Made by a program: the position numbers and the translations under genes. A stretch of DNA of 64,000 nucleotides, taken from positions 227,756 through 291,755 of the forward strand of contig CAVYHK010000033.1 in assembly GCA_963768145.1 (NCBI GenBank), written 5' to 3'. Position 1 is the first letter of the stretch. The number at the start of each line of letters is the position of its first letter. The notes under the pieces are model-generated. The model was not told where the DNA came from. It searched no databases and saw only the letters and a list, made by a program, of their open reading frames with translations. This document shows positions 1 through 64,000 of the stretch, one piece after another. This DNA is from an uncultured Bacteroidota bacterium. Its GTDB lineage: Bacteria; Bacteroidota; Ignavibacteria; Kryptoniales; JAKASW01.

Positions 1-962
1 CGTGCTTTGAATCTGTCGAGCCCGCGGTATTTTTCAGGCGCATTTTCATTTACCTTACCCGAAATATCAAGAACAATGACTTTTTCAAGATCGTGTCGTC
101 CAGCAATCAAAAAATCATTCGGGTCATGTGCTGGCGTAATTTTCACGGCTCCCGTTCCAAATTCTTTATCCACATAATCGTCGGCAATCACTTTCATTTT
201 CCTTCCGACAAGTGGAAGAATCAGATTTTTGCCGATGGAATTTTTGAAACGCGTGTCGGCGGGATTGACTGCCACTGCAACATCACCTAGCATGGTCTCG
301 GGTCTCGTGGTCGCGACGGTAATATGACCTGTGCCATCTTCAAGCGGATACTTCAGGTAATACAACTTCCCGTTTTTCTCCTGGTATTCAACTTCGTCGT
401 CGCTGATCGCCGTGTGATCTTTCGGACACCAGTTGACAATATATTTCCCGCGGTAAATCAATCCTTTCCGGTAGAGTCTCACAAAAACTTCTCGGACTGC
501 ATGGGAAAGCCCCTCGTCCATGGTGAAACGCTCGCGGGACCAATCGCAGGAGACCCCGAGTTTTTTCAACTGTTTGATAATGGTTCCGCCATATTCATCC
601 CGCCACCTCCATACCAGCTCAAGAAATTTCTCCCTGCCAAGCGCATGCCTGTCCTTTCCTTCCTTCGCCAGGCTTTTCTCAACGACATTCTGTGTCGCTA
701 TCCCAGCGTGGTCAGTTCCGGGAACCCAGCATGCTTCAAAGCCTTTCATCCTTTTCCATCTGACGAAAACATCCTGTATCGAATTATTCAAAACATGTCC
801 CATCGTCAGGATGCCGGTAATGTTCGGCGGTGGAATGACAATGGTGTAAGGTCTTTTCTGCTTGTTTACGCGCGCTTCGAAGAATTTCTTGTCAATCCAA
901 TATTTGTACCATTTGTCTTCGATTTCCGACGGCAAATATGTTTTAGGTATTTCTCGATTCAT
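1..962 (-). CDS. valS: valyl-tRNA synthetase, N-terminal ~320 aa (gene runs off left edge)
   Basis: Minus-strand translation from the ATG (complement of 960-962) reads MNREIPKTYLPSEIEDKWYKYW...PPPNITGILTMGHVLN...WVPGTDHAGIATQ...TTRPETMLGD...KITPAHDPNDF. It is absent from the ORF track because no stop lies inside the window. The + ORFs 324-989 and 520-849 are antisense shadows. Confidence 0.93.
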   Translation of the reverse strand, partial: MNREIPKTYLPSEIEDKWYKYWIDKKFFEARVNKQKRPYTIVIPPPNITGILTMGHVLNNSIQDVFVRWKRMKGFEACWVPGTDHAGIATQNVVEKSLAKEGKDRHALGREKFLELVWRWRDEYGGTIIKQLKKLGVSCDWSRERFTMDEGLSHAVREVFVRLYRKGLIYRGKYIVNWCPKDHTAISDDEVEYQEKNGKLYYLKYPLEDGTGHITVATTRPETMLGDVAVAVNPADTRFKNSIGKNLILPLVGRKMKVIADDYVDKEFGTGAVKITPAHDPNDFLIAGRHDLEKVIVLDISGKVNENAPEKYRGLDRFKA

Positions 963-1031
963 TATTTACTTGGGTGGTTTCCGCTCTAACGATATTTTGA
1001 TTTACGACTTAGTCATTTAGCGCTGACATGT

Positions 1032-1457
1032 TCACATCTGTGATTCCCACTTTTTCCCCTCCTTTCCAAGGAGGGGACTAAGGGGTGGTTCGCTCAAAGC
1101 TTCTGCGGCTTCCTGTGAGATGTCCTGCAAGACATGATCAAGATTCTCTTTCACATCTGTATTTGTATAGCGTAAGACTTTGATACCGAGCTTTTCAATT
1201 TCTTTTTGTCTCTTCATGTCAGAAAAAACACGTGTTCCATATCCATGCACGTCGCCATCAACTTCAATCGCAAGTTTCCGTGAAGGACAATAGAAGTCAA
1301 TGATATATTGGTTCACGCTTTCCTGCCTCCTGAATTTCATTCCGCCAAGCTGACTATTCTTGAGCCGTGACCACAAGATAACCTCCGCAGATGTCATGTT
1401 ATTGCGAAGGAATTTTCTCTTATGCTTTAAGTTTGATCTGTTAAATATCTTTGTCAT
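1032..1457 (-). CDS. DUF559 (Vsr-like) endonuclease domain protein
   Basis: Sequence LRNNMTSAEVILWSRLKN...FRRQ..IIDFYCPSRKLAIEVDG..H matches the DUF559 pattern. Start is taken at MTKIFNR (cat 1455-1457). The longer ORF (to 1508) reads through the flanking repeat. Confidence 0.8.
   Translation of the reverse strand: MTKIFNRSNLKHKRKFLRNNMTSAEVILWSRLKNSQLGGMKFRRQESVNQYIIDFYCPSRKLAIEVDGDVHGYGTRVFSDMKRQKEIEKLGIKVLRYTNTDVKENLDHVLQDISQEAAEALSEPPLSPLLGKEGKKWESQM
1052..1092. repeat. left ~40-nt inverted repeat flanking the DUF559 gene (contains hairpin CCCCTCCT..AGGAGGGG)
   Basis: ttttcccctcctttccaaggaggggactaaggggtggttcg matches the reverse complement of 1459-1497 (ttttcccctcctctttgaggaggggtgcaggggtggtcg). 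Confidence 0.75.
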
Positions 1458-1458
1458 A

Positions 1459-1497
1459 CGACCACCCCTGCACCCCTCCTCAAAGAGGAGGGGAAAA
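1459..1497. repeat. right ~40-nt inverted repeat flanking the DUF559 gene
   Basis: cgaccacccctgcacccctcctcaaagaggaggggaaaa is the inverted partner of 1052-1092. Confidence 0.75.
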
Positions 1498-1584
1498 GAA
1501 AGCAACAAACGATCGATTGCACCATCAAGATTTTTATTCTTTGTGACAGATCGTTTCAGTCCCCATTGTTAATAGTACCCCCGC

Positions 1585-2100
1585 TCATCTCTCCAGCGCG
1601 ATGCCGAGGGCAGTAGTTACCTTCAACAGATCGCTATTTGTCTTGTTGAGTCTGTCACTTAGCGACCAGGCAATGTTCAGAAATGTCCTGTAACCAATTT
1701 CATAATCCGTTTCTGACAGTCTTACGAGGTCCGCAAGGTCGATCACTGCAAATTTACAAGGCACAACAGTGCGGACTGTCGCATTGCGCGCACTAACTTT
1801 GTCGAAGAGAGACATCTCACCGAAGAAAGGAAAACTCTTTGAAGTGAGCCTGAGAAGTGATTTGTCTAACGGGTCGAGCGTCGTAGCGCCAGACCGAAAC
1901 ACCAATGACTTGGTGACTTCAACCTCGCCGCTCAACAGAATGAAAAGGGTATTCCCGCTTTCCCCTTCTCTCATGATTTGCTGGTCTGCGGGAAAATTCT
2001 GCACCTTTACGAGTGCCGCGACCTCCCCAATTTTCTCCTCGGGTATTCCCGCAAAAATTGCCGTCCTGCTGAGATCGATATCAAGGGCTGAACGTTTCAT
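1585..2100 (-). CDS. stand-alone cyclic-nucleotide-binding domain protein
   Basis: 171 aa with ..GESGNTLFILLSGEVEV...FFGEMSLFD...RNATV.., a CAP/cNMP-binding beta-roll pattern. Its start overlaps the stop of the upstream channel gene by 4 nt. Confidence 0.8.
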   Translation of the reverse strand: MKRSALDIDLSRTAIFAGIPEEKIGEVAALVKVQNFPADQQIMREGESGNTLFILLSGEVEVTKSLVFRSGATTLDPLDKSLLRLTSKSFPFFGEMSLFDKVSARNATVRTVVPCKFAVIDLADLVRLSETDYEIGYRTFLNIAWSLSDRLNKTNSDLLKVTTALGIALER

Positions 2101-3278
2101 CCGATAACGATCACGTCTTCTTTTTCCTGCACAACATAATCGAGCGGCGGGTTCAGATTCAAACGCAACCCGCCTTTTTCCCTCAAGTCGAGACCGGCGG
2201 CTTTGAACTTCCTCTCTATAAATGAATCTATCGCGGTATAATCCGAAGATAGTATGTCGGTGATCTTGACAGATTCTTCCTGTACGACAAACCCGATGGC
2301 AATGCTATTGTGCTGGCTTTTGAAATACTCCTGAATCTCACGGAATTGTTTCCCGACAAGCTCGGCTGGCATCTGCAATCTTTTCAAAGCAACGCCCTTT
2401 TCAGGATTCAAGAGTGTCTGAATTGTCTGAGCGATTCCCGGTGAAGAAATATCAGAAGCAAGCAGGTAGCCGACATGCTCGTCGCTGACAATCACATCGT
2501 CGACGTCCGCCCGCTTCAAATGAGAAAGATTCTCTTTATCGATTATGTGAGCATAAACTTTCAGGTCGCGTTTCATGGATTTGATTGCAAGCGCAGCAGG
2601 AAGAGTCTTATCATCACGGGGCACTGAAGTCAGGGACATATCAGGCAGAATTATCACGGCGCGAGCTTCTTCCAAATTGGCGCGCGCAAGCGTAAGCTCC
2701 TTCGTGTAGTCACCGCTGACGTACTTTAAATTCAGATTTTCATAACCCGAAAGAACTTCTTCCATTCTCGCCGGCGGCATCTCATTTATAAGAACGACAC
2801 TTTCTTTCCGTCTATCCGAGCCCATTCCAACGCGCTCAGAGGAAAACCTGTTCAGGGTTTCTAAAAGGTTTTCTAACTTCTGGTTCCACCCGCAAACCAC
2901 GGTGTGCCCCTTTAACTTAATCTGCTGCAAGCCCTGACTCTCCCTTATTCTTTGTGCCACGAAGATTGACGAGATCGTCGCCGTCAACAAAGAAATGACT
3001 GAAATTCCCGACAGCATGACAAAGATGCCGACAACACGCCCGAGAACTGTCGTTGGAACAACGTCGCCGTAGCCGACGGTGGTCATAGTAACAACTGTCC
3101 ACCAAACCGCATCCCAGAGAGATTGTATGCTTCCCTGACGCACCTCGGCAAAATAGACCAAAAGAGATCCGACTGTCACCAGGCCTACGAGCGCCGACAC
3201 AAGCGGTACTAGGTTTATATTTATTCCGCTGCTTTTCCCGAAGGGGCCCTTTCGGAGTCTTTTCCAAAAACGGTTCAT
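2097..3278 (-). CDS. 2-TM potassium channel with C-terminal RCK/TrkA-N domain
   Basis: Selectivity filter TTVGYGD lies between two hydrophobic helices, followed by GHTVVCGWN (Rossmann-like RCK). Confidence 0.88.
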   Translation of the reverse strand: MNRFWKRLRKGPFGKSSGININLVPLVSALVGLVTVGSLLVYFAEVRQGSIQSLWDAVWWTVVTMTTVGYGDVVPTTVLGRVVGIFVMLSGISVISLLTATISSIFVAQRIRESQGLQQIKLKGHTVVCGWNQKLENLLETLNRFSSERVGMGSDRRKESVVLINEMPPARMEEVLSGYENLNLKYVSGDYTKELTLARANLEEARAVIILPDMSLTSVPRDDKTLPAALAIKSMKRDLKVYAHIIDKENLSHLKRADVDDVIVSDEHVGYLLASDISSPGIAQTIQTLLNPEKGVALKRLQMPAELVGKQFREIQEYFKSQHNSIAIGFVVQEESVKITDILSSDYTAIDSFIERKFKAAGLDLREKGGLRLNLNPPLDYVVQEKEDVIVIG

Positions 3279-4048
3279 TAAAGTCTAGTTCTCGATTCAA
3301 CTCTTCTCTCGTTGCCTGCATTATCGCTGACAATCACTTCGACCTTTTTTTCGTTTCTCAACAGATTGAGGTCCACTTGGCAAACTGCGGCATGCTTGTC
3401 AACATCGTACTCGCAAAAATGTCTTTCTTTGCCGATCTTCAGCAAAATGTTGTCGGTGTTAACTCCAGAAAGCCGATCCGACACTTTGAAATATACAAAA
3501 ACTCTCCTAAAGTCCTTTGGGGCGACAGACCTATAAAATGGATTTCTCCTTGAAAACTCGATTTTCCCCAGAATTGGAGGCGTTTTGTCGCGCAGAAGTG
3601 CGAACTCGCCGGTTCCGCGACTGATCCTTGCCGTCAAAAAGCCACCATCGTTTCTGCATTCAACATAACTCCACCGCCTCTTCAATCTTCTGTAGAGTCT
3701 CAAGGCGGGATCGTTCACTTTCCATGTTAGTTCCACTTTCTTTCGCAACGTTTCATTTTCCGATTGGATCTCGAAGCTGGTCGGTGAAAGGACTCTCGCA
3801 TCGACATGAATATCTTTCGCAAAACTATTCTCCGGGAATCGGAGAGTCAACGAATGCGGGAGGTTGAAGACTTTTTCCTTGAACGGCGCAATAGTCCCCT
3901 GAAGAGATCCGTTGGGAGAATTGGAGTTCGCATCAGACAATTTGCCAGACGAGCGAGGAATATCGAGGAAAAACTTTCCGCTGACGGACGCACGGTTATC
4001 ATCTTCGTCCTCGACCGTGATCTCATAAGAATGAACCCCGTTGGACAC
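3278..4048 (-). CDS. C-terminal part of the M23 peptidase (probably one gene with 4023-5153, split by a frameshift)
   Basis: This frame stays open upstream to 4174 and reads a plausible protein there (..FLGESKTYYALCVNRAIPFSVFTPDKPLSGLIGENVSNGVHSYEITV..). The upstream ORF ends in an Arg-rich junk-like tail. Confidence 0.55.
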   Translation of the reverse strand: MSNGVHSYEITVEDEDDNRASVSGKFFLDIPRSSGKLSDANSNSPNGSLQGTIAPFKEKVFNLPHSLTLRFPENSFAKDIHVDARVLSPTSFEIQSENETLRKKVELTWKVNDPALRLYRRLKRRWSYVECRNDGGFLTARISRGTGEFALLRDKTPPILGKIEFSRRNPFYRSVAPKDFRRVFVYFKVSDRLSGVNTDNILLKIGKERHFCEYDVDKHAAVCQVDLNLLRNEKKVEVIVSDNAGNERRVESRTRL

Positions 4049-5153
4049 GTTCTCTCCTATCAGTCCGCTTAAAGGTTTGTCTGGAGTAAAGACAGAAAAA
4101 GGAATCGCGCGATTGACGCACAGGGCGTAATATGTTTTGGATTCTCCGAGAAAGGCCGAGATCGACGAGAGAGCCTACATCCAGGTATTCGTCGGGATAG
4201 AAGTGTGTCAGGTTTAAACCGATAAACTCTCCACCGTCAATCTTCAGAACGACGTGCTTCGGGGCACGCCTGAATTTTCCTCCGTAGGAAGAAGCAGCGT
4301 GGAGCACGAAATAAAACGGCTCGGTCATTCGAAAAGTTTGTTTCGCCAGATATGAAGCTCTTGACTTCACAACCTTGCTGACCTTTGCTGCACCTGAAAC
4401 AAATCCACGAACAGCAACATTAAAGATTCGTGGCGTCCTGTAACCGGCAACGTCAAGCGTATTGAAGAGAAGCGGATCCATGAAGGAAAAATCCTTGTCG
4501 TGGATCTCGAAGTGAAGATGTGGACCCCCAGTGCCACTCGCACCCGTGTATGCAATGACTTCGCCGCGATCAACGCTGATATCACCGGGGCTCAGTTTCA
4601 AATTCACTCCATACTTGTTTTCTTGCCGTTGTGTTGCCTCGACTTTCTGTTGAATTTCTTCCGAGAATCCGGAAAGATGCCCGTACAAAGTAAATGTGGA
4701 ATCATCATGTCTCAGTATGATCATCTTCCCGTAACCAAATGGTGAAACTGAAATCTGGTAGACATATCCGGATTTTGCCGCGAACACCCGATAGCCAATC
4801 TTCTCATTTGTCGAAATATCCATTCCGCCGTGGAAGTGGGACGAACGATAATCGGCAAACCCGGAATTTATTTTGCGCGAAGCATCGGTGGGAAAAAGAT
4901 AAGCGGCGTTTGGAGATGCTTTGGAATTACCGGCGTGCATTTTCCCGTAACAAACAGTCGAAAGCCCAGCGGAAAAGAGATCGACCGCAGAGAACGCCAA
5001 GAACGCGCCAAGGACGCCAAGAAGAAATTTGCTCTTGACATTAATTCTCTTTTGTGGTCTTTGTACCGGCTTTGCGAACCCAGTAATCACATTTTCCGGA
5101 TGGATCAACAGAGGAGACAAAAATGCGGTGGATAAACCGGACAGAAAACTCAT
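4023..5153 (-). CDS. M23/LytM family metallopeptidase (N-terminal part)
   Basis: HFHGGMDIST ... GASGTGGPHLHFEIHD are the HxxxD and HxH zinc motifs of family M23. There is an N-terminal membrane anchor. Confidence 0.85.
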   Translation of the reverse strand: MSFLSGLSTAFLSPLLIHPENVITGFAKPVQRPQKRINVKSKFLLGVLGAFLAFSAVDLFSAGLSTVCYGKMHAGNSKASPNAAYLFPTDASRKINSGFADYRSSHFHGGMDISTNEKIGYRVFAAKSGYVYQISVSPFGYGKMIILRHDDSTFTLYGHLSGFSEEIQQKVEATQRQENKYGVNLKLSPGDISVDRGEVIAYTGASGTGGPHLHFEIHDKDFSFMDPLLFNTLDVAGYRTPRIFNVAVRGFVSGAAKVSKVVKSRASYLAKQTFRMTEPFYFVLHAASSYGGKFRRAPKHVVLKIDGGEFIGLNLTHFYPDEYLDVGSLVDLGLSRRIQNILRPVRQSRDSFFCLYSRQTFKRTDRRERVQRGSFL

Positions 5154-6043
5154 CTGACAGAATCTTCCAAAGAAGTACCGCCCTCCCCCCTTATGGCAGT
5201 TGAATCCCGGGATGAAATACTTTTGTTTTCACCTTGAGATGTGTCTGATGCCGATGAAGCCTCACCCATCATCTCATTGAAAGCATGTTCACGGGAAATT
5301 ATTTCCGTTGCCAGCTCGAAGTAAGCTTGTGCTCCTTTGGAGTTTATGTTGTAAAGGAGCACCGGTCTTCCGTAGAATGCTGCTTCTGCAAGAGTCGAGT
5401 TTTTGGGAATCGTTATCTTGAAAAGAAACTTGGAGTATCTTGAGCGAAGTTCCCTGCCGGTAATCTCTGAGATCTTTGTGTTCGGTTCGAACATCGTCAT
5501 AAGAATTCCCTCGACGTAAATTTTGGGATTCGCGACTTCCCGTATCCATTTCAGATATCGCATTAGCCTCATCACAGCATCGAGGGAGAAGTGGCTCGCA
5601 CGCATCGGGATTATGACCGAATTGGAGGCGCACAGCGCATTTGTGGTAATCCCTCGAAGAGTCGGCGGGCAATCTATGATGACGTAGTCATACTTTCTTT
5701 CGATGTCGCGCAATGCAATTCGTATTACCGTCCTGTTCTCGCTCAGACGAAGAAGCCGTTCTTCCATCTGCACGGTAGAAATATTCGACGGAATGAAATC
5801 CAAATAGGTCAATTCGGTTTTGTAAATGACCCTATTGAGGGAATGCGTGTAGTTGAAAACATCGTAGAGACCGCTCTTGACCTGATCTGCAGTGTATCCG
5901 AGAGAAATTCCGCTCGCCCCGAGAGTGTCTGCATCAATTAGTAGAGTTTTCTTTTCCGCCGCCGCCAGACTTGCCGCGAGGTTAACCGCTGTTGTAGTTT
6001 TTCCTTCTCCCCCTTTGGGAATGGCAACCGAAATGACTCGCAT
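5150..6043 (-). CDS. ParA/Soj-type P-loop ATPase
   Basis: MRVISVAIPKGGEGKTTTAVNLAASLA carries the deviant Walker A KGGxGKT. It overlaps the M23 gene by 4 nt. No parB is adjacent. Confidence 0.85.
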   Translation of the reverse strand: MRVISVAIPKGGEGKTTTAVNLAASLAAAEKKTLLIDADTLGASGISLGYTADQVKSGLYDVFNYTHSLNRVIYKTELTYLDFIPSNISTVQMEERLLRLSENRTVIRIALRDIERKYDYVIIDCPPTLRGITTNALCASNSVIIPMRASHFSLDAVMRLMRYLKWIREVANPKIYVEGILMTMFEPNTKISEITGRELRSRYSKFLFKITIPKNSTLAEAAFYGRPVLLYNINSKGAQAYFELATEIISREHAFNEMMGEASSASDTSQGENKSISSRDSTAIRGEGGTSLEDSVR

Positions 6044-6045
6044 AG

Positions 6046-6699
6046 CTACACGATCTCAACGTCCAGTGAAACATACCCAATAAGTTCGGCGTGGAGTTTA
6101 TCACCCGGTTTAAGTTGCGCAACACCTTCCGGTGTTCCGGTGAAAATCAAATCTCCCCGTTCGAGCGTAAATAATTCCGATATGAAGGCGATTACTTCTT
6201 CGATTTTGAAGATAGTGTTTTTATAGCTTCCCCGCTGGCGAGGCTTACCATTTACCGAAAGTGTCAGTTCCAGAGAGTTGAGATCCACCCCTTCGACGGG
6301 AACTGCGTTAGAAATCGGTGCCGAGCCATCAAAACCTTTGGAGATAAGCCAGGGGTTTCCTTCGTTTCTCAACTCCGTCTGAATGTCGCGAAGGGTCAGG
6401 TCAAGTCCGACACCCATTGCCGTTATGAATGATCTAGCGTCTTCCCCAGGAATATTCTTCCCTTCCTTGCCGATCGCGAAGAAGATCTCGGTCTCATGGT
6501 GAAGGTCGTTCGTCATTGCCGGAATTTTTATTTTCGCTCCATCGTGAACAATTGCGGTCGAAGGTTTCATGAAAACAATCGGCAGTTCGGGTACTTCGGA
6601 TTTCATCTCAGCAGCATGTTTCGCATAATTCTTGCCGAGACAAAAAATCTTGGGGACAATTATGTCCTCATTGGATTTGGAAAGATGCACAGTTTCCAT
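6046..6699 (-). CDS. fumarylacetoacetate hydrolase (FAH) family protein
   Basis: CLGKNYAKHAAEM..HHETEIFFAIGKEG..DLTLRDIQ..PWLISKGFDGSAPIS..GDLIFTGTPEGV. Confidence 0.85.
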   Translation of the reverse strand: METVHLSKSNEDIIVPKIFCLGKNYAKHAAEMKSEVPELPIVFMKPSTAIVHDGAKIKIPAMTNDLHHETEIFFAIGKEGKNIPGEDARSFITAMGVGLDLTLRDIQTELRNEGNPWLISKGFDGSAPISNAVPVEGVDLNSLELTLSVNGKPRQRGSYKNTIFKIEEVIAFISELFTLERGDLIFTGTPEGVAQLKPGDKLHAELIGYVSLDVEIV

Positions 6700-6742
6700 C
6701 GCGTAAAATATAAATGAGGATTAGGTCTTGTTCAAGAATGCT

Positions 6743-6898
6743 GGGTAGTGGCTAAGTTTGGATTCTCCCGCCGATTTCGCAGACTTCGTCGTGAGCTCAG
6801 TCGAACGATGAACGCTGAAGACAATCTGCGAAAATCTCCGCGATCAGCGGGAAACAAATATCTTCTGGTAGCTCGAAAATTGAAACTGAGGCGCTACC
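6743..6898. mobile_element. 156-bp MITE, TIR GGGTAGTGGCT / AGGCGCTACC, 7-bp TSD GAATGCT
   Basis: The direct repeat gaatgct occurs at 6736-6742 and 6899-6905. The body is ~94% identical to 53500-53655. The internal long hairpin is TCCCGCCGATTTCGCAGA...TCTGCGAAAATC..GCGGGA. Confidence 0.8.
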
Positions 6899-7017
6899 GA
6901 ATGCTGCGGTTGCGTCTAATGAAATGTGGCACTAGAACCGGCATGCGCAACCATGGTGCCTTAGAGGAAACTGCATGCCTGGACCAAAGTCTTTTGAGCC
7001 CGACTCGAACCCTCCTC

Positions 7018-8136
7018 TTAAGTCAACTCCTTCTTATAACATCTTCTTCTTTTGTGCTGGCGCTTCTCAAAGAATTTCCATTGTGCCTGGACTTTGAGGT
7101 TCCCCTCAAGCTCCCTGTTTGTCTCAACTTTTTTAATCTTCTTTGCAATGTAGACTCCCATGATCTGGCATATTAATATCGCATTTACTCCTTTGTTTTG
7201 CATATCTGCGCGCACGGCGGTGAGATAAAGATCTGCACGGGGATTATTCTTCATCGCCCTGAGAAGCGGGATAAATCCGAATGGCAGGAGCCTTCCTTTG
7301 TTCTTCTGAAGTGCAGCAGACAACGAAGGCATTGTAATTCCAAATGCGGCGATCCTGCCGTTTGAATCCAGAACTGCCGGCACATACTCGGGCATGATGA
7401 ATCCGAAATACTGCTTTACGTACATATCAATCTGCTTGTCCGACAATTCGACGAAGCCATATAAATCCTTATAGGCATCGTTGAGTAAGTGGAAGATTTC
7501 CTTGGCATACGGAAGCATCTCTTTTGCTTTCTTCACCTTGAGAATCGTGAGGTTGTTTCTTTTCAGCGCAATGTCGGCAATCCTCTGTACCTCCTCATTC
7601 ATTTGCGTCGGCACGTCGACCTGGTACTCAATCCAGTCGGCATCCTTCGAGTAGCCAGCGGCCTCAATATGTTCAGGATAATATGGATAATTGTAAAGTG
7701 CACCAAGCGTGCTCACCTCTTCGAAGCCTTCCACGAGAACGCCTTCGGCGTCCATATCCGTAAATCCCAGAGGTCCATGAACGGTCGTCATGCCGTTTTC
7801 CTTTGCCCACGCCTCGACCGTGTTCAGGAGCGTCGCAGATACTTTCTTATCGTCTACGAAATCAAACCACCCGAAGCGGGCTGTTCTCGCGCCCCACTTT
7901 TCATTATACTTCCTGTTTATTATCCCTGCGATCCGGCCGACAATCTTGCCGCCCTCATAGGCGAGCCAATATTTCACATCGCAGAAATCGAAAGCGGGAT
8001 TCTTATCCCATCTCAGTGACTTAACTTCATCGCCTCGGAGTGGGGGAACCCAATACTTGTTACCATCGTACAGAGAATACTGAAATGATACAAACCTTTT
8101 CAGTTCGCGCAGGCTGGTTACTTCTTTGATTTGCAT
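7018..8136 (-). CDS. GNAT-like N-acetyltransferase family protein (two-domain, uncharacterised)
   Basis: MQIKEVTSLRELKRFVSFQYSLY..YWVPPL...WLAYEGGKIVGRIAGIINRKYNEKWG..ARFGWFDF matches a family widespread in Bacteroidota. A GGAGG sits 7 nt upstream of the ATG at 8136. Confidence 0.6.
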   Translation of the reverse strand: MQIKEVTSLRELKRFVSFQYSLYDGNKYWVPPLRGDEVKSLRWDKNPAFDFCDVKYWLAYEGGKIVGRIAGIINRKYNEKWGARTARFGWFDFVDDKKVSATLLNTVEAWAKENGMTTVHGPLGFTDMDAEGVLVEGFEEVSTLGALYNYPYYPEHIEAAGYSKDADWIEYQVDVPTQMNEEVQRIADIALKRNNLTILKVKKAKEMLPYAKEIFHLLNDAYKDLYGFVELSDKQIDMYVKQYFGFIMPEYVPAVLDSNGRIAAFGITMPSLSAALQKNKGRLLPFGFIPLLRAMKNNPRADLYLTAVRADMQNKGVNAILICQIMGVYIAKKIKKVETNRELEGNLKVQAQWKFFEKRQHKRRRCYKKELT

Positions 8137-8463
8137 CTGACGACCTCCTTTGACCAAAGATGCTAATATTTCTAAATGACAGACTAAGTTAACTCAATTT
8201 TTTATAAGAATCCTTTTCATGGGAATGCGTTTTTCTGAAAGCGAGAATCAGAATCGATCCCGACAGCTCCAAAGAATTGTGGGAGAGGTTGCGCCGCGTG
8301 CTCTTACGTCAGAATTTCCTCGGGGATCGCAAAATCTGGCCCTGCCGGCCTGCCAAGTGAAAACCTCCGGCATGCCGTCTGGAAGTAATTCCGGCTGGGC
8401 TTTCCCCGAAGGCTGAAGTACATCGGCTCTTGACTGAATGCAAGATAAGCGGGGCCCCATTTC

Positions 8464-8492
8464 TTGAGTTACAAACCACCGTTTAATATATT
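8464..8492 (+). promoter_or_regulatory. sigma70-like promoter TTGAGT-N17-TATATT upstream of sucC
   Basis: The -35 is at 8464-8469 and the -10 at 8487-8492. The ATG is at 8520. Confidence 0.4.
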
Positions 8493-8519
8493 GATTTGTA
8501 GACAATTCGAGTTTTCAAT

Positions 8520-9683
8520 ATGAAGATCCACGAGTACCAGTCGAAAGAAATACTGAAAAAATTTAACGTCGCTATCCCGAAAGGGAAAGTAGCATTCAAC
8601 GTTGACGAAGCCGTCAGAGGGGCTATTGATATCGGCGGGAACGTTTGGGTCGTCAAAGCCCAAATCCATGCCGGTGGACGGGGCAAAGGCGGCGGTGTCA
8701 AGCTTGCAAGAAGCATCGACGAAGTCAGAACGTTCGCATCGCAAATGCTTGGAATGACTCTCGTTACCCACCAGACCGGCCCCGAAGGCAAAGTAGTCAA
8801 GCGCCTTCTAATCGAGCAAGGAATCAACATCGCGAAGGAACTTTACGCCGGGATAGTGCTCGACAGATCGACCTCAAAAAATGTTTTCATGGTTTCCACC
8901 GAAGGCGGCGTCGAAATAGAGAAAGTTGCCGCAGAATCTCCAAAGAAGATATTGAAGGAGACTATCGATCCCGGACTTGGCTTGATGCCGTTTCAAGCGA
9001 AGAGCCTCGCATTTGGTCTCGGACTTGAAGGCGATGCTCACAAGAACGGTGTGAAATTTCTTACCGCATTGTATAAAGCTTATGAAGCCACCGATGCGAG
9101 TCTCGCGGAAATCAATCCTCTCGTTTTGACAAAAGAAGGCTCCGTCATAGCGCTCGACGCCAAGATGAATTTCGATGACAACGCTCTCTATCGCCATCCC
9201 GAAATCGTTGAGCTCAGAGACCTCGATGAAGAATCGCCGCTGGAGGTCGAGGCGTCAAAGTCGCATTTGAACTACATCAAGCTTGACGGCAATGTGGGCT
9301 GCATGGTGAACGGTGCTGGACTCGCGATGGCGACAATGGACATTATCAAGCTTACAGGCGGCGAACCGGCAAACTTCCTCGATGTCGGCGGCGGAGCAAA
9401 TGTTGAAACGGTTTCGAAGGGTTTCAAGATAATTCTCTCCGATCCGAGTGTGAAGGCGATCCTAATAAATATTTTCGGCGGGATCGTGAGATGTGACCGC
9501 GTGGCTCAAGGTGTGATCGAGGCAGCACAGCGAGTTTCGGTGACTCTGCCCGTTGTGGTACGGCTCGAAGGCACGAACGCGAAAGAAGGCGCCGATCTCT
9601 TGAAGAATTCCGGTCTCAATTTCGCGGTCGCCTCCGGCTTGAAAGACGCAGCAGAAAAAGTGGTGGCGGCACTGAGGAACTAA
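8520..9683 (+). CDS. sucC: succinyl-CoA synthetase (ADP-forming) beta subunit
   Basis: [35 protein letters not shown]...[23 protein letters not shown]. Confidence 0.95.
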
Positions 9684-9762
9684 AAGGAAATTCTAAATTC
9701 TCAATCTTGAGTTTTGAATTGAAATTGAGAATTCAACATTCATAATTCATCATTGGAAAAAC

Positions 9763-11265
9763 TTGGATTGGAATAAATACGAAGCCGTAATCGGACTTGA
9801 AGTCCACGCGCAGATGCTCACGGAGACAAAGACATTTTGCGGGTGCTCGACAAGATTTGGCAATCCTCCGAACTCGAACGTCTGCCCGGTATGCCTTGGA
9901 ATGCCGGGCGTGCTTCCGGTTCTGAATAAGAAGCTCGTCGAGTTCGCCATAAAAATGGGACTTGCCACGGATTGCCGCATCGCGCCGTACTCAATATTCG
10001 CGCGCAAGAATTACTTCTATCCCGATCTTCCGAAAGGCTACCAGATTTCGCAGTTCGAGGAGCCGATCTGCGTAGATGGTCATGTCGAGATCGAGAAGAT
10101 CGACGGCTCGAAAAAGAGAATCGGTCTCATCAGGATTCACATGGAAGAAGACGCCGGCAAGCTGATCCATGACCAGGATGTCGATACGCTTATCGATGTG
10201 AACAGATGCGGCACTCCGCTTCTCGAGGTCGTCAGCAAACCCGACATACGATCCGCAGAGGAGGCCTACCTTTATCTCCAGCAGATAAAGCAGGTCGTGA
10301 CATACCTCGAAATTTGTGATGGCAACATGGAAGAAGGCTCACTGCGATGCGATGCAAACGTTTCGTTAAGACTCCGCGGGACGACGGAGTTTGGTACGAA
10401 GGTAGAAATTAAAAACATGAATTCCTTCCGCAATGTCGAACGGGCACTCGATGTGGAAATCGAACGGCAGTATGCAATCCTCGAACACGGGGGAACAATT
10501 TTGCAGGAAACGCTTCTCTACAATGCCGACGCGAACACCGTCAAGCCAATGCGCTCGAAGGAAGAAGCGAACGATTACCGTTACTTCCCCGACCCTGATC
10601 TCGTTCCTGTTCTTATCGACGAGTTGTGGATCGAGAGAGTCAAAGCCGCCCAGCCTGAACTTCCTACGAAGCGTCGCGACAGGTATATGCAGGAATTTTC
10701 TTTACCGAAATACGACGCGGAAATTCTAACCGGAGACAAGGCGGTTGCCGATTATTACGAGAACATTACTGCGAACCTGAAATTGAAATCGAAGGATGCC
10801 TACAAGCAGGCAAGCAATTACGTGATGACTGATGTGCTTCGGGTTATCGGCGAAGAGCATATCAAGATAAACGAATTTCCTGTTGAGCCGCAGAATCTTG
10901 CGAGGATGATCGACCTTATAAATGAAGGAACGATCTCAACGAAGCTTGCGAAAAATGTTTTCGAGGAAATGCTGCAATCCCCGAAGGGGCAGGCAGCCCA
11001 GACTCCGGATTCGATCATTGAGAAAAAAGGATTGCGGCAGGTTTCAGATCAGACAGAGATAGACAAAGTCGTGGAGGAAGTTCTAAAGTCTAATCCCGAC
11101 GAGGTGCAACGATACCTCAGCGGCAAAGACAAAGTGTTCGGTTTCTTCGTCGGCGAGGTGATGAAGAAAACCCGTGGCAAGGCGAACCCAAAGGTGTTGA
11201 ACGAGCTTCTCAAGAAGCAATTGGAGAAGCTCAGGAATCAGTCGCCAATTGTCAATGAAGAATGA
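9763..11265 (+). CDS. gatB: Asp/Glu-tRNA(Asn/Gln) amidotransferase subunit B
   Basis: YEAVIGLEVHAQM.TKTFCGC...NSNVCPVC.GMPGVLPVLN...RIHMEEDAGK...GSLRCDANVS. Confidence 0.95.
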   Translation: MDWNKYEAVIGLEVHAQMLTETKTFCGCSTRFGNPPNSNVCPVCLGMPGVLPVLNKKLVEFAIKMGLATDCRIAPYSIFARKNYFYPDLPKGYQISQFEEPICVDGHVEIEKIDGSKKRIGLIRIHMEEDAGKLIHDQDVDTLIDVNRCGTPLLEVVSKPDIRSAEEAYLYLQQIKQVVTYLEICDGNMEEGSLRCDANVSLRLRGTTEFGTKVEIKNMNSFRNVERALDVEIERQYAILEHGGTILQETLLYNADANTVKPMRSKEEANDYRYFPDPDLVPVLIDELWIERVKAAQPELPTKRRDRYMQEFSLPKYDAEILTGDKAVADYYENITANLKLKSKDAYKQASNYVMTDVLRVIGEEHIKINEFPVEPQNLARMIDLINEGTISTKLAKNVFEEMLQSPKGQAAQTPDSIIEKKGLRQVSDQTEIDKVVEEVLKSNPDEVQRYLSGKDKVFGFFVGEVMKKTRGKANPKVLNELLKKQLEKLRNQSPIVNEE

Positions 11266-11447
11266 GCACTAATGACACGAACATGAAAATGATTTTTCTA
11301 AATACGAACATCACGAACAGGAAAGCGGTTCGTGAATATTCGTCTTGCTCATTCGAATGATTCGTGTTCGACTCTAAATAAAATCCATTACTCTTCACGC
11401 GAAAATCATTTAACTTCAATTACACTAAAATTGACTAACGAGGAAAT

Positions 11448-12206
11448 ATGAGGAAGAAAATCATAGCCGCAAATTGGAAAATGAACAAAGATGTCAATGA
11501 GACATCGGAATTCTTCTCGGCACTTCAGAAGGAGATGAACGGTTATAATGGTACAGTGGAAATTGTGGTTTGTCCGCCGTTCACCGCCCTTCAAACCGCC
11601 GTTAAAGCTTCGCAGGGGACTCGGTTCAAGATCGGGGCACAGAATCTTCATTACGAAAACGACGGCGCATATACCGGCGAAATTTCCGCCCGGATGATAA
11701 AATCGCTGGGAATTCCATACGTCATCGTCGGCCACTCCGAGCGGCGCCAATACTTCGGGGAGACCGATGAAATTATCGCGAAAAAAGTCAGGAAGGCTTT
11801 GAGCGAGAGTTTAAAAGTCATATTCTGCATCGGTGAGACCCTCAGTGAGCGCGACGGAGGAGTGACCGAAAGGGTCCTGGAACGGCAGGCAAAAGCAGCA
11901 TTGGACGGTTTGACAGCAGAACAGTTGAAATCCCTCGTCATCGCCTACGAGCCTGTTTGGGCAATCGGAACCGGACGGAATGCAACCCCGCAGCAGGCTC
12001 AGGCAGCCCACGCGTTCATCAGGTCTCTTGTCGCTGGAATGTTCGGTGCCGGCACAGCGCAGGATTTGACGATCCAGTACGGTGGAAGCATGAAGCCGGA
12101 AAACTCAGCGGAGCTTCTCTCCCAGCCGGATGTTGATGGTGGACTCATTGGAGGTGCGAGCCTCAAAGCTGACTCGTTTGCAAAAATTATTAGGAGCGCT
12201 CCATAA
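11448..12206 (+). CDS. tpiA: triosephosphate isomerase
   Basis: IIAANWKMN...VIVGHSERR...IAYEPVWAIGTG...QYGGS. Confidence 0.95.
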   Translation: MRKKIIAANWKMNKDVNETSEFFSALQKEMNGYNGTVEIVVCPPFTALQTAVKASQGTRFKIGAQNLHYENDGAYTGEISARMIKSLGIPYVIVGHSERRQYFGETDEIIAKKVRKALSESLKVIFCIGETLSERDGGVTERVLERQAKAALDGLTAEQLKSLVIAYEPVWAIGTGRNATPQQAQAAHAFIRSLVAGMFGAGTAQDLTIQYGGSMKPENSAELLSQPDVDGGLIGGASLKADSFAKIIRSAP

Positions 12207-12310
12207 ATAATTCCCAATCTTAAATCTTGAATTTTGAAATGCCGTCTAGAAATCAACATGTAACAGTCAAAATAAAACTATCTTGAGGTCCCTGCTGCAC
12301 TATTGACACG

Positions 12311-15300
12311 ATGTCTAATGTCAAGTCCGGTGTTTTGGTTTTTGTATGCTCAATTTCGATATGTAGATTTCTTCCACCCGTACAATCTTATGCGCAGGAG
12401 GCCTCTCCACAAACGGAATCTACGACTAACTCTGTCATCGTCAAAATTATTTATCCCGACACGCTGGTTCAGCTTCCCCAAAGATTCATTCTCCAGAATT
12501 CCGAATTTGTAGTCTGCGATTCCAAGGTACTAAAACGAAACGCGGACTACATAATAAGCTACACCGCTGGCACAATTCGTTTTCGTAAGGATAACGGGTT
12601 CTTCTCCGATAGAAAGGATTCCGTCTACTTTTTAAAGATCACCTACCGCAATTTCCCCTTCACACTTCCACTCGAATACGCACATAACGTTGCAATCGTA
12701 AAATACGATACTACCACGAAGAAGAGTCTCACGATGATAGAGCAGAGCGCGCCTCTGACGACATCGGAATTTTTCGGAAGCAATATGCAAAAGAGCGGCA
12801 GCATTGTCCGCGGGTTTACGATAGGCTCTAACCAGGATTTGACGTTGAACTCCGGGTTCAGGATGCAGCTTGCCGGAAACCTGACGAACGACGTGAGTAT
12901 AGCTGCTGCTCTTACAGATGAGTCGAGCCCGATTCAACCGGAAGGAAACACGAAGACACTTCAGGAATTTGACAAGGTTTTCGTGACGATAAAATCGCCG
13001 CACATTGGCGGGACCCTTGGAGACTTCGAAATGTCGGAACAGGGTACAGAGTTCGGTGTTGTAAACAGGAAACTCCAGGGCGCGATGGGAAACGCAAATT
13101 ACGGCGAGACCTCCGTCATGCTTAGCGGTGCTGTAAGCAGGGGGAAATTCCGTACGCAGGAAATATCGCCGATCGACGGGAGCGAAGGCCCATACCAATT
13201 GGTTGGTTCAGACGGAAGCCCAGATGTTATTGTGATCGCCGGAACAGAAAGGGTTTACCTTGACGGCCTCCAGATGGTTCGCGGCGAAACCAACGACTAT
13301 GTGATCGACTACTCGAATTCTCAGGTTACATTTACTGCAAAACATTTGATAACAAATCTCAGCCGAATATTTGTCGATTTCGAATATTCCGACGGACAAT
13401 TCCAGAGAACATTTTTCGGAGGCAACGCCCAAACGACTGTCGCAGATGATAAGGTGGATATTGGAGTTTCGTATTATCAGGAAGGTGACGATCCCAACAG
13501 CGCTTTCGGTGTGACGCTCTCCGATTCTGATAAAACTCTTCTGAGCAATGCCGGAACGAACAGGCTTGCTGCGTCAACAACCGGAGTTACTTACGTTGGA
13601 CGAGATTCGATTACGGGAATTGGAAAGGGACAGTACCGGCTCGATTCGATAATTGTTGCGGGAAAGCCGTATTATATTTATAGGTTTGTGCTTCCGACTG
13701 ATACCACAAACTTAACAGCTGCTGTATACAGTGTTGCTTTCTCTGAAGTCGGTCAGGGAAAAGGAGATTATCAGTCAGTTGGGTTCGGGCAATTCAATTT
13801 TGTCGGAGTCAGTCAAGGAGATTATGCGCCGATCGTAGTGCTCCCGATGCCCCAGTCACAGCAACTGGCAGATATCAACACGAGATACCATTTTAACAAA
13901 GATGGATCGGTCAGTCTTGAATATGCGGCAAGCAGTTTCGATGCAAATGAATTGTCGTCGCTCCCCGGAGTCACCACCGATGGCTATGGCATGAAATTCG
14001 GGGTAGAGTACGCTCCCAAGCATTTGCGGCTTGGCGACGCCGACATCGGCGCTTTGACTTTCAACGAGATGACACGATATGAAGACGCGAACTTCAATCC
14101 GATGGATCGTACAAACGATGTTGAGTTTAATCGCGAGTGGGGAATAGATACGTTGATTGCCGGCGATGAGCTTCTTAATCAAGCTCACATCGACTTCTCT
14201 CCTTCGATGAAGAACACTAGGTTAACCTTCGGTGGAGATATCGGCAGAATTTCACGTGGAAACGATTTCAGTTCGGGAAGGTACGTGGGGTTCGCTACCC
14301 TTGGAGTGGATTCAAGCTGGATCCCATCGATAGATTATCATGCAACGCTCGTTAACAGCAACGACGCGGCGTTTTCAAATTTTGGAACGTGGTTCACTCA
14401 GACCGGTCTTGCTCAAATTAAACTTGGAAAGATCACACCCGGCTTCAGAATTGCTAGCGAAGATCGCAGGCTCGCAACGACCAGCACAGATTCCCTGTGG
14501 GCAAATTCATATAGATACGTCGAGTACGGTCCAAATCTTTCTGTCGCCCAAATTTTCGGAATCGATATTGCAACTGATATGTACATTCGAAATGAGAGTG
14601 GTATAACTGGGGGAATGATGGTCCCGTCTTCGCGGTCCTTGACAAACGATTTTTCAATGAGGCTCAACTCGGCAAGCAATTTTTCCTCCAACCTGACTCT
14701 CACCTACAGGAAAAAAACCTACACCGAGAGTTTCAGAAATTTAGGTAATTCCGATAATGAATCTTTCTTATCAAAGTGGGAAACTAACTACGCGCCGCTC
14801 GACCGTGGAGTCGAGACAAATTTGTTTTATCAGGTTACGACGGAGCGAGCGGCACGTCTCGAACAGATTTTTTGGAAAGTGCTTCCAGGACAGGGCCAGT
14901 ATGCTTGGATTGATGGGAACCACAACGGACAAGTTGATATTACCAACCCCGCAGATTTCCAGGAGGTAAACTTCAACGGCGATTACACTTTGCTCACCAG
15001 GCCTACAACCACTCTCTATCCCGTGGTGAATCTTCAAACGAATGTGAGATTGGGATTGACACCTGAAAAGTTTGTGAAGAATGACGGCAGTGTTACAAAC
15101 ATAGTTTTGCGGTCGCTCTCTTCCGTGACCCTCTGGCAAATTACAGAGAATAATCAGACCACGAATGTCAGCGACATTTACCTTCTTCATCTATCAAAAT
15201 TTCTGAATGACAGCCTCACATTGAGTGGCTCGCAACTATTCCAACAGGATTTCTATCTCCTTCAGAACAATCGTGATTTTTCCTTGAGGCTGAGATTCTT

Positions 15301-15871
15301 GCAGAATAAGTCTCTAAATCAATATTCCATCTTGACAGAGCGTGGTTACAAACGGGAGCAGAGTGTCAGGCTCCGGACTAAACTCACAGATACTTTTTAC
15401 GAAGAGCTTGATGTGGCGCTCAACGACGACGACGTCTCAACCACATACGCCGAACGCGCCCACTCGATAAGTTCAAGCAGTGTTGGGTCAGAGCTTTCTT
15501 ACAAACCGGATCCGAATGTCGAATCATCTTTTAAGGTCGAATTGTCAAAAGCGGTTGATGCCTTTCGTTCCGATCTTACAAATTCGATGAACACGGAAAT
15601 TTTGAAGGCGGCATATTCAATTCTTTCGAAAGGGCGGCTGACCGTTCAACTCGAACGTGATGAAGTGCTAGTCGAAAATCAGCGGCCAAACGTTTACTTG
15701 CCTTTCGAACTCACACAGGGATTCTTGCCGGGCCAAACATACATAGTGCAACTCGGATTTGATTACAGAATAAATTCTTTCATACAGGCGACCGCAAATT
15801 ACACGGGACGAACTCTGGCAGGCGGGGCCCCGATAAACACGATGACTGCAGAAGTAAGGGCGTTCTTCTAG
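12311..15871 (+). CDS. 1186-aa predicted outer-membrane protein of unknown family
   Basis: It has an N-terminal signal-like segment (VLVFVCSISICRFLPPVQSYAQE) and a long region rich in Asn/Ser/Thr/Gly/Tyr. The C-terminal beta-signal-like end is ..TMTAEVRAFF. I recognise no catalytic motif. Confidence 0.4.
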   Translation: MSNVKSGVLVFVCSISICRFLPPVQSYAQEASPQTESTTNSVIVKIIYPDTLVQLPQRFILQNSEFVVCDSKVLKRNADYIISYTAGTIRFRKDNGFFSDRKDSVYFLKITYRNFPFTLPLEYAHNVAIVKYDTTTKKSLTMIEQSAPLTTSEFFGSNMQKSGSIVRGFTIGSNQDLTLNSGFRMQLAGNLTNDVSIAAALTDESSPIQPEGNTKTLQEFDKVFVTIKSPHIGGTLGDFEMSEQGTEFGVVNRKLQGAMGNANYGETSVMLSGAVSRGKFRTQEISPIDGSEGPYQLVGSDGSPDVIVIAGTERVYLDGLQMVRGETNDYVIDYSNSQVTFTAKHLITNLSRIFVDFEYSDGQFQRTFFGGNAQTTVADDKVDIGVSYYQEGDDPNSAFGVTLSDSDKTLLSNAGTNRLAASTTGVTYVGRDSITGIGKGQYRLDSIIVAGKPYYIYRFVLPTDTTNLTAAVYSVAFSEVGQGKGDYQSVGFGQFNFVGVSQGDYAPIVVLPMPQSQQLADINTRYHFNKDGSVSLEYAASSFDANELSSLPGVTTDGYGMKFGVEYAPKHLRLGDADIGALTFNEMTRYEDANFNPMDRTNDVEFNREWGIDTLIAGDELLNQAHIDFSPSMKNTRLTFGGDIGRISRGNDFSSGRYVGFATLGVDSSWIPSIDYHATLVNSNDAAFSNFGTWFTQTGLAQIKLGKITPGFRIASEDRRLATTSTDSLWANSYRYVEYGPNLSVAQIFGIDIATDMYIRNESGITGGMMVPSSRSLTNDFSMRLNSASNFSSNLTLTYRKKTYTESFRNLGNSDNESFLSKWETNYAPLDRGVETNLFYQVTTERAARLEQIFWKVLPGQGQYAWIDGNHNGQVDITNPADFQEVNFNGDYTLLTRPTTTLYPVVNLQTNVRLGLTPEKFVKNDGSVTNIVLRSLSSVTLWQITENNQTTNVSDIYLLHLSKFLNDSLTLSGSQLFQQDFYLLQNNRDFSLRLRFLQNKSLNQYSILTERGYKREQSVRLRTKLTDTFYEELDVALNDDDVSTTYAERAHSISSSSVGSELSYKPDPNVESSFKVELSKAVDAFRSDLTNSMNTEILKAAYSILSKGRLTVQLERDEVLVENQRPNVYLPFELTQGFLPGQTYIVQLGFDYRINSFIQATANYTGRTLAGGAPINTMTAEVRAFF

Positions 15872-16039
15872 CTCGGTACCCGTGGCTTGTCGTCCAGAAT
15901 GACCATGAGCCATCGGCCGGAAACCACACATTTTTGTCGGTCCACTTCTAGCGCCGAGCTTTGCTTTCGCCCGTGTCCAGATTTGTATGATTGTCCATTT
16001 GCACTTTCCGCACTTCCCCCCTTTTTCCGATAATGCTTA

Positions 16040-16065
16040 AATAGTTCCAAAATTTTGGAACTATT
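16040..16065. promoter_or_regulatory. 26-bp perfect palindrome, probable ArsR-family operator
   Basis: aATAGTTCCAAAATTTTGGAACTATt lies 25 nt upstream of the ArsR-family start. Confidence 0.55.
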
Positions 16066-16089
16066 GAACTAATTGTCCTGTTAGAGTGT

Positions 16090-16401
16090 ATGATGTTTTT
16101 GGAGAAACGAATGAACGATCATTTTGCCAGGCAAGCCGCTAAAGTATTCAAAGCGCTTGGAGATCCGAATCGGTATAGGATTCTAACTTTGCTCATTGAA
16201 AAAGGCGAGCTTTCCTGTGCAGATTTCGACAGCAGATTCAAACTCTCAAAGCCGGCAATGTCTCATCATTACCGGATCTTGGAGAACGCCGGATTGATCG
16301 AGGTGCGAAAAGAGGGGCTTCATTTTTACATGAAGGCAACTGTGGACATCCTCGAGCAATTCGTGCCAGACTTTAGAAAAAAACATATTAAGAAACACTA
16401 A
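16090..16401 (+). CDS. ArsR/SmtB family transcriptional regulator
   Basis: FKALGDPNRYRILTLL...LSKPAMSHHYRILENAGLIEVRKEG. Confidence 0.9.
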   Translation: MMFLEKRMNDHFARQAAKVFKALGDPNRYRILTLLIEKGELSCADFDSRFKLSKPAMSHHYRILENAGLIEVRKEGLHFYMKATVDILEQFVPDFRKKHIKKH

Positions 16402-16418
16402 AAAAGAAAGAGACGATC

Positions 16419-16793
16419 ATGGAAATCATTTATCTTATCGGAAGGGTTTTGTTTGCCGCAATTTTTCTAACCAGCGGATACGCACACATCACGAAAGCAA
16501 AAGCGATGGGTGGATATGCAAAGAGCATGGGAGTTCCCAGTGCAGAATTGATGACTATTCTTACGGGGATCATGATTTTGATTGGTGGCATCTTCGTGAT
16601 ATTCAACTTTGAGACTTTTTATGGAGCGCTTCTGATCTTCTTGTTCCTGGTGCCGACGGCATTCATGATGCACTCGTTTTGGAAGGTGCAGGATGCCGGA
16701 ATGAAAGCAGTACAACAGGCAATGTTCATGAAAAACATCTCGCTTGCCGGCGCAGCGTTAATGCTGATGTATTTCAATTACGGTGTTCGCTGA
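16419..16793 (+). CDS. DoxX family membrane protein
   Basis: 124 aa with 4 TM segments: IGRVLFAAIFLTSGYAHI...FLVPTAFMMHSFW. Confidence 0.8.
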   Translation: MEIIYLIGRVLFAAIFLTSGYAHITKAKAMGGYAKSMGVPSAELMTILTGIMILIGGIFVIFNFETFYGALLIFLFLVPTAFMMHSFWKVQDAGMKAVQQAMFMKNISLAGAALMLMYFNYGVR

Positions 16794-16847
16794 GATTGCT
16801 GCATGCCCACCTCCCCCCAAAGAGAGCCCAGCGGATATCTTTCCGTT

Positions 16848-16882
16848 CCCGCCGAATCCAGATAGTTTCGGCGGGATTTCGT
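16848..16882 (+). terminator. intrinsic-terminator-like hairpin after the DoxX gene
   Basis: CCCGCCGAA-tccagatagt-TTCGGCGGG followed by ATTTCGT (weak U tract). Confidence 0.45.
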
Positions 16883-17179
16883 ACTTACTAAGCGGAGAGC
16901 ATCACGATTGCATGATGGATGTGCCGGGGTACGTCAACAATAACATTTTCCTCATCGAACAAAATAGCCAACCTGAACCCTCCTTCTAACGCATGAAAGC
17001 GATGCTGCCGATGCAAGTATGTTTAGGGACAAACTCTCTGCGATCCCGGAATTCTTGGTGATAACAGGTTTTCCCTTTGCACCCCGATCTGGCTATCCCC
17101 TTGATTTTTCCTGCCAAATCACGCAAGCCCACCTTGGAGCACCTAAGCGCTATCGGGAATCATGCCAATACGCTACTAA

Positions 17180-17896
17180 CTAACTTCCTTCCTCGATGGC
17201 ACTCTTTCGGTTCCTATCGACCCAGTAAGCCCAAGCGATTATCAGCCACTGAGACAGACCTGCAATTCCAATCGCCGCGACCGACGGCGGCGGCGGGCCT
17301 TCCAAATTCATCACGTAAGCCAACGATAGGAAAGCTGCCAAGCCCCAGAAGCCGATGTTTCCGCGCAAGTTTTTCGCCTTTGTCGACTTGACGTATAGAT
17401 AAATACCCGCAACAAATAACAAGCTTTCTAGTATGACCGTCCATGTTGCTGAATTCCACAGACCCAATCCAACTTTCGTTTCGCTTCCCGGGAATAGCTG
17501 TAGATCGGGTACGTGAACTATCAAATCTAAAACCCAATGACTAAGAACAAGCAAGGAGAGGACCAGTGATCCTTTGAGATTCTTCCCTGCTCCATTGTTA
17601 TTGGTATCCGACGCGCGGGGAGCCGCAAAGCGGCTCCTGACCAAATAATAGACAACTCCAAAAATCAGGGACCAGAATAATGCCGCCGCCAAGCTGTGAG
17701 AATATGGATATGATGCAAAGTGAAGCGTTAAGAACTTGTGTTGAACAGAATCTATCTCCACATGCTCCAAGCCGATAAGGATGAAGACGGGCCAGAGAAT
17801 ATCAAGAAACTGGGCCGCTAAAAAGAGTGTGCCGAGCGAGAGCTCACTGTCGACCTTTTTGGCCGCCATCCCCACAGCATAATGTCCAAGAAACAT
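17180..17896 (-). CDS. polytopic membrane protein (possibly YdjM/DUF457-like membrane-bound hydrolase)
   Basis: MFLGHYAVGMAAKK..LFLAAQFLDILWPVFILIGLEHV.. with 6-7 TM segments. A GGAG sits 9 nt upstream of the ATG at 17896. The family call is tentative. Confidence 0.4.
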   Translation of the reverse strand: MFLGHYAVGMAAKKVDSELSLGTLFLAAQFLDILWPVFILIGLEHVEIDSVQHKFLTLHFASYPYSHSLAAALFWSLIFGVVYYLVRSRFAAPRASDTNNNGAGKNLKGSLVLSLLVLSHWVLDLIVHVPDLQLFPGSETKVGLGLWNSATWTVILESLLFVAGIYLYVKSTKAKNLRGNIGFWGLAAFLSLAYVMNLEGPPPPSVAAIGIAGLSQWLIIAWAYWVDRNRKSAIEEGS

Positions 17897-18039
17897 CTCA
17901 GAAATCTCCTTTCGGTCCTTTCGATTACAAGGCAACACACCTGTTTGTCAGAAACAATACGTAAAAGAAGGAACGAAAACAAATTGGATCTGTCTCCTCC
18001 TCTTACACAGTTTCCTGCCAGATTTACTGCTTGCTTTGC

Positions 18040-18068
18040 TTGACATTAAAGCTTAGCTGCTCTATATT
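18040..18068 (+). promoter_or_regulatory. consensus sigma70-like promoter TTGACA-N17-TATATT in an ORF-free 710-nt gap
   Basis: The -35 is at 18040-18045 and the -10 at 18063-18068. No ORF of 60 aa or more lies downstream before 18653. Confidence 0.45.
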
Positions 18069-18652
18069 AAAACGGTTTTGCGTTTTCAGCATTGTCTTAG
18101 GTTAGCTGAGTAACGTTTTCAAAAAGAGCAAGATTTTTCCATCGATTCGGTCTCGACCTGAGATGTGTAACTAGTTGGTCGGAGGAGGGCTGTTCTTTTT
18201 TCAGTTGATGCATACGATTTCACTGCGACAAGTGTACTCTTCAAGGAGAGAATGTCTTTGACGAAAAAGGGTTGCGCGAATTTTGCAGCGGGTTCCGCGA
18301 GAACAAATTGGCCCGACGCACTCGCGACGCTTTTGTTTGCAGGTGTTTTCGCGGGCTATGACGATATCCAGTATGCGATTGTGAATGACTAAGGTATCAA
18401 TGCTGGGAGCTTCGCGATGGTTGTCGGAGCAGAAACTAGATTTTCTTTCTAGTATTGGTTTTATGATAAGGATTTTTGTTGTTGAAAGAATTCATTCGGT
18501 GTCTTTTTAATCTTCCATGTCAACGCGAGCGAAATAAGCGAGTAGAATGGCGATCCTGGAACCACCAACCCGAATCGATCTACCTTGAGAATCATTTGAA
18601 ATCAAACAGATACAGTAAATTATTTTTCTAATCAAAAAAAGGGAGGTCAAAA

Positions 18653-19057
18653 ATGCGTTCAATCTTGATACGTAGCTCACTAATTGGCGTTCTAAGTGGC
18701 TTGCTTTGTTTCGAGCCGATCATGGCTAAATCTCTCCAGTCGGAGACCGATGAAGCTTGCGTCGCAGCTCAAGCGGACGCCGAAGAAGAAACGAGCGGTG
18801 CGTTGTGGTTCCTAGCAGGTTGTGCTCTTACATGGGTTGGAGTAGTAGGAGCCTACGTCATTAAGCCAAGCCCAACAGCATCAAAACTTCTGGGAAAGTC
18901 GCCGGAATACGTCGCGGCTTATACAGATTGTTACAAGGACAAAGCTGTGTCCATTCAGACAAAATGGGCGTGGATTGGATGTGGTGTGACCGGTGTAGTG
19001 TATCTAGTATACATAATTGTTGTTGCGGCCGCTGCTGCCAGCACCACCACCAGCTAA
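18653..19057 (+). CDS. small membrane protein, unknown function
   Basis: 134 aa with a signal-like N-terminus and two hydrophobic helices. GGGAGG sits 8 nt upstream of the ATG. Confidence 0.5.
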   Translation: MRSILIRSSLIGVLSGLLCFEPIMAKSLQSETDEACVAAQADAEEETSGALWFLAGCALTWVGVVGAYVIKPSPTASKLLGKSPEYVAAYTDCYKDKAVSIQTKWAWIGCGVTGVVYLVYIIVVAAAAASTTTS

Positions 19058-19530
19058 CGGTTCCTAAACAGGAATAGCTTGTTGGAAGATTTATTGTGAT
19101 GCCACGCTACACGACAAATGATATCCCATTTGCAAGTCTCACAATCTGCATGGAGCGCCTAGAGGTTTGTCAATAATTGCCGCGCGCCGAAAACATGCAG
19201 GACGCCCGATGACTTGTTCAAACAATCTCGGTAGTTGAGACACTAGACAGCAAAATGATAGGATATTCGGGGTCTACAGTCTTGTAGCGTGGCAGATCAA
19301 TTGCCAACTTTAAATGTGATGCTTTTTATCAAACAAAACGGAATTAATTCCCTTCAAGCCAAGGATCCGTGGGGCGGAGGGGGTACATGTACAATCACCC
19401 AATTCTGGACGGTGCTATGATTTCCAGGGTCACCTTTTGCGACAGCATATTCAAAAGACGCGGAGAGGGGGTACGAATTCAAATCCTATTCGAGTCCCTG
19501 CACGCCAGGCGAAAGATTTGTTGAGGGGGC

Positions 19531-20217
19531 ATGTTGATATATCTTTTTCTGTTGACATTGCTGCAGACAGCTTCACCTTTTCAAACCTTATGCGTCAGAT
19601 TTGCGAGGGAATTCACTGATGCCGCGGGCAATAAGGATGCATCGAAAGGCATTGTGTACTTCAGAGAAAACGATAGATTGGTCGTCAGAGTTTACGATCC
19701 GATAAATCAAGTCATGGTTCTTACGGGAAAAACCATGACGATTTATTATCCCGACCAGAAAAAGGCGTTTGAGGTCCAAGCAGAAACCCCATTCGAACTC
19801 CCCTTTGTTTCCACCATTACCGCTCCCAATCATCCTAACTACGGACTGACTGAGATGGGCTATCAATTGGAGAAAACCGAACGGAACGGTGACACGTTGA
19901 CAAGTCTCTGGCGACCTCCTGCAAATGCTCGAAAGGTTGTGGGAATGTTCAAGCTGGTGGAATGCAGAAGAAAGCTGCTCTACGCTCAGTCATTTAAACC
20001 TAACGGACAAATCTCTACTACAGCACTATTTTCGAATTATGAGAAATGTGGAAGCATGACTATTGCTTTAGATGTCACTACTTACAATCATAGGTCATCG
20101 GGAACTGAGACTGAGATAATACATTTTGAAAAACCCGAATTCGACACGGCGATACCAGATTCAATCCTGAATTTCAAGATTCCGCCTGATACCCCGATGA
20201 AGCATATACAATGGTGA
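19531..20217 (+). CDS. LolA-like (lipoprotein-carrier fold) periplasmic protein
   Basis: Signal peptide, then ..F.REFTDAAGN..SKGIVYF.ENDRLVVRVYDPINQVMVLTGKTMTIYYPDQKKAFEV, which matches the LolA/LppX-type N-terminal pattern. Motif-level call only. Confidence 0.45.
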   Translation: MLIYLFLLTLLQTASPFQTLCVRFAREFTDAAGNKDASKGIVYFRENDRLVVRVYDPINQVMVLTGKTMTIYYPDQKKAFEVQAETPFELPFVSTITAPNHPNYGLTEMGYQLEKTERNGDTLTSLWRPPANARKVVGMFKLVECRRKLLYAQSFKPNGQISTTALFSNYEKCGSMTIALDVTTYNHRSSGTETEIIHFEKPEFDTAIPDSILNFKIPPDTPMKHIQW

Positions 20218-20615
20218 TGCTTATGCGGAAGCTCTCGAGCCTTACAGTATGGCTGATTTTTGTTCGCGTGTCTTCTGCACAGACAGCGAGTGATTTGGTT
20301 TGGGTTAACAATGATTCCCTTTTTACTGCAAGAGACAATGATTCCTACGCGTCGCACAACTCAGAGGAAAACTTGGCGCCACAACGGGTAGGGACAGACA
20401 TAATCAGTCTATATCAGTTTTTCATTTCTTCTCAAGACCGTCCGTCCTGCATTTTCGAACCAAGCTGCTCTCATTACGGGCAGTTGGCACTCCAAAAGCT
20501 TGGACTCGTGGAGGGCATTCTATCGACTGCCGACAGATTTTTGCGCTGCAATGGATGGGGCGAAAAACCATACAATTTGGATGCGAAGACAAACAAGTTC
20601 ATTGATCCCCCGTAG
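20211..20615 (+). CDS. YidD-like (DUF37, membrane-protein insertion efficiency factor family) domain protein with N-terminal signal peptide
   Basis: IISLYQFFISSQDRPSCIFEPSCSHYGQLALQKLGLVEGILSTADRFLRCNGW aligns to E. coli YidD [43 protein letters not shown]. Confidence 0.7.
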   Translation: MVMLMRKLSSLTVWLIFVRVSSAQTASDLVWVNNDSLFTARDNDSYASHNSEENLAPQRVGTDIISLYQFFISSQDRPSCIFEPSCSHYGQLALQKLGLVEGILSTADRFLRCNGWGEKPYNLDAKTNKFIDPP

Positions 20616-21516
20616 ATTTAGGAAGTTTAACTCCGCGGTCTTCTGTTTCTGGAGCAGCATCTTCATAGTCTCTGGCGTCTTTACCAACGCATTTTCACAG
20701 ACGAATAAAACAGATTACTACACCCCCGAAAGGACACTCGGTTTTGCCGAGTGGTTGTACCATTTTGACCACGACTACACAAGGGCTGGCGACGAATATG
20801 CACGCTATTTGTTTCTGGTGGAAAGCCCAAACGACTCCGTACAATTTCGCCTGGCTATGTGTCGCAAGAGAGAGGGCAAGCTGTCAATAGCCGATGGATT
20901 ATTCGAAAGAGTAACCTCGATCGATTCCTGTTCTGTGTGGAGAAGCAAAGCGGTTTTCCAATCGGCCCATATTTCATTCCTACAAGACAATTACACGAAC
21001 TCACTCGGGATTCTGGCAAAAGAACTAGGCGCGGCCTGCAACTTTGAACCAGGTAGGTTCAGACAGCTTCAAGTGTTTGATCTTCTGGCGGGTAAACAAT
21101 GGGATTCAGCGAGAGTAGCTATTGACATGGGGAAATCGTATCTGACAAATGAAGAAGAACTCACCTTGAGAATGCTTCTTGGGGTGGGGAAGGCACTGCC
21201 GCACAAGAACCCACTCGTTGCTGGTTGCCTTTCGGCTTTGGTACCCGGGCTGGGAAAGGTTTACACATCCGAGTGGCAGGACGGGGTTTATTCGTTTATC
21301 TATGTGGCGCTTACAGGCTACTTGTCTTACACGGGCTTTCATAGTGCGGGTGTGCAGTCCTGGAAGGGCTGGATTTTTGGGACCCTCTCCGCAACTCTTT
21401 ATGCTGGAAATGTCTATGGCTCCGCGAAAAGTGCAACGGAATTCAACATTAGGGTCAATTCCAATTTCCTTGAAAACATAAAGCACCTGTGCGAAGGGAT
21501 CGGGATTGAAGAATAG
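20581..21516 (+). CDS. secreted helical-repeat protein with C-terminal PGLGxxY membrane module (paralogue A)
   Basis: Start is taken at MRRQTSSLIPRRF.. (signal peptide ..GVFTNAFSQ). The C-terminus reads CLSALVPGLGKVYTSEWQDGVYSFIYVALTGYLSY...YAGNVYGSA. Confidence 0.55.
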   Translation: MRRQTSSLIPRRFRKFNSAVFCFWSSIFIVSGVFTNAFSQTNKTDYYTPERTLGFAEWLYHFDHDYTRAGDEYARYLFLVESPNDSVQFRLAMCRKREGKLSIADGLFERVTSIDSCSVWRSKAVFQSAHISFLQDNYTNSLGILAKELGAACNFEPGRFRQLQVFDLLAGKQWDSARVAIDMGKSYLTNEEELTLRMLLGVGKALPHKNPLVAGCLSALVPGLGKVYTSEWQDGVYSFIYVALTGYLSYTGFHSAGVQSWKGWIFGTLSATLYAGNVYGSAKSATEFNIRVNSNFLENIKHLCEGIGIEE

Positions 21517-21528
21517 CGTCGACACAGA

Positions 21529-22431
21529 TTGTTGCAGCATAATCTGATGTATCAGGCACGGTACCATCTTCTGTTATTCTCCTTCACCCTTCTATTTCAG
21601 CCTCACGTTCTTACAGCTCAGCCAACCGTTTTGCTGGAGTATGCTGATTCTCTGGCTGCTACCAGACAGTTCTCTGCGGCAATAACAGAATTCAAGAGGT
21701 TTGTCTTCTTCCATCCGGCCGACCGAGAATTGTATTGTGCGTTCATGGGTATAGGTCTAAGCTATAGGGAAGAGCATGATTACTCACATGCAATCAGCTA
21801 CCTTCAATCATCACAGGCTTTAGCACCAAGCGACAGTATTTATGAGGCGGCATCATTGGAGATTGCACTAACTTATTTCGCATCTGGAGACGCGGGATCG
21901 GGCTTGTTAGAGGTGGAAAGAGTCTTAATTGACTCTTCTTCACCACAGTTTGTAAGAAGAGCCTTGTTTGTCAAGCTCGTGGCACTAATCAAGAGGCACG
22001 ATTGGGAACAAGCTGATTCAACCCTACATACATTTCTTCAGCAGCCAGAAAGTAAGTCCAAAGACTTCTTGTATCGCGCCGTCGATTCCGCCATCGTGGT
22101 CGCTAAGGAGACCTCTCTGTTTTCAGAAGATGCTGCCGAATGGTTGTCAGCATTTTTCCCGGGACTAGGCCAACTTTATTCGGGTGATTATAAGAACGCA
22201 CTAAACGCGTTAGCCCTGGATGGCCTGCTGGGCTACTGGGTGGTAGATTTGATTGCCACCCATCAATATTTTGACGGTGTTATGCTGTTCAGTGGGGCGT
22301 TCCTTCGGTACTACCTGGGGAACCAGTACCGGGCTGCTCTGATTGCGCACGAAAAAAATGAAGAGATTGAGCAGGAAACCGAAAACAAAATACTTAATTT
22401 GCTATCGAAGACAATTGGAAGGGGAGAGTAG
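21529..22431 (+). CDS. TPR-like protein with C-terminal PGLGxxY membrane module (paralogue B)
   Basis: Signal peptide ..PHVLTAQ and TPR-like helices. The C-terminus reads WLSAFFPGLGQLYSGDYKNALNALALDGLLGYW...YLGNQYRAA. Confidence 0.55.
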   Translation: MLQHNLMYQARYHLLLFSFTLLFQPHVLTAQPTVLLEYADSLAATRQFSAAITEFKRFVFFHPADRELYCAFMGIGLSYREEHDYSHAISYLQSSQALAPSDSIYEAASLEIALTYFASGDAGSGLLEVERVLIDSSSPQFVRRALFVKLVALIKRHDWEQADSTLHTFLQQPESKSKDFLYRAVDSAIVVAKETSLFSEDAAEWLSAFFPGLGQLYSGDYKNALNALALDGLLGYWVVDLIATHQYFDGVMLFSGAFLRYYLGNQYRAALIAHEKNEEIEQETENKILNLLSKTIGRGE

Positions 22432-22526
22432 GGAAACACTCGCGTTCGCGAGGGTATCCACCTTTCCTTTCCTATCAAAGCTCTATCCGTCCCGTTTTCC
22501 TGCCCCCATTCTTTCCCTTTGACCTT

Positions 22527-23987
22527 TCACTTCTTTCCCGTTCTTTCTTCGATCCAGTCTCCCATCAACTTCAACGCGGTAGGTGAGAACGTCTCTTCAA
22601 TCTGGGCGTACTCTTTCGGTGAACCCGTCTTCGCATCCTGGAACAGGTGGTTCAACCCCGGCATAAGTTCGATGGTGTAATCTTTGTTACCGCCTTTCTT
22701 CAAAGCTCCTTCGATTGCCTTCTGGTTTTCGATTGGCGGAACCTGCAGATCCAATGTGCCATCCATTACCAGCACAGGACATTGTACTTTTTCGAGAGCA
22801 GGTTTTGGATCATAGACGATGAAATACCTGAACCATGGTGATAGCAGTGATTCGACTTGAGACTCTATAGCCTTTTTCGGGTCCCCTCCGCCTTTCTTAA
22901 TGTCCTCACTCCATTCGGGCAATGAAACAAAATATGCTTTCAGTTTCTCCGCGACCGCCGCGCTGTCCTTCGACGATTTCATTATTCCGTATTCTCTCTC
23001 CATCACACCAATCTCCCGATCAATCTTGTCTGCCGGGACGCTATCTGCTTCCGCCATGAGTTTTGTTTGCTCAAGAATTATTTCTTCGCCCGTCACTCCG
23101 GTTCCCGCGAGGAGAACCACAAACGAAACATCTTTTGATTGAGCGGCAACCATCGGCGCGATAATCCCACCTTCGCTGTGCCCGACAAGTCCAATCTGAC
23201 TTTTGTCTATATCGTGTCGACTCTTGAGAAACTCAATTTCTGCGATGACATCCTTTGCGTGGTCGGCGGACGTGACGGCCATTTTGTTCCCTGTCGAACC
23301 GCCTATTCCACGATCATCAACCCTGAACACTGCGATTCCCCTTCTTGTCAGATAATCAGCAATGACGAGGAATGGCTTGTGCCCGAAGATCTCTTCATTT
23401 CGATCATGGACCCCCGAACCTGTAATCATAATTACTGCCGGAAAAACACCACCCGAATCCGGAAGCGTGAGCGTCCCGGAATATTTCATGCCCGTTGGCT
23501 TGTCTTCAAAGAATATCTCTTCGGACCTGTAGGGATAAGGTGGTTTCGGTTCTTGTGGCCTCTCCATCTTAGGTGGTGGCAATGCAGTAGCACTACGTTC
23601 TAATTTCAGATTCACAACCGCTCCGCCCTGCTTCCAGAAGCCCACGATGGCCGATTGGTCCTGAGCAAACTTTCCATCATAAGCACCGCCGATCAAAGCC
23701 GCAACAAAATGAACCGAGTCCTTCTCTACTGTAAGCGAACTGAATGGAATGCCATAGGCGCTTTGATCGGGACTGTCAAAAGTTGCCGAAATTGTCCCGC
23801 TGTCCGTTTTCGAAACGTGGAACACTATACGGAGTTTTGTGCCTCCCGCTTCGAGAGTTCCCTGCCATGTACCGATGACCGAGGTGTCCGCTTTCGTCTG
23901 GCAAATGGGTACCGAGTATTGTGAGATAAAGAAAACACTCAGCACCGATAGAGTGAGCGTCAACTTGGTTTTTAAAACGCCAAACAT
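22527..23987 (-). CDS. alpha/beta-fold hydrolase (serine hydrolase, secreted)
   Basis: Signal peptide and nucleophile elbow GLVGHSEGG. 486 aa. Confidence 0.75.
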   Translation of the reverse strand: MFGVLKTKLTLTLSVLSVFFISQYSVPICQTKADTSVIGTWQGTLEAGGTKLRIVFHVSKTDSGTISATFDSPDQSAYGIPFSSLTVEKDSVHFVAALIGGAYDGKFAQDQSAIVGFWKQGGAVVNLKLERSATALPPPKMERPQEPKPPYPYRSEEIFFEDKPTGMKYSGTLTLPDSGGVFPAVIMITGSGVHDRNEEIFGHKPFLVIADYLTRRGIAVFRVDDRGIGGSTGNKMAVTSADHAKDVIAEIEFLKSRHDIDKSQIGLVGHSEGGIIAPMVAAQSKDVSFVVLLAGTGVTGEEIILEQTKLMAEADSVPADKIDREIGVMEREYGIMKSSKDSAAVAEKLKAYFVSLPEWSEDIKKGGGDPKKAIESQVESLLSPWFRYFIVYDPKPALEKVQCPVLVMDGTLDLQVPPIENQKAIEGALKKGGNKDYTIELMPGLNHLFQDAKTGSPKEYAQIEETFSPTALKLMGDWIEERTGKK

Positions 23988-24034
23988 TTTCTCTCCTTTT
24001 TAGTTTGTTGACAAGCAATAGCATCCGACTGATG

Positions 24035-24700
24035 TTACAACTTAGATCCCCGATCACCATCAGCCCCCTCAAGCTTCTTGTAAAGGAAAAATGAATACAA
24101 CACACTTATTAAGGCGGATATCAAAATTGTGGACAACGGAATTATCGTGTTGACTTTCAACGATGCACAAAAGAGAAAGGCTACCCCTGACAGCATGAAC
24201 AGCCAGCCACCCAATATGTGTGTCTTCTTCCAAATCACTTCTGAAGAAACAGTCCATGGCGTCCTGATCCCCAAGAACCAGTTTTGTGGGATCTTTGGCA
24301 TGTAATTCCCGAGCAAGATCAAAAATATTCCTAAAGCAATTCCGAGCAGGTTTGCATTAAGCATCCCCACACGTGCCGCTTGGAGAGTTAGAAGAAATAT
24401 TACTGCGAAGAACACAAGGATAGCATCGCGAAGAAAGAGAACGGTCTTGAACTTCAGTTCGATCTTCTTCTTCAACGGATCGATAATCGGCAGAAATGTG
24501 AGCAAAAGATAAATGAAGGTGATGCTGATAGCCATTACAAGAAAGAAGGTCGTTCGGGGCATCCAACCGTTAGGATTGCCATGGATATCGAAATGGCTCG
24601 GCATCGGGTCAGGTAGCAGGGGGTAATAACATATTGCAGCGACAGCCATAAGCGCCAGCACCGTCAGTCCAAACAGCTCCCTTTTCCATTTCAGTTTCAT
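24035..24700 (-). CDS. SdpI/YhfL-family membrane protein (DUF1648 + SdpI)
   Basis: LLPDPMPSHFDIHGNPNGWMPR...NWFLGIRTPWTVSSEVIWKKTH. Confidence 0.8.
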   Translation of the reverse strand: MKLKWKRELFGLTVLALMAVAAICYYPLLPDPMPSHFDIHGNPNGWMPRTTFFLVMAISITFIYLLLTFLPIIDPLKKKIELKFKTVLFLRDAILVFFAVIFLLTLQAARVGMLNANLLGIALGIFLILLGNYMPKIPQNWFLGIRTPWTVSSEVIWKKTHILGGWLFMLSGVAFLFCASLKVNTIIPLSTILISALISVLYSFFLYKKLEGADGDRGSKL

Positions 24701-24701
24701 G

Positions 24702-24980
24702 TTATGACCTCTTCTTTGTTATTGACACCATATACTGTAATGCCATTTCGAACACTGTCATGTTCAACGAGTAACGTATGAATTGTCCCTCACGCCTTCC
24801 CTCGATCAATTCCGCACGTTTAAGAATATCAAGATGGTGCGAAAGAGTAGGCTGGCTTGCAGTGATGCGCTCTAACAACTCGGTCGGCGTGAGGTCCTGC
24901 CCCCTCAGATTTTCCAAGATAAGTCTTCTCGTGGGATCACTTAGTGAGGCAAAAATACGACTTATATTCTTCATGGGCAT
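24702..24980 (-). CDS. ArsR-family (SdpR-like) autorepressor
   Basis: FASLSDPTRRLILENL...TPTELLERITASQPTLSHHLDILKRAELIEGRREGQ. Its stop abuts the sdpI-like start. Confidence 0.85.
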   Translation of the reverse strand: MPMKNISRIFASLSDPTRRLILENLRGQDLTPTELLERITASQPTLSHHLDILKRAELIEGRREGQFIRYSLNMTVFEMALQYMVSITKKRS

Positions 24981-25274
24981 TAAATTGACGCATGTATAAT
25001 AATACATATATACATTCGAGTCAAGCCCCGATAGGATTGTGCACTTGAAAAGCTTGCTGATGAGACGGGAGTGTCAAGATTTCAACGCCGCGACTGACTC
25101 AGACGAAAATCGAATCCATCAACAGGAAAAACCGGCCCATCATGCTCGGTCTTGTTAGCAACACCGAAAAAAAGTAATTTGCTGTGCAGGCGAAGTCACG
25201 TCACCTCGCCTGCCAAAAGGGTGGCGTCCAGAACGTGAGACAAATTATTCATCCCGAAGACCTGAGTACTCGTC

Positions 25275-26846
25275 ATGAGCTTGTATGCTTTGGCAAAAAC
25301 AAACCTTATCATCTCGAACAGAGAAGCGGTGAATGCTGCCGTGTCGTACGTCTTGTACGTTCTGATGAGCCTTCTCCTCGTCGCTACGATCTTGGGCTCA
25401 ATCTATTCAAACGACCAACGCGATAGCACTTCAGCGATCATAGTTTTTGTCTCATCTCTGCTTCTCTACGATTATTTTTTGATCCAAGCGAAGTTGCGCA
25501 GCAGGTCGTTGATCGATAAGCTCTCATTTGCCCTCTTCCCCGTTTCGCGCCTCCGCCTACTATCGATTCGGTTCTTCCTTATTCTTGTCGACAAGAGAGT
25601 TCTTTTCTATCTGCTTCCCCTACTCGGAGTGATGGTCGCCCTGGTGACTCGCGGCCAGTTCGTCGAAATGCTTTTTATGCTACTGCTCTTTACCTTAATG
25701 TACCTGGTGATTTCACAACTTGTCTTTCTCCTTTACTCCCTCCTAAGAAAGATAGCAGATAAATTTAGCGTGAGGGCCGCCACCCAATTTTCGGCGATCC
25801 CATTTGTGCTCTTCTTTTTGTCGATAAATGCGCTAGCTCGCGGCAACACTAACCTGGTCGTCATGATGCCGGTCGTATCACAATTTACAAAAGGGTTTCA
25901 AGCGATTCTCACCTCTGATGTCGCAGTGGCTTCTATGGAAGCCGGATTCTTGTTTCTTTTCTTCATCTTAATTGTGCTTGCTGTCTTGGGCGCCGGGGTT
26001 GTATTTGACAGATTTCCGTTCTATAGTCGTTTCCGATTTACCATGTGGGGTGATGTGGGAGTCCGAAAGAATTCAGATTCCTCGATTGCCGAAGCAGCCG
26101 GAAAACGACCCGTCATCAAAATGATCAAACAGCGACGCATAGCCTCACGAGATGCTGTCATTCGTGAAGACGCCGAACCGGGAACGCATATAGGCTGGTA
26201 TCTTGTTTTTGTGGATTGGCTAGTTCATCAGAGAGAAGAGAAGATTCTTTTCCTTCTCCTTTTGTACCCGCTGATGGCGATCTTTGCCATAATTAGAATG
26301 GTCTCGCGGTTACATTTTGACCCGGGGTCATTGATCCTTCCGATATTTTTTATTACTCAAATCCTTGGTGTCTATTTCACGGAAAATCATTTTACGGGTC
26401 ATGGACTGCGTTTGTCACATATCGTTCTGACTCCATTGAACCCACTTAAGTTCGTGTTTGCAAAAACCATTTCCACGTGGGGGTTGCTGTCACTGATGAA
26501 TGTTATGGTGTGTTTGTTCTGTGGTGTTTATCTAAACATGAATATTCTTACGCTGGCACAGGGGACAATCTACTCCGTCTTCTTGCCGCTGGTGCTTCTG
26601 CAGCTTGCAAACACGCTTAGCCTTTACTTCCCGGAAGTTTCAAGGCATCCATTGATCTCGTTGTTCATCATTGTTCTATGCGAGCTTGCGTTGACTGAGA
26701 TTTATATTCTGATAATGTCGCTTAGTCTCTTCGCGGGATTGCTTTTCGTTGCCATGGCGTTCTATTTTTCCTATACGCTATCGGTGCCTTCTTGGGGAAA
26801 GCAATTGTCCAAACAGATCCAGGTTCTGCTTGAGGTTCGGAAATGA
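25275..26846 (+). CDS. large polytopic permease of an ABC exporter (unclassified)
   Basis: 523 aa with more than 10 hydrophobic segments. It overlaps the downstream ATPase gene by 4 nt. Confidence 0.55.
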   Translation: MSLYALAKTNLIISNREAVNAAVSYVLYVLMSLLLVATILGSIYSNDQRDSTSAIIVFVSSLLLYDYFLIQAKLRSRSLIDKLSFALFPVSRLRLLSIRFFLILVDKRVLFYLLPLLGVMVALVTRGQFVEMLFMLLLFTLMYLVISQLVFLLYSLLRKIADKFSVRAATQFSAIPFVLFFLSINALARGNTNLVVMMPVVSQFTKGFQAILTSDVAVASMEAGFLFLFFILIVLAVLGAGVVFDRFPFYSRFRFTMWGDVGVRKNSDSSIAEAAGKRPVIKMIKQRRIASRDAVIREDAEPGTHIGWYLVFVDWLVHQREEKILFLLLLYPLMAIFAIIRMVSRLHFDPGSLILPIFFITQILGVYFTENHFTGHGLRLSHIVLTPLNPLKFVFAKTISTWGLLSLMNVMVCLFCGVYLNMNILTLAQGTIYSVFLPLVLLQLANTLSLYFPEVSRHPLISLFIIVLCELALTEIYILIMSLSLFAGLLFVAMAFYFSYTLSVPSWGKQLSKQIQVLLEVRK

Positions 26847-27628
26847 AATCAATTGAGTTAGTCGGCTTAAGCAAGACATACAAAAGAGGTATCAAAGCTC
26901 TTGACGGGCTTGACATGACCGTGGAACATGGAACGATCCTGGGTTTCGTAGGTCCGAACGGCGCTGGTAAATCTACCACCATAAATATAATTGCCGGAAT
27001 TGTCAAGAAAGACAAAGGTGAAGTGCGAATACTGGGAGAAAAGATCAACTCTTCAGATTACAAATACAAGTGTAATGTCGGCTTCGTTCTCGAAATTCCA
27101 CATTACATAGACAAGCTCACTGCAAGAGAGTACTTGCGGTTCGCGGCAATGATGCACGAAATCGGCGCCAAGGAAACCGAAAAGAGAATTGATGAGCTTC
27201 TGGATTTCCTAGACCTGGAAGGAAAAAGGAAGGATAGGATCGAAACATACTCGGCGGGGATGAAGAAGAAAGTGTCCCTTGCTGGCGCAATCATACACAG
27301 ACCGCAAATACTAGTCCTCGATGAGCCCCTCGAAGCAATAGATCCTGTCTCGGCAAAAATTATTAAGGATAATCTCAAGTTGATGGTGCAGCATGGAGCT
27401 ACGGTTTTGTTAAGCTCACATGTTCTTGATACTGTGGAGAAATTCTGCGACGAGATCGCCATCATAAACAAGGGCAGAATTGTATTCCAAAGCAGAATGG
27501 AAGAGATTAGAGTTAAACTGAAAGACCAGCTCGGGCAAGAAACGTATTCATCGCTTGAGGAAATTTTTGTCGGTGTGGTGACAGAAAATGGCAAGACGGG
27601 AGTCGAGAAGAAGCTATCATGGTTGTGA
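26843..27628 (+). CDS. ABC transporter ATP-binding protein (ABC-2/CcmA-like)
   Basis: Walker A GPNGAGKST, signature-like YSAGMKKK, Walker B ILVLDEP. Confidence 0.9.
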   Translation: MKSIELVGLSKTYKRGIKALDGLDMTVEHGTILGFVGPNGAGKSTTINIIAGIVKKDKGEVRILGEKINSSDYKYKCNVGFVLEIPHYIDKLTAREYLRFAAMMHEIGAKETEKRIDELLDFLDLEGKRKDRIETYSAGMKKKVSLAGAIIHRPQILVLDEPLEAIDPVSAKIIKDNLKLMVQHGATVLLSSHVLDTVEKFCDEIAIINKGRIVFQSRMEEIRVKLKDQLGQETYSSLEEIFVGVVTENGKTGVEKKLSWL

Positions 27629-27722
27629 ACGAAACCTCTTATTCTCCCTCTCATTTACTTCCTCGGATATTCTCATACTCCGGCCGCGCCGATATCTCAA
27701 AGCTCTAATCTGATGGCCAAGA

Positions 27723-28139
27723 ATGAAAACATCCGACGACACCATCCTGACCGGAAGAGGTGCAACCGGAATCGGTTCCAGCCTCGCTTAGGAATTTCTG
27801 AAAGCGGATATAGAATAATCATGTGCGGTCGGAGAGAGGAAGAAATCAAGGAAGCGAAATCGAAATTCCTGTGAATCCACAGAACTGTCGGTGAGGTCTC
27901 CGATCTGAAGGACTGTGAATCATTGCATAATTGCGAGATCGAAAAGCTTAAGAACACAAACGTGCTGGTGAATGACTCTCGGTAGCCCGGTTGTCGGGCA
28001 GGCGAAGAGTCTCGCCGATGCATGCTGGAATAGTTCGGAGGAGCATCTCGATCCCGCGAATCACTTTCCGCGGCGACATGTAATCTCTCTTCTTCCTGGT
28101 TTGCAAAATCGAGAGAGACGCGCGAAATTGAGGCAGTGA
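27723..28139 (+). pseudogene. decayed short-chain dehydrogenase/reductase fragment (paralogue of 51049-51804)
   Basis: It reads MKTSDDTILTGRGATGIGSSLA*EFLKADIE, then after a frameshift IIMCGRREEEIKEAKSKFL*IH..VSDLKDCESL...NTNVLVNDSR*. Compare the intact TVLVTGGATGIGYAFAESFL.AGSEVIICGRREGRLLEAQKK...DLNVLVNNAG. Confidence 0.75.
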
Positions 28140-28147
28140 GTTGAAAA

Positions 28148-28588
28148 ATGGAGGCTGAGAAGATGAATCAAATCATTTCACGGTGCGGTTTCCGTTGCGA
28201 CATTTGCCCTGCTTTTACGGGGAACAACAAAACATTTGCGGACCAGGCGAGGGTTGCCGCCGGATGGTCGAAGTACTTCGGGTTGAAAATGCCTCCCGAG
28301 AAAATTCGCTGTGCTGGCTGTCTCTCACAAGACTACGCTGAATGCGATCTCCCAGACAGAGCTTGCCCGATAAGACCATGCGTTCTCCAACGCGGCATGA
28401 ACAGTTGCGCTGATTGCTTCGATTATCCGTGCAAGATGTTAGAAGCGAGAATGAAAGGTGTCGAAGAGGCAATTTCAAGGTTTAGAGATAAAACTTCACA
28501 AGAAGAGTTCGACGTATTCATTGCACCATATGATTTTCGAAAAACATTAAACGAGATCCGTGATAGACGAACAGATCGGATTGACTGA
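28148..28588 (+). CDS. DUF3795 Cys-rich protein
   Basis: ISRCGFRCDICPAF...IRCAGCLS...CPIRPCV..GMNSCADCFDYPC. Confidence 0.75.
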   Translation: MEAEKMNQIISRCGFRCDICPAFTGNNKTFADQARVAAGWSKYFGLKMPPEKIRCAGCLSQDYAECDLPDRACPIRPCVLQRGMNSCADCFDYPCKMLEARMKGVEEAISRFRDKTSQEEFDVFIAPYDFRKTLNEIRDRRTDRID

Positions 28589-28688
28589 GCGTTGAGATAG
28601 GGAATAGCATTTTCTTGATTCTTCGAGGCGGTGGTTTTACATTGCAACAGCGTTGGTCCTATTGCCTGCGAATCGACTGCAGGAATTT

Positions 28689-28820
28689 TGGTGCTGGCTC
28701 AGTTTGGTTTCTCCCGCAGATTTCGCAGATGAACGCAGAAAATATATCAGCGAAAATCAGCGCGATCAGCGGGAAACAAACACCTTCTGATAGCATAAGA
28801 GGTGAAATTGAGCCACTGCA
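28689..28820. mobile_element. 132-bp MITE (short variant), TIR TGGTGCTGGCT / AGCCACTGCA, TSD GGAATTT
   Basis: ggaattt occurs at 28682-28688 and 28821-28827 (the direct repeat extends to 13 nt, ctgcaggaatttt). The body shares the gtttgg..tctcccgcagatttcgcaga...gcgatcagcgggaaacaaa core with 6743-6898. Confidence 0.65.
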
Positions 28821-28872
28821 GGAATTTTTGGTTCGTACAGTTCATAATAAAGTAGAAATAGAGGAGGATTGC

Positions 28873-29295
28873 GTGAACTGGAAACTTATCTTGCTGCTTA
28901 CCCTTTTCGGTATCGCTTTGGCGTTCGCCGGAGTATTGGGTTTGCCGGGAAGGTATGAGGCTATTATCTGGCCTGTCATTTTCATTATCTATGCGGTCAT
29001 AATTGTCAGGAAAACAACCGGGAAATATTTTCTCCACGCGTTTTTGACCAGTATAATAAACGGGGTCTGGATCGGCGTCATTCATGCGGCTTTTATGTCC
29101 ACCTACTTGGCAAACCATCACGTCATAAGCGAGTTCTACAAGACGATGCCGCTGAGCTATCATCGCCGCATAATGACTGTCATTATGGGACTGGCACTTG
29201 GAGTAATCATGGGGGTTATTGCAGGACTCGTAGCGTACGCCGCTGAGAAGACAATGAAGAAAAAAGAGTCAGCACCTCAGCCTCAAAGTAGATGA
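28873..29295 (+). CDS. small 4-TM membrane protein, unknown function
   Basis: GTG start 5 nt after GAGGAGG. The ORF-track N-terminus (28615-28872) is MITE sequence. Confidence 0.5.
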   Translation: MNWKLILLLTLFGIALAFAGVLGLPGRYEAIIWPVIFIIYAVIIVRKTTGKYFLHAFLTSIINGVWIGVIHAAFMSTYLANHHVISEFYKTMPLSYHRRIMTVIMGLALGVIMGVIAGLVAYAAEKTMKKKESAPQPQSR

Positions 29296-29438
29296 TTACA
29301 CAAGCATAACAATTGCAAAACTACTTTACACAAGGCTTTTTGGGACGGCTGGATTTGAAAATCATATGATCCTTCAAAGAAAACGGCGGTCCAGTCAAGA
29401 TCACTTCTCACAGGAGGTTTCAAATATACTTTTCGGTT

Positions 29439-29792
29439 TTGGCAAGAGAAAGAATTAAACACTTATTTGCCTATATCGGAGTTGAGCCGATAATCTGGAT
29501 TGCAGCTTTCGTTTTCTTGGCGATCCATGACCCATATAGCCAGAATGGATTTTCAATTTGCCCGTTGAAAGCACTCGGTTTCCACTATTGCCCCGGGTGC
29601 GGGCTTGGAAGGTCCATTTCCTTTCTGCTTCATGGCGATCTCGTTTCGTCATTCCGGACTCATATCCTTGGCATTCCCGCAACAATTATTTTGTTCTCAC
29701 GTACAGTGAATTTGTTAAGCAGGACAATAAAGCAAAATAAAACGAGCCACCCCAAATCAAAGGAGCTAACATGGCGAACATATTACAATTAA
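29439..29792 (+). CDS. DUF2752 membrane protein
   Basis: CPLKALGFHYCPGCGLGRS..LLHGD. Confidence 0.75.
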   Translation: MARERIKHLFAYIGVEPIIWIAAFVFLAIHDPYSQNGFSICPLKALGFHYCPGCGLGRSISFLLHGDLVSSFRTHILGIPATIILFSRTVNLLSRTIKQNKTSHPKSKELTWRTYYN

Positions 29793-30124
29793 TGCCGATG
29801 CTTGACGGCGAAGAGATGGTTTACATCCAAGGAGTCATCAAAGACATGACTGATAATCAAGCGCAGCAGTTTGCAAACATCTATAACGTAAGAAGAAAGG
29901 ATCCGCAGACAATTCTCCTCGTCACGCTGCTAGGATTTCTGGGAGTTGCCGGAGTGCAGCGTTTTCTGACAAACCGCATCGGCATGGGCTTGCTTTACCT
30001 GTTCACGGTCGGATTATGCTGGATCGGAACTATCGTCGATCTGGTGAACTACCGCAGAATTGCTTTCGAATATAATTACGAGGTGGCGCAACAAGTCGCT
30101 GTTATGGTAAAAGCGTCAAGTTGA
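29771..30124 (+). CDS. TM2 domain-containing protein
   Basis: ILLVTLLGFLGVAGVQRFLTNRIGMGLLYLFTVGLCWIGTIVD. Confidence 0.8.
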   Translation: MANILQLMPMLDGEEMVYIQGVIKDMTDNQAQQFANIYNVRRKDPQTILLVTLLGFLGVAGVQRFLTNRIGMGLLYLFTVGLCWIGTIVDLVNYRRIAFEYNYEVAQQVAVMVKASS

Positions 30125-30229
30125 GAAAACAATTAAGCACTTAGACATTTCCAGGAAGAAGCATGCTTCGAGAACCATCCCCTGATTGCAGTTTGTCAAT
30201 CTTGGAGATTGTCGCGTCCCTTCCTTTCC

Positions 30230-30514
30230 CAGTAGTGGGCTATTTTGAACTGGGCCGAAATTTATTTGCGATCCCTGTGCCTTCTCAGCGTTTGAGCGCC
30301 TTGCGGCATCGAGTCCGTTGAGCAACCATGTTTCGTCATCCTGAACTTGTTTCAGGGTCTCAAAACAAGAGGATATTAGATGCTGAAATAAATTCAGCAT
30401 GCCTAGTTCGTACTTCCGCACCGGACTCCATCCCGCATTCTCGTATCAGATAATTGAGCGGGAGAGACGCAATGGACGCAAAGAGAATATTCGCGACTAA
30501 AATAGCCCAGTACC
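30230..30514. mobile_element. 285-bp MITE of the same TIR family, TSD CCTTTCC
   Basis: TIR CAGTAGTGGGCT (30230-30241) pairs with AGCCCAGTACC (30504-30514). cctttcc occurs at 30223-30229 and 30515-30521. The cargo differs (gtcatcctgaacttgtttcagggtct-type hairpin). Confidence 0.65.
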
Positions 30515-30632
30515 CCTTTCCTTGATTCTTGGGGGCTCCGAAACTATATTTTCCCGCTAAATCCTCCAACGGGGTCCTACGGACCCTCAGGACAAGCAAT
30601 AACTTGCAAAACATCAAGATTTATGGGAGTTT

Positions 30633-31193
30633 ATGGCGACAACATCTGAATTCAGGCCAGGTTTGACAATTCGGTATAACAATGACCTCTGGACAATTGT
30701 CGAATTTCAGCATGTGAACCCGGGAAACTGGCGCGCATTCGTCCGAGCAAAGATGAAAAATATCAAGACTGGGCAGGTCATCGAAAATCGGTTTCGCGCT
30801 GGCCAGGATATCGAGGTGGTTAGAATCGAACAACGTGCCTACCAATATCTCTATCGAGACGGAGATATGCTGGTTTTCATGGACAACAATACGTACGATC
30901 AAATACAGGTACCTGAGGAAGTTATCGGCGAGGGAAGCAAATTTCTAAAAGAGAATGAAACCGTTCAGCTTTTTTTCAACGGGACGGAAATAACTGGAGT
31001 TGAGATTCCGATATTCGTTAGTCTTAAGGTCGTTGAGACTGAGCCGGGAATGAAAGGTGATAGTGTCAATAACGTCATGAAAGCGGCGAAGCTGGAGACG
31101 GGTGCCACCGTAAACGTACCGATCTTCGTCAATGAAGGAGACATGCTGAAAATAGACACACGTAATGGCGGCTACGTGGAGCGCGTAAAGTAG
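30633..31193 (+). CDS. efp: elongation factor P
   Basis: 186 aa: [42 protein letters not shown]. Confidence 0.93.
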
Positions 31194-31235
31194 ATCCTCT
31201 TCGGCAAGCGACAGACTTGCCGGGATGAGCAATCT

Positions 31236-31262
31236 GTCCCGTTCGAAACCGGGACTTTTTTA
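31236..31262 (+). terminator. intrinsic terminator after efp
   Basis: GTCCCG-ttcgaaac-CGGGAC followed by TTTTTTA. Confidence 0.7.
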
Positions 31263-31296
31263 TCTTAATCGATGGAACCACAGGATCGGAGTCGAT

Positions 31297-31782
31297 ATGG
31301 ACATTAGCTACATCAAGAAACTGATAAAACTTCTCGACGAGAGCGGAATTGACGAAATAGAGATTGAGGAGGAAGGAAAAAAGGTTAGGGTCAGCAAGGC
31401 TCACCACAACTCTTATGCAATCCCGACTTTTATTCCGCAATACTTTTCGCAGCCTCAGGCGGCTCCACAGTCTTCGACAGCACCGAAAGTAGATCCTCTC
31501 CCGGCTGCAGAGCCAATCTCCGCGCCAAAACCTGAAGAAAAGAAATATCACGAGGTCCGTTCTCCAATTGTCGGAACATTCTACCGAGCGCCGGCGCCGA
31601 ACGCTGATCCGTACGTACAGATTGGCTCGACGGTTCAGCAAGGATCGGTCCTTTGCATCATCGAAGCAATGAAGCTGATGAATGAGATTGAATCCGACGT
31701 CGCGGGAAGAATTGTGCAAGTACTGGTTGAAAACGGAAAGCCTGTGGAGTATAACCAACCGCTTTTTCTGGTAGAACCTTAG
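31297..31782 (+). CDS. accB: acetyl-CoA carboxylase biotin carboxyl carrier protein
   Basis: [27 protein letters not shown]...[15 protein letters not shown] (biotinyl-Lys motif). Start is placed downstream of the efp terminator. Confidence 0.9.
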
Positions 31783-31828
31783 TCACCAGAAAGTTTGACC
31801 GCTTAATCCATAACTGAGAAAGATCTGA

Positions 31829-33211
31829 TTGTTCAAAAAGATACTTATCGCTAACAGAGGTGAAATAGCTCTTCGCGTAATACGAACCTGCAAGGAGCTT
31901 GGCATCGAGTCAGTGGCCGTCTATTCGGAGGCGGACCGCGATTCATTACACGTCAGATTTGCCGATGAAGCTGTCTGTATAGGGCCGCCGTCGAGTCGTG
32001 AGAGCTATTTGAACATTCCACGCATTATCGCTGCCGCGGAAATCACAAACGCGGACGCAATCCATCCCGGTTACGGTTTTCTCGCGGAGAACGCTCAATT
32101 CTCTGAAATCTGTCAAAGCAGTGGAATAAAATTTATCGGGCCGAAGCCGGAAATGATCACCGCCATGGGTGACAAGGCTTCTGCCAAAGAGACAATGCAC
32201 AATGCCGGTGTGCCCGTTGTCCCGGGCAGTGATGGTATAGTCGAAGATCTAAAGAAGGCGAAAGAAATCGCCGATGGCGTTGGCTATCCGGTCATCATAA
32301 AAGCAACCGCGGGCGGCGGTGGAAAAGGGATGCGGCTCTCGTGGAAACCGGACGAGTTTGAAAGACAATTTCAGATGGCACAAACGGAAGCTGAAGCCGC
32401 CTTCGGGAACCGGAATGTCTATATTGAAAAGTATATAGAACAGCCGCGGCACATTGAGATTCAAGTTCTCGGCGACCAGCACGGCGAAGTCATTCACCTC
32501 GGTGAACGGGAGTGTTCCATTCAAAGGCGGCACCAGAAGTTGATCGAAGAATCTCCTTCTGTGGCTGTAGATGCTGAGCTCCGCGAGAAGATGGGCGCCG
32601 CCGCCATAAAAGGTGCAAAAAGCGTCAAATACGAAGGTGCCGGAACGATTGAGTTCCTGATCGATAAAAACAGGAATTTCTATTTCATGGAGATGAACAC
32701 GAGAATTCAAGTCGAGCATCCGGTAACGGAAGAAGTCACCGGCGTCGATCTGGTGAAGGAGCAAATCAATATTGCCGCGGGTGCAAAAGTCAGCAAGAGA
32801 AAACTGAAGCAGGTCGGCAGCGCAATCGAGTGCAGAATTAATGCAGAAGACCCCTATAAAGACTTTCGTCCAAACCCCGGCATCATAACCGGATTTCACA
32901 CGCCTGGTGGCTACGGGGTGCGTGTCGATTCACATGCGTACGTCGGCTACACTATTCCACCGTATTACGATTCGCTTATTGCAAAGCTCGTAGCGTTCGG
33001 TTCAAATAGAGAGGAAGCCATTAATAGAATGGCTCGAGCGCTCGAAGAATTTATTGTCGAAGGTGTCGCAACGACGATACCTTTCCAGATGAAGGTAATG
33101 AAAGATGAGCGGTTCAGGAAGGGCGAATTCGATACCCACTTCTTGGACTCTTTTAATTTTGTCGAAGATCCTCCCGCCGAGAATGAGATAAGCCCTCGCG
33201 GAACAGACTGA
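31829..33211 (+). CDS. accC: acetyl-CoA carboxylase biotin carboxylase subunit
   Basis: [28 protein letters not shown]...[17 protein letters not shown] start. Confidence 0.95.
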
Positions 33212-33222
33212 AGGAGACCCAA

Positions 33223-33603
33223 ATGGAATTTCCAACTAATCTGCGGTACACAAAAGATCATGAATGGATTCGTGTCGAAGCCAGCGCCGGAGTCGTCGGA
33301 ATAACCGATTACGCCCAAGGTGAATTAGGCGATGTGGTTTTCGTGGAGCTGCCGCCAATCGGCACGAGACTTCAGCAGGGCAAACAGTTTGGAACGATCG
33401 AAGCGGTGAAAACCGTATCAGATATTTTCGCGCCAGTCAGCGGAGAGATCGTGGAGATCAATGCTGCGTTGAAAGACTCGCCCGAAATTGTGAACAAGGA
33501 ACCGTACGCCGGCGGCTGGCTGATAAAGATAAAGATCGAAAATAGAGCAGAATTGATCAACCTTCTTGATGCTGCCAAATATCAGGAAATGGTCGGACAT
33601 TAA
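33223..33603 (+). CDS. gcvH: glycine cleavage system H protein
   Basis: YTKDHEWIRVE...GTIEAVKTVSDIFAPVSGEIVEIN (lipoyl-Lys). Confidence 0.93.
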   Translation: MEFPTNLRYTKDHEWIRVEASAGVVGITDYAQGELGDVVFVELPPIGTRLQQGKQFGTIEAVKTVSDIFAPVSGEIVEINAALKDSPEIVNKEPYAGGWLIKIKIENRAELINLLDAAKYQEMVGH

Positions 33604-33765
33604 TGTCGGCAAAGCCCCGAACTTCAAAATACAAGTTCCAAACAAAAACAAAATTCCAATCGACACGAGCAAAGATAAGTCTCAAGTTTTTTGATTTGTT
33701 TTTTGTTTACTGGAACTTGTTTGGAGCTTGGCGTTTGGAATTTGGAGCCTAACGGAGATTTTCTA

Positions 33766-34959
33766 ATGCCTTATTACCCAAACACCGATGACGATCGGCG
33801 CAAGATGCTGGATGCGATCGGAGTCAAGAACTTTGAAGAGCTGATAAAAGATATTCCGCAGGAAATCAGGCTGAAGGGAGATTTGGAAATTCCCCCAGCA
33901 ATGAGCGAGTTTGAAGTACTCAAGCATGTTTCGGCTCTCGCGAATAAGAATGTTCATGCACAAGACGCGATTTCATTTCTTGGCGCGGGGGTGTACGACC
34001 ATTTTATTCCCTCGGCTGTCGGTGCGCTTCTAAGCCGGTCTGAATTCTACACCGCTTACACTCCATATCAAGCCGAAGTAAGTCAGGGAACGCTTCAATC
34101 CATCTACGAATATCAAACGATGATTTGTCGGCTGACTAAAATGGATGTCTCCAACGCATCTCTCTACGATGCCGGAAGTGGGCTTGCAGAAGCCGCGCTC
34201 ATGTCGGTTGCGCATACCGGCAGGAGAAGGATTGTCGCAGCACATCCAATCCATCCTTTGTACCTGCAAGTTGTCAGGACTTACATTCACGGCCAGGGGC
34301 TCGAAATCGTTGAGGTTCCTCCACGAGATGGAGCTATTGATGTTGATGCGGTAAAAATGGTTGTCGATGAAAGCGTCGCGGCCGTCATGGTGCAGCAGCC
34401 ATCGTTTTTCGGAACATTGAGCGATGTTTTCGCGCTTGCAGAAATCGCTCACTCAAAAAAAGCTTTATACGTTGTCGATATAAATCCGATTTCACTCGGT
34501 CTTCTCGTGCCGCCAGGTGAATATGGTGCAGATGTAGTCGTCGGCGAAGGTCAGCCGCTCGGAATCACGGAAAGTTTTGGCGGGCCATTTCTAGGGATTT
34601 TCGCAGTCAAAGAGGCTTTGATCAGGCGTTTGCCCGGAAGACTGGCCGGCGTAACTGTTGATGCCGAAGGAAATCGCGGATTTGTCCTGACGCTTCAAAC
34701 TCGCGAGCAGCAGATCAGACGAGAGAAGGCAACATCGAACATTTGCACCAACGAGGGTTTGATGATGCTTGCCTCGACAATCTATATGTCGCTCATGGGC
34801 AAGCAGGGCATCCATGAAGTCGCGGAGCAATCGAGCGCGAAGGCGCATTATCTTGCCGATCAAATTGGAAAAATTCCCGGGTTCAGCCTGAAGTATCCTC
34901 AACCTTTCTTCAACGAATTCCTTGTCTCCACTCCAGTTCCCGCCGGAAAAAATTATTGA
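33766..34959 (+). CDS. gcvPA: glycine dehydrogenase (aminomethyl-transferring) subunit 1, 3' end disrupted by two 1-nt frameshifts
   Basis: MPYYPNTDDDRRKMLDAIGV...YTPYQAEVSQGTLQSIYEYQTMI. The conserved C-terminus continues in other frames to 35120 (..IIEAGLQKKILAG / LDVQRLLPGENGLLLAVTEKRTREEMD..). Confidence 0.88.
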   Translation: MPYYPNTDDDRRKMLDAIGVKNFEELIKDIPQEIRLKGDLEIPPAMSEFEVLKHVSALANKNVHAQDAISFLGAGVYDHFIPSAVGALLSRSEFYTAYTPYQAEVSQGTLQSIYEYQTMICRLTKMDVSNASLYDAGSGLAEAALMSVAHTGRRRIVAAHPIHPLYLQVVRTYIHGQGLEIVEVPPRDGAIDVDAVKMVVDESVAAVMVQQPSFFGTLSDVFALAEIAHSKKALYVVDINPISLGLLVPPGEYGADVVVGEGQPLGITESFGGPFLGIFAVKEALIRRLPGRLAGVTVDAEGNRGFVLTLQTREQQIRREKATSNICTNEGLMMLASTIYMSLMGKQGIHEVAEQSSAKAHYLADQIGKIPGFSLKYPQPFFNEFLVSTPVPAGKNY

Positions 34960-35104
34960 GGCAGGCTTACAGAAGAAAATTCTCGCCGGGCCTGGATGTC
35001 CAGCGGCTGCTTCCCGGTGAAAACGGACTTCTACTGGCGGTCACTGAGAAGCGGACGCGGGAAGAGATGGATATGTTCGTGGGGCTGTTGAATACTAGTT
35101 CAGA

Positions 35105-36637
35105 ATGGATAAGATTTTAATTCTCGATTTCGGCGGCCAATACACTCAACTCATTGCGAGGCGTGTCCGTGAGTTGAACGTCCTCAGCTTTGTCGAAAAC
35201 TTTGATTTCCCTCTTAAAAAAATCCGCGAACTTGATCCGAAAGGAATAATTCTTTCCGGCGGGCCTTCGAGCGTTTACCAAACGAACGCTCCACTTCCCG
35301 AAAAAGGAGTACTCGAATCGGGAATCCCAACGCTTGGAATCTGCTACGGACTTCAGATCGTGGCACACCTTTTTGGCGGCGAAGTGGACCGTTCGGCCCA
35401 TCAGGAATTCGGGAAAGCTCTCCTTGTCGTTGATGACTCAAGCGACCTTCTCTCCGGTATCGGTGATGTGTCGAAGGTTTGGATGAGTCACGCCGACAAA
35501 ATTGCAAAATTGCCGGCCGGTTTTATGCCAATCGCGCATACCGATAATTCTCCAGTCGCGGCATTCAGCTCCAAATCAAAAAAAATCTATGGCGTACAGT
35601 TTCATCCGGAGGTCATTCACACCGCTAAAGGAAAAGAGATTCTTTCGAATTTTCTATTTAAAGTCTGTAGATGCACAGGCGACTGGAAGGCGGGCAACTT
35701 TATCGAAGATAAAGTCCGCGAAATAAGAGAGAAAGTTGGAGACGGAAAAGTCATTTGCGGGTTGAGTGGTGGTGTCGACTCTGCAGTCGCGGCTGTCTTA
35801 ATACAAAAAGCCATTGGCGACAAGCTGCACGCTGTCCACATCGATAACGGCCTCATGCGCAAAGACGAGAGCAAGAAAGTTGTGGAATATTTCAAAAATA
35901 ATTTCAAAATGAATCTCCGCCATATCGATGCGTCGGAAACATTTCTCGGGAAACTCATGGGCGTGGCCGATCCGGAGAAGAAGAGGAAAATCATCGGAAA
36001 TACTTTCATCAAGGTTTTCGAGAAGGTCGCGCGTGAAATAAAGAATGTGGAGTTCCTGGCACAGGGAACGCTCTACCCCGACGTGATCGAGTCGCAGTCC
36101 CACAAAGGTCCATCGGCAAAAATAAAAACACATCACAACGTCGGGGGTTTGCCGGCTGTGATGAAACTGAAACTGATCGAGCCGTTCAGGCTCCTTTTCA
36201 AGGATGAGGTCCGCAAAGTCGGACGTGAACTCGGAATCTCAAACGAGATAATCGACCGGCATCCATTTCCCGGACCAGGACTCGCGGTGAGAGTTCTCGG
36301 GGATGTCTCTCCGGAGAAATTGGAAATGCTTCGCCAAGCTGACGATATTTTCATCGATGAAATCAAAAAGCACCGAATTTATGCCGATATCTGGCAGGCT
36401 TTCGCCGTGCTGCTGCCCGTTCAATCCGTGGGCGTCATGGGAGATGAGAGGACTTACGAACATACGATAGCGCTGCGCGCCGTCACCAGCGAGGATGGAA
36501 TGACGGCAGATTGGGCACAAGTACCGTATGACCTTCTTGCAAAAGTGTCCGGAAGAATTATCAATGAGGTTCGCGGGGTCAACCGAGTAGTCTACGATAT
36601 CAGCAGCAAACCGCCCGCAACTATCGAGTGGGAGTGA
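35105..36637 (+). CDS. guaA: GMP synthase (glutamine-hydrolysing)
   Basis: [20 protein letters not shown]...[12 protein letters not shown]...PPATIEWE. Confidence 0.95.
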
Positions 36638-36686
36638 AACTTTGCTTGACAACGATTATAATCCGTTGTATCAACGAGCATAGAAG

Positions 36687-37645
36687 ATGGGACTTTCGGT
36701 AAAGGGGCTTTTGGACGAAGCCGTTGGATTTCTCGGCGATGAGAAACCTCTGCATGCCATCCAGATCTTAAGGAAGATCATTTCGAGCAACCCTGAATGC
36801 GGTGATGCTTATTTGAAGTTGGCGGAAATCTACATCGGCATGCATCAATATGAAGCCGCGGAAAAGCTACTCGCCGAAGGGCTTTCTAGGATCAAGGATG
36901 AATACAAGTTGGTCTATGCGCTCGGAAGTCTTTACTACAATCTAGGAGAGCTGGAAAAAGCGTTGCCCTTGTTGAGAAAGCTTAACTCGTGGCGCAATCC
37001 GAGCGTTCATCTTGCCCTCGCAATAATCTTCCTCGAGCAGAATGAATTTGCAGAAGCGATCGCCGAAGCGAAGCAGGTTCTGCGGACCGACGTGAAATAT
37101 CCTGATGCTAACGGGGTTCTCGGAAGAATTTTTCTGAAACAAAAAGATTTTCCGAATGCGATAAAGTATCTACAGAGAGAACTCGCGCTGAATGAGTCGT
37201 CCGTCGAATTTCGATTGGATCTGGCCACGTCATTTTTTTTGCTTGGAGATCTGCGCGACGCATTGGAGGAATTTACGCTTCTCATCGATACAGATCCTGA
37301 TTTCTTCCCGGGTGGCTCATGTGCGGAAAAATTCTGCTCGAACTGGGAAAATGCAAAGAATCGGAATTCTACTTACAAAGAGCACTCAATCTCAACCCCA
37401 AGAGTGCCGAGGTAAAGCAAGCCATGGCAAATCTCTACAACTCAATCGGCGAAGTTGAGAAAGCACGTTCCCTATTCGATGAACTTGCCAGGGCAAATAC
37501 GATAATTGAAGATGACACGGACACGCTGGACCGCATTTTCCCATCTCGAACCTTTTCTCCGAATGGATCTCTCCATGAAAGCCGGGCTTCTAACTGGACA
37601 AATCATGCCGGGACGAAAATGACAAAGAAGAGACCCCGACGTTGA
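36687..37645 (+). CDS. TPR repeat protein, apparently split by a 1-nt frameshift at 37307-37313
   Basis: ORF 36687-37415 reads TPR helices until ..DTDPDFFPG. ORF 37319-37645 (open from 37301) continues WLMCGKILLELGKCKESEFYLQRALNLNPKSAEV. Confidence 0.65.
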
Positions 37646-39579
37646 GAATCGTCACGGCCTTTCTGATCCTGTCTCTGACAACTTGCGCCTACTCTCAGAT
37701 GCCGTTCAGTCAAACCGACGAGGCAAGCTACAATTTGGGTCTGCAAAGCTTCAAACAGGGTGACTACTCAACGGCATATCAGTATCTTCATCAGGTGATG
37801 AATGATTCGCTAAACCAGAGATCGGCGGAATCATTTTACTACGGCTCGAAATGCCTATTCAACCTCCACCGTTATCAAGAGTCGATTGTAGCAATAGACA
37901 CTTTTCTTGCTCGTTTCCCAACTGACGAACATGAGTATGAAATGATTTACGTCTTAGGGGCAAATTATTATGAATTGGGAAAATACCAATCCGCGGGTAT
38001 GGAATTTGTGGTGGCAATAGATTCGGCTTCGGATCAGATGGTAAAAGATCGTGCTGTTGCAAGTCTCAGGACTCTCGTAGATTTCAATTTGAGCTTCGAT
38101 AACATCAGGAATTTGTTCAATCAATGCCGTTCCAGGCTTTCAGCAGTGACGATTTCAATCGCATTTGCCCGCAGAGCATACTTTTCGGACAGAGTTGGAA
38201 CAGCCGACAGCCTCTTAAATGAGTTCACCGAGAGGTATCCTCAAGCCGGCCCAGGGAGCGGTGAAATCTCGAAGTGGATTGACAGGATAGCAGCAGACAA
38301 AGTTATGAGCCAAGCTCGAATAAAAATCGGAGCTCTGCTTCCATTGCAGTACGGAAGTGGCGTAGGCGACCGACTTCTCCTTGGAATTCAACTTGCGCTT
38401 GACAATTATGATGCAACGGCACACACAAAAGTGGGGCTTGTTCTGGAAAACTACGGAAACAACCTGGTGTGGCTATATTCAGATATGCGCACTCTTGCCA
38501 GAGACGAAGCGGTAAAAGGAGTTATAGGTCCAGTATTCAGCAATGAGGTTTCGACTATAGTTGATATTGCAAACTCGTCGAAGTTGCCCACAATAACTCC
38601 TACCGCGACTCAGGCAGGACTTGTCGCGGGAAATTCTTATGTCTTTCAATCGAATCCCAGTTTCAAGACGCGTGCACGGGCACTGGCAGATTATGCAGTC
38701 AACGTTCTGCATATTCAGAAAATGGCAGTCCTGTCGCCTTCAGATACGTACGGAAAAAACATTGCGGGTTTCTTCGTCGACAGACTGAACGAACTTGGCG
38801 TCAAACCAATTTCGGTGGTTTATTTCGAGACCGGAGCTACCGACCTTTCACGGGAAATCGGAAAAATAAAGAACGATGCCGCCGCGCTCCTGAATGAACC
38901 TTATGTCGACTTCTCGAAGCTCGACAAACAACAGCAGTCAAAATTGGAAAGTTGCGGCATCGCATCTTCATTTGTCGACTCGCTTGAAAAATTTAGTGGG
39001 AGCGTCGATGCTTATGATCTACTGGGTGGAGATCCGCAGAGGATTGCCGATTCGCTCGGGATTCCTATTTCAAACCGGACCGTTCTCGGAGATTTCGATG
39101 CTCTTCGATCTCTCGGCGCAATTTTCATTCCGCTGACTTCATCGAAAGACATCGGGGTCATTGGAGCACAATTAGCTTATTACAATGTGAGGACCCAGCT
39201 CCTCGGGACAGACGATTGGTATGATTTGAACCAGCTCTCAAATAATGATTTGTACGTCGATGGAGTAATCTTCTGCAGCGACACATACTTTGACGCAAAC
39301 TCAGCCGCGTACAAAGCGGCAAGTGACTCGCTGTCACAGATCTCAGACGTGGAATTTGACCGAACGATCTCTTATGGATACGATCTGACAAACATGTTGC
39401 TTGACGCGATCAAATCGGGCGGCGACAGATCGGATATCGTAAACGGACTAAGGTCGAAAACCTTCCGCGGTTTGCATTCCACAATTTCGTTTTTCGACGA
39501 CAACTCGAATCACTGCGTACATATCCTTCAATTCAAGAAAGGAAATATTATCGACCTTGGCGAAGTGAGCAGCAACTGA
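37642..39579 (+). CDS. TPR + type-I periplasmic-binding-fold (LivK/LpoA-like) protein
   Basis: Signal peptide and N-terminal TPR, then IKIGALLPLQYGSG.G..LL.GIQLAL...GVIGPVFSNEV (Peripla_BP_6-like). Confidence 0.7.
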   Translation: MRIVTAFLILSLTTCAYSQMPFSQTDEASYNLGLQSFKQGDYSTAYQYLHQVMNDSLNQRSAESFYYGSKCLFNLHRYQESIVAIDTFLARFPTDEHEYEMIYVLGANYYELGKYQSAGMEFVVAIDSASDQMVKDRAVASLRTLVDFNLSFDNIRNLFNQCRSRLSAVTISIAFARRAYFSDRVGTADSLLNEFTERYPQAGPGSGEISKWIDRIAADKVMSQARIKIGALLPLQYGSGVGDRLLLGIQLALDNYDATAHTKVGLVLENYGNNLVWLYSDMRTLARDEAVKGVIGPVFSNEVSTIVDIANSSKLPTITPTATQAGLVAGNSYVFQSNPSFKTRARALADYAVNVLHIQKMAVLSPSDTYGKNIAGFFVDRLNELGVKPISVVYFETGATDLSREIGKIKNDAAALLNEPYVDFSKLDKQQQSKLESCGIASSFVDSLEKFSGSVDAYDLLGGDPQRIADSLGIPISNRTVLGDFDALRSLGAIFIPLTSSKDIGVIGAQLAYYNVRTQLLGTDDWYDLNQLSNNDLYVDGVIFCSDTYFDANSAAYKAASDSLSQISDVEFDRTISYGYDLTNMLLDAIKSGGDRSDIVNGLRSKTFRGLHSTISFFDDNSNHCVHILQFKKGNIIDLGEVSSN

Positions 39580-39618
39580 GAGTTTCCGAACCTAGTTTAA
39601 GTCAAAGGGGGCAAAACG

Positions 39619-40344
39619 ATGGCGAAAAATTCGAATCAATCAGAGGTGAAACGACACACGTTGCGCGAGTGGCCTGAGAGCGAAAAACCGCGCGAAAAAC
39701 TTCTCTCCCAGACCGCAACAAAACTTACCGATGTGGAGCTCCTCGCAATCCTTCTCAGGACAGGAACCAGAACAAAATCCCTCTCACGAACCGCGATAGA
39801 TGTCGCCAGGGATGTGCTGATGATGTTTGATAATTCTCTCGAAATGCTTTCGTCGAGGGACGCTCTCGAATTGTCAAACATTGCGGGAATTGGAAAAGTG
39901 AAGGCGGTTACTCTTGTCGCCGCGTTTGAGCTTGGGAGGAGGATACAAATCAATCCAAGCAGAGAAACAGCGCTTCTCAACAATCCTGAAGCTGTTCATA
40001 AATTTGTCATGAGAGATTTCGCGGGCGAAAAGCGGGAGGTGTTCAGAGTGGTTGCACTGAGCACATCCGGCAGGGTGAAACGTGTAAAGACAATGACCGA
40101 GGGAACGCTAAGTGCGAGCCTTGTCGATGCGAGGGCTGTATTTAAATTCGCGATTCTCGAAGATGCTGCGAGCATCATTGTTGTACACAATCACCCGAGC
40201 GGGAAGCTCGACCCGAGCAGGGAAGACATACAAATCACCAAAGATCTCGTTCACTCCGGGGAATTCTTAGACATCCCCGTCCACGACCATTTGATCGTAG
40301 GGCCGACAGGGTATTTGAGCATGAAGAACGCCGGATACATTTGA
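39619..40344 (+). CDS. radC: RadC-family JAB/MPN domain protein
   Basis: PREKLL..G...L.DVELLAILLRTG...IIVVHNHPSG. Confidence 0.9.
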   Translation: MAKNSNQSEVKRHTLREWPESEKPREKLLSQTATKLTDVELLAILLRTGTRTKSLSRTAIDVARDVLMMFDNSLEMLSSRDALELSNIAGIGKVKAVTLVAAFELGRRIQINPSRETALLNNPEAVHKFVMRDFAGEKREVFRVVALSTSGRVKRVKTMTEGTLSASLVDARAVFKFAILEDAASIIVVHNHPSGKLDPSREDIQITKDLVHSGEFLDIPVHDHLIVGPTGYLSMKNAGYI

Positions 40345-40411
40345 GTGAACAAGTGAGCTTGAGCGGTTAAAGTAAAACCTCTGTTCACCGTCCACTTTTC
40401 GGCATTTCGTT

Positions 40412-41044
40412 CTAACTGGTAGCAGTTTCCTGCTGCTTCTTCATATACGTCCCGAAGACAAAATCCCAAATCGGCGAACTGACTCCATAATTCCCATCAG
40501 GATCCATATAATGGTGGCGCATGTGCTGCTGCTTCAGATATAGTGAGACTTTTCCCCGCAGGCTGAAATGATGAACCGCGTAATGTGTCAGGTCATACGT
40601 GAGATAACCGAGTATGAATCCTGCAAAGAATGGGGGCAAGAGCTGGTCCCCGAGAATATTTTTGAAAAGAAAATAGAAAAGAAGAGCTAAAGGAATACTG
40701 ACTACTGGGGGCATCACAAGTCGGGTGGAATCGTTCGGGTAGTCGTGGTGAACGCCATGAAACATAAAGTGGATCTTTTTTCCCCATTCGCTCTTCGGCA
40801 CAAAGTGAAAAATGAACCTGTGAAGAGTATATTCCGTGAAACTCCAGACCGCAAGCCCAAGTATGAACAATGAAAACATACGAGCGAAGTTTATGTGCGC
40901 TTCTGCAGTTTCATAAATCATGTAACCGATAACAGGTAAGTAAATCATTGCCGGGATTGACGGGTGCACATGGGAAACAAATTCGAGAATGTCGCTGTCG
41001 AACATCCTTGCCGATTCATCTTTGTTTGAAACATATCGCTTCAT
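40412..41044 (-). CDS. fatty-acid hydroxylase / sterol desaturase family membrane protein
   Basis: His boxes HRFIFH, HGVHHDYP, HYAVHH, HMRHHY. Confidence 0.8.
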   Translation of the reverse strand: MKRYVSNKDESARMFDSDILEFVSHVHPSIPAMIYLPVIGYMIYETAEAHINFARMFSLFILGLAVWSFTEYTLHRFIFHFVPKSEWGKKIHFMFHGVHHDYPNDSTRLVMPPVVSIPLALLFYFLFKNILGDQLLPPFFAGFILGYLTYDLTHYAVHHFSLRGKVSLYLKQQHMRHHYMDPDGNYGVSSPIWDFVFGTYMKKQQETATS

Positions 41045-41366
41045 GGTGATGATCCTTCTATCAAAGTCAGTTTTAGTGAATTTCTAAATCTCTATCCTGC
41101 AATTGCGCGGAAGCTGTCCTTCGGATACAGGAGATGAAGGACCTTCCGATCGAAAATTCGGATTCGAATCCTTCGATCTATCTCTAAAACTGAAACGAAG
41201 GCGAAATAATTCCCCGATTTGCTATAAAATGGAGAGCTCTTGTTTCCCTGCGGAGAACCTCGGGGGTTCCCGCCGAAGAGAAGCTCGCTGGAACCTGGTG
41301 TACTCGATGGGTGTCTGATGACCTTCGGCAGAAGAGGTCTTCGGACAAATCACCCCAACTTAACGG

Positions 41367-41648
41367 CTATTCTCTTTCAGACTTGGCGTTGTAGACGATC
41401 TTCCGGATGGTGTCGAACCGCAAATATGGATATTCATCCTGGATCTTCTCAATCGCATCGCCGACACTCATGTAGTTTCGCAGGTCTTTGAAGCGGCGCT
41501 TGATCTGGTAATCTCTAACCGCCTTATAGTCCAAGAGACTGTTTTCGATCAGCTTTTCGTAGATCTCGTCCGTGAGAATATCGCTCAGGGGGTTCTCGAT
41601 CTGTTTCTTTTGTACCTTCTTTTTTTCCGAGGGAAGAACCTTTTCCAT
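41367..41648 (-). CDS. 93-aa hypothetical protein (possible small HTH, Mor-like C-terminus)
   Basis: VRDYQIKRRFKDLRNYMSVGDAIEKIQDEYPYLRFDTIRKIVYN. Weak pattern similarity only. Confidence 0.3.
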   Translation of the reverse strand: MEKVLPSEKKKVQKKQIENPLSDILTDEIYEKLIENSLLDYKAVRDYQIKRRFKDLRNYMSVGDAIEKIQDEYPYLRFDTIRKIVYNAKSERE

Positions 41649-41848
41649 GTTTTCCTCGCTTATCCTTTAGTGAGACTTAATTTTAACATACATTATCGAA
41701 GTCTCTCTTTTCCCTCCGATTGTGTTCTTCTATTCGTTTTCATATGCCGTCAAATAATGACCTTGGTTGCTGGTTTAAATCTAACACTTTCGTCAGTGGT
41801 CTCCTGTGGGCTATATCAACCACCTCACGAGAGCGCTTATTTCGTCTG

Positions 41849-41923
41849 TGGGCTCTACTGGATTCGAACCAGTGACCTCTCGCGTGTGAGGCGAACGCTC
41901 TGAACCAACTGAGCTAAGAGCCC
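41849..41923 (-). tRNA. tRNA-Val (anticodon CAC), canonical cloverleaf
   Basis: GGGCTCT-TA-GCTC-AGTTGGTTCA-GAGC-G-TTCGC-CTCACAC-GCGAG-AGGTC-ACTGG-TTCGAAT-CCAGT-AGAGCCC-A. Confidence 0.92.
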
Positions 41924-41989
41924 GCGTCACCTTGAAAATCTATCATCAAGCAAAAAAAGAGCAGGCTTCCACACACTACAATCGTTCTG

Positions 41990-42064
41990 TGGGCTCTATC
42001 CCGCAAAGCGGGATGACCTCTCGCGTGTGAGGCGAACGCTCTGAACCAACTGAGCTAAGAGCCC
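41990..42064 (-). ncRNA. tRNA-Val(CAC)-like unit with non-canonical T-arm (ATCCC-GCTTTGC-GGGAT)
   Basis: 58/58 identical to 41849-41923 outside the 17-nt T-arm, which is replaced by a different 17-nt hairpin. Confidence 0.7.
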
Positions 42065-42130
42065 GCCTCACCTTGAAAATCTATCATCAAGCAAAAAAAG
42101 AGCAGGCTTCCACACACTACAATCGTTCTG

Positions 42131-42205
42131 TGGGCTCTATCCCGCAAAGCGGGATGACCTCTCGCGTGTGAGGCGAACGCTCTGAACCAACTGAGCTAAG
42201 AGCCC
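42131..42205 (-). ncRNA. tRNA-Val(CAC)-like unit with non-canonical T-arm (identical to 41990-42064)
   Basis: 75/75 identical to the previous unit. Confidence 0.7.
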
Positions 42206-42271
42206 GCGCCGGCTTGTAAATCTGTCATCAAACAGAGAAAGAACAAGCGTTCACACACTGCAATCGTTTCG

Positions 42272-42346
42272 TGGGTTCTATCCCTCAGAGCAGGATGACC
42301 TCACGCGTGTGAAGCGAACGCTCTTATCCGCTTGGGCTGAGAGCCC
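42272..42346 (-). ncRNA. diverged tRNA-Val(CAC)-like unit (variant T-arm ATCCT-GCTCTGA-GGGAT; stem mismatches)
   Basis: GGGCTCT-CA-GCCC-AAGCGGATAA-GAGC-G-TTCGC-TTCACAC-GCGTG-AGGTC-ATCCT-GCTCTGA-GGGAT-AGAACCC-A. There is one mismatch each in the acceptor, D and anticodon stems. Confidence 0.55.
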
Positions 42347-42358
42347 AGAATAATGAAT

Positions 42359-42387
42359 AATCTAACACACAGTCGGTTGGTAATCAA
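42359..42387 (-). promoter_or_regulatory. sigma70-like promoter TTGATT-N17-TAGATT, 12 nt upstream of the first tRNA-like unit
   Basis: The minus strand reads TTGATT accaaccgactgtgtgt TAGATT attcattattct GGGCTCT. Confidence 0.55.
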
Positions 42388-42605
42388 GAAAATCCCCGTG
42401 ATTTTCGTCGTTTTTTCCCTATCCACCCATCTAACTCAAGAAACCGAAGGCTTTGCATTTTCAATTGGTTTCACTTAGGACGAGATTGCAATCATATGGT
42501 TTAAAATGCATTATCGGACACCTACCGAAGCGTGTTTCAGCACTTGTGAATTTCGAAGGTACCCATTGCAGACACGGCAAAAGAGGTGCCCTTTGGGTCG
42601 AAACA

Positions 42606-44447
42606 CTAAATCCCGGCTGATTCAAGGACTTCTACCGCTACTTCATACTTCTTGAAGGGCGGGAGCAGGTAAGCCCCTGCAACAGCAGACTTAGCCTCTC
42701 GGAGGAATTCCGACGAAATATCAATTCCAACCCGAACGGCATTCTCACCGGCGCGAGACATTCTCTCTCTTACCTTTTCAGGTATGTTTATTCCGGGTAT
42801 TTCATGATGAAGGAATTCCGCATGCTTGTAACTTCGAAGGGGAAGAACTCCTACTATGACCGGAATGTGCAATGGTTCTACCGCCCTAATGAATCTCTCA
42901 AGAACACCAATCTCGTAGATCGGTTGAGTGATAATCACTTCCGCTCCCGATTCGACCTTGCGACCAAGTTTTTCTATCTCGTAGCCGAATTTATCCGCAG
43001 ATGGATTCGCGGCACATGCGATAGTAAAAGATGTTGTCTCGCCAATGGGATTTCCAGCGGAGTCCCGTCCACAATTCATGTTCTTTATTATCTTGATAAG
43101 TCCCACCGAGTCGACATCGAAGACTGATTTTGCCTGGGGGAGATCGCCGATCTTTGCGGGGTCGCCAGTAATCACCAGAATATTCCTTAATCCCAGCGCA
43201 TGCGCCCCTAGAAGTTCAGCTTGCAAGCCGATCATGTTTCTGTCTCGCGTGGCTAAGTGGGTGATAGCTTCGATTCCAACCTCCTGCTGAATGATTCTTG
43301 AGATTGCAACCGAGCTCATTCTTATTCTTGCCCGCGCTCCATCCGTGACATGCACCGCATCGAATCCGTTCTCTTTGCAGAAGCGTGCCCCCTCGATGAC
43401 GGTCGAAATATCGAGGCCGCGAGGAATATCGAGTTCCAGGGTCGTGATGAATTTTTTTCCGATTTTTCTCGAGAACTCAGACCGTGTTGAAACTTTTTCT
43501 GCTGTCGGTCCCTTGCTGGGCAGAATTCTCTTCCTAGGGGTGGTTATAGACTCTCGTAATCCTGCTGGCCGAGCGGACCTCACATCGCGGACGGCTTCCG
43601 CAATTGCTTTGATGTGAGAAGGTGTTGAGCCGCAACACGCTCCGATAACTGTAACGCCAGCTTCAACAAGCTGCTTTGCATAGGTTGCGAGATATTCCGG
43701 CGTCGCATGATAAATTGATCTCCCGTCTACAAGTGTAGGAATTCCCGCAGCAGGTTGAGCCGACAGAACGAGATCTTCAGAAGACATCGATTTTATCAGC
43801 CCGTACATTCTCTGCGGGCCCACCGTGCAGTTCGATCCGACAACATCCACACCTTTAGATTTAATATGTCTCACAACTTCAACAGGAAAATCGGTAGCCA
43901 AGATTGCGCCATCTTCGGAAAATGTCTTCTGAGCAATTATCGGTATTTCAGGCGAGATTTCTTTCACGGCATCGATAGCGGCGTCCAGCTCGTTTAGATC
44001 AATGAATGTCTCAAGTATCAGAAGATCGACTCCGCCTTTGACGAGAATTTCTACCTGTTCTTTAAAAACTTTTTTCGCATCGGCGATTTTCGTCTTACCA
44101 AGAGGTTCAAGGAGTTTCCCGGTCGGTCCGACAGCGCCGGCGACGTAGACATTCTCCCCGGCGGCGCGCCTAGCGATTTTCACTGCAGACTCGTTTATCT
44201 CGTTTATTTTATCGGCAAGATGGTACGCCTCGAGGCGCATCCTATTGGCAGAAAACGTGTTCGTCTCGATGATTTCCGCGCCGGCTTGAATATATTCGCG
44301 GTGCGCACGTTCCACAATGTCCGGGTTCTTTATATTATGAATCTCCGGCGGCAGCTCGTCATATTCATACAGTTCGAGAAGCGTCCCCATTGCACCGTCG
44401 CACACGATAACGCCGTCTTTGAGTCTTTCACGAAATGGTTTCTTCAT
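42606..44447 (-). CDS. bifunctional homocysteine S-methyltransferase / 5,10-methylenetetrahydrofolate reductase (YitJ-like)
   Basis: The N-terminus GVIVCDGAMGTLL...TNTF is an Hcy-binding domain. The C-terminal ~290 aa is MetF-like (..TTLELDIPRG...ITGDP..). Confidence 0.85.
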   Translation of the reverse strand: MKKPFRERLKDGVIVCDGAMGTLLELYEYDELPPEIHNIKNPDIVERAHREYIQAGAEIIETNTFSANRMRLEAYHLADKINEINESAVKIARRAAGENVYVAGAVGPTGKLLEPLGKTKIADAKKVFKEQVEILVKGGVDLLILETFIDLNELDAAIDAVKEISPEIPIIAQKTFSEDGAILATDFPVEVVRHIKSKGVDVVGSNCTVGPQRMYGLIKSMSSEDLVLSAQPAAGIPTLVDGRSIYHATPEYLATYAKQLVEAGVTVIGACCGSTPSHIKAIAEAVRDVRSARPAGLRESITTPRKRILPSKGPTAEKVSTRSEFSRKIGKKFITTLELDIPRGLDISTVIEGARFCKENGFDAVHVTDGARARIRMSSVAISRIIQQEVGIEAITHLATRDRNMIGLQAELLGAHALGLRNILVITGDPAKIGDLPQAKSVFDVDSVGLIKIIKNMNCGRDSAGNPIGETTSFTIACAANPSADKFGYEIEKLGRKVESGAEVIITQPIYEIGVLERFIRAVEPLHIPVIVGVLPLRSYKHAEFLHHEIPGINIPEKVRERMSRAGENAVRVGIDISSEFLREAKSAVAGAYLLPPFKKYEVAVEVLESAGI

Positions 44448-44533
44448 TTTACCAAAATAATGTGACCGTTGAGAATTTCTTCGAACTAAAAGTTATGAAT
44501 TTCCGAAGCTAATTCAAAAAAACCGTTGAATTT

Positions 44534-44737
44534 GGGTAGTGGGCTCTTTTGAAATTAAGAAAAGATAAAATCTGACCACTAATTGCACGAATTGCTTTTT
44601 GTCGGACACAAATGCGCACGAATAAGGCTTTCCATTCGTGTCATTAAACATAATTGAATTTATTAGTTTTATTCTGCCGAAGGCATCCCTTCGGGAGTGT
44701 TCATATTTCTTTTCTAGGAACAAAGTAGCCCACTACC
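44534..44737. mobile_element. 204-bp MITE, TIR GGGTAGTGGGCT / AGCCCACTACC (11/11), TSD TGAATTT
   Basis: tgaattt occurs at 44527-44533 and 44738-44744. The element lies 87 nt upstream of the YitJ-like start. Confidence 0.8.
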
Positions 44738-44866
44738 TGAATTTGCCTGAGTATGTCAGTCTCCACCGTGACAAAATCATTGCAAATTCTTGACAAAATT
44801 GTGATAATCGTTCATTCAGATTCTTATATGTTAAGTGCATGAATTTAAGCAGAAGGAGATGAGTTT

Positions 44867-45613
44867 ATGAAGAAGAGACGTTTACTCGCATTCGGGACGC
44901 TTTTGCTTCTTCCATATTTGATCAGCGTGGATGGTGATTCATCGAGTGTTCCCGGCACGTTTATCGAATTTGCTATCAGCAAAGGGCTCTACGCGGATGT
45001 CACCAGAGATTGCAGTGGGAACGTGGTAAGCGTTGACAAGCGTAATTTCTGGGATGCAGGAGCCAAGGTAGTGCACAGAGTTTCCGTTCTTAAAGTGACA
45101 GCGGATGCGGGAGCGACAACTGGCGACAATAATGATGTGACCACGAATTATGAAAACGTCCCTCAAGCAGTTCAGGGGGAGTATTCAACAACCGAGCAAA
45201 CGGAAACGCGAGTAACTCCATACGCGAGTGCCACGGTCGGCCTCGACACGAAGTATTTCGGACTCGATTTAGGCGGGGCACTTCTCTTCGAAAAAGGCGG
45301 TACAAGACCGATACCCGCAGGGAATCTCCGAATTGGACTTGAAGACATTCTTTATCTCTCTTGCGGAGTTGCACAGAACACAAACCTATTTGGGGGCAGC
45401 TCGCTGGTGGATTTGGGAATCGGGATTGGCACAGGTAAACCGGGGTCACTCTTGTGGCTCGGGATCGGTGGAATCCCTTATGATGGAACTGTATTCTCGG
45501 CGAAACTCGACTACCCAGTATCAGACAAGATTGCCATTCAGCCTCGGATTGGAATAGGGCTTGAGCAATTCGGCGAATACAGCGTCAGCTTAGGGATGCG
45601 AATGGCGCTGTGA
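44867..45613 (+). CDS. hypothetical secreted / outer-membrane beta-rich protein
   Basis: Signal peptide MKKRRLLAFGTLLLLP, then Gly-rich alternating segments. Confidence 0.4.
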   Translation: MKKRRLLAFGTLLLLPYLISVDGDSSSVPGTFIEFAISKGLYADVTRDCSGNVVSVDKRNFWDAGAKVVHRVSVLKVTADAGATTGDNNDVTTNYENVPQAVQGEYSTTEQTETRVTPYASATVGLDTKYFGLDLGGALLFEKGGTRPIPAGNLRIGLEDILYLSCGVAQNTNLFGGSSLVDLGIGIGTGKPGSLLWLGIGGIPYDGTVFSAKLDYPVSDKIAIQPRIGIGLEQFGEYSVSLGMRMAL

Positions 45614-45877
45614 GCTGTGAGAGACAATTCGCTCTGTTATCTCGATGCCGATCCCTTAAGTTCCGACTCCGTTTAGCACCCAAACAGAAAGGTGGCACTG
45701 CTGAGACATTCGGCGATGATTGCCACATGGGCTGAAGTAGCGAATTATGTTCCACTCTGGTTATGAAATCAATTTCTGGAACCGGCCTGAAATGTTTAAG
45801 GGAGCTTCGACCGCAGCAGATTTCATGTAACATTTGACTCCACAAGCCAGTATATTATTTCTTATAGCAATGGAGAA

Positions 45878-48289
45878 ATGCAACTGCGAATAGGTCTCTG
45901 TGTCGTCGTGTCTTCTCTCATCTCTCTTTATGGCGCATCTGTGCTGTCTCAGAGTGTGTACACAATTTCCGGCCGGATCATAGATTCAAAGACTGGCGAG
46001 TCCCTACCATCTGCAAGTGTGCGCATCTCGGGCTCAGAAAGAGGTACGATCACCAATCTGGATGGCACGTATCTTATTTCACTTCCGGCAGGTGATTATA
46101 CTCTCATCTACAGCTACGTGGGTTATCAAACAGATTCCGCGAGTGTTGCGCTTACGGGCAATATGCGTGAAGATGTCAGGCTCGAACCGGCAAACATAGT
46201 CCTTCCGGAGATAATCTCCGTTGCGGAAGACCCGGCCTACGCGATCATCCGAAAGGCGATCGAAAAAAAACATCAATGGGCAAAGCTTCTTCGATCGTAC
46301 GATTTCAAAGCATTTACAAGACTGGCAATCTACAGGGATACTTCCCTCGCGGGAATCACTGAATCTTACACGGATGGTTACTGGCATGAAGGCGATTCGC
46401 TTCACGAGGTGGTCATTCAAAGACGTGAGACTAAAAACTTGCCCGAAGCGGGATTCATACCGTCGGTCGGCGAGATAATAAATTTCACGGATGAGATGAT
46501 CGATTTTGTCGGGTACAAATTTGTCGGTCCGATTGCAGAGAATGCTCTCGATTATTATAAATACAAACTCCTCAGAACATTTGAGAAGAACAACATCGTG
46601 GTGTATGAGATTGAAGTCGTTCCAGATTCTAGAATTGTTCCACTTTTTGCCGGCAAGATTTCAATTGCCGATTCTTCATACGCGGTGATGGGGATCGATT
46701 TCCATCCTAACGAGGCATTCAGTATTCCTTTTCTGACCAACCTGAAACTGGATTTTAGTCAGCATTACTCTCTCTACAAAGATACGTTCTGGATGCCGAC
46801 CGACATAGTAACTGACTTCGGAATGAAGATCCAATTTGCAGGAATGTCGCTTCCGAAACTCGTTGTGAGTGAGACGTCGGACATTTACGATTATGCGCTG
46901 AATACTGAAATCCCCGATTCGATATTTCAGAAACCCGCTCTTGCTGTCGACTCAAGCGCGACAAAGTTTGATTCCACATTCTGGAGCACGCATGAAGTTC
47001 TGCCGCTGACTGCTGCCGAACAGAAAGGATATGAGACACTCGACAGCACGCAGACTCTGGCAAAACAATTCAAACCGACTGGCGCCACGGCAACTCTTTT
47101 CGGTCAAGGTGGACTCCTTTCATTCTTCAAATACGTCGATATACGATTCAATAGGGTTGAAGGCTGGTTCCTTGGCGGAAACTACACGCAGACCCCCGGT
47201 AAGAAACATACCGGGGTGTCATTTTCAAACGAAGGATCTGAAATTTTCCGGTTCACCGGCAGTTGGCAACTCAATCTCGCAGCGGGTTATGGAATCTCTG
47301 ACAAGACTTTCAAGTGGCGGGTCGGCGGAGCGTATCCATTCACTTTTCACTTCGCAAGTGACAGCATAAAAACACATAATTTTGTGCCTCAGGATGAAAT
47401 AGGCGCGGACGTCTATCGTGACATCAGCCATTATCCAGAAGACGATTTCTTCTCTTCTCTTACGACCACGATAACTTCACTTTTCGGATGCAATGATTAT
47501 TACAATTACTACATGACTTACGGGTGGACGGCGCACTACTCCGTCGAGCCGCTCCGAAATCTCAGCGCCACCGCATTCTATTTATCGGAAGACGAAACAA
47601 GTGTCGTGAACCACGCGAATTTCCGCATCCTTTCATTCGATAACACCTACCGATTGAATCCGCCGATCATGGCCGGAGAGATGCGAAGCGTGAAATTGGA
47701 CGTCCATTACGGGGACGAGAGAGCACCGCTCGGCATACTGCCGGTAAACGCCATTGAACTTTCTGCCGAGTATTCGTCGCCATCACTGCTGGCAAGTGAT
47801 TTTCATTTCAGCCGGTATCACGTGACGGCATCGTACCACTTCGATACATTCTTGACGGATTATCTTCTCCCACCTCAAATGCAAATGATGTTCTCAAGCG
47901 GCATTTCAACCGGCACGCTGCCGGTGCAAAGGGAGTTTGTGCTCGACTCACAGATTGGAGGACTCGCGCCTTTCGGAGTCCTGAAAACCGCTCAGCCGGT
48001 AGAGTTTGCAGGCGACAGGTTTGTTATGGTTTCGGTGGAACAAAACTTCCGCAACGTTCCTTTCCTGCTTCTCGGTATTCCCTATGTTTACAAGCAAGGG
48101 CTGGAAGTTCTGATCGATGTTTCAGCGGCACAGTCATGGCTCAATGGAAAATCGACCACGAACGGCTGGTATTACGAAGCCGGAATCGGCCTCGGAAAAA
48201 TTCTCGGACTGATCCGCATGGACTTCACTTACCGTGTGAGCAGGCCCAACGTGCTTTTCTTCAGCGTCGGGATGAGCAGCATACTGTAG
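45878..48289 (+). CDS. carboxypeptidase-regulatory-like domain + DUF5686 family protein
   Basis: YTISGRIIDSKTGESLPSASVRISGSERGTITNLDGTYLISLPAGDYTLIYSYVGYQ (CarboxypepD_reg), then a ~700-aa body typical of DUF5686. Confidence 0.7.
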   Translation: MQLRIGLCVVVSSLISLYGASVLSQSVYTISGRIIDSKTGESLPSASVRISGSERGTITNLDGTYLISLPAGDYTLIYSYVGYQTDSASVALTGNMREDVRLEPANIVLPEIISVAEDPAYAIIRKAIEKKHQWAKLLRSYDFKAFTRLAIYRDTSLAGITESYTDGYWHEGDSLHEVVIQRRETKNLPEAGFIPSVGEIINFTDEMIDFVGYKFVGPIAENALDYYKYKLLRTFEKNNIVVYEIEVVPDSRIVPLFAGKISIADSSYAVMGIDFHPNEAFSIPFLTNLKLDFSQHYSLYKDTFWMPTDIVTDFGMKIQFAGMSLPKLVVSETSDIYDYALNTEIPDSIFQKPALAVDSSATKFDSTFWSTHEVLPLTAAEQKGYETLDSTQTLAKQFKPTGATATLFGQGGLLSFFKYVDIRFNRVEGWFLGGNYTQTPGKKHTGVSFSNEGSEIFRFTGSWQLNLAAGYGISDKTFKWRVGGAYPFTFHFASDSIKTHNFVPQDEIGADVYRDISHYPEDDFFSSLTTTITSLFGCNDYYNYYMTYGWTAHYSVEPLRNLSATAFYLSEDETSVVNHANFRILSFDNTYRLNPPIMAGEMRSVKLDVHYGDERAPLGILPVNAIELSAEYSSPSLLASDFHFSRYHVTASYHFDTFLTDYLLPPQMQMMFSSGISTGTLPVQREFVLDSQIGGLAPFGVLKTAQPVEFAGDRFVMVSVEQNFRNVPFLLLGIPYVYKQGLEVLIDVSAAQSWLNGKSTTNGWYYEAGIGLGKILGLIRMDFTYRVSRPNVLFFSVGMSSIL

Positions 48290-48354
48290 GCGCGGAAATG
48301 GCCTAGGGGGGATTGATGGAATACTGGAGTAATGGATAGTTGGAATGTTGATCT

Positions 48355-48585
48355 ATGGGTTCGAGATTTTTTCTTCCACCAGGTTTGGCAAGTATGGGTG
48401 ACGGTTTTACAAAGGAATACAAAGTGGATAAGCTTGTCTATCTCGAATCCGCGAATGATGTGAGGGTGGCGATAAAAAGGGAGAAACAAATCAAGAAGTG
48501 GTATCGGAAATGGAAGATAGAACTGATTGAGGCGGAAAATCCCGACTGGAACGATTTGTACGAAGTACCGGTCTCTCTAAAGTGA
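48355..48585 (+). CDS. GIY-YIG nuclease family protein, N-terminally truncated remnant
   Basis: GFTKEYKVDKLVYLE....AIKREKQIKKWYRKWKIELIEAENPDWNDL matches the C-terminal half. The GIY..YIG part is missing. It is followed by VIPDLIGNP / WIPASAGMT-type hairpins. Confidence 0.6.
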   Translation: MGSRFFLPPGLASMGDGFTKEYKVDKLVYLESANDVRVAIKREKQIKKWYRKWKIELIEAENPDWNDLYEVPVSLK

Positions 48586-49111
48586 AGGTGTCCACTTCAA
48601 TGCTTTGTCATTCCCGATCTAATCGGGAATCCACACTTTGGAAGACATCGTCCCTTCAATTTGTTCTGGTTATCTCACGGACTGGATTCCCGCTTCCGCG
48701 GGAATGACAGAGCGTGGGGTTATGTCATTTCGGCGAGTCCCTCCTTCTTCACGAACGGACGATGAGAAATTCTCTGCGAGAGTCCTCAAATGTTAATTTA
48801 GAAGTCACCAATAGTAGATTCCTCCACGCGTTTTCCTCGCTCACACGACGAAAACTTGGTCGGAACGACAAAAGAGCGAATTTGTCACCTCTCCTTCCCG
48901 GGGCTGGGGGTTACCCTGCGACAGTCGATCGGTAATAAGCGAATCGGTTTGAAGTTCATGGATTAAAGAAATAAATTTGGAAGTTAAATGGGCGGCAAAG
49001 AAAAAGAAAACAAATGCTACGTGTAGATCGGACCGAATCGGGTTACATATACGAAATGGGCAGTTACAGTAGTTGTGCGCATGGTGCACCTCAACAAGTC
49101 GCACATAGGCA

Positions 49112-49816
49112 ATGTTAAATTCAGATAAGTTCCTCGCCGCGTTCAAAGATATCGAGTATCATCTAAGGAAGACCATGCAGGATGAGAAGAGACGATTGAG
49201 GTTTTACGATCTCCTAGATCAATGCATAGCTAAGATTCCCGCTCTTGAGCATTTCCAGGATGACTTGAAAATGTACGCCAATTTACGCAACACCCTAGTC
49301 CACGAAAATGTCATTATCGTTGAACCCAATCAACGTGCTGTTGAGGATATTGAGAGGATACGAGAATTCATTCTCAGACCTCCAAAAGTTTTTCCAACAT
49401 TTAAGAGAGAGGTCTTGACCCTTCAAAAGACTGATAGCATCGGCAGTGCCGTTGAATTGATGCAGAGGTTTAATTTCTCGCAGATTCCTGTTCTTGACGG
49501 TCAGAGGTTTGTGAATCTTCTCACCTCAAATACAGTGGCTCGTTGGTTGGGTAAGTCGGTTCACGAAGAGATCTTCAGCCTGGCCGAGACGAACATCTCC
49601 AAGGTTCTCCAGTTCACTGAGGATAAGGACGTGTTCGAATTCCGTTCCAAGACAACGACCATCTTTGAGGCAATACAACTATTTAAGCGATTTGAACATG
49701 ATGGAAAACGACTGGAAGCACTACTCATAACTCCTTCTGGGAGTCGATCTGAACTGATAGTTGGCATAATGACGATATATGATCTGCCTAGAGCGATCAA
49801 GTTAATCGGTGAGTAG
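49112..49816 (+). CDS. HEPN-like (RNTLVH) N-terminal domain fused to a CBS pair
   Basis: The N-terminal ~90 aa is helical with the YANLRNTLVHEN (Rx4H) motif. Residues ~95-230 carry two CBS motifs (..FSQIPVLDGQRFVNLLT.., ..LIVGIMTIYDL..). Confidence 0.55.
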   Translation: MLNSDKFLAAFKDIEYHLRKTMQDEKRRLRFYDLLDQCIAKIPALEHFQDDLKMYANLRNTLVHENVIIVEPNQRAVEDIERIREFILRPPKVFPTFKREVLTLQKTDSIGSAVELMQRFNFSQIPVLDGQRFVNLLTSNTVARWLGKSVHEEIFSLAETNISKVLQFTEDKDVFEFRSKTTTIFEAIQLFKRFEHDGKRLEALLITPSGSRSELIVGIMTIYDLPRAIKLIGE

Positions 49817-50109
49817 ATGAGTTGCACTCAGCGTGTAACAATGGTGGCAACGGCGTTCGCACATTTTTGAAAACACGCAGGGAATATGGAGTTCGCTCAA
49901 TCCCGCTTACTGGATTTGATGGAAATGGGAGGTGGGATGAAGCCAGATTGAGTTATGTAGGCTGTATTTCTTCAAACTCACCTCGACAAATTGTCGCCAC
50001 CATGGTCGCGCGTGCAGATATTAGAGATCTGTTGCTTTATCCAATTGAGGTACGACCGTAAATCTATTATGTTTTGATCGTCAGGAAGAACTTAATCAAG
50101 GAAAAAATA

Positions 50110-50760
50110 ATGACGTCCCTATTCTTAGTTGTTGCTTTTATGGCTACATCTCTGGCTTTCGCTCAAAGAACAGTTGCAGTTGACTCTCTAACCCATGACA
50201 CCCTTTTTACAAAGCCGCTGTGGTTTGACCATGACTTTACTGACGGGGACATTAAATGGGGGAAGGCATTGCCCTTCAATGTGTTCCCAATTCAGGAATA
50301 TGAGACTGAAGGACATACAGTTGACATTGGGCAAATGCGTGGATACGGCTACGACACTACCTCATTTAACGATGACGAAATAATGAATGGCGGAACGTTA
50401 ACCGTCTGGCAACTCGATGGCAAGGTTTATATAGCACAATACGAAGCTCAATGCTTTCACCCCGAAAATCTTATTAAACGGATCTCCCGTAACTACGGAA
50501 AACCCCAGAAAAAATCTGCCGCAAAAGGGGTGAGCATGCAAAAAGTTTTCACTGAGGCCTACACTTGGCAGAATACGCATGTGCAAGTTACTCTAACGGT
50601 GTTAAAATCCGTTTGGGGTTGGGTCGGCAAACTTGCAGTCGTCAAATTGCCAGAAGGATCTAGACTTTTGAAGTATTGGATTGATGCACAGAATAACACC
50701 CAATGGATAAATCAATTTACTCGCCACAACACGCACGACGTGAATCTTAACCCAATTTAA
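50110..50760 (+). CDS. hypothetical secreted protein
   Basis: Signal peptide MTSLFLVVAFMATSLAFAQ. No recognisable motif. Confidence 0.4.
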   Translation: MTSLFLVVAFMATSLAFAQRTVAVDSLTHDTLFTKPLWFDHDFTDGDIKWGKALPFNVFPIQEYETEGHTVDIGQMRGYGYDTTSFNDDEIMNGGTLTVWQLDGKVYIAQYEAQCFHPENLIKRISRNYGKPQKKSAAKGVSMQKVFTEAYTWQNTHVQVTLTVLKSVWGWVGKLAVVKLPEGSRLLKYWIDAQNNTQWINQFTRHNTHDVNLNPI

Positions 50761-50833
50761 AGACGCCATAATCACAATCAAGAATGCCAGGAAAAACAAA
50801 TCAAGTAGAAAAAGATGCTTGTGAAAGATTGTA

Positions 50834-51040
50834 TCACCTTCTCGCTTTAAGTGTTCCCTCTTTGATCTTTTCCTCAACAGTAAGTATCTCTGCTCTTCTT
50901 CCGTAATACACACCAGCCGGTGTAATATTGTCGAAAGAGTCGTGGTAGCATTCATTGTTGCAGTAGTCGATGAGGTGACGGACCTAGTTTCCCAGTTCCC
51001 AAGGCAGAGAGTATTTCAACGGGTTGCTAAAAAATTCGCC
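50834..51040 (-). pseudogene. C-terminal remnant of a DDE (rve-type) transposase/integrase
   Basis: The minus strand reads GEFFSNPLKYSLPWELGN*VRHLIDYCNNECYHDSFDNITPAGVYYGRRAEILTVEEKIKEGTLKARR*, the YYN..R.H.SL.N.TP..VY.GR tail typical of rve transposases. It has an in-frame stop and no N-terminal catalytic part. Confidence 0.65.
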
Positions 51041-51048
51041 TCATAACC

Positions 51049-51804
51049 TTACCACCTGCTATTCATTCTCCGAAAACTTTCGTCAAGCTCAGCCCTCGAA
51101 GCTTTGATGGAGCCTTCCGTCATCCCGTAACCGATTTCGAATACATCATTTTTCAAACCCAGCATCACGGCAGCAACAAATTCCTCAGGCGTTAGGCCTG
51201 CTTTATAATTGCCTCGCTTGGCTCTTCCTTCTGGGTTTAATTCCGTATCAACACCCGGCGGAACCACCTCGAACACTTTGATCCCGATCTTGGAAAGCTG
51301 ATGCCTGAGTGCCATGGAGAATGCGTGGAGTGCAGCTTTGGTCGCACTGTATACGGGCATCCTGGCGGCGGGCACAAAACCCAATCCGGATGAAACATTG
51401 ATGATCGCGGCCCCTTTCTTTCCGGCCAAATACGGAATCAACATGCCGGATAAGATTATCGGGGCTTCTAGGTTTATCTTGATTTCGTTTTCTCCGGCTA
51501 AGAATTCACCAGCGCCTTTTGTGAAATCTACATCCCTTTGAATCCCGGCATTGTTTACCAGTACGTTTAAGTCGCTGAACTTAGTAGTAACCCATTCCAC
51601 GAGCGTCCTTCGATCAGCTTCGTCGGCTACATCACATGCTCTGATATGGAGCCCCGGATGTTTCTTCTGAGCTTCGAGAAGTCTCCCTTCCCGCCGGCCG
51701 CAAATTATCACTTCGCTCCCCGCTGTCAAGAATGATTCGGCAAAGGCATAACCTATGCCCGTTGCTCCGCCCGTAACTAATACTGTATTACCTGAAATTT
51801 CCAT
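51049..51804 (-). CDS. short-chain dehydrogenase/reductase (SDR) family oxidoreductase
   Basis: TVLVTGGATGIGYA...NNAG...YSATKAAL. Confidence 0.9.
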   Translation of the reverse strand: MEISGNTVLVTGGATGIGYAFAESFLTAGSEVIICGRREGRLLEAQKKHPGLHIRACDVADEADRRTLVEWVTTKFSDLNVLVNNAGIQRDVDFTKGAGEFLAGENEIKINLEAPIILSGMLIPYLAGKKGAAIINVSSGLGFVPAARMPVYSATKAALHAFSMALRHQLSKIGIKVFEVVPPGVDTELNPEGRAKRGNYKAGLTPEEFVAAVMLGLKNDVFEIGYGMTEGSIKASRAELDESFRRMNSRW

Positions 51805-51942
51805 TTGAAATAGACTCCGTAATTTTTTGTCGAGAGATTAAAAAGATAGAACACAGATAGGCATAGATGAAACGGATTCTCGCAGATCAAGAAATTGAAA
51901 ATTAAATCTGTGAAAATCAGTTCCCTTACTATCATCCGTGTT

Positions 51943-52638
51943 CTATTTTTTCCTTGTCGGATATCCAACCGTCTGGCCAAAGAGCACACGCTGCTCGGCA
52001 CGCAAATTCAATTTTGCCGAAAGAGCAGGCTTGTTGCAATTATGAAACCATGCCGCCAGACCTTGAGAAGCAGCGAACAGATATACGTTGCCTGCAATGA
52101 GTCCCGTATCGACAAAATAATATGATTTTTGAACCTCAGGATCCTGGAGTCCAGGTTCCTGATAACCGGATGTGTGAGAGAGTCTGTTGATATCCACGAC
52201 GTAGATGAGCTGAACTGGAGCCTTCATTATGAAATCCGCCTGGCCAGCACCGATCGCCAGCCCACGTAGATCGCCCGCAACAACTGGATCGAGCCTATGA
52301 TGGAATGCGTCATATAGATAGACTCCTTCCTCCATGGCGACATAAAGATCGATCTCCTGCGAGTTACTTGCCGATGCGGCGGTTCTTCCGGGGATTTCAA
52401 ACGGCCCCGTCTTACGATTTACTCCACACGCCGCCCAGAGTAAGTTTGAAATTACCTGCAAAGAAAGTTTTCTGTCGCTTATCTCGCGACTGGTTCTTCT
52501 TTGCTGCAGGGCCTTTACTACTGACGTACCGCGACTCAGCGCAGGCTTAGGCAGCTTGATCGGCAGCAGTTCACCTGAAGAAGCGTATCGAGCCACCGAA
52601 ATGGTACGAGGATCTTTCATTTTTCTCTTGGAAACCAT
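51943..52638 (-). CDS. nitroreductase family (SagB/ThcOx-like) protein
   Basis: QQRRTSREISDRKLSLQVISNLLWAACGVNR. Confidence 0.7.
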   Translation of the reverse strand: MVSKRKMKDPRTISVARYASSGELLPIKLPKPALSRGTSVVKALQQRRTSREISDRKLSLQVISNLLWAACGVNRKTGPFEIPGRTAASASNSQEIDLYVAMEEGVYLYDAFHHRLDPVVAGDLRGLAIGAGQADFIMKAPVQLIYVVDINRLSHTSGYQEPGLQDPEVQKSYYFVDTGLIAGNVYLFAASQGLAAWFHNCNKPALSAKLNLRAEQRVLFGQTVGYPTRKK

Positions 52639-52807
52639 AGAATTTTCCTTTCGTCTTAATGTCGGTCAGCAATATAATAACAACTAATGCTCAATCCTTT
52701 CCTGGCAAACTTTTCTTTGATGATATTTATCAGTAAAATGAACGGCAGAACATTCAATCTTAATTCTAATATGCCTATTCATCAGTATCTTACATAAGGA
52801 CAGAATC

Positions 52808-53182
52808 ATGACACCATCACAAGACAGGCCCTATACGGTCGAATATTATTACAAAGCTAAGTGGGGACATGCAGACGAATTTTTACAACTATACAAAAAG
52901 AACCATCAACCGATTCTCAAAAAGAGGATGGAGCTGGGACACATATTGAAGCTTACCATGGTCAAGCCGCGTCTTCATGCAACCGAGGACTCACGGTGGG
53001 ACTTCAGAGCAACGATCGTGTGGAAGAACATTCAGGTAACAGATGAGGGCTTCAGCGAAGCGGAGCTTGCCCGCCTGCTTTATCCGGATTCAGAGACTCA
53101 CAAAAAAGAAGAGCAGCGTCGGTTCGAAATTCTGAAGGCACATTGGGATGTGCCGGTAGTAGAGGTTGATCTGGAAAAGTAA
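52808..53182 (+). CDS. hypothetical 124-aa protein
   Basis: An ORF with plausible composition. No family recognised. Confidence 0.35.
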   Translation: MTPSQDRPYTVEYYYKAKWGHADEFLQLYKKNHQPILKKRMELGHILKLTMVKPRLHATEDSRWDFRATIVWKNIQVTDEGFSEAELARLLYPDSETHKKEEQRRFEILKAHWDVPVVEVDLEK

Positions 53183-53499
53183 GTGCTTTTTCTTTCGCAA
53201 TCTTTCAGCATGGGAGCTAATAATCTATCGCGGGCAATCGCCGTAACTCTGAACCAGTGAATCCGTATCATAAATTGCAGATTCCAGCTTTACTTCCGCG
53301 GTCAGGTGGCGCAGTGCTCCGTTGGAAGATTGTAATCCTGCCGGTCTGAAAACCATTGATGTAGATTCCGAAACTTCTGCCTAACATTTCTTTTTCCAAT
53401 TGCCACGGCAGAACCGTCAAATAAAACATAGAAGATAGCCGTCTGATAAGAATAAGAACGACGTCGCACCGCAAGGTTGTGTTAACCCTGGACAGGGCT

Positions 53500-53655
53500 G
53501 GTACTGCCTCTGTTTGGATTCTCCCGCAAATTTCGCAGACTCCGTCGTGAGCTCAGTCGAACGATGAACGCTGATGACATATCTGCGAAAATCTGCGCGA
53601 TCAGCGGGAAACAAATATCTTCTGGTAGCTCGAAAATTGAAATTGAGCCACTACT
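53500..53655. mobile_element. 156-bp MITE (sister of 6743-6898), flanked by direct repeat ACAGGGCT
   Basis: acagggct occurs at 53492-53499 and 53656-53663. TIR GGTACTGCCT pairs with AGCCACTACT. Confidence 0.75.
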
Positions 53656-53662
53656 ACAGGGC

Positions 53663-53691
53663 TTGACAACGGAATCGGGAGATGTTATATT
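53663..53691 (+). promoter_or_regulatory. sigma70-like promoter TTGACA-N17-TATATT of the tetR-efflux operon (plus possible operator ATGACcgtcaaGTCAT 53692-53707)
   Basis: The -35 is at 53663-53668 and the -10 at 53686-53691. Confidence 0.5.
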
Positions 53692-54420
53692 ATGACCGTC
53701 AAGTCATATTTCGACTATGCAGTATCATTTCCGACTTTGGAGTTTGATGTGAAAGGTTTTCATTCCAACATTTCTGAAAATAGCCGACATGTCCTATCCC
53801 GAAAGGAGCGCGAGAAGCAATTGCGACAGCGGGAGATATTGAGTTCGGCCCGGGAACTCTTCCTCCAAAAAGGGTACCATAACACAACCCTTGAGGAAAT
53901 AGCTCAGCACGCAGAGTTCGGCAAAGGAACGATTTACAATTACTTCAGCAGTAAAGAGGAGCTCTTTTACGGTATACTCGACGACCTGATAGATGAAGTC
54001 CATGAGACTGCACAGTCGTCAATCAATACCCCCGGCAATATCCGCAGTAAATTCACAGCATACGCAAAGAGAATTGTTTCTTATGCAGAGGTAAACTCCG
54101 ATATCTTTCAGCTGATCGTTCGTGAAATGCACAGCTTGAACTCTCCCAATAGCGACGCCAAATTAAGAAACCTCAAACGACGCTACGCAAACGTCATGCA
54201 CCTCCTTGCCCAATTGATCAAAGATGAAATAGAAGAGAAAAAAATCAGAAAACTGGATCCTCTCAGATTGGCGACGTTATTCGACAGCATGGTTCAATTC
54301 TTTTGCATTAATCATTTCGGGCCGCACCGACTCGAGAAAATCGATAATATCGACGACGAAGTTGCCCTTATAGTCTCTGTTTTTTTCGATGGAATTTCAG
54401 AACCAAAACCGGAAGGATAA
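53692..54420 (+). CDS. TetR/AcrR family transcriptional regulator
   Basis: ILSSARELFLQKGYHNTTLEEIAQHAEFGKGTIYNYFSSKEELF. The true start may be the in-frame GTG at 53749 (GGAG 6 nt upstream), because the -10 box abuts the ATG at 53692. Confidence 0.85.
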   Translation: MTVKSYFDYAVSFPTLEFDVKGFHSNISENSRHVLSRKEREKQLRQREILSSARELFLQKGYHNTTLEEIAQHAEFGKGTIYNYFSSKEELFYGILDDLIDEVHETAQSSINTPGNIRSKFTAYAKRIVSYAEVNSDIFQLIVREMHSLNSPNSDAKLRNLKRRYANVMHLLAQLIKDEIEEKKIRKLDPLRLATLFDSMVQFFCINHFGPHRLEKIDNIDDEVALIVSVFFDGISEPKPEG

Positions 54421-54424
54421 CTTG

Positions 54425-55792
54425 ATGAGAATGAGGAACGCCGCTCAAATAAACGTTCGAGCTTTGGTTCAAATAGGCCTCGTGATTGTTCTATGCGGTA
54501 CCGCCCGGGCACAGGAGCCACAGAAATTTGTATTGACTCTTGACAAAGCCATCTCAATCGCACTTGAGCAAAACCGCGACGTCTTGATCGCTGACCAGGA
54601 CCGTTATAAGGCAGACGCGCGGATTGCCGAGGCTCGGTCTGGCGCTTTCCCACAGCTTTCTGTTTCCGCTCAGTACATGCGGTACATAAATCTGCCGGTA
54701 ATTTTTTTGCCAGCGAATTCGCCGCCATTTAATCCAACCACCTCCACCATATCCTTTGCCATCGGCTCTAACAATGCTTACCAGGGCGGCTTGACGCTGA
54801 CGCAGGCCCTCTACAGTCACCAGGTTGGAGTCGCACTCGACATCGCAAATACATACAAAGATTTTTCCGATGCGAGTTACGAATCAACAAAGCAAGGGGT
54901 GATCCTCGGCGTGAAGAAGGCTTTTTACGGAGTTTTGCTGATGCAGAAGCTTGTCGAGGCAAACAAGCAGGGGTTTGATGTCGTGAAGGCAAACTACGAG
55001 AATATCCAGTCGCTTTACAAACATGGTCAAGCGGCGGAATTTGATTTGCTCCGCGCAGAGGTACAGGTTGCGAACACGGAACCGTCCGTGATATCATCCG
55101 AAAACAATCTCGTCCTAGCGATGAATGGCATGAAAAGTCTTCTCTCTATCCCGCTTGACAGCAATGTGGTCGTCGAAGGCAATTTCACATTTACCGAGAT
55201 TCCGCAGTCCGTGCTTGAGCAGGGAACGCACGGTGCACTTGCAACCAATCCGTTAATACAGGCGCTTTCTTTCCAGGAATCGATGCTCGATAAGAACATT
55301 AGTGTGGAGCAATCGGGTTACTTCCCCTCGGTTTACGCCTTTGGGGCGTACCAGTGGCAGACAGAGGATAACACGTTCCAGTTCAGTAACTATTTGTGGG
55401 CAAAGATAATGAATGTCGGAGTGACGATATCGTGGAACCTATTCGACGGTCTAAGAACGCCTGCTCGGGTGGAGCAGGCAAGAATCGACCTGAGGGAACT
55501 ACAATACACAAAATTGAAGGCCGAAGAAGGCCTGACAATCCAGGTCCAATCCGCACTCCTCAAGATGAACGAAGCAAAGCGGCGGATTGAGGGGCAGGAG
55601 AAAAACATCGAGCAGGCGGAGAAAGCTGTCAGTATAGCTCAGACGAGGTACAAGAGCGGACTCGGGACGCAGCTTGAACTCTTGGATACTCAGGTCGCGA
55701 TGACGCTCGCACAAACGAATTATGCCCAGGCAATTTATGACTATCTGGTTTCGGAAGCGGATTGGGAATTCGCAGTCGGACAAGGTAAATAA
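54425..55792 (+). CDS. TolC-family outer-membrane efflux protein
   Basis: Signal peptide and two repeats of the OEP pattern (..LTLDKAISIALEQNRDV.., ..LLRAEVQVANTE..). Confidence 0.85.
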   Translation: MRMRNAAQINVRALVQIGLVIVLCGTARAQEPQKFVLTLDKAISIALEQNRDVLIADQDRYKADARIAEARSGAFPQLSVSAQYMRYINLPVIFLPANSPPFNPTTSTISFAIGSNNAYQGGLTLTQALYSHQVGVALDIANTYKDFSDASYESTKQGVILGVKKAFYGVLLMQKLVEANKQGFDVVKANYENIQSLYKHGQAAEFDLLRAEVQVANTEPSVISSENNLVLAMNGMKSLLSIPLDSNVVVEGNFTFTEIPQSVLEQGTHGALATNPLIQALSFQESMLDKNISVEQSGYFPSVYAFGAYQWQTEDNTFQFSNYLWAKIMNVGVTISWNLFDGLRTPARVEQARIDLRELQYTKLKAEEGLTIQVQSALLKMNEAKRRIEGQEKNIEQAEKAVSIAQTRYKSGLGTQLELLDTQVAMTLAQTNYAQAIYDYLVSEADWEFAVGQGK

Positions 55793-55973
55793 CTTAACCG
55801 CAAAGAGCGCAAAGATTGAACACTTTTCTAAAAATGTCGCAACGCCCGCAGAGAAAAACATTTCCTTTCATTCATTCCTTTTGTGTCCTTTGTATTTCCG
55901 TTGCGCCCCCTACAATTAATGGGCATAATTTGACGATTAACCAATCACCCGATAAATATTCTCGACATGGTAA

Positions 55974-57041
55974 ATGTATAGGAGGTTGAACTTGAACAAA
56001 AGAGTTTATTCAAGAAAGACATTTTTTGCAACGGCTTTGTTTGCCTGTATATTGGCGGCCGGTTGCGGAAAGCCTCAGGGCGAGCAGAAGAAACAATCCA
56101 TGGCGGCAACAATCCCGGTCGATGTTGCAGGTGCTAACCGCCAGACACTCTTCGTGACGAAGCAATTCTCCGGCACACTTGAGGGAGAGGAGCAGGCGAA
56201 CATAGTGCCGAAGATCTCGGAGAGGATAACTGTGTTAAATGCTCAGGTCGGCGAATCCGTGAGAGCCGGGCAGGTACTTGTCGAGCTTGACAAGAGCGGC
56301 GCGACATCACAATTCTATCAGGCGCAGGCGGCTTTCAACAATGCCGAAAAGACTTTCGAGCGAATGAAGGCACTTTACAATGAAGGTGCGATATCCCTTC
56401 AGTCGCTGGACGGGACGCAGACTGCCTACGAAGTTGCTAAAGCCAATTTCGAGGGGGCGAAAAGCGCTGTAGAGCTTGCAACTCCAATCCCAGGAGTCAT
56501 AACGGCTGTCAATGTAAACATCGGTGACCTAACGACACCGGGCGAAGTACTTATAACAGTGGCGAAGATTAATCGGATGAAGGTGAACTTCGACGTAAAC
56601 GAGACCGAGCTTTCGAATCTAACAGTTGGTCACGGTGTGCAGGTCTACTCGGAAGACCGCCCCGGGACGAAAGTCAACGGGCAAATTGTTCAGCTTTCCA
56701 AATCCGCGGACGTTCGGTCGCGCACATTTCAACTGAAAGCGGCATTTAACAATACTCCAGACAACTGGTTCCGACCCGGAATGTTCTGCAGGGTAAATGT
56801 GCCGATCTCGTCCCAAGCGGGTACGCTCGTGGTCCCAAGCACGGCGGTCCTTAGTGACGGCATTACGAGTCGGGTATTCGTCGTCCGGAATGGAAGATCA
56901 TTTCAGCAAATAATTTACGCTGGAGTCACGGATGGAAAGAACACTGAAATCCTCGGTGGGCTTTCCGATGGAGATACTGTTGTGACGACAGGTTCAACCA
57001 ACGCACGTGACAGCGGCTACGTCAGCATTGCGAACAAATAG
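55974..57041 (+). CDS. efflux RND transporter periplasmic adaptor (MFP) lipoprotein
   Basis: Lipobox ..CILAAGCG and an HlyD_D23-like body. An alternative TTG start at 55992 lies 6 nt after AGGAGG. Confidence 0.85.
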   Translation: MYRRLNLNKRVYSRKTFFATALFACILAAGCGKPQGEQKKQSMAATIPVDVAGANRQTLFVTKQFSGTLEGEEQANIVPKISERITVLNAQVGESVRAGQVLVELDKSGATSQFYQAQAAFNNAEKTFERMKALYNEGAISLQSLDGTQTAYEVAKANFEGAKSAVELATPIPGVITAVNVNIGDLTTPGEVLITVAKINRMKVNFDVNETELSNLTVGHGVQVYSEDRPGTKVNGQIVQLSKSADVRSRTFQLKAAFNNTPDNWFRPGMFCRVNVPISSQAGTLVVPSTAVLSDGITSRVFVVRNGRSFQQIIYAGVTDGKNTEILGGLSDGDTVVTTGSTNARDSGYVSIANK

Positions 57042-57183
57042 GAATTTGCCGCAGAGACCGCAAAGACCACATTTTCAGATGAAGATATCGCAAAGCACGC
57101 AAAGGAAAGGGAGCTTACCCCTAGTTTCTTTCACGTCCTCTCTGCGTCATTCGCGGCCAAGAAGAGAAAGCGAGCAAACATAG

Positions 57184-60100
57184 ATGAAACTTGCAGATGT
57201 ATCGATAGAAAGACCTGTCTTTGCCACGATGATGATTCTGGCGCTTATCGTGCTTGGATTGTTCTCATTCATCAAACTGAACATCGACCAATTCCCTGAT
57301 ATCGATTTTCCTTATGTGACGGTTACAAGCGTCCTTCCCGGCGCTGGTCCCGAACAGATAGAGACCGACGTCACGAAAAAAATAGAAGATGCGGTAAACA
57401 CCATCGGCGGGATAGACCACATCACATCCACCTCGCAAGAGGGTGTGTCAATTGTCATCATTCAGTTCAAACTTGAAGTGGAAGGGAAACAGGCGGCTCA
57501 GGACGTGCGCGAGAAGATTGCGGCAATCCGTGCAGACCTTCCGACAGACCTTGAGGACCCGGTAATACAGCGGCTCGATCCAGCAAGCCAGCCGATTTTT
57601 ACCCTGACCGTATCCGGCGCGCGCTCTGAAAAGGAAATCACGACTTATACGAAGAACGTCATCAAGAAACGGATTGAGAACGTTCCCGGGGTTGGTGAGG
57701 TCGATCTCGTCGGCGGTGCCGAGAGAGAAATCCGGATTGCGTTGGATGCGGCGAAACTGCAAGCTTACGCCCTCTCCGTTCAGGATGTCATTCAGGCGGT
57801 TTCGTCGTCGAATCTTGAAGTTCCCGCGGGCAATTTGGTGCAGGGCCCGCGGCAACTTCTACTTCGGACTATGGGCAAATACACAAGCGTGGATGATTTC
57901 AACAAAGTCATAGTTTCAACTCCGGGTGGAAGACCTGTCCACCTCTCCGATGTTGCGCAGGTCATTGACGGCGTGAAGGAGCAAACAAGTCTCACGCGCG
58001 TCAACGGCAGGGGCGCCGTTGGCCTCAGCATTCTCAAACAATCCGGAAGCAATACCGTAAGGGTTGCGGAAAGCATAAACAACGAACTCGCAAACATAGA
58101 AAAAGAAATTCCGAGCGATCTAAAGATCACAATTGCCCGCGACAACAGTACTTTTATCCGTGATTCGGTCAACGACGTCCTGTTCGATATTTTATACGGA
58201 GGGCTGCTTGCTATTATCGTCGTGTATCTTTTTCTTGCAAATCTTCGCTCGACTATCATAAGCGCAATTGCGCTCCCGACATCCATTATCGCGAGTTTCA
58301 TTATCATGTACGCGCTGAGCTTCACGCTGAACATGATATCGCTCATGGCCCTCTCGTTGGCAGTCGGACTACTCATCGATGATGCTATTGTCGTGATAGA
58401 AAATATCTTCAGGCACATGCAGCGGGGTGAAACGCCGATAGAAGCGGCGAAGGCGGCAACTGCCGAGATCGGGCTCGCGGTCATGGCAACGACGTTCACA
58501 ATCGTCGCCGTATTTGTGCCGATCGCATTCACTCCCGGACTCGTCGGACGTTTCTTCTACCAGTTTGGAATTACAGTCTCTGTTGCGGTGCTGGTCTCCC
58601 TGTTCGTGGCATTTACGCTGACACCGATGCTTTCTTCACGGTGGCTCAGCAAGGCTGATGAAGAATTAGATAACAAAGGTTCGTTCCTGAGAAGAGGGCT
58701 TTATTACTTTAACCACTTCTTCCAGATTCTCAGTCAGAAGTACCAGAAGGCGATCAAATGGTGTCTTGGCCATCGCATAACAATTGTGTTGGGTTCATTC
58801 GCAATTTTCATTGTGAGTATCGTTGTCATGATCTTCTTTCTTGGCACATCCTTCTTCCCGACATCAGACCAGGGCGAATTCAACGTAGTAATCACTGCCG
58901 CTCCCGGAAGCTCGCTCGAACAGACAAGCGCAATATGTGCTTCGATTGAAAATGCGCTTCAGAAACAGCCGGAGGTGATCACTACTCTTACGACCATCGG
59001 CGCAGGAAATGACCCGGTCACAAAAGCAAATATACTTGTCAAGCTTGTGAAAAAGTATCAGCGCAAACGCGGCGTCGAGAGAATCATGGACGACATGCGA
59101 GTGGAGCTGCAGAATATTCCCGGTGCAAACATCTCCTACGGGGCGACAGGCGGGGTGGGTGGTCCCCAGAAACCCGTAATCATGAGCGTTCGCGGCGACG
59201 ACTTGGCGACACTCAAGACGATCGCCGACCGCGTCGAGAATATTGTCCGTACGACACCAGGTGCGGTCGATGTCGAAAACAGCCTCGAGACTTCCAAGCC
59301 GGAGCTGAGGATCCGCATCGACCGTGAGAAAGCGTCCGACCTTGGAGTCAATGTTGGATTGATAGCCACAACGGCCCGCGCTCTAGTCGACGGATACGTC
59401 GCCACGAAATACCAGGAGGGTGAGGATCAATACGATGTGCGCGTCCAATTAAGAAAAGAAGACCGGACATCTCTCGAGAATGTGAACAACCTGAGCGTAA
59501 AGAGCAACAAAATCGTCGGAAACGGACAGAATCTTCTCGTGCCAGTGAGTTATGTTGCTGACGTCAACCAGAGCTCAGGTCCGTCGAAGATCAACAGGTT
59601 CGACCGCCAGCGTGAGATTCGCATCGACGCAAACCTTTCCGGGCGACTTCTGGGTCAAGTCCTCGGAAGCATCCAGAAACAGACGAACAAGCTTGTTGTT
59701 CCCGCAGGATACAATGTCGGCGTTGTGGGGCAGGGACAGATGCAGGCGGAGTCGTTTGCCAATATTTTTCTGTCGCTTGCTCTTGCTATAGTATTTATCT
59801 ACATCGTCCTCGCGGCACAATTTGAAAGCTTCACATACCCATTCGCAATCATGCTTGCGCTCCCGATGTCGCTTATCGGAGCAGTGCTCGGCCTGCTGGT
59901 TTTCAACAGCGCGCTCTCAATGATGTCTATGATCGGGATAATCATGCTCATGGGGCTTGTGACAAAGAACGGCATCCTGCTTGTGGATTATACGAACGTG
60001 CTGCGTGACCGGGGACTGGAGAGGACTGATGCGCTCATCAATGCTGGAGCAACGCGGCTTCGGCCAATATTGATGACGACATTCGCAATGATTTTCGGTA

Positions 60101-60264
60101 TGATGCCCGTTGCGCTCGGAGTGCGTGAAGGGAGCGAATTCCGCGCTCCGATGGGACAGGCAGTAATAGGCGGCCTCATAACATCGACACTCTTGACTTT
60201 GTTTGTTGTGCCGGTCGTGTATTCGATACTCGACGATCTCGGCAAAGTACTAAGAAAGAAATAG
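57184..60264 (+). CDS. efflux RND transporter permease (AcrB/HAE1-like)
   Basis: 1026 aa: SIERPVFATMMILALIVLG...AIDDAIVVIENI... Confidence 0.93.
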   Translation: MKLADVSIERPVFATMMILALIVLGLFSFIKLNIDQFPDIDFPYVTVTSVLPGAGPEQIETDVTKKIEDAVNTIGGIDHITSTSQEGVSIVIIQFKLEVEGKQAAQDVREKIAAIRADLPTDLEDPVIQRLDPASQPIFTLTVSGARSEKEITTYTKNVIKKRIENVPGVGEVDLVGGAEREIRIALDAAKLQAYALSVQDVIQAVSSSNLEVPAGNLVQGPRQLLLRTMGKYTSVDDFNKVIVSTPGGRPVHLSDVAQVIDGVKEQTSLTRVNGRGAVGLSILKQSGSNTVRVAESINNELANIEKEIPSDLKITIARDNSTFIRDSVNDVLFDILYGGLLAIIVVYLFLANLRSTIISAIALPTSIIASFIIMYALSFTLNMISLMALSLAVGLLIDDAIVVIENIFRHMQRGETPIEAAKAATAEIGLAVMATTFTIVAVFVPIAFTPGLVGRFFYQFGITVSVAVLVSLFVAFTLTPMLSSRWLSKADEELDNKGSFLRRGLYYFNHFFQILSQKYQKAIKWCLGHRITIVLGSFAIFIVSIVVMIFFLGTSFFPTSDQGEFNVVITAAPGSSLEQTSAICASIENALQKQPEVITTLTTIGAGNDPVTKANILVKLVKKYQRKRGVERIMDDMRVELQNIPGANISYGATGGVGGPQKPVIMSVRGDDLATLKTIADRVENIVRTTPGAVDVENSLETSKPELRIRIDREKASDLGVNVGLIATTARALVDGYVATKYQEGEDQYDVRVQLRKEDRTSLENVNNLSVKSNKIVGNGQNLLVPVSYVADVNQSSGPSKINRFDRQREIRIDANLSGRLLGQVLGSIQKQTNKLVVPAGYNVGVVGQGQMQAESFANIFLSLALAIVFIYIVLAAQFESFTYPFAIMLALPMSLIGAVLGLLVFNSALSMMSMIGIIMLMGLVTKNGILLVDYTNVLRDRGLERTDALINAGATRLRPILMTTFAMIFGMMPVALGVREGSEFRAPMGQAVIGGLITSTLLTLFVVPVVYSILDDLGKVLRKK

Positions 60265-60291
60265 AACACCGATGATACTGAAAATACGGAT

Positions 60292-60717
60292 TTGCACAGA
60301 TTGAAAGCTATTCTGCACGAAGAAACAACTAACACGATTATCAAAGCGTTTTACAGAGTCTACAACAAGCTAGGATCGGGCTTTCTCGAGAAAGTCTATA
60401 GAAACGCAATGGCTCTTGAATTGACAAAGATGGGGTTGCAGGTTGAGCAGGAGAAGAATATTAAGGTTTACTACGACAGTGTCGAAGTAGGAGATTACTA
60501 CGCTGATTTGTTGGTCAACGATCTTGTCATTGCAGAACTGAAAGCATCAGAGAGCCTGCGAGAGGAACACCAGGCACAACTCATAAATTATCTCAGCGCA
60601 ACTGATATTGAAGTCGGCCTGCTGCTGAATTTCGGCAAAAAGGCTGAATTTAAAAGAAAAATCTTCACGAATGACAGGAAAAAAAGAACAATCCGTGAAA
60701 ATCCGTTCATTCCGTGA
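60292..60717 (+). CDS. GxxExxY family protein (PD-(D/E)xK nuclease fold)
   Basis: IIKAFYRVYNKLGSGFLEKVYRNAMALEL...ADLLVNDLVIAELKA...QLINYL....EVGLLLNFG. Confidence 0.8.
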   Translation: MHRLKAILHEETTNTIIKAFYRVYNKLGSGFLEKVYRNAMALELTKMGLQVEQEKNIKVYYDSVEVGDYYADLLVNDLVIAELKASESLREEHQAQLINYLSATDIEVGLLLNFGKKAEFKRKIFTNDRKKRTIRENPFIP

Positions 60718-60757
60718 TTTCTGTGTTCAATTCTCTTAGCCCGGACAAGGAGGTATC

Positions 60758-61057
60758 ATGAAAATTGCATTTTTGGTTTGCAACGATGTCGTTTCGCCAC
60801 GCGTCATGAAACTGCTCGAGACCGCGGGAATCGATTATTACACTCGCTGGGAACATGTCAAGGGAAAGGGCCATGGTACAGATCCGCATCTCGACACTCG
60901 CAGCTTCCCCGGCACCAATGCGGTGTTCATGATAGCCTTCGAAGAAGAAACCTCACTGGATAGACTCGTCGAAGAGATTAATGAGGCCAACAAAGAAATT
61001 CCCAGACCGGACGACCACATCAGACTATTCCAGGTACCGCTGGAAAGAATAGTATAG
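60758..61057 (+). CDS. PG0541-family transporter-associated small protein (P-II-like fold)
   Basis: 99 aa: KIAFLVCNDVVSPRVMKLLETAGIDYYTRWEHVKGKGHGTDPHL. It sits downstream of the RND pump, as is typical of the family. Confidence 0.55.
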   Translation: MKIAFLVCNDVVSPRVMKLLETAGIDYYTRWEHVKGKGHGTDPHLDTRSFPGTNAVFMIAFEEETSLDRLVEEINEANKEIPRPDDHIRLFQVPLERIV

Positions 61058-61060
61058 CCT

Positions 61061-61585
61061 CTACCATCCCATTCTTTTCTTCAGTGAAGTTATATGCGCG
61101 ACGTGGTGCTTGCCATGCCATGCGTACATCTGAAGCGTCCTCTCAAGAACACTGACGCCGCTCTCGGGATGGACGAATTTTCGCTGAAAGTCTTCTGGCT
61201 TCATCGAGCGAAGCAGAAGAACCCATCTCTGATGTAAACCTTCAAATAGTTTTAAAGACATCTCTATATCGCCCGTTCTTGCATCAGAAAGCTCAGCCCA
61301 GAGTTGCTGGTTATAAGGCTTAATTGTCGGCCCGGTCTCCGTTAGTGCAAGCCTGAACCTGATATAGGCGTTCATGTGGCTGTCGGGAAGATGGTGTACG
61401 ACCTGCCTCACTGTCCATCCGCCGGGACGGTACGGCGTATCGAGCTGTTCATCCGATAATCTACTCACCGTGGCACGGAGAGCTGCCGGCGCTGCGGCAA
61501 TATCATCTATGAATTGACTGCGCTTCAGATCGGTTACTTCCGGTTCCGGTCTGAACTTGCCTATTGGATAGCTCAAGTCTTCCAT
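61061..61585 (-). CDS. DinB/YfiT-family metal-dependent (bacillithiol-type) transferase
   Basis: YPIGKF...PYRPGGWTVRQVVHHLPDSHMNAYIRF...HGKHHVAHI. Confidence 0.8.
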   Translation of the reverse strand: MEDLSYPIGKFRPEPEVTDLKRSQFIDDIAAAPAALRATVSRLSDEQLDTPYRPGGWTVRQVVHHLPDSHMNAYIRFRLALTETGPTIKPYNQQLWAELSDARTGDIEMSLKLFEGLHQRWVLLLRSMKPEDFQRKFVHPESGVSVLERTLQMYAWHGKHHVAHITSLKKRMGW

Positions 61586-61615
61586 CGTGTTTCCCTTTTC
61601 ATTCTGGTTTGTTCT

Positions 61616-62089
61616 TTACTTAACTGGAGCGATTACTTCGACTTCGCCGGCATGTTTGAACACCAAGGAAAATTTCACTTTTATCCCGGTTTTCAAATCT
61701 TCTTTTACGTCCATCAGCATGACATGATATCCACCGGGCTTGAATACAACACTCCCCTTCGCGGGTATGACCACAAAGCCTATCTCTTTCATTCCGACCA
61801 TTCCGTTTTTTCTAAAAGATTCATGAAGCTGTGCCATCTTGGCGAACTCCGCCCTGACCGCATACAGAGTGTCTGGTTCGAAGGAAAAGTTTGAAATTTT
61901 GAAATACGCTGCGCTCATCATTCCTTTTGCGGCTGGTCGAACGTAACCGTTCTCAATCTTGATTCCAGAAACCGTAGACAGCAGACCGGATGCCGGAGCC
62001 TCGAATGCAATTGATGAGACCAATAGCAGCATAAGCATCAACCCAAAATCTCTTTTCCCTGTCATCTGTATCCAGTTTCCTGTCTTCAT
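61616..62089 (-). CDS. copper chaperone PCu(A)C (DUF461)
   Basis: Signal peptide, then ..GMMSAAYFKISN...MVGMKEI..IPAKGSVVFKPGGYHVMLMD. Confidence 0.8.
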   Translation of the reverse strand: MKTGNWIQMTGKRDFGLMLMLLLVSSIAFEAPASGLLSTVSGIKIENGYVRPAAKGMMSAAYFKISNFSFEPDTLYAVRAEFAKMAQLHESFRKNGMVGMKEIGFVVIPAKGSVVFKPGGYHVMLMDVKEDLKTGIKVKFSLVFKHAGEVEVIAPVK

Positions 62090-62093
62090 AATC

Positions 62094-62741
62094 TTACTCC
62101 AACGATTTTATGTCCTTGACGATTTGTCCGAAGTCAAGCTGACTTCCACTGTATGTCCCCCGGACTCTTCCTTCTTGATCTATCAAAACCGATTTGTCGA
62201 TGTGGGTGATGTAATAAATAAGCTGACCGTCCTTCGAGTAGGAAGAATCTCCCGGAAAATATCTGACATCCATCGAGTATAGAACCGAATCCGTGTTTGC
62301 TTTTGAGCCGCTAAGGAAGCCCCAGTCTTTGAAATCTATTCCACGAATCGCTGCGTACTCTTTAAAGACGTGCGGGGTGTCTCTATTCGGATCAAACGTG
62401 AACGTGACAAACTGGACGTTTCTCAATCCGCTCGCCGATAGCGTATCTTGCAAATGCTGCATGTTGTTCGTGGTCAATGGACAAATATCAGGACAGTGTG
62501 TATAAATGAATGACGACACGACTGTCTTTCCTTTGTAGGCAGATGGAAAAGAAACCTGCATGCTATCCTGGTTCAGAAACGTATAGCGCATTCCGCTGAG
62601 ATCGTAAATCACGGGAAGCCTGCTGCAACCGGACAGAGCGCAAGAGGCAAGAATCAGGACCACAAATGAAGGCAGGGAACTGTAAACGAAAGCCCCGCCC
62701 TCCGTTTCGCGTCTTCTGTTTCCAATATTCCATGATTCCAT
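62094..62741 (-). CDS. SCO1/SenC family copper-binding thioredoxin-fold lipoprotein
   Basis: FIYTHCPDICP (CxxxC) and lipobox LSGCS. Confidence 0.85.
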   Translation of the reverse strand: MESWNIGNRRRETEGGAFVYSSLPSFVVLILASCALSGCSRLPVIYDLSGMRYTFLNQDSMQVSFPSAYKGKTVVSSFIYTHCPDICPLTTNNMQHLQDTLSASGLRNVQFVTFTFDPNRDTPHVFKEYAAIRGIDFKDWGFLSGSKANTDSVLYSMDVRYFPGDSSYSKDGQLIYYITHIDKSVLIDQEGRVRGTYSGSQLDFGQIVKDIKSLE

Positions 62742-64000
62742 TATTCCATCTTTTCCGTGACGACTGAAAAGTAAGCCCTGATGGCTTCCGCTGCTTTCCT
62801 GCCGACCACTTTTGCGATTTCTTCCAGCGATGCATCCTGAACGCCTTTAACCGAGCCGAACTGTCGCAGCAATTTTGTCGCCTTTGTTTCACCAATACCC
62901 TCGATACCGGTGAGCTGTGTCGAGATGACTCGCTTCTCACGGAGCGATCTGTGAAATGTTATCGCAAACCTGTGCGCTTCGTCCCGGATATGCTGAAGAA
63001 GCTTCAACGCAGACGATGTTCGTGGAAGCAAAACGGATTCGCTCTCACCCGGAACGAAAACCTCTTCGAGGCGTTTAGCAAGTCCAACTATCGGCTGGTT
63101 TTCCAGTCCGATCTGCCGCAGGACTTCAACTGCCGATGAAAGCTGTCCCTTCCCGCCATCGACCACGATCAGATCGGGAAGCTGACCGCCATCGTTCATC
63201 ACTCGCGTGTATCTTCTCTCGATAACTTCTTCCATGCTCGCGAAATCATCCGGGCCGATGACGGTTCTGATCTTAAATTTTCTGTAATCGCTCTTGCGTG
63301 GCTTCCCATCGACGAAGACAACCACGGATGCCACCGGATCGTTCCCCTGGATATTTGAATTGTCGAAACACTCGATTCGTCGCGGCGGCGCCGGCAGATG
63401 CAAATCTCTCTGCAGAGCTTGAAGTGTATGCGGAACAGTCTCTTTACCCTTCTCCTTCTGGATTTTCAATTCATCGAGCATAAACTTCGCGTTTGCCCGG
63501 CACATTTTGACGAGCTTCTGTGCCATAAGCGTATCAGCTTCAGGCTGAAAGTTCTCACCGCCTGTAGGCACCACTATCTTGATGTCGCTGCCGCGCTTTG
63601 ACTTCGCGATACTTTCAATAAACTCCACTTCGACCGGCTCGGCTGAAAGGTAAATCTCCGGCGGGATATAATCCGCGTTGACGTAATATCTTTCGATGAG
63701 TGTCTGTATCATCTCAGATTCCGACCGCCCGGCAACGTTGGAAAGGTAGAAGTGCTGCTTGCCGACGAGCTTTCCGTCGCGCACCTTGAAGATCACGCCG
63801 CAACCGTCATCACCTTCGCTCACTGCCGCAATGATGTCGCGCTCGATAAGCTCAATCGAAACCATCTTCTGTTTTTCGGAATAAACCTTTACAGCTTCAA
63901 GTTTTCTTTTTACCAATCCCGCCTTTTCAAATTCAAGTCTCTCTGAAAATATCGCCATCTCGTCGGTTAGCTGCCGAACAAGATCACGAGTCTTTCCCTC
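62741..64000 (-). CDS. uvrC: excinuclease ABC subunit C, C-terminal ~420 aa (gene runs off right edge)
   Basis: The frame is open to the window edge (..DEMAIFSERLEFEKAG..). It carries the RNase-H-like endonuclease region and a C-terminal (HhH)2 (LTGIEGIGETKATKLLRQFGS). Confidence 0.9.
   Translation of the reverse strand, partial: EGKTRDLVRQLTDEMAIFSERLEFEKAGLVKRKLEAVKVYSEKQKMVSIELIERDIIAAVSEGDDGCGVIFKVRDGKLVGKQHFYLSNVAGRSESEMIQTLIERYYVNADYIPPEIYLSAEPVEVEFIESIAKSKRGSDIKIVVPTGGENFQPEADTLMAQKLVKMCRANAKFMLDELKIQKEKGKETVPHTLQALQRDLHLPAPPRRIECFDNSNIQGNDPVASVVVFVDGKPRKSDYRKFKIRTVIGPDDFASMEEVIERRYTRVMNDGGQLPDLIVVDGGKGQLSSAVEVLRQIGLENQPIVGLAKRLEEVFVPGESESVLLPRTSSALKLLQHIRDEAHRFAITFHRSLREKRVISTQLTGIEGIGETKATKLLRQFGSVKGVQDASLEEIAKVVGRKAAEAIRAYFSVVTEKME

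Follow-up and report, generated by a model that had tools for sequence, protein, structure and literature searches.

Five gene-free elements with IS1-type ends and 8-bp target duplications in 64 kb of Kryptoniota DNA: probable MITEs mobilised in trans

Five short segments of a 64-kb stretch of Kryptoniota DNA (the whole stretch analysed, hereafter the window) lie between genes, begin and end in related inverted sequences, and are each bracketed by a direct repeat. This arrangement raises the questions whether the segments were inserted by transposition, whether they constitute a single family, and what kind of enzyme could have moved them. The window itself contains no transposase homologue (best tblastn E-value, 0.02), as the original prediction, drawn from the window sequence, had stated.

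Junctions of the five elements, denoted e1 to e5, were read base by base. Every element starts with GGTAG or a one-base variant, and each is bounded by an 8-bp direct repeat that is perfect in four of the five copies and matches at seven of eight positions in e3. Element e1 (6744-6898; 155 bp), with the ends GGTAGTGGCTAAGTTTGG and, on the reverse strand, GGTAGCGCCTCAGTTTCAA, lies between two copies of GAATGCTG (6736-6743 and 6899-6906) in a spacer having a GNAT-domain gene on one side and an FAA-hydrolase family gene on the other. Element e2 (28690-28820; 131 bp), following a DUF3795 gene, has two degenerate ends, GGTGCTGGCTCA and TGCAGTGGCTCA, and the duplication GGAATTTT (28682-28689 and 28821-28828). 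Element e3 (30231-30514; 284 bp), with ends AGTAGTGGGCTATTTTGAA and GGTACTGGGCTATTTTAG and a unique interior, occupies the spacer separating efp from a TM2-domain gene and lies 118 bp upstream of the former; its duplication, CCTTTCC(C/T), reads CCTTTCCC on the left (30223-30230) and CCTTTCCT on the right (30515-30522). Element e4 (44535-44737; 203 bp) is flanked by divergent genes, carries the perfect 11-nt end GGTAGTGGGCT on both sides, and is bracketed by TGAATTTG (44527-44534 and 44738-44745). Element e5 (53500-53655; 156 bp) occurs immediately upstream of a TetR-family gene, between copies of ACAGGGCT (53492-53499 and 53656-53663). No strand is assigned to any of the five, which range from 131 to 284 bp. 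A search with nhmmer retrieved no further copies from the 64-kb window, and the elements matched no Rfam family.

All five elements are thus present where originally predicted, with minor boundary shifts. The junctions then recognised are identical but had been read one base off, as GGGTAG rather than GGTAG, and the duplications, described as 7 bp long, are 8 bp, the only reading that fits all copies. The claim that each site bears a different duplication was borne out in all five: the duplicated sequence changes from copy to copy and its length is constant. The elements had also been termed ORF-free, and those ORFs that overlap them have no Pfam match. Mechanically called ORFs do traverse the elements at 28615-29295 (+), 6748-7176 (+) and 30116-30617 (-). 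The 226-residue ORF beginning at 28615 is probably a 135-residue gene, as it appears in a distant relative (contig L008), with a false N-terminal extension through e2. For annotation, the elements therefore account for spurious ORFs and N-terminal extensions, the first two of these ORFs being examples. Elsewhere in the window, three tandem tRNA genes with a spacing of 141 bp lie at 41849-42205 (-), two of them having identical Rfam scores.

By sequence comparison, the elements of the window are assigned to three families having one class of ends. Elements e1 and e5 show 92% identity along their entire length, and e2, at 80-83% identity to these two, is a homologue from whose interior 25 nt are missing; together they form family A, represented by three copies in 64 kb, and their homology ends exactly at the duplications. 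Elements e3 and e4, single copies in the window, have only about 19 nt of end sequence in common (GGTAGTGGGCTmTTTTGAA) and share nothing of their interiors with family A. The single MITE family first proposed accordingly contracts to e1, e2 and e5, with e3 and e4 separate and related by their class of ends alone. The proposal that cargo differs between copies holds between the three groups and fails within family A, whose members are homologous; likewise, the common inverted ends of about 11 nt are perfect in e4 and imperfect in family A (8-9 of 12 positions). Across the elements, inverted ends match at 8-11 of 12 positions around a consensus GGTAGTGG(G)CT, the end-pair form of the class being GGTAGTGG(G)CT...AG(C)CCACTACC. 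The family A ends are degenerate: those of e2 and e5 have undergone two or three changes per 12 nt, and in e1 the sequence is GGTAGCGCCT.

Such short ends carry little weight by number. The bare 10-mer GGTAGTGGCT, allowing two mismatches, occurs 24 times in the window, with 25.6 occurrences expected from shuffled sequence, and is therefore not enriched; a de novo scan for inverted ends matching at 9 of 12 positions beside an 8-bp duplication, a scan of low power, returned only e1 and e4 (simulated mean, 0.24 hits). Motif counts alone are thus not the evidence. What places the observation beyond chance is the homology of family A, which stops at the duplications, together with exact empty sites for two of the elements.

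These empty sites demonstrate transposition of e1 and e3 directly. Two metagenomic contigs (L137, from JGI 3300038967, and L138, from Logan SRR5440535), whose FAA hydrolase is 91% identical to that of the window and whose flanks are very similar, lack exactly 163 bp, corresponding to e1 plus one duplication, and retain a single GAATGCTG in the junction ...GTTCAA-GAATGCTG-TGGTT.... A third contig (L015, from Logan SRR22234383), encoding an EF-P 94% identical to that of the window within flanks alignable nearly base for base, lacks 292 bp, or e3 plus one duplication, and reads ...CTCCCTT-CCTTTCCT-TGATTCTTGG..., again with a single copy of the 8-mer. The occupied and empty site pairs that had been sought as confirmation were thereby obtained for both elements and, with the site-specific duplications, they uphold the initial view that these sequences arose by real transposition rather than REP-like amplification. 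The more distant relative mentioned above (L008), whose coding regions are 71-77% identical to those of the window, lacks both e2 and e3; its spacer at the e2 position measures 101 bp, compared with 107 bp expected on removal of e2, in an alignment too poor to define an exact empty site. Exact-protein look-ups with the EF-P and FAA hydrolase of the window returned nothing, or the same strain only. One further contig from the same strain (L001; Logan sample ERR10755942) is identical to the window and stops 59 nt into e1 (L001 1-59), an assembly break of the kind expected at a repeat.

A rival reading is that the elements are now fossil copies, mobile in an ancestor or stranded by later loss of the transposase, such that nothing in the present genome moves them. 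We regard this as a serious possibility, although not the one we favour. It accords with the lack of a transposase in 64 kb, with the degenerate ends of family A and the 8% divergence of e1 from e5, and with the internal deletion and lower identity of e2. Set against it, e1 and e3 are missing from close relatives having highly similar flanks and so were inserted after those lineages split; e4 retains perfect 11-nt ends and a perfect duplication; and five copies within 64 kb suggest a large family. The family A copies, given their degenerate ends and the divergence of e1 and e5, may no longer be mobilisable.

An insertion sequence bearing the same ends had been proposed as something to look for, and examples were recovered both from metagenomic contigs and from a Mesorhizobium plasmid. 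Scanning metagenomes with GTAGTGGGCTNTTTTGAA retrieved at least 120 contigs. The end GGTAGTGGGCTnTTTTGAA, which no fewer than 120 metagenomic contigs contain, delimits elements there that range in size from 31 bp to 3.3 kb and are flanked by duplications of 8 bp. Among the matches listed, the base preceding the scanned end is G in 113 of 131 ends, which argues that these ends are homologous and not chance occurrences. Again among the matches listed, 30 metagenome elements of 31-3275 bp have paired ends and an 8-bp repeat matching at seven or eight positions; with the single Mesorhizobium plasmid element they make 31 insertions outside the window, and the 8-bp rule holds for these. The metagenome elements fall into size groups of 31-42, 124-171, 298-554 and 664-778 bp and 2.4-3.3 kb, and one more element of the same kind measures 3329 bp (L153). 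The correspondence extends beyond the terminal bases: the family A end GGTAGTGGCTCAGTTTGGA is identical at 17 of 19 positions both to the end GGTAGTGTCTCAGTTTGAA of one metagenome element (L056) and to the Mesorhizobium end GGTAGTGGGTCAGTTTGAA, and the left 25 nt of e4 match the ends of two others (L103 and L100) at 24 positions.

One transposase of 280-340 residues, in a single ORF, is encoded by each of seven elements measuring 2.4-3.4 kb: L103 2198-4621, L056 2934-5594, L113 5773-8529, L052 192-2970, L119 241-3515, L153 3303-6631 and the Mesorhizobium loti plasmid CP050295.1 (L141 1302-4671). Proteins from the first five of these, when aligned, show 51-72% identity to that of L103, with the residues D, D and E invariant. 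Six of the seven transposases reach the Pfam gathering score for PF03400 (DDE_Tnp_IS1), and for all four tested against NCBIfam the best model is NF033558 (IS1 family), with E-values of 1e-12 to 1e-16 and scores of 46-62 bits, which lie below the curated cut-off of 100. Scores under the cut-off, together with weak hits to IS6 models, indicate that these proteins are distant members of the IS1 family. Homologues number at least 8000 at E <= 1e-20 and are annotated by JGI and NCBI as IS1 family transposases; none of the 120 homologues listed is labelled Kryptoniota. Two abundant transposase clusters (P0311 and P0267) mostly represent one insertion recovered repeatedly from different samples; L153 was the only independent element that they contributed. 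The ends themselves read GGTAGTG when examined for the pattern GGnnnTG, which in combination with duplications of 8-9 bp is a signature of IS1 (PMC10425158, table; PMC6807381). The two-ORF programmed frameshift of classical IS1 is not present. The ends of the window elements match those of a large, mostly soil-borne assemblage of IS1-family insertion sequences.

The main competitor for parentage is the IS6/IS26 family, from a member of which the MITEs could have been derived and by which they could have been moved. Its elements have GGnnnTG ends in which the G residues at positions 1, 2 and 7 are conserved, as well as 8-bp duplications (PMC6807381), and the transposases described here show weak hits to PF13610 and NF033587. 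The gathering score of PF13610 was reached by none of the seven, however, in contrast to the six passing that of PF03400; the IS1 model outscored the IS6 model (NF033587, 19-32 bits) in each of the four NCBIfam-scored transposases; and the source annotations of homologues name the IS1 family. We therefore consider an IS6/IS26 origin improbable, and an IS1-family parent the better account.

Elements of intermediate size connect insertion sequence and MITE. Two of 510-554 bp (L055 4985-5538 and L034 563-1072) have perfect ends and perfect duplications and retain transposase fragments of 76-88 residues; these intermediates show the passage from insertion sequence to MITE by internal deletion.

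Several other features of the group were recorded. Passenger genes were located at L119 1042-2157, L141 2279-3382, L113 7391-8295, L103 3225-4043 and L052 1478-2311; a protein combining HTH_3 and Peptidase_M78 domains (ImmA/IrrE-like) is encoded in two elements, HTH with DUF3467 in one, and an unknown protein of 272-277 residues beside the transposase in two full-length elements. At the other extreme are elements of 31-42 bp that consist of just two inverted ends, for example GGTAGTGGGCTGTTTTGAAACAGCCCACTACC, six of them with a perfect 8-bp duplication and two with one matching at seven of eight positions (L053 3455-3485, L027 8658-8689, L122 672-703, L129 9119-9151, L065 5513-5545, L099 1482-1518, L066 2803-2841 and L112 8418-8459). 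They are mobile in their own right, as exceptionally small units, or else remnants left when larger elements collapsed in situ; their varied lengths favour the latter. Elements also occur back to back with one shared 8-mer between them (L056 2934-5921, L072, L074, L085 and L110; in L046, with 9 nt). The order in L056 is CAAGAGTG, a 2661-bp insertion sequence, CAAGAGTG, a 319-bp MITE and CAAGAGTG. Neighbours so arranged often differ in end variant, for example GGTAGTGTCCTAAT and GGTAGTGGTGCAGTTTGAA, and the arrangement points to reuse of the same target or to insertion beside a resident end.

Within the window, the interiors of the elements are dominated by secondary structure. Folded as DNA, three of the elements pair along their whole extent, from one end to the other (z-scores between -2.2 and -6.1): e1, as single-stranded DNA, at -24.9 kcal/mol (z-score, -2.2), e3 at -50.8 kcal/mol (-4.9) and e4 at -36.1 kcal/mol (-6.1). 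The core of family A is one long hairpin in which TCCCGC..CGCAGA pairs with TCTGCG..GCGGGA; in the window this hairpin (TCCCGC..CGCAGA / TCTGCG..GATCAGCGGGAAA) is found inside the MITEs only, at 6763-6855, 28709-28779 and 53519-53612. An internal 20-mer, CGCGATCAGCGGGAAACAAA, had six matches in a collection of genomes (L002-L007), all in unrelated metagenome-assembled genomes (MAGs) and none in the source genome of the window. Each of the six is the bare hairpin module and not the MITE, and the hosts are MAGs of Saprospiraceae, Saccharicrinis, Roseivirgaceae, Bacteroidales, Flavobacterium and Chthoniobacterales (Verrucomicrobiota). In one of them (L004) almost the entire family A interior aligns (nhmmer E-value, 5e-9) and the ends are absent. 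Family A thus comprises IS1-type ends around a widespread palindromic module, either captured or nested. No match to e1 was found among 72,556 plasmids, nor was any obtained in two scans of viral contigs. A segment of the window at 51870-51925, GGATTCTCGCAGAT...ATCTGTGAAAATCAG, bears a faint likeness to the family A interior (76% over 46 nt; BLAST E-value, 0.26), has no recognisable ends, and could be a degenerated remnant or a free-standing hairpin.

That the elements are instead REP/REPIN-like palindromes, which recombination or a RAYT-type enzyme disseminated and whose flanking repeats are incidental, would suit these hairpin-built interiors and the occurrence of the family A module without such ends in unrelated genomes, but is very hard to reconcile with duplications that are exact (7 of 8 in e3) and different at each site, with absences in relatives that are exact and leave one 8-mer, and with the same ends bounding DDE transposase genes.

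Taken together, these results lead us to assign a probability of roughly 85% to the view that the five elements are non-coding, non-autonomous MITEs bearing the ends of a single-ORF group of the IS1 family and mobilised in trans. We infer mobilisation in trans from the window having no transposase; a matching enzyme would be resident now, or would formerly have been resident, in this Kryptoniota lineage. As we envisage it, an IS1-family DDE transposase supplied in trans would bind the ends of about 19 bp (GGTAGTGG(G)CT...TTTGAA/GGA) and connect them to target DNA cleaved with an 8-bp stagger; repair of the gaps would then generate the 8-bp duplication. The chemistry may be copy-and-paste or proceed through a cointegrate, as is typical of IS1. 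Under this scheme, family A would represent IS1-type ends combined with a palindromic hairpin module, and e3 and e4 would be independent elements with GGTAGTGGGCT-type ends.

The sites of insertion suggest an additional property. Three elements in the window adjoin promoter-like host sequences of the form TTGAnn-N17-TATATT, each facing the downstream gene. TTGAAC-N17-TATATT (6707-6735, -) abuts the e1 duplication upstream of the FAA-hydrolase family gene (6046-6699); TTGATT-N17-TATATT (30522-30550, +), upstream of efp, and TTGACA-N17-TATATT (53663-53691, +), upstream of the TetR-family gene (53692-54420), each begin on the final base of the adjoining duplication, that of e3 and e5, respectively. 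Three of the six TTGnnn-N17-TATATT sites in the 64-kb window, both strands included, thus directly abut a MITE. The motif is already present at the empty e1 site in L137 and the empty e3 site in L015, and is therefore not supplied by the element.

Insertions outside the window show a related bias. With offsets numbered from 0 and counted outward from the element end, such that the duplication occupies the first 8 nt, TTGA begins at offset 15, exactly 7 nt past the duplication, in 11 of the 31 insertions, compared with a mean of 0.38 per offset; among 112 exact ends it occurs at offset 15 in eight, compared with zero to four at any other offset. Insertions with TTGA at this fixed distance include those in L122, L129, L066, L108, L055, L031, L034, L100, L103 and L119. 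The hexamers at offset 15 are mostly TTGAC[GAT], often followed 17-18 nt on by TAnnnT, in flanks that are otherwise dissimilar. The hexamers beside e1, e3 and e5 start at offset 7-8, as opposed to 15 outside the window. The pattern at promoter edges could reflect target choice or survivorship, and the exact spacing argues for target choice. The broader proposition, that the group and its MITEs select targets non-randomly at a fixed distance from a -35-like TTGA(C) hexamer of the sigma-70 type, is one we advance tentatively and hold to be rather doubtful. If target choice does operate, these would be promoter-edge-seeking transposons, situated systematically just upstream of promoters, which in the window are those of efp and of the genes for an FAA hydrolase-family protein and a TetR-family regulator; and, should the bias represent real targeting, they would offer a straightforward and testable example of a promoter-like signal being recognised by a DDE transposase.

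To judge from the searchable literature, this is the first characterised mobile-element family for Candidatus Kryptoniota, a little-studied phylum; in that literature the end sequences occur only in unrelated primers. The elements of the window are further members of an already known element type, IS1-type MITEs, and their ends tie them to an IS1-family group of very great size, with no fewer than 8000 homologous transposases. They also account for one assembly break, that in L001.

Comparison with described systems further delimits the elements. An ISL3 parent, suggested by GGCTCTTTTG in e4, was ruled out, the duplication abutting GGTAG six bases further out. Nezha, a cyanobacterial MITE of 130-170 bp in Anabaena and Nostoc that has been linked to an ISNpu3-like element, resembles them in possessing inverted ends, direct repeats, a stable hairpin and both empty and filled sites (PMC3184786), and one Nezha copy has the 10-bp direct repeat CATTATCTAC (PMC6042816). 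The elements described here differ in their 8-bp duplication and in the phylum of their host, and are set apart from Nezha by repeat length. Both Nezha and the small dispersed repeats of Nostoc were accordingly ruled out, homologues of EF-P and FAA hydrolase placing the window within or close to Candidatus Kryptoniota, of the FCB group, and the Nezha direct repeat being 10 bp. IS26 and other IS6-family elements resemble them in their ends (GGnnnTG, the first, second and seventh bases being G) and in the 8-bp length of the duplication, but the associated transposases fit IS1 models better.

With the IS1 family the group shares GGnnnTG ends (here GGTAGTG), an 8-bp duplication and a DDE transposase matching PF03400 and NF033558. 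The window elements differ from that family in being gene-free, and the related transposases are distant from classical IS1, being encoded in a single ORF rather than by a two-ORF frameshift. Full-length relatives of 2.4-3.4 kb, in addition, carry extra genes (HTH_3 with Peptidase_M78, DUF3467 and unknowns), and the parent fits the single-ORF, passenger-carrying subgroups of IS1, the nearest of which we take to be the ISMhu11-like subgroup of ISfinder. The counterpart on plasmid p_1 of Mesorhizobium loti strain 582 (CP050295.1, approximately 470343-473712) illustrates both the likeness and the distance: it has the end GGTAGTGGGTCAGTTTGAA and the perfect duplication CGCTGGTG, but it differs from the window elements in its length of 3370 bp, its transposase and passenger genes and its alphaproteobacterial host, and has no internal sequence in common with them.

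Follow-up and report, generated by a model that had tools for sequence, protein, structure and literature searches.

An exported YidD paralogue and its TPR–PGLG partner form the core of an operon kept across several bacterial phyla

Five genes lying in a row, here called up, g1, g2, g3 and g4, constitute one chromosomal operon that is kept across several bacterial phyla, and the invariant core of this operon is an exported YidD paralogue (g2) together with a TPR protein carrying a PGLG module (g3), the latter often duplicated as g4. As to what the products do, we give a probability of roughly 0.4 to a complex at the periplasmic face that handles or inserts hydrophobic cargo, in which the YidD domain would be tethered by its TPR partner and g1 and up would act as an accessory pair of carrier and client. 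The features of the locus, numbered within the window (the whole 64,000-nucleotide stretch of DNA that was analysed), are these:

18653–19057, plus strand: up, a small two-helix membrane protein of 134 aa, upstream of g1; its parts are a signal-like N-terminus, a hydrophobic segment, the loop LLGKSPEYVAAYTDCYK, which is conserved, and a transmembrane segment at the C-terminus
19058–19530, no strand: intergenic gap between up and g1, 473 nt
19531–20217, plus strand: g1, 228 aa, predicted exported LolA-superfamily protein (ORF list)
20211–20217, plus strand: overlap of the g1 stop and g2 start, ATGGTAA, 7 nt
20211–20615, plus strand: g2, 134 aa, exported YidD paralogue (ORF and profile matches)
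g2 residues ~1–23, plus strand: signal-like segment, possible cleavage site between VSSA and QT
g2 residues 24–61, plus strand: conserved extension, 35–50 aa in the family
20394–20573, plus strand: YidD core of g2, residues 62–121, with C80, C86 and C113
20581–21516, plus strand: g3, 311 aa, TPR and PGLG module (ORF and AF2 model)
g3 N-terminus, plus strand: signal-like, possible cleavage between AFS and Q after residue 39
20725–21192, plus strand: TPR-like solenoid of g3, residues 49–204 (AF2 model)
21205–21513, plus strand: C-terminal PGLG helical module of g3, residues 209–311
21547–22431, plus strand: g4, 294 aa, paralogue of g3; 300 aa if read from TTG 21529
22114–22371, plus strand: PGLGQLY module of g4, residues ~190–275, downstream of a signal-like N-terminus and a TPR domain

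The earlier note had placed four plus-strand open reading frames here, with junctions at 20211/20217, 20581/20615 and 21516/21529, and a check of the ORFs finds all of them as described. Within the window g2 and g3 overlap by 35 nt, and g3 and g4 are spaced by 12 nt or 30 nt according to whether g4 starts at TTG 21529 or at ATG 21547; the ATG is the likelier start, and the g4 orthologue of the closest relative is 294 aa long. That these genes form a single operon, as had been proposed, follows from the kept gene order, the overlap of stops with starts and the natural fusions of g2 with g3. Purifying selection is indicated by dN/dS values of 0.08–0.37 across the cluster genes, and the flanks hold genes for YdjM, DoxX, an alpha/beta hydrolase and SdpI/ArsR-type proteins. 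Signal sequences had been suggested for the four products g1 to g4, and a heuristic agrees for these and also for up: all five carry short, signal-peptide-like hydrophobic N-termini, with a charge bias that predicts N-in/C-out insertion.

The comparative evidence is extensive. A relative of g3 occurs in at least 575 species genomes, order and strand are kept in 93 loci, and the order up-g1-g2-g3, with or without g4, is seen in loci labelled Ignavibacteriales, Poribacteria, WOR-3, Cloacimonadota, Calditrichia, Aminicenantes and Gemmatimonadota. Among the species genomes, g2 directly precedes g3 in 70 of 74 judgeable loci from several phyla, as g1 does g2 in 60 of 67. In a metagenome set, independent of the species genomes and seeded on g2, a script counted 42 of 54 judgeable loci with g3 next to g2 or fused to it, a figure that becomes about 48 of 54 once artefacts of ORF boundaries are allowed for. 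The arrangement is far beyond chance, and the co-occurrence that had been proposed as a check in FCB genomes is widespread and extends past that group to Poribacteria and Aminicenantes. Of 73 loci examined in several phyla, 68 have ATGGTAA, ATGGTGA or ATGGTAG at the g1/g2 junction, and this overlap of stop and start implies translational coupling; the g2/g3 overlap across loci is mostly −11, −4 or −1 nt. Natural g2–g3 fusions are found in P0149, P0173, P0182, L093 and L094 (the last flanked by up, g1 and g4), and there is no hydrophobic segment between their YidD and TPR domains. Coupling, together with fusions of this construction, implies that the two domains share a compartment and work as one unit. 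Of 72 genome loci, 22 have a second paralogue, g4, which Poribacteria usually lack. Since 9 of 69 loci have neither g1 nor up, the core activity must be something other than a carrier step. The cluster gave no match to plasmids, phages or defence systems. The literature searched yielded no description of the operon, and the original failure to assign the set to a described system was repeated in the literature and databases that we searched.

The YidD paralogue is recognised by PF01809 at 64.3 bits (cut-off 27) and by TIGR00278 at 66.5 bits (cut-off 40), both over residues 60–121. In the g2 alignment (A4) C80, C86 and the D108-R109 pair are invariant, C113 is found in at least 90% of the 21 cluster-linked homologues, and the DLxFI and ETSExKL motifs are kept; nearly all g2 homologues start with Met-Val. 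The N-terminal hydrophobic region of the family, as judged by the heuristic, is 16 residues long at the median and is flanked by positive charge on its N-terminal side and negative charge on its C-terminal side; an AXA-like site is present. Exported YidD proteins form a subfamily that occupies the best 150 matches of an exhaustive search, in which 133 of the 136 top representatives begin with a hydrophobic stretch and the YidD core is preceded by 68 residues at the median. Profile scores, alignment and heuristic thus uphold the earlier reading of a YidD core that sits behind an export signal and an extra N-terminal region. From the N-in/C-out charge bias, the YidD domain of g2 is predicted to face the periplasm, where canonical YidD faces the cytoplasm, and the g2–g3 fusions put it in the compartment of the exported TPR domain. 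The usual neighbourhood of yidD is rnpA-yidD-yidC, and neither rnpA nor yidC was seen near g2 within the window. A few exported YidD genes without g3 stand beside unrelated genes (L134, L140-142, L148), and a canonical YidD of 74 aa from the same scan (L157) looks quite different from g2.

Both g3 and g4 are TPR repeat proteins, the former by its solenoid model and the latter by profile. The AF2 model of g3 is all-helical (pLDDT 87.4, rising to ~95 in the helical-repeat solenoid), and its analogues in the PDB are generic TPR domains alone, with a best E of ~1e-3. For g4, TPR_14 scores 25.1 bits, over a cut-off of 23.5, and 21 of 23 g4 members match TPR_2; weak matches of g4 extend to BamD/YfiO, YbgF and DUF5683, and three g4 members weakly match TPR_Slam. 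The paralogy of the two, claimed at the outset along with a shared PGLG motif, is seen over their full length, TPR region included, in hhalign (probability 99.95%, E 2e-38, 257 columns). The motif itself is borne out by invariant residues, P222, G223, G225 and Y228 in g3 and P205, G206 and G208 in g4; Y274, N277 and G280 of g3 are invariant as well. DUF5683 (PF18935) scores 16.5 bits with g4 and 12.4 bits with g3, under its cut-off of 26.7 and over the first 20–40 of its 151 positions; weak matches to it recur in 21 of 23 g4 members (best E 4e-5) and 4 of 17 g3 members, and one g3 relative matches TM2 (PF05154). The other half of the original claim, that the PGLG module is a membrane module, we grade as likely and no higher, since its hydrophobicity is no more than moderate (19-residue Kyte-Doolittle means of 1.0–1.5) and it has no clear positive-inside bias.

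The kinship of g1 with LolA, also suggested at the outset, is carried by structure prediction. Sequence matches all fall under their cut-offs: 17.8 bits (E 0.003) against 23.6 for Pfam LolA (PF03548), 15.8 against 30 for LolA_like (PF17131), and 20.9 (E 2e-4) against 112 for TIGR00547. Weak family matches among 18 g1 members are to LolA (4), DUF4292 (4) and LolA_like (2), and LolA chains are the best PDB sequence matches of the g1 family profile. The AF2 model, built from a four-sequence alignment, is all-beta with ~14 strands (pLDDT 62, pTM 0.60), and Foldseek returns 67 PDB matches for it at E<=1e-3. Nearly all of the best 50 of these are LolA, LolA-like, LolB or RseB, the best having TM 0.57–0.61; 3buu (E 2.9e-10, TM 0.57) and the LolA3 structure 9tp6 (TM 0.60) lead, and RseB stands at ranks 33 and 49 among the matches listed. 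At moderate model confidence, g1 is modelled as an unclosed antiparallel beta-barrel of the LolA superfamily. Its dN/dS is 0.08. By the heuristic, all 70 of 70 g1 homologues have a short hydrophobic stretch as well as an AXA-like site; the g1 of the window has no positive residue before that stretch. Neither lolCDE nor lolB was seen in the cluster or its flanks.

The gene at 18653–19057 and the gap of some 470 nt behind it are present as the earlier note had them, but its view that this gene is separate from the cluster does not stand: up is a fifth conserved family, co-varying with g1. It is present in 42 of 60 loci that bear g1 and in 0 of 9 that do not, and in other phyla 1–5 copies of it stand in tandem immediately ahead of g1. 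It matches nothing in Pfam or NCBIfam; in its alignment (A6) Y86, Y90, Y94, G56 and G109 are invariant and K82 and S83 nearly so, and dN/dS against the nearest relative is 0.22. The gap of 473 nt is unusually long, since most other lineages have about 30–100 nt here, and it is 82% identical to the corresponding L001 gap. Six-frame translation holds no remnant of any cluster family, Rfam gives no match at E<=1, the folding z-score is −0.10, and a single weak sigma-70-like site (19235–19264) is no more than chance would provide.

How, then, might these parts work together? In our preferred model the PGLG module would anchor g3 and g4 in or on the cytoplasmic membrane and their periplasmic TPR surface would hold the exported YidD domain, which keeps its amphipathic helix and three-cysteine core and may work on the outer leaflet, helping hydrophobic segments or acyl chains to enter or leave the bilayer. 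The g1 half-barrel would shield hydrophobic cargo in the periplasm, giving it to the complex or taking it from there, and the multi-copy up proteins would most likely be dedicated clients or membrane subunits. YidD is described as a membrane-associated factor that aids membrane-protein insertion (PF01809 and TIGR00278 family descriptions), and proteins of the LolA fold, among which there are specialised paralogues, bind hydrophobic ligands and acyl chains (PMC11885536, PMC13103446). No ATPase is encoded, so that any transfer would be energetically downhill, as it is from LolA to LolB. Cleavage of the signal peptide of up would leave its conserved loop in the cytoplasm, which weakens the model of a direct periplasmic client. 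We would infer, as was first suggested, an ‘assembly or trafficking module’.

Rather less probable is an envelope scaffold or tether, in which the TPR–PGLG proteins and a membrane-binding YidD form a structural periplasmic complex, similar in spirit to CpoB/YbgF or BamD, with g1 as a structural or lipid-sensing subunit. Fusions and coupling do point to a stable complex, the cluster encodes neither an energy source nor a transporter, and g4 weakly matches BamD/YfiO and tol_pal_ybgF; these matches, however, are far under cut-off and typical of any TPR protein, the cluster proteins have no peptidoglycan-binding or outer-membrane-anchoring domain, and what is known of the LolA fold and of the YidD domain concerns the handling of hydrophobic ligands or membranes, not scaffolding. 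It is unlikely, somewhat more so, that the exported YidD serves solely to insert or fold the PGLG helices of g3 and g4 once their TPR domains have been exported, leaving the real activity to the TPR–PGLG, LolA-like and up proteins. Canonical YidD is annotated as an insertion-efficiency factor, g2 and g3 co-occur strictly, and the PGLG module, placed C-terminally after a large exported domain, has unusually weak hydrophobicity, all of which would suit such a role, but a covalent fusion is better suited to a permanent complex than to a chaperone that acts in passing, docking is suggested by the extension kept at the N-terminus of g2, and a few exported YidD genes occur without g3.

We consider it quite improbable that the cluster is a sensor of envelope stress or lipid, with g1 detecting mislocalised lipid or lipoprotein as RseB/MucB does and the membrane proteins relaying the signal: RseB is indeed among the structural matches of g1 (ranks 33 and 49), but much more weakly than LolA-like proteins, g1 is missing from 9 of 69 loci, and no sigma factor, anti-sigma factor, kinase or protease is kept beside the cluster. 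PF01809 was originally called the ‘haemolytic domain’, and this name, taken with the predicted export of g2 and its retained membrane-active core, might suggest a membrane-damaging factor with secretion or immunity partners. Such a role is highly improbable for an operon that is chromosomal, present in single copy and subject to purifying selection across phyla, for which toxin-like polymorphism, plasmid or phage association and defence matches were not found, and fusion to a TPR–PGLG protein would tie the domain to the cell that makes it. A last reading, that g2 is an ordinary YidD whose N-terminal anchor stays uncleaved and that lies by chance among unrelated envelope genes, would explain the canonical core sequence of g2 but is effectively refuted by the synteny, overlaps and fusions kept across phyla, with no rnpA or yidC nearby, a canonical 74-aa protein (L157) that is quite different, and a charge bias that would put the domain outside the cytoplasm even if the anchor is uncleaved.

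Returning to the complex that handles hydrophobic cargo, we suggest, more tentatively than its general role, that the cluster is a previously unrecognised and widespread envelope machine with a periplasmic-side YidD fold, a TPR–PGLG membrane partner and a dedicated LolA-fold carrier. If this is true, YidD would be more than a YidC accessory, namely a general, energy-independent catalyst that moves hydrophobic segments or lipids across the bilayer boundary from either face, and its obligatory partners and natural fusions would furnish the first tractable handle on the biochemistry of the YidD domain.

Among known systems, YidD itself is the closest point of reference for g2, which shares its ~60-residue core (YQxxIS, CxFxPSCS, G...G...DR..RC and a C-terminal D-P, with three cysteines) and has an amphipathic helix just ahead of it. 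The g2 family differs in its length (125–190 aa against 70–90 aa), in its signal-peptide-like N-terminus and extension of 35–50 aa (DLxFIxxxNP, ETSExKL), in its predicted periplasmic rather than cytoplasmic face, and in its place between LolA-like and TPR genes, sometimes fused to the TPR partner. The modelled g1 resembles the LolA/LolB superfamily (the orphans 3buu NE2245, 3bk5 and 4z48 DUF1329, and Bacteroidota LolA3, 9tp6) as an unclosed, possibly exported beta-barrel with a G-K-T-x-x-I-Y-Y-P motif in the middle and F-x-I-P-x-x near the C-terminus, and its 228 aa compare with about 240 aa in LolA3 and LolA-like proteins. Its sequence similarity is nevertheless under every curated cut-off, and its partners are YidD-like and TPR–PGLG proteins, not lolCDE or lolB; LolA3, a Bacteroidota paralogue for which no function or phenotype is known (PMC13103446, PMC11885536), was undetectable by sequence from g1 or its Bacteroidota-like relative.

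Dedicated operons with a LolA-fold protein have precedents in LolA2/LolB2 of the flexirubin locus (NF053544; PMC11885536), presumably ferrying the hydrophobic cargo of that locus through the periplasm, and in the LolA_like genes beside Bacteroidota MMPL/ABC exporters (PMC10434189), presumably carrying theirs, although those clusters encode biosynthetic enzymes or energised exporters and ours encodes neither. DUF5683 (PF18935) and TM2 (PF05154) small membrane proteins share the PG(L/x)GQxY(x)G motif that opens a Gly/Tyr-rich helical module, but the matches lie under the gathering score and the module of g3 and g4 comes after a signal peptide and a TPR domain of 150 residues. Finally, Slam, BamD and CpoB/YbgF likewise combine a periplasmic TPR platform with a membrane-associated part beside a LolA-type carrier; here the TPR similarity is generic and far under cut-off, and the probable membrane part is helical instead of a beta-barrel or lipid anchor.

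The finding is real, and the reading put forward in the earlier note, of a compact four-gene envelope cluster, is supported; the cluster is also larger, with five families, and much more widely distributed than that note, made from the sequence alone, could have known. A six-frame ORF list returns four consecutive forward-strand genes at exactly the positions that had been proposed, and together with a small gene upstream they are arranged as follows.

18653-19057, + strand: up, a small membrane protein and the fifth conserved family
19531-20217, + strand: g1, a LolA-like protein of 228 aa (six-frame ORF list)
20211-20615, + strand: g2, a YidD-like protein of 134 aa with predicted export (six-frame ORF list)
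20581-21516, + strand: g3, a TPR-PGLG paralogue of 311 aa from its ATG; the open frame reaches back to 20500
21529-22431, + strand: g4, the second TPR-PGLG paralogue, 300 aa from a TTG (six-frame ORF list)

The tight packing described from the sequence also holds, with overlaps of 7 nt between g1 and g2 and of 35 nt between g2 and g3, and a gap of 12 or 30 nt between g3 and g4. The true start of g4 is probably the ATG at 21547, since the closest relative has an orthologue called at 294 aa and the protein collection, which contains the exact g1, g2 and g3 products, is without an exact 300-aa g4 product. All five genes have dN/dS values of 0.08-0.37 in the plus-strand frames (window versus an 89-95% identical relative), and the minus-strand ORFs of the region are shadows of the plus-strand genes. 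The flanking genes are unrelated to the cluster: YdjM-like and DoxX proteins lie upstream, and alpha/beta-hydrolase/peptidase, SdpI/DUF1648 and ArsR-type proteins lie downstream on the opposite strand. The spacer between up and g1 (19058-19530, about 470 nt) also occurs in the nearest relative, at 82% identity, and is roughly 30-100 nt in other phyla; a decayed gene copy or ORF remnant, an Rfam match and unusual RNA folding were sought in it and none was found, and promoter and terminator scans, not designed for this lineage, stayed at chance level. Elsewhere in the window, at 41849-42205 on the minus strand, lies a tandem array of three tRNA-Val(CAC)-like genes with 141-nt spacing, in which copies 2 and 3 differ from copy 1 only in the T-arm, where CTGGTTCGAATCCAG gives way to another hairpin, TCCCGCTTTGCGGGA, without the T-loop consensus; ARAGORN calls copy 1 only, and the Rfam scores are 70.5, 44 and 44 bits.

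Do these genes keep company in other genomes? The answer is yes. Word-indexed protein searches were shallow (five matches for g2, three for g1), and depth came from a genome scan and our own HMMs. A YidD gene directly upstream was already present in the contexts of distant g3 relatives, and a scan of one genome per species, seeded with a closer g3 set (alignment A2), found a g3 relative in at least 575 genomes. The best 80 of these are labelled mostly Poribacteria, together with WOR-3, Cloacimonadota, Aminicenantes, Calditrichia, Gemmatimonadota, Ignavibacteriales and a few unclassified or doubtfully labelled MAGs; complete Poribacteria chromosomes such as OZ244616.1 and OZ242349.1 also turned up in the analysis. 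When HMMs from seed members were run against all ORFs of the loci, the order and strand up-g1-g2-g3(-g4) recurred throughout: g2 lies directly upstream of g3 in 70/74 judgeable genome loci and g1 directly upstream of g2 in 60/67, while the second paralogue, g4, is present in 22/72 and mostly absent in Poribacteria. In this mostly Poribacteria genome set other neighbour clusters occur in at most 44 loci, against 49-92 for the five families. The proposal of a single operon is likewise strengthened: in 68 of 73 loci the stop codon of g1 runs into the start codon of g2 as ATGGTAA, ATGGTGA or ATGGTAG, which accounts for the nearly universal C-terminal Trp of g1 and N-terminal Met-Val of g2, and in most loci the stop of g2 overlaps the start of g3 by 11, 4 or 1 nt. 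A second, independent set of loci, drawn from metagenomes and seeded on YidD-core peptide patterns, again yields up-g1-g2-g3-g4, with g3 adjacent or fused to g2 in 42 of the 54 judgeable loci by script and in about 48 allowing for ORF-boundary artefacts.

The earlier note had set up apart from the cluster, and this did not survive: it belongs to a conserved family, without a Pfam or NCBIfam model, whose one to five tandem members immediately precede g1; the family turned up in 42/60 loci with g1 and in 0/9 without it. In four Poribacteria loci (L026, L028, L063 and L064) the family has grown to between three and five tandem paralogues; several are without a signal-like N-terminus and begin at an acidic segment (MNNEQHQ...DAxxDV), so that two topological classes of the family seem to coexist there.

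YidD is nearly universal in bacteria and its molecular activity is poorly understood. The core recognised in g2 holds up (PF01809, 64.3 bits; TIGR00278, 66.5 bits; residues 60-121, above the curated cut-offs), and the signature is intact in 21 cluster-linked homologues (Y68, Q69, S73, C80, F82, C86, S87, D108, R109, R112, C113). Ahead of the core, in keeping with the signal peptide and extra N-terminal region that had been described, lie a short hydrophobic segment, a conserved extension (DLxFIxxxNP, ETSExKL) and an amphipathic helix; this helix is common to g2 and canonical YidD. By sequence g2 is a family member, and it departs from the usual YidD in its size, its export status and its neighbourhood; the window g2 has an 89%-identical counterpart in P0002. 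A g2 profile used in an exhaustive HMMER search drew 10,893 representatives of the YidD family at E<=1e-3, and 1,523 at E<=1e-10. The best 150 are nearly all 125-190 aa long, with alignments that span the full profile and its extension, and 133 of the 136 with a recognisable core carry a strongly hydrophobic N-terminal stretch, the core being preceded by a median of 68 residues. The exported subfamily would number at least 150 clusters (50% identity) and perhaps something like a thousand; a canonical 74-aa YidD from the same metagenome scan (L157) is very different from the exported form. Three of the representatives (P0149, P0173 and P0182; 413-451 aa) are natural fusions of a YidD domain with a g3-type TPR-PGLG protein, in which the linker is hydrophilic, with no hydrophobic segment, and the g3 signal peptide is gone. 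A metagenome scan with P0173 alone found nothing, and the one with the three-fusion alignment gave the metagenome loci described above, of which two carry fusions.

L093:223-1572: YidD-TPR-PGLG fusion
L094:5902-7224: YidD-TPR-PGLG fusion, flanked by up, g1 and g4

A few stand-alone, N-terminally extended YidD genes of the exported type that keep DLxFI also exist (L134:5791-6270, L140-L142, L148:5791-6312), beside two M16 peptidases, a radical-SAM/SPASM enzyme or other unrelated genes, and the link between g2 and g3 is for this reason strong and not absolute. A profile search of PDB sequences returned no solved YidD relative. One divergent version of the cluster (L010:4378-7606, GC 54%) has a TM2-domain gene in place of up and, in the g2 position, a 114-aa protein that has neither a signal peptide nor any of the three cysteines and whose collinearity with the YidD core is weak (E 0.002, one-sequence search). 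In four loci from WOR-3-type and unclassified MAGs (L018, L037, L086, L087) both up and g2 bear Cys/Gly/Ser-rich C-terminal tails (for example, up ...SCGSGSDGGSSCGSGSGG and g2 ...CCYQTGSCNLKKGCE), a hint that the two have a periplasmic metal-binding or disulfide feature in common.

The signal-like N-termini proposed for the cluster are found in all five families by a simple heuristic that considers an N-terminal uncharged stretch, flanking charge and an AXA-like site. The median stretch is 12-16 residues, a signal-peptide rather than an anchor length, with net positive charge before it, net negative charge after it and an AXA-like site nearby. This predicts that the bulk of each of the five proteins lies outside the cytoplasm, whether or not the segment is cleaved, and the natural fusions, independently of the heuristic, assign the YidD and TPR domains to one compartment. 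A YidD domain outside the cytoplasm is the main predicted departure from canonical YidD.

As had been suggested, g3 and g4 are paralogues, and from end to end (hhalign: 99.95% probability, E 2e-38, 257 columns), with the motifs AxxEYxRYxF (in the conserved first TPR), PGxGxxY and YxGN in common. The high-confidence model of g3 (pLDDT 87) has a signal-like helix, a TPR-type solenoid at 49-204 and a C-terminal helical module at 211-309, and the PDB offers only generic TPR analogues of it; g4 has TPR matches and weak matches to BamD, YbgF and DUF5683, the first part of DUF5683 being weakly matched by 21/23 family members. Of the 'PGLG membrane module' claimed earlier, the shared Gly/Tyr-rich module stands; it is no more than moderately hydrophobic and probably membrane-embedded, as its DUF5683 and TM2 relatives are assumed to be. 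DUF5683 itself is a distant, sub-threshold relative, of unknown function in the literature searched.

For g1, matches to the LolA, LolA_like and DUF4292 profiles are all sub-threshold, and the family profile finds its best PDB sequence matches in LolA chains (E 0.013). The AlphaFold2 model is all-beta, of moderate confidence (pLDDT 62, pTM 0.60) because it was built from four sequences, and Foldseek puts it firmly in the LolA/LolB superfamily, upholding the LolA-like call: the top 50 matches listed are almost all LolA, LolA-like, LolB or RseB, with 3buu (E 2.9e-10), Porphyromonas gingivalis LolA3 (9tp6, TM 0.60), 3bk5 and 4z48 the best. LolA3 of Bacteroidota is a paralogue without a phenotype and without LolB interaction (PMC11885536, PMC13103446); it is among the nearest structural neighbours of g1 with no detectable sequence link, none having emerged from PDB sequence searches with the g1 family profile and with a Bacteroidota-like g1 relative.

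What does the cluster do? Its core is a predicted exported YidD paired with a TPR-PGLG protein, a pair that is conserved, coupled in translation and in some cases fused, with the LolA-fold protein and up as accessories that co-vary with each other, and we infer that it belongs with periplasmic modules handling hydrophobic cargo. We think that g3 and g4 would tether the YidD domain at the periplasmic membrane face, where it may ease hydrophobic segments or acyl chains into or out of the bilayer, that the g1 half-barrel would shield the cargo, and that the multi-copy up proteins would be the likeliest dedicated clients or subunits; as no ATPase is encoded, any such transfer would have to be downhill. 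To this mechanism as a whole we give a probability of roughly 40%. Among the main rivals, a structural envelope scaffold is an unlikely reading; if function were purely structural or redundant, the value of the cluster would lie mainly in better annotation. Somewhat less probable still is that YidD serves as an insertion factor dedicated to its partner's PGLG module. We consider an RseB-like sensor improbable and an exported lytic factor very improbable; the comparative data effectively exclude that an ordinary YidD sits among these genes by chance. A defence or mobile-element origin was rejected, there being no PADLOC, plasmid or phage match.

The partners, fusions and predicted reversed topology yield concrete and testable predictions on what the YidD domain binds and where it acts. 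A large YidD subfamily appears to be exported with fixed partners, the cluster defines two new protein families (the TPR-PGLG proteins and the up small membrane proteins), and its carriers (Ignavibacteriota, Poribacteria, WOR-3, Cloacimonadota, Calditrichota, Gemmatimonadota and Aminicenantes) are phyla with largely unexplored envelope biogenesis. That the set could be assigned to no described system agrees with the literature searched, in which queries on YidD with LolA, TPR, periplasm or DUF37, on DUF5683, and on insertion efficiency with tetratricopeptide gave no description of it; most matches to the bare term YidD come from the hepatitis-B 'YIDD'. The parts come from known folds and, as far as searched, the combination, the predicted reversed YidD topology and the obligatory partners are undescribed, and that this is a truly new envelope machine strikes us as possible and rather doubtful. 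Compared with LolA, g1 has the fold in common and falls below every LolA profile cut-off. With g1, a further dedicated paralogue of LolA fold joins the expanding set of specialised LolA-like carriers with cargo unknown (LolA2, LolA3). The closest conceptual precedent is that of specialised LolA-like carriers in dedicated clusters, such as flexirubin LolA2/LolB2 and the LolA_like genes adjoining MMPL/ABC exporters (PMC10434189), the latter rejected as instances of this cluster because they belong to unrelated MMPL/ABC clusters. The flexirubin and MMPL clusters encode enzymes or energised exporters, whereas up-g1-g2-g3-g4 encodes neither and sets its LolA-fold protein beside a YidD domain and TPR-PGLG partners instead.

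What the first reader, a model, noticed from the sequence alone, without database searches (positions are those of the whole stretch)
41806..42390. Tandem array of tRNA-Val(CAC) units in which the T-arm is exactly swapped for a non-canonical hairpin
Four 75-nt cloverleaf-shaped units lie on the minus strand at an exact 141-nt period.
- The last-transcribed unit (41849-41923) is a normal tRNA-Val(CAC) with T-arm ACTGG-TTCGAAT-CCAGT.
- The two middle units are identical to it at all 58 other positions. Their 17-nt T-arm is replaced, with no length change, by ATCCC-GCTTTGC-GGGAT. That loop has no T54/Psi55/C56/A58 equivalents, so the D-loop/T-loop elbow cannot form in the usual way.
- The first unit is much more diverged, with mismatches in three stems. 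It still keeps anticodon CAC, A73 and the variant hairpin, with a stem-preserving change (ATCCT..GGGAT, U-G).

Keeping the Val identity elements (A35, C36, A73) while the arm contacted by EF-Tu, TrmA and TruB is replaced is not what random pseudogenisation predicts.

Possible meanings (inference):
- tRNAs that can be charged but escape translation, by analogy with the T-arm-altered non-proteinogenic tRNA-Gly used for staphylococcal cell-wall synthesis;
- decoys for anticodon nucleases;
- a tRNA-derived regulatory or repeat RNA;
- recent duplication followed by conversion with a genome-wide REP-type hairpin. TCCCGC-N4-GCGGGA hairpins occur elsewhere in this window, for example at 48690-48710.

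A further short fragment (tgggctat.., 41806-41848) suggests the array was once longer.
Basis: partly seen in the sequence, partly recalled or inferred. Interest (0 to 1): 0.85.

Follow-up and report, generated by a model that had tools for sequence, protein, structure and literature searches.

The report
Tandem pseudo-tRNA-Val copies with swapped T-arm
One working valine tRNA gene is preceded by three defective tandem copies whose T-arm was replaced by a GC-rich hairpin, and the same hairpin marks a previously undescribed tRNA-end look-alike found beside valine and alanine tRNA genes in related bacteria.

Summary
Four 75-nt units lie at a 141-nt period on the minus strand. Only the last one (41849-41923) is a normal tRNA-Val(CAC). 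U2 and U3 differ from it only at unit positions 52-66, and U1 is decayed.

The functional reading is not supported:
- The closest relatives carry only U1 plus the real tRNA.
- U1 accumulates stem-breaking changes.
- U2, U3 and U4 share a lineage-specific C32, so their identity reflects recent recombination, not selection.

The variant arm (ATCCCGC-TTT-GCGGGAT, 7 bp plus a 3-nt loop) is not a REP. It belongs to a ~36-nt "3'-third mimic": variable loop, hairpin, then the acceptor 3' strand plus A-C. In related Ca. Kryptoniota genomes this mimic sits just downstream of the orthologous tRNA, in one case in at least 16 tandem copies. The window's own copy (41806-41828) is decayed. Slippage between the short repeats that flank both arms gives an exact swap.

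The same hairpin follows tRNA-Val(GAC), tRNA-Val(CAC), tRNA-Ala(UGC) and tRNA-Lys(CTT) genes in metagenomes: 9 of 73 matches, against about 0.1 expected. No Rfam family matches it.

Verdict: a recombinant pseudo-tRNA array. The conserved tRNA-linked mimic is the interesting part, and its function is unknown.

The parts
42358..42389 (-). Promoter-like motif TCTTGATT-N16-TTAGATTA. It is the only conserved promoter-like element upstream of the array. U1 starts 11 nt after it.
   Evidence: The motif is conserved in 14 related loci. The real tRNA starts at +11 in L009, L164, L013 and L015, whereas a pseudo-tRNA sits at +11 in the window, L001, L014 and L052. It was not called by the simple sigma-70 scan. 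Promoter function is inferred from conservation only.
42272..42346 (-). U1: an old, decayed pseudo-tRNA-Val. Its hairpin is ATCCT-GCTCTGA-GGGAT (42280-42296).
   Evidence: It gives no RF00005 hit at E<=10 and does not fold as a cloverleaf. It has orthologues in L001 and L155 with different stem-breaking changes. The mimic model R1 scores it at 40.8 bits.
42206..42271 (-). Spacer S1 (66 nt).
   Evidence: It is 61/66 identical to its orthologues in L001 and L155, but only 50-51/66 identical to S2 and S3.
42131..42205 (-). U2: a T-arm-swapped pseudo-tRNA-Val. The body is identical to U4, and the hairpin ATCCCGC-TTT-GCGGGAT lies at 42139-42155.
   Evidence: RF00005 scores it at 44.0 bits with the T-arm skipped. 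It differs from U4 only at unit positions 52-66. It folds as a cloverleaf at -34.4 kcal/mol. Model R1 scores it at 52.3 bits.
42065..42130 (-). Spacer S2 (66 nt).
   Evidence: It is 65/66 identical to S3 and 50/66 identical to S1. It shows no significant similarity to the promoter region.
41990..42064 (-). U3: an identical copy of U2, with its hairpin at 41998-42014.
   Evidence: The 141-nt units of U2 and U3 differ at one base, so the duplication is very recent.
41924..41989 (-). Spacer S3 (66 nt).
41849..41923 (-). U4: the functional tRNA-Val(CAC) gene. It has a canonical T-arm (ACTGG-TTCGAAT-CCAGT) and does not encode CCA.
   Evidence: ARAGORN calls it and RF00005 scores it at 70.5 bits. 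It is 99-100% identical to its orthologues in L001 and L155.
41806..41828 (-). Decayed copy of the 3'-third mimic (GTGAGGT..GGTTGAT-ATAGCCCAC). Half of the hairpin is lost.
   Evidence: It lies at the same position (+33 after the tRNA) as the intact copy in L009, whose hairpin is ATCACCC-TCT-GGGTGAT followed by ACAGCCCAC. It is homologous to the mimics in L014, L015 and L016. The decayed state is shared with L001 and L155.
42606..44447 (-). Upstream flanking gene: a fused homocysteine S-methyltransferase / MTHFR.
   Evidence: It matches PF02574 and PF02219, and synteny is conserved. No integrase was found near the locus.
41367..41648 (-). Downstream flanking gene: a conserved 93-aa ORF of unknown function.
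   Evidence: It is syntenic in all relatives. It has no Pfam match.

Best explanation
**What it is.** The array is a lineage-specific tandem amplification of defective tRNA-Val copies. They lie in the 5' leader of the single working tRNA-Val(CAC) gene.

**Where the variant arm comes from.** The 'variant T-arm' is the hairpin of a conserved tRNA-linked element, called here the '3'-third mimic'. The mimic copies tRNA positions ~42-74, but its 17-nt T-arm is replaced by a 7-bp GC hairpin with a 3-4-nt loop. In relatives it sits 2-30 nt downstream of the orthologous tRNA.

**How the swap happens (inferred).** The same short repeats flank both the T-arm and the mimic hairpin: (G)AGAGGTCA on the 5' side and AGAGCCCAC on the 3' side. 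One replication-slippage or unequal-recombination event between these repeats fuses a tRNA body to the hairpin with no change in length.

**How the array grew (inferred).**
- The locus had already duplicated its tRNA, and the copy next to the promoter degenerated into U1.
- Unequal crossing-over among the 141-nt units then made and homogenised U2 and U3 with U4.

**What the units do (inferred).** U1-U3 are probably co-transcribed with U4 from the one upstream promoter. They are not used in translation.

**Open point.** The hairpin element is conserved and probably has a role of its own. The most likely role is as a structured RNA module in tRNA-operon trailers or leaders, in processing, 3'-end protection or protein binding. 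That role is not shown here.
For: **Shown directly.**
- Only U4 is a bona fide tRNA.
- The orthologous tRNA-Val(CAC) is followed by the mimic in several relatives:
  - L014: one intact copy and one decayed copy.
  - L016: at least 16 tandem 36-nt copies.
  - L015: one copy.
  - L009/L012: one copy with two compensated stem pairs.
  - L160: the hairpin lies inside a full pseudo-tRNA and has an extra compensated pair.
  - L017, L052, the window and L001: decayed copies.
  - L013: a clean deletion of the mimic.
- In those relatives the tRNA and the mimic share AGAGGTCA and AGAGCCCAC at a 36-nt offset.
- The promoter motif is conserved. A pseudo-tRNA occupies the +11 position that the real tRNA holds in leaderless relatives.
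- The closest lineages (L001, L155, L152, L156) have U1+S1+U4 only.
- U2, U3 and U4 share C32, whereas U1 and the sister-lineage tRNAs have T32.
- U2 and U3 are near-identical 141-nt units.
- U1 evolves at the same rate as its spacer (93-97% identity against 99-100% for U4) and carries stem-breaking changes.
- The hairpin is not dispersed: model R1 finds only U1-U3 in 64 kb.
- The conserved synteny contains no integrase.

**Inferred.** The slippage and crossover steps, co-transcription of the units, and any RNA-level role of the hairpin.
Against: - **U2/U3 carry an intact, ancestral-type hairpin, although U1 and the trailing mimic were already decayed before the window, L001 and L155 lineages split.**
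  - S2 is 24% diverged from S1, whereas S1 orthologues differ by 8%.
  - The U2-type unit is therefore older than that split and must have been lost in the sister lineages.
  - Its hairpin and acceptor strand stayed intact meanwhile, which hints at constraint on at least that part.
- **U1 and S1 are more conserved** (92-97%) than the upstream intergenic DNA (81-85%). The leader may therefore not be fully neutral.
- **The hairpin stem sequence is identical in lineages whose tRNA sequences differ strongly**. Pure drift does not predict this.
- **Nothing here shows whether the units are transcribed, processed or charged.**
- **The copy number rests on one assembly.**
Confidence: 0.7

Rival explanations
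1. U2 and U3 are functional non-canonical tRNA-like RNAs. They would be processed, given CCA and valylated. Lacking the T-loop elbow, they would stay out of the ribosome and serve another pathway, or act as decoys for tRNA-targeting nucleases.
For: - The cloverleaf fold keeps an intact acceptor stem, D arm and anticodon arm, with A35, C36 and A73.
- The RF00005 score is above the gathering threshold.
- The hairpin is intact although the neighbouring copies have decayed.
- Pseudo-tRNAs with roles outside translation are known, for example B. cereus tRNA-Other (PMC3399842).
Against: - The units are absent from the closest relatives.
- The older unit U1 decays.
- Identity with U4 is explained by recent exchange (shared C32).
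- In other lineages the conserved part lacks the anticodon arm, or has it replaced by a hairpin, so Val identity is not what is kept.
- CCA is not encoded.
Confidence: 0.08
2. The hairpin-bearing mimic, and by extension U1-U3, is a functional RNA module of tRNA operons. It could be a T-loop-less 'top-half' tRNA mimic that serves as an RNase P or RNase Z cleavage signal, a 3'-end protecting structure, or a trailer-derived small RNA or protein-binding site. Known parallels are E. coli RttR and 3'ETS-leuZ.
For: - Nine of 73 metagenome matches to the hairpin lie within 300 nt downstream, on the same strand, of a tRNA: four after tRNA-Val(GAC), one after tRNA-Val(CAC), three after tRNA-Ala(UGC) and one after tRNA-Lys(CTT). 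About 0.1 is my rough estimate of the number expected by chance, from typical tRNA gene density.
- In L085 and L130 the element lies between the tRNA and an intrinsic-terminator-like hairpin with a U-run, so it is inside the transcript.
- Stem pairing is kept in 87% of cells, and 3 pairs are changed on both sides, in 10 copies found by synteny (1 of 500 shuffles reach this).
- U-G variants occur only in the tRNA-sense orientation.
- Self-contained tRNA-like folds exist in L160, L107 and L147, with z-scores of -2.9 to -6.2.
- Trailer-derived functional RNAs are known.
Against: - Presence is patchy. The element is lost or decayed in L006/L162, L164, L013, L161, L017, L052, and in the trailing copy of the window and L001.
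- The metagenome set was selected for the exact stem, so its sequence conservation is partly ascertainment.
- Compensatory changes in a DNA palindrome can also arise by templated correction, without selection on RNA.
- No expression data are available.
Confidence: 0.3
3. The feature is a DNA-level phenomenon. The GC palindrome would be a protein-binding or recombination site, or simply a slippage-prone hairpin that spreads and amplifies selfishly next to tRNA genes.
For: - Arrays with different periods all contain the hairpin: 36 nt in L016, 52 nt in L131, about 170 nt in L090 and 141 nt here.
- A clean deletion between flanking repeats is seen in L013.
- The palindrome is perfect.
Against: - Loop length and sequence vary (3, 4 or 5 nt), which is unusual for a dimeric DNA site.
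- The orientation is always that of the tRNA.
- No recombinase is linked to it.
- It is not dispersed.
Confidence: 0.15
4. The units are remnants of attachment sites left by integrative elements that target the 3' end of tRNA-Val.
For: Partial 3'-end repeats of tRNAs that look like classical att sites do occur in the same data: L131 tRNA-Val at +178 and L147 tRNA-Leu at +64, both with a canonical T-loop part.
Against: - Here the T-arm itself is replaced, while both flanks stay tRNA-like.
- The repeat lies only 2-40 nt from the tRNA, with no element in between.
- Synteny on both sides is conserved and contains no integrase.
Confidence: 0.04
5. The tandem copies are an assembly artefact.
For: Tandem repeats are error-prone in assemblies. 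The source contig could not be retrieved for checking.
Against: - The units are not identical: U1 and S1 are diverged, and S2 and S3 differ at one base.
- U1+U4 recurs in many independent assemblies.
- Two independent short-read contigs break exactly at the U2/U4 divergence point.
Confidence: 0.03

Closest known systems
E. coli tyrT-tyrV-rttR locus: 178-nt tandem repeats in a tRNA-operon trailer, each ending in the 3' end of tRNA-Tyr
   Same: A tRNA gene is followed, or here also preceded, by tandem repeats that each carry a copy of the tRNA's 3'-terminal segment. I checked this in NC_000913: 3.1 copies at period 178, each ending in AATCCTTCCCCCACCACCA, with the annotated small RNA RttR. The evident origin is unequal recombination at the tRNA-derived repeat. 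The repeats are co-transcribed with the tRNA (from my own knowledge of the tyrT literature).
   Different: - In E. coli the repeat keeps only the last ~19 nt of the tRNA, including part of the canonical T-arm. Here both flanks of the T-arm are kept and the arm itself is replaced by an unrelated GC hairpin.
- Here whole cloverleaf-shaped units occur.
- The same hairpin recurs next to different tRNAs and in different lineages.
Pseudo-tRNAs with roles outside translation (B. cereus tRNA-Other; staphylococcal cell-wall tRNA-Gly)
   Same: These are tRNA-shaped genes that lack features needed on the ribosome (PMC3399842). The staphylococcal case is from my own knowledge.
   Different: - Those are single, conserved genes with a T-loop.
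- The window units are lineage-specific tandem copies without any T-loop.
- They are not conserved in sister lineages.
3' external transcribed spacer RNAs of tRNA operons (3'ETS-leuZ)
   Same: Both are functional RNA derived from the trailer of a tRNA transcript (PMC6191717). In L085 and L130 the mimic lies in the trailer, upstream of the terminator.
   Different: - 3'ETS-leuZ is not tRNA-like and acts by pairing with sRNAs through Hfq.
- No pairing target or expression is known for the mimic.
tRNA 3'-end direct repeats left by integrases (att sites)
   Same: Both are partial copies of a tRNA 3' end close to the gene. Classical-looking examples occur in L131 and L147.
   Different: - att repeats keep the canonical T-loop and T-stem sequence and flank a mobile element with an integrase.
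- Here the T-arm is replaced, there is no element and there is no integrase.
REP/BIME palindromic elements
   Same: Both are short GC-rich palindromes in intergenic DNA.
   Different: - REPs are dispersed in hundreds of copies.
- This hairpin occurs only inside the tRNA array in 64 kb.
- Elsewhere it is strongly tRNA-linked.

Membership tests
Canonical tRNA (Rfam RF00005) | Cloverleaf scoring above the curated gathering score | tested here: met
   U4 scores 70.5 bits and U2 and U3 score 44.0 bits each, against a gathering score of 29. U1 gives no hit at E<=10.
Canonical tRNA (Rfam RF00005) | T-arm with a 5-bp stem and a 7-nt T-loop (GTTCGAAT-type: T54, Psi55, C56, A58) able to form the elbow with the D-loop | tested here: not met
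   - U1-U3 carry ATCCCGC-TTT-GCGGGAT or a decayed form of it.
- cmscan skips the arm.
- ARAGORN does not call them.
- Only U4 meets this feature.
Functional non-proteinogenic / regulatory pseudo-tRNA | Gene retained with intact stems in related lineages | tested here: not met
   U2 and U3 are absent from L001, L155, L152 and L156. U1 orthologues carry stem-breaking changes.
Functional non-proteinogenic / regulatory pseudo-tRNA | Expressed, processed and, for some, aminoacylated | not testable with these tools
   No expression data are available. CCA is not encoded.
tRNA-operon trailer repeats of the E. coli tyrT/rttR type | Tandem repeats adjacent to a tRNA gene, each containing a copy of the tRNA 3'-terminal segment | tested here: met
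   - Window: a 141-nt period, with units ending in AGAGCCCAC.
- L016: at least 16 copies of 36 nt.
- E. coli reference checked.
tRNA-operon trailer repeats of the E. coli tyrT/rttR type | Sequence homology to the E. coli repeat or to RttR | tested here: not met
   There is no Rfam hit other than tRNA. The unit and the organism are different, so the resemblance is analogy only.
REP/BIME elements | Many dispersed intergenic copies of the palindrome | tested here: not met
   The only copies in 64 kb lie in the array. The single TCCCGC-N4-GCGGGA site at 48688 is at chance level. The whole genome could not be searched.
Integrase att-site remnant | Repeat of the tRNA 3' end with the canonical T-arm part, flanking an element that carries an integrase | tested here: not met
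   The T-arm is replaced. Neither the window neighbourhood nor the syntenic loci contain an integrase or an inserted element.
CRISPR array | Direct repeats separated by unique spacers of similar length | tested here: not met
   The spacers S1-S3 are homologous to one another. The L016 units abut one another with no spacers.

The most novel reading that the evidence does not exclude
The T-arm-less '3'-third mimic' may be an undescribed, sequence-conserved RNA module of tRNA-Val and tRNA-Ala operons in Kryptoniota and related FCB-group bacteria. It consists of the variable loop, an AUCCCGC-loop-GCGGGAU hairpin, and the acceptor 3' strand followed by A-C. It is sometimes completed by its own 5' acceptor strand into a full or nested tRNA-like fold. 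Under this reading it has a real function, for example as a processing signal for RNase P/Z, as a protein-binding small RNA, or in control of tRNA maturation. The window's U2 and U3 would then be extra, expressed copies of that module rather than junk.
Probability: 0.3. Interest if true: 0.75.

Novelty: new variant of a known kind. Interest (0 to 1): 0.55.

Why it matters
**For this window.** The result is sobering. A striking 'designed-looking' tRNA variant is most simply a recombination product in an unstable tRNA locus. It should not be annotated as a tRNA, even though Rfam scores it above threshold.

**More broadly.** The analysis uncovers a recurrent element in which the T-arm of a tRNA 3' copy is replaced, base for base in length, by one particular GC hairpin.
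- It occurs next to several different tRNA genes and in several lineages.
- It matches no Rfam family.
- It could be a functional trailer or leader RNA, or a driver of tRNA-locus instability. In either case it would add a new kind of tRNA-derived element in a poorly studied phylum.
- It would also explain the false tRNA calls and the assembly breaks seen at these loci.

Tried and rejected
- **REP-type origin.** Pattern searches and a covariance model find the hairpin only inside the array in the window. Rejected.
- **Each spacer carries a copy of the promoter** (a TAGATT lies 13 nt before each unit). Local alignment of S1 and S2 against the promoter region is no better than shuffles. Rejected.
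- **Known RNA family.** Rfam at permissive E-values gave only tRNA hits. This covered the window region, nine tRNA-linked metagenome loci and ten non-tRNA loci with the same hairpin.
- **Phage or mobile origin.** The viral-contig scan gave two coding-sequence hits only. The syntenic loci contain no integrase.
- **General 'split pseudo-tRNA clamp'** (a leader 5' half pairing with the trailer mimic around the real tRNA).
  - Supported in L147 (GGATAAT/ATTATCC and a 14-bp stem).
  - Supported by one compensated pair in L014 (GGGCTTT/AAAGCCC).
  - Not supported in L016, L017, L052, L118 or L131, so it is not adopted as the general model.
- **Retrieving the window's own contig or spanning contigs.** Exact look-ups of MetH and P0001 failed, and the last look-up was uninformative.
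- **Literature searches** for a described equivalent found none.
- **Function of the downstream 93-aa ORF.** No Pfam match.
Full report
**1. What is in the window**

On the minus strand, four 75-nt units start at 42346, 42205, 42064 and 41923, an exact 141-nt period. Tandem Repeats Finder reports 3.2 copies with 92% matches and no indels.

- ARAGORN calls a single tRNA in the 64-kb window: U4 (41848-41923, Val, anticodon CAC).
- Rfam RF00005 gives 70.5 bits for U4 and 44.0 bits each for U2 and U3, against a gathering score of 29. The T-arm is skipped in those two alignments. U1 gives no hit even at E<=10.
- U2 and U3 differ from U4 only at unit positions 52-66. Their 141-nt units differ from each other at one base.
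- The replacement arm is a perfect 7-bp stem with a UUU loop (ATCCCGC-TTT-GCGGGAT). With it, U2 folds as a cloverleaf at -34.4 kcal/mol. U1 does not fold as a cloverleaf.
- No CCA is encoded.
- The hairpin is not dispersed. Pattern searches and a covariance model find it only in the array. The TCCCGC-N4-GCGGGA site at 48688 is a single, chance-level match.

**2. Genomic setting**

The array lies between a fused homocysteine S-methyltransferase/MTHFR gene (42606-44447) and a conserved 93-aa ORF (41367-41648).

- This synteny is kept in relatives labelled Candidatus Kryptoniota or 'Bacteroidetes bacterium' MAGs, with 79-93% MetH identity. Ca. Kryptobacter and Ca. Kryptonium are at about 67%.
- No integrase or inserted element is present.
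- A promoter-like motif, TCTTGAyT-N16/17-TTAGATTA, is conserved in 14 loci.
  - In L009, L164, L013 and L015 the real tRNA starts 11 nt after it.
  - In the window, L001/L155, L014 and L052 a pseudo-tRNA occupies that +11 position, and the real tRNA lies 65-434 nt further on.
- The locus has therefore carried tandem tRNA copies for a long time. The promoter-proximal copy decays, and the array collapses or expands lineage by lineage.

**3. Where the variant arm comes from**

BLAST of the units against the relatives showed that positions 44-75 of U2 recur immediately downstream of the orthologous tRNA. These positions are the variable loop, the hairpin, the acceptor 3' strand and A73.

| Locus | State of the downstream element |
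|---|---|
| L014 | tRNA-CGTG-AGAGGTC-ATCCCGC-TTTT-GCGGGAT-AAAGCCCAC, plus a decayed second copy |
| L016 | at least 16 tandem 36-nt units (GCAGAGGTC-ATCCCGC-TTGT-GCGGGAT-AGAGCCCAC), with an N gap |
| L015 | a slightly altered copy |
| L013 | the same locus as L015 with a clean deletion of the element |
| L009/L012 | ATCACCC-TCT-GGGTGAT-ACAGCCCAC, two stem pairs changed on both sides |
| L160 | a full pseudo-tRNA downstream of the tRNA, with ATCCCGAC-CTT-GTCGGGAT (an extra compensated pair) |
| L017, L052 | decayed copies |
| L006/L162, L164, L161 | none |
| Window, L001, L155 | the fragment at 41806-41828 (GTGAGGT..GGTTGAT-ATAGCCCAC), the decayed homologue at the same offset |

The tRNA and the element share AGAGGTCA before the arm and AGAGCCCAC after it, and the two arms have the same length. 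The event itself is inferred. The substrates are observed in L014 and L016, and an analogous repeat-mediated deletion is observed in L013.

**4. Age and constraint of the window units**

- The closest lineages share an identical 93-aa ORF and 93% MetH identity with the window. Many independent assemblies of them have only U1+S1+U4.
- U1 orthologues differ by changes that break the anticodon stem and the hairpin: ACCCT..GGGAT in L155, and a 1-nt deletion in L001.
- Identity among the three lineages, by segment:

| Segment | Identity |
|---|---|
| U4 | 99-100% |
| U1 | 93-97% |
| S1 | 92-95% |
| Trailer | 89-93% |
| Upstream intergenic DNA | 81-85% |

- U1 thus behaves like its spacer, not like a tRNA. 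The leader as a whole is somewhat more conserved than the upstream DNA.
- The window's U4 has C32, where the sister lineages and U1 have T32. U2 and U3 share this C32. Their bodies were therefore exchanged with U4 after the lineages split. This explains the 58/58 identity without selection.
- S2 and S3 are only 50-54/66 identical to S1, while S1 orthologues are 61-63/66 identical to each other. In addition, the U2/U3 hairpin is the intact ancestral type, not the decayed U1 type.
- A U2-type unit therefore predates the split and was lost in the sister lineages. This is concerted evolution in a tandem array, and it hints that the hairpin part resists decay.
- Two short-read contigs from independent samples start exactly at GGTCACTGGTTCG, where U4 departs from U2/U3. 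This fits a real repeat.

**5. The element beyond this locus**

One metagenome scan for GGTCATCCCGC-N3/4-GCGGGATA gave 70 loci, and the viral-contig scan added two, for 73 matches in 72 loci. Most belong to unrelated hairpin families or are coding sequences.

All nine loci that contain any tRNA have the match within 300 nt downstream of a tRNA on the same strand. The chance expectation is about 0.1, my rough estimate from typical tRNA gene density.

- **After tRNA-Val(GAC):** L085, L130, L118 and L107. A fifth case, L090, sits on a truncated contig where ARAGORN called no tRNA.
- **After tRNA-Val(CAC):** L147.
- **After tRNA-Ala(UGC):** L131 (two copies at a 52-nt period) and L144.
- **After tRNA-Lys(CTT):** L121.
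- **Flanks:** they often copy the adjacent tRNA (ATCGCCCA in L118, ACGGTCCACCA in L131, and the whole anticodon arm plus 30 nt of trailer in L090). In L085 they do not. There the element is nearly identical to that of L130 although the two tRNAs differ strongly.
- **Transcript position:** in L085 and L130 a terminator-like hairpin with a U-run follows the element, so it lies inside the transcript.
- **Second arm replaced:** some copies are complete tRNA-like folds in which the anticodon arm is also replaced by a GC hairpin. Examples are CCCCGCC-GAG-GCGGGG in L107, L121, TCCCGCC-CTC-GGCGGGA in the L052 leader, and TGGCGCG-TTT-CGCGCCA in L016.
- **Nested case:** in L147 an outer pseudo-tRNA (GGATAAT...ATTATCC) encloses the real tRNA-Val in a 14-bp stem (-81.5 kcal/mol, z -6.2).
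- **Taxonomy and neighbours:** proteins on L107 and L118 carry NCBI names from 'Bacteroidota bacterium' MAGs. thrS follows the operon in L118 and, by the ThrRS-like ORF on its overlapping contig L136, in L107.
- **Covariation:** on ten copies found by synteny, 87% of stem cells pair and three pairs show changes on both sides (1 of 500 shuffles reach this).
- **Model search:** a covariance model (R1) found no further copies in 725 kb of held sequence. It separates mimics (38-53 bits) from real tRNA 3' thirds (13-25 bits).
- **Known families:** Rfam has no matching family.

**6. Interpretation**

The best-supported account is given under 'best explanation'. U1-U3 are recombinant, tandemly amplified pseudo-tRNAs in the leader of one functional tRNA-Val gene. 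Their arm comes from a conserved tRNA-linked hairpin element.

- **Shown:** the anatomy, the homology of the arm to the downstream element, the lineage restriction of U2/U3, the decay of U1, the shared C32, and the tRNA linkage of the hairpin.
- **Inferred:** the slippage and crossover steps, co-transcription, non-use in translation, and any function of the hairpin.

The 'conversion with a hairpin element' idea is essentially right, but the donor is tRNA-linked, not a REP.

**7. Comparison with known systems**

- The nearest described anatomy is the E. coli tyrT-tyrV-rttR locus, which I re-examined. It has 3.1 copies of a 178-nt trailer repeat, each ending in the tRNA-Tyr 3' end, and an annotated small RNA.
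- Trailer-derived functional RNA is also known from 3'ETS-leuZ.
- Pseudo-tRNAs with non-translational roles are known from B. cereus tRNA-Other.
- None of these shows a length-preserving replacement of the T-arm by one recurrent hairpin.
- I found no description of such an element, although the searchable library is limited.

**8. Caveats**

- The metagenome set was selected on the exact stem, so its sequence conservation is partly built in.
- Compensated changes in a DNA palindrome can arise by templated correction.
- Copy numbers in MAG assemblies are uncertain: L016 has an N gap, and the window has a single assembly.
- No expression data were available.
- Whole genomes of the clade could not be scanned.

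Noticed in passing
L016 6110-6690 and 6735-6830: At least 16 tandem 36-nt or 40-nt mimic units lie directly after tRNA-Val(CAC), with an N gap in the assembly. They are followed by another pseudo-tRNA whose anticodon arm is replaced by TGGCGCG-TTT-CGCGCCA and whose T-arm carries an insertion.
   Followed up: partly
L147 4083-4265: This is a nested arrangement. An outer pseudo-tRNA (acceptor GGATAAT/ATTATCC, variant hairpin) has the real tRNA-Val(CAC) inserted in its D-loop region on a 14-bp stem. The predicted fold is -81.5 kcal/mol (z -6.2). A further mini pseudo-tRNA with hairpin TTCCGCC-AGA-GGCGGAT follows at about 4277-4320, and the same 16-mer hairpin also occurs in L130 at about 203-218.
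   Followed up: partly
L107 5225-5304 (continued on L136), L121 2140-2195, L052 5919-5995: These pseudo-tRNAs have the anticodon arm replaced by a perfect GC hairpin of about the same length: CCCCGCC-GAG-GCGGGG, TCCCCCGG-TACA-CCGGGGGA and TCCCGCC-CTC-GGCGGGA. In L107 and L121 the T-arm is replaced as well. Why arms are repeatedly swapped for 7-bp/3-nt hairpins is unexplained.
   Followed up: partly
window 41649-41727 (5' UTR of the 93-aa ORF at 41367-41648): The leader CAATCGGAGGG...AAGTCTCACTAAA upstream of the conserved 93-aa ORF is 99-100% identical among lineages whose nearby intergenic DNA is 81-93% identical, and it is recognisable in all relatives. It may be a cis-regulatory RNA. The ORF has no Pfam match.
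   Followed up: partly
L083, L097, L101, L124, L126, L128, L132, L138, L145 (metagenome): An unrelated double-hairpin family carries TTGTTCGGCCGA-N-GGCCGAACAAAAAC followed by the same GGTCATCCCGC-N3-GCGGGATA hairpin. It has no Rfam match and no tRNA nearby.
   Followed up: no
L096, L102, L109, L114, L120, L135, L137, L140 (metagenome): Another family has CACGGTGCGTGT, the same hairpin, then GGTCGCGAAGC..GTCGAACA. It lies inside a longer inverted repeat and has no Rfam family. A large human-gut family (GCAGGGCGAGGTGA plus the hairpin) also matched the pattern.
   Followed up: no
L130 1-117: This is the 3' part of a group I intron (34 bits, below the gathering score of 50) just upstream of tRNA-Val(GAC). 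It probably sits in the tRNA-Leu(UAA) gene that precedes tRNA-Val(GAC) in L107 and L118.
   Followed up: no
L131 1470-1512; L147 about 11212-11222: These are classical-looking partial repeats of tRNA 3' ends that keep the canonical T-loop and T-stem: tRNA-Val(CAC) at +178 and tRNA-Leu(TAG) at +64. They are likely att-site remnants and are distinct from the hairpin-substituted mimic.
   Followed up: partly
window 48605-48705: Two small intergenic hairpins occur here, ATTCCCGAT-CTA-ATCGGGAAT and TCCCGC-TTCC-GCGGGA. It is a single copy, at chance level, and unrelated to the tRNA element.
   Followed up: yes
L118 1745-3646; L136: thrS (threonine-tRNA ligase) lies immediately downstream of the Leu(UAA)-Val(GAC)-mimic operon in L118. 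The ORF after the pseudo-tRNA on L136, which overlaps the end of L107, looked ThrRS-like by eye, and this was not searched. I did not examine whether the mimic has any link to thrS expression.
   Followed up: no
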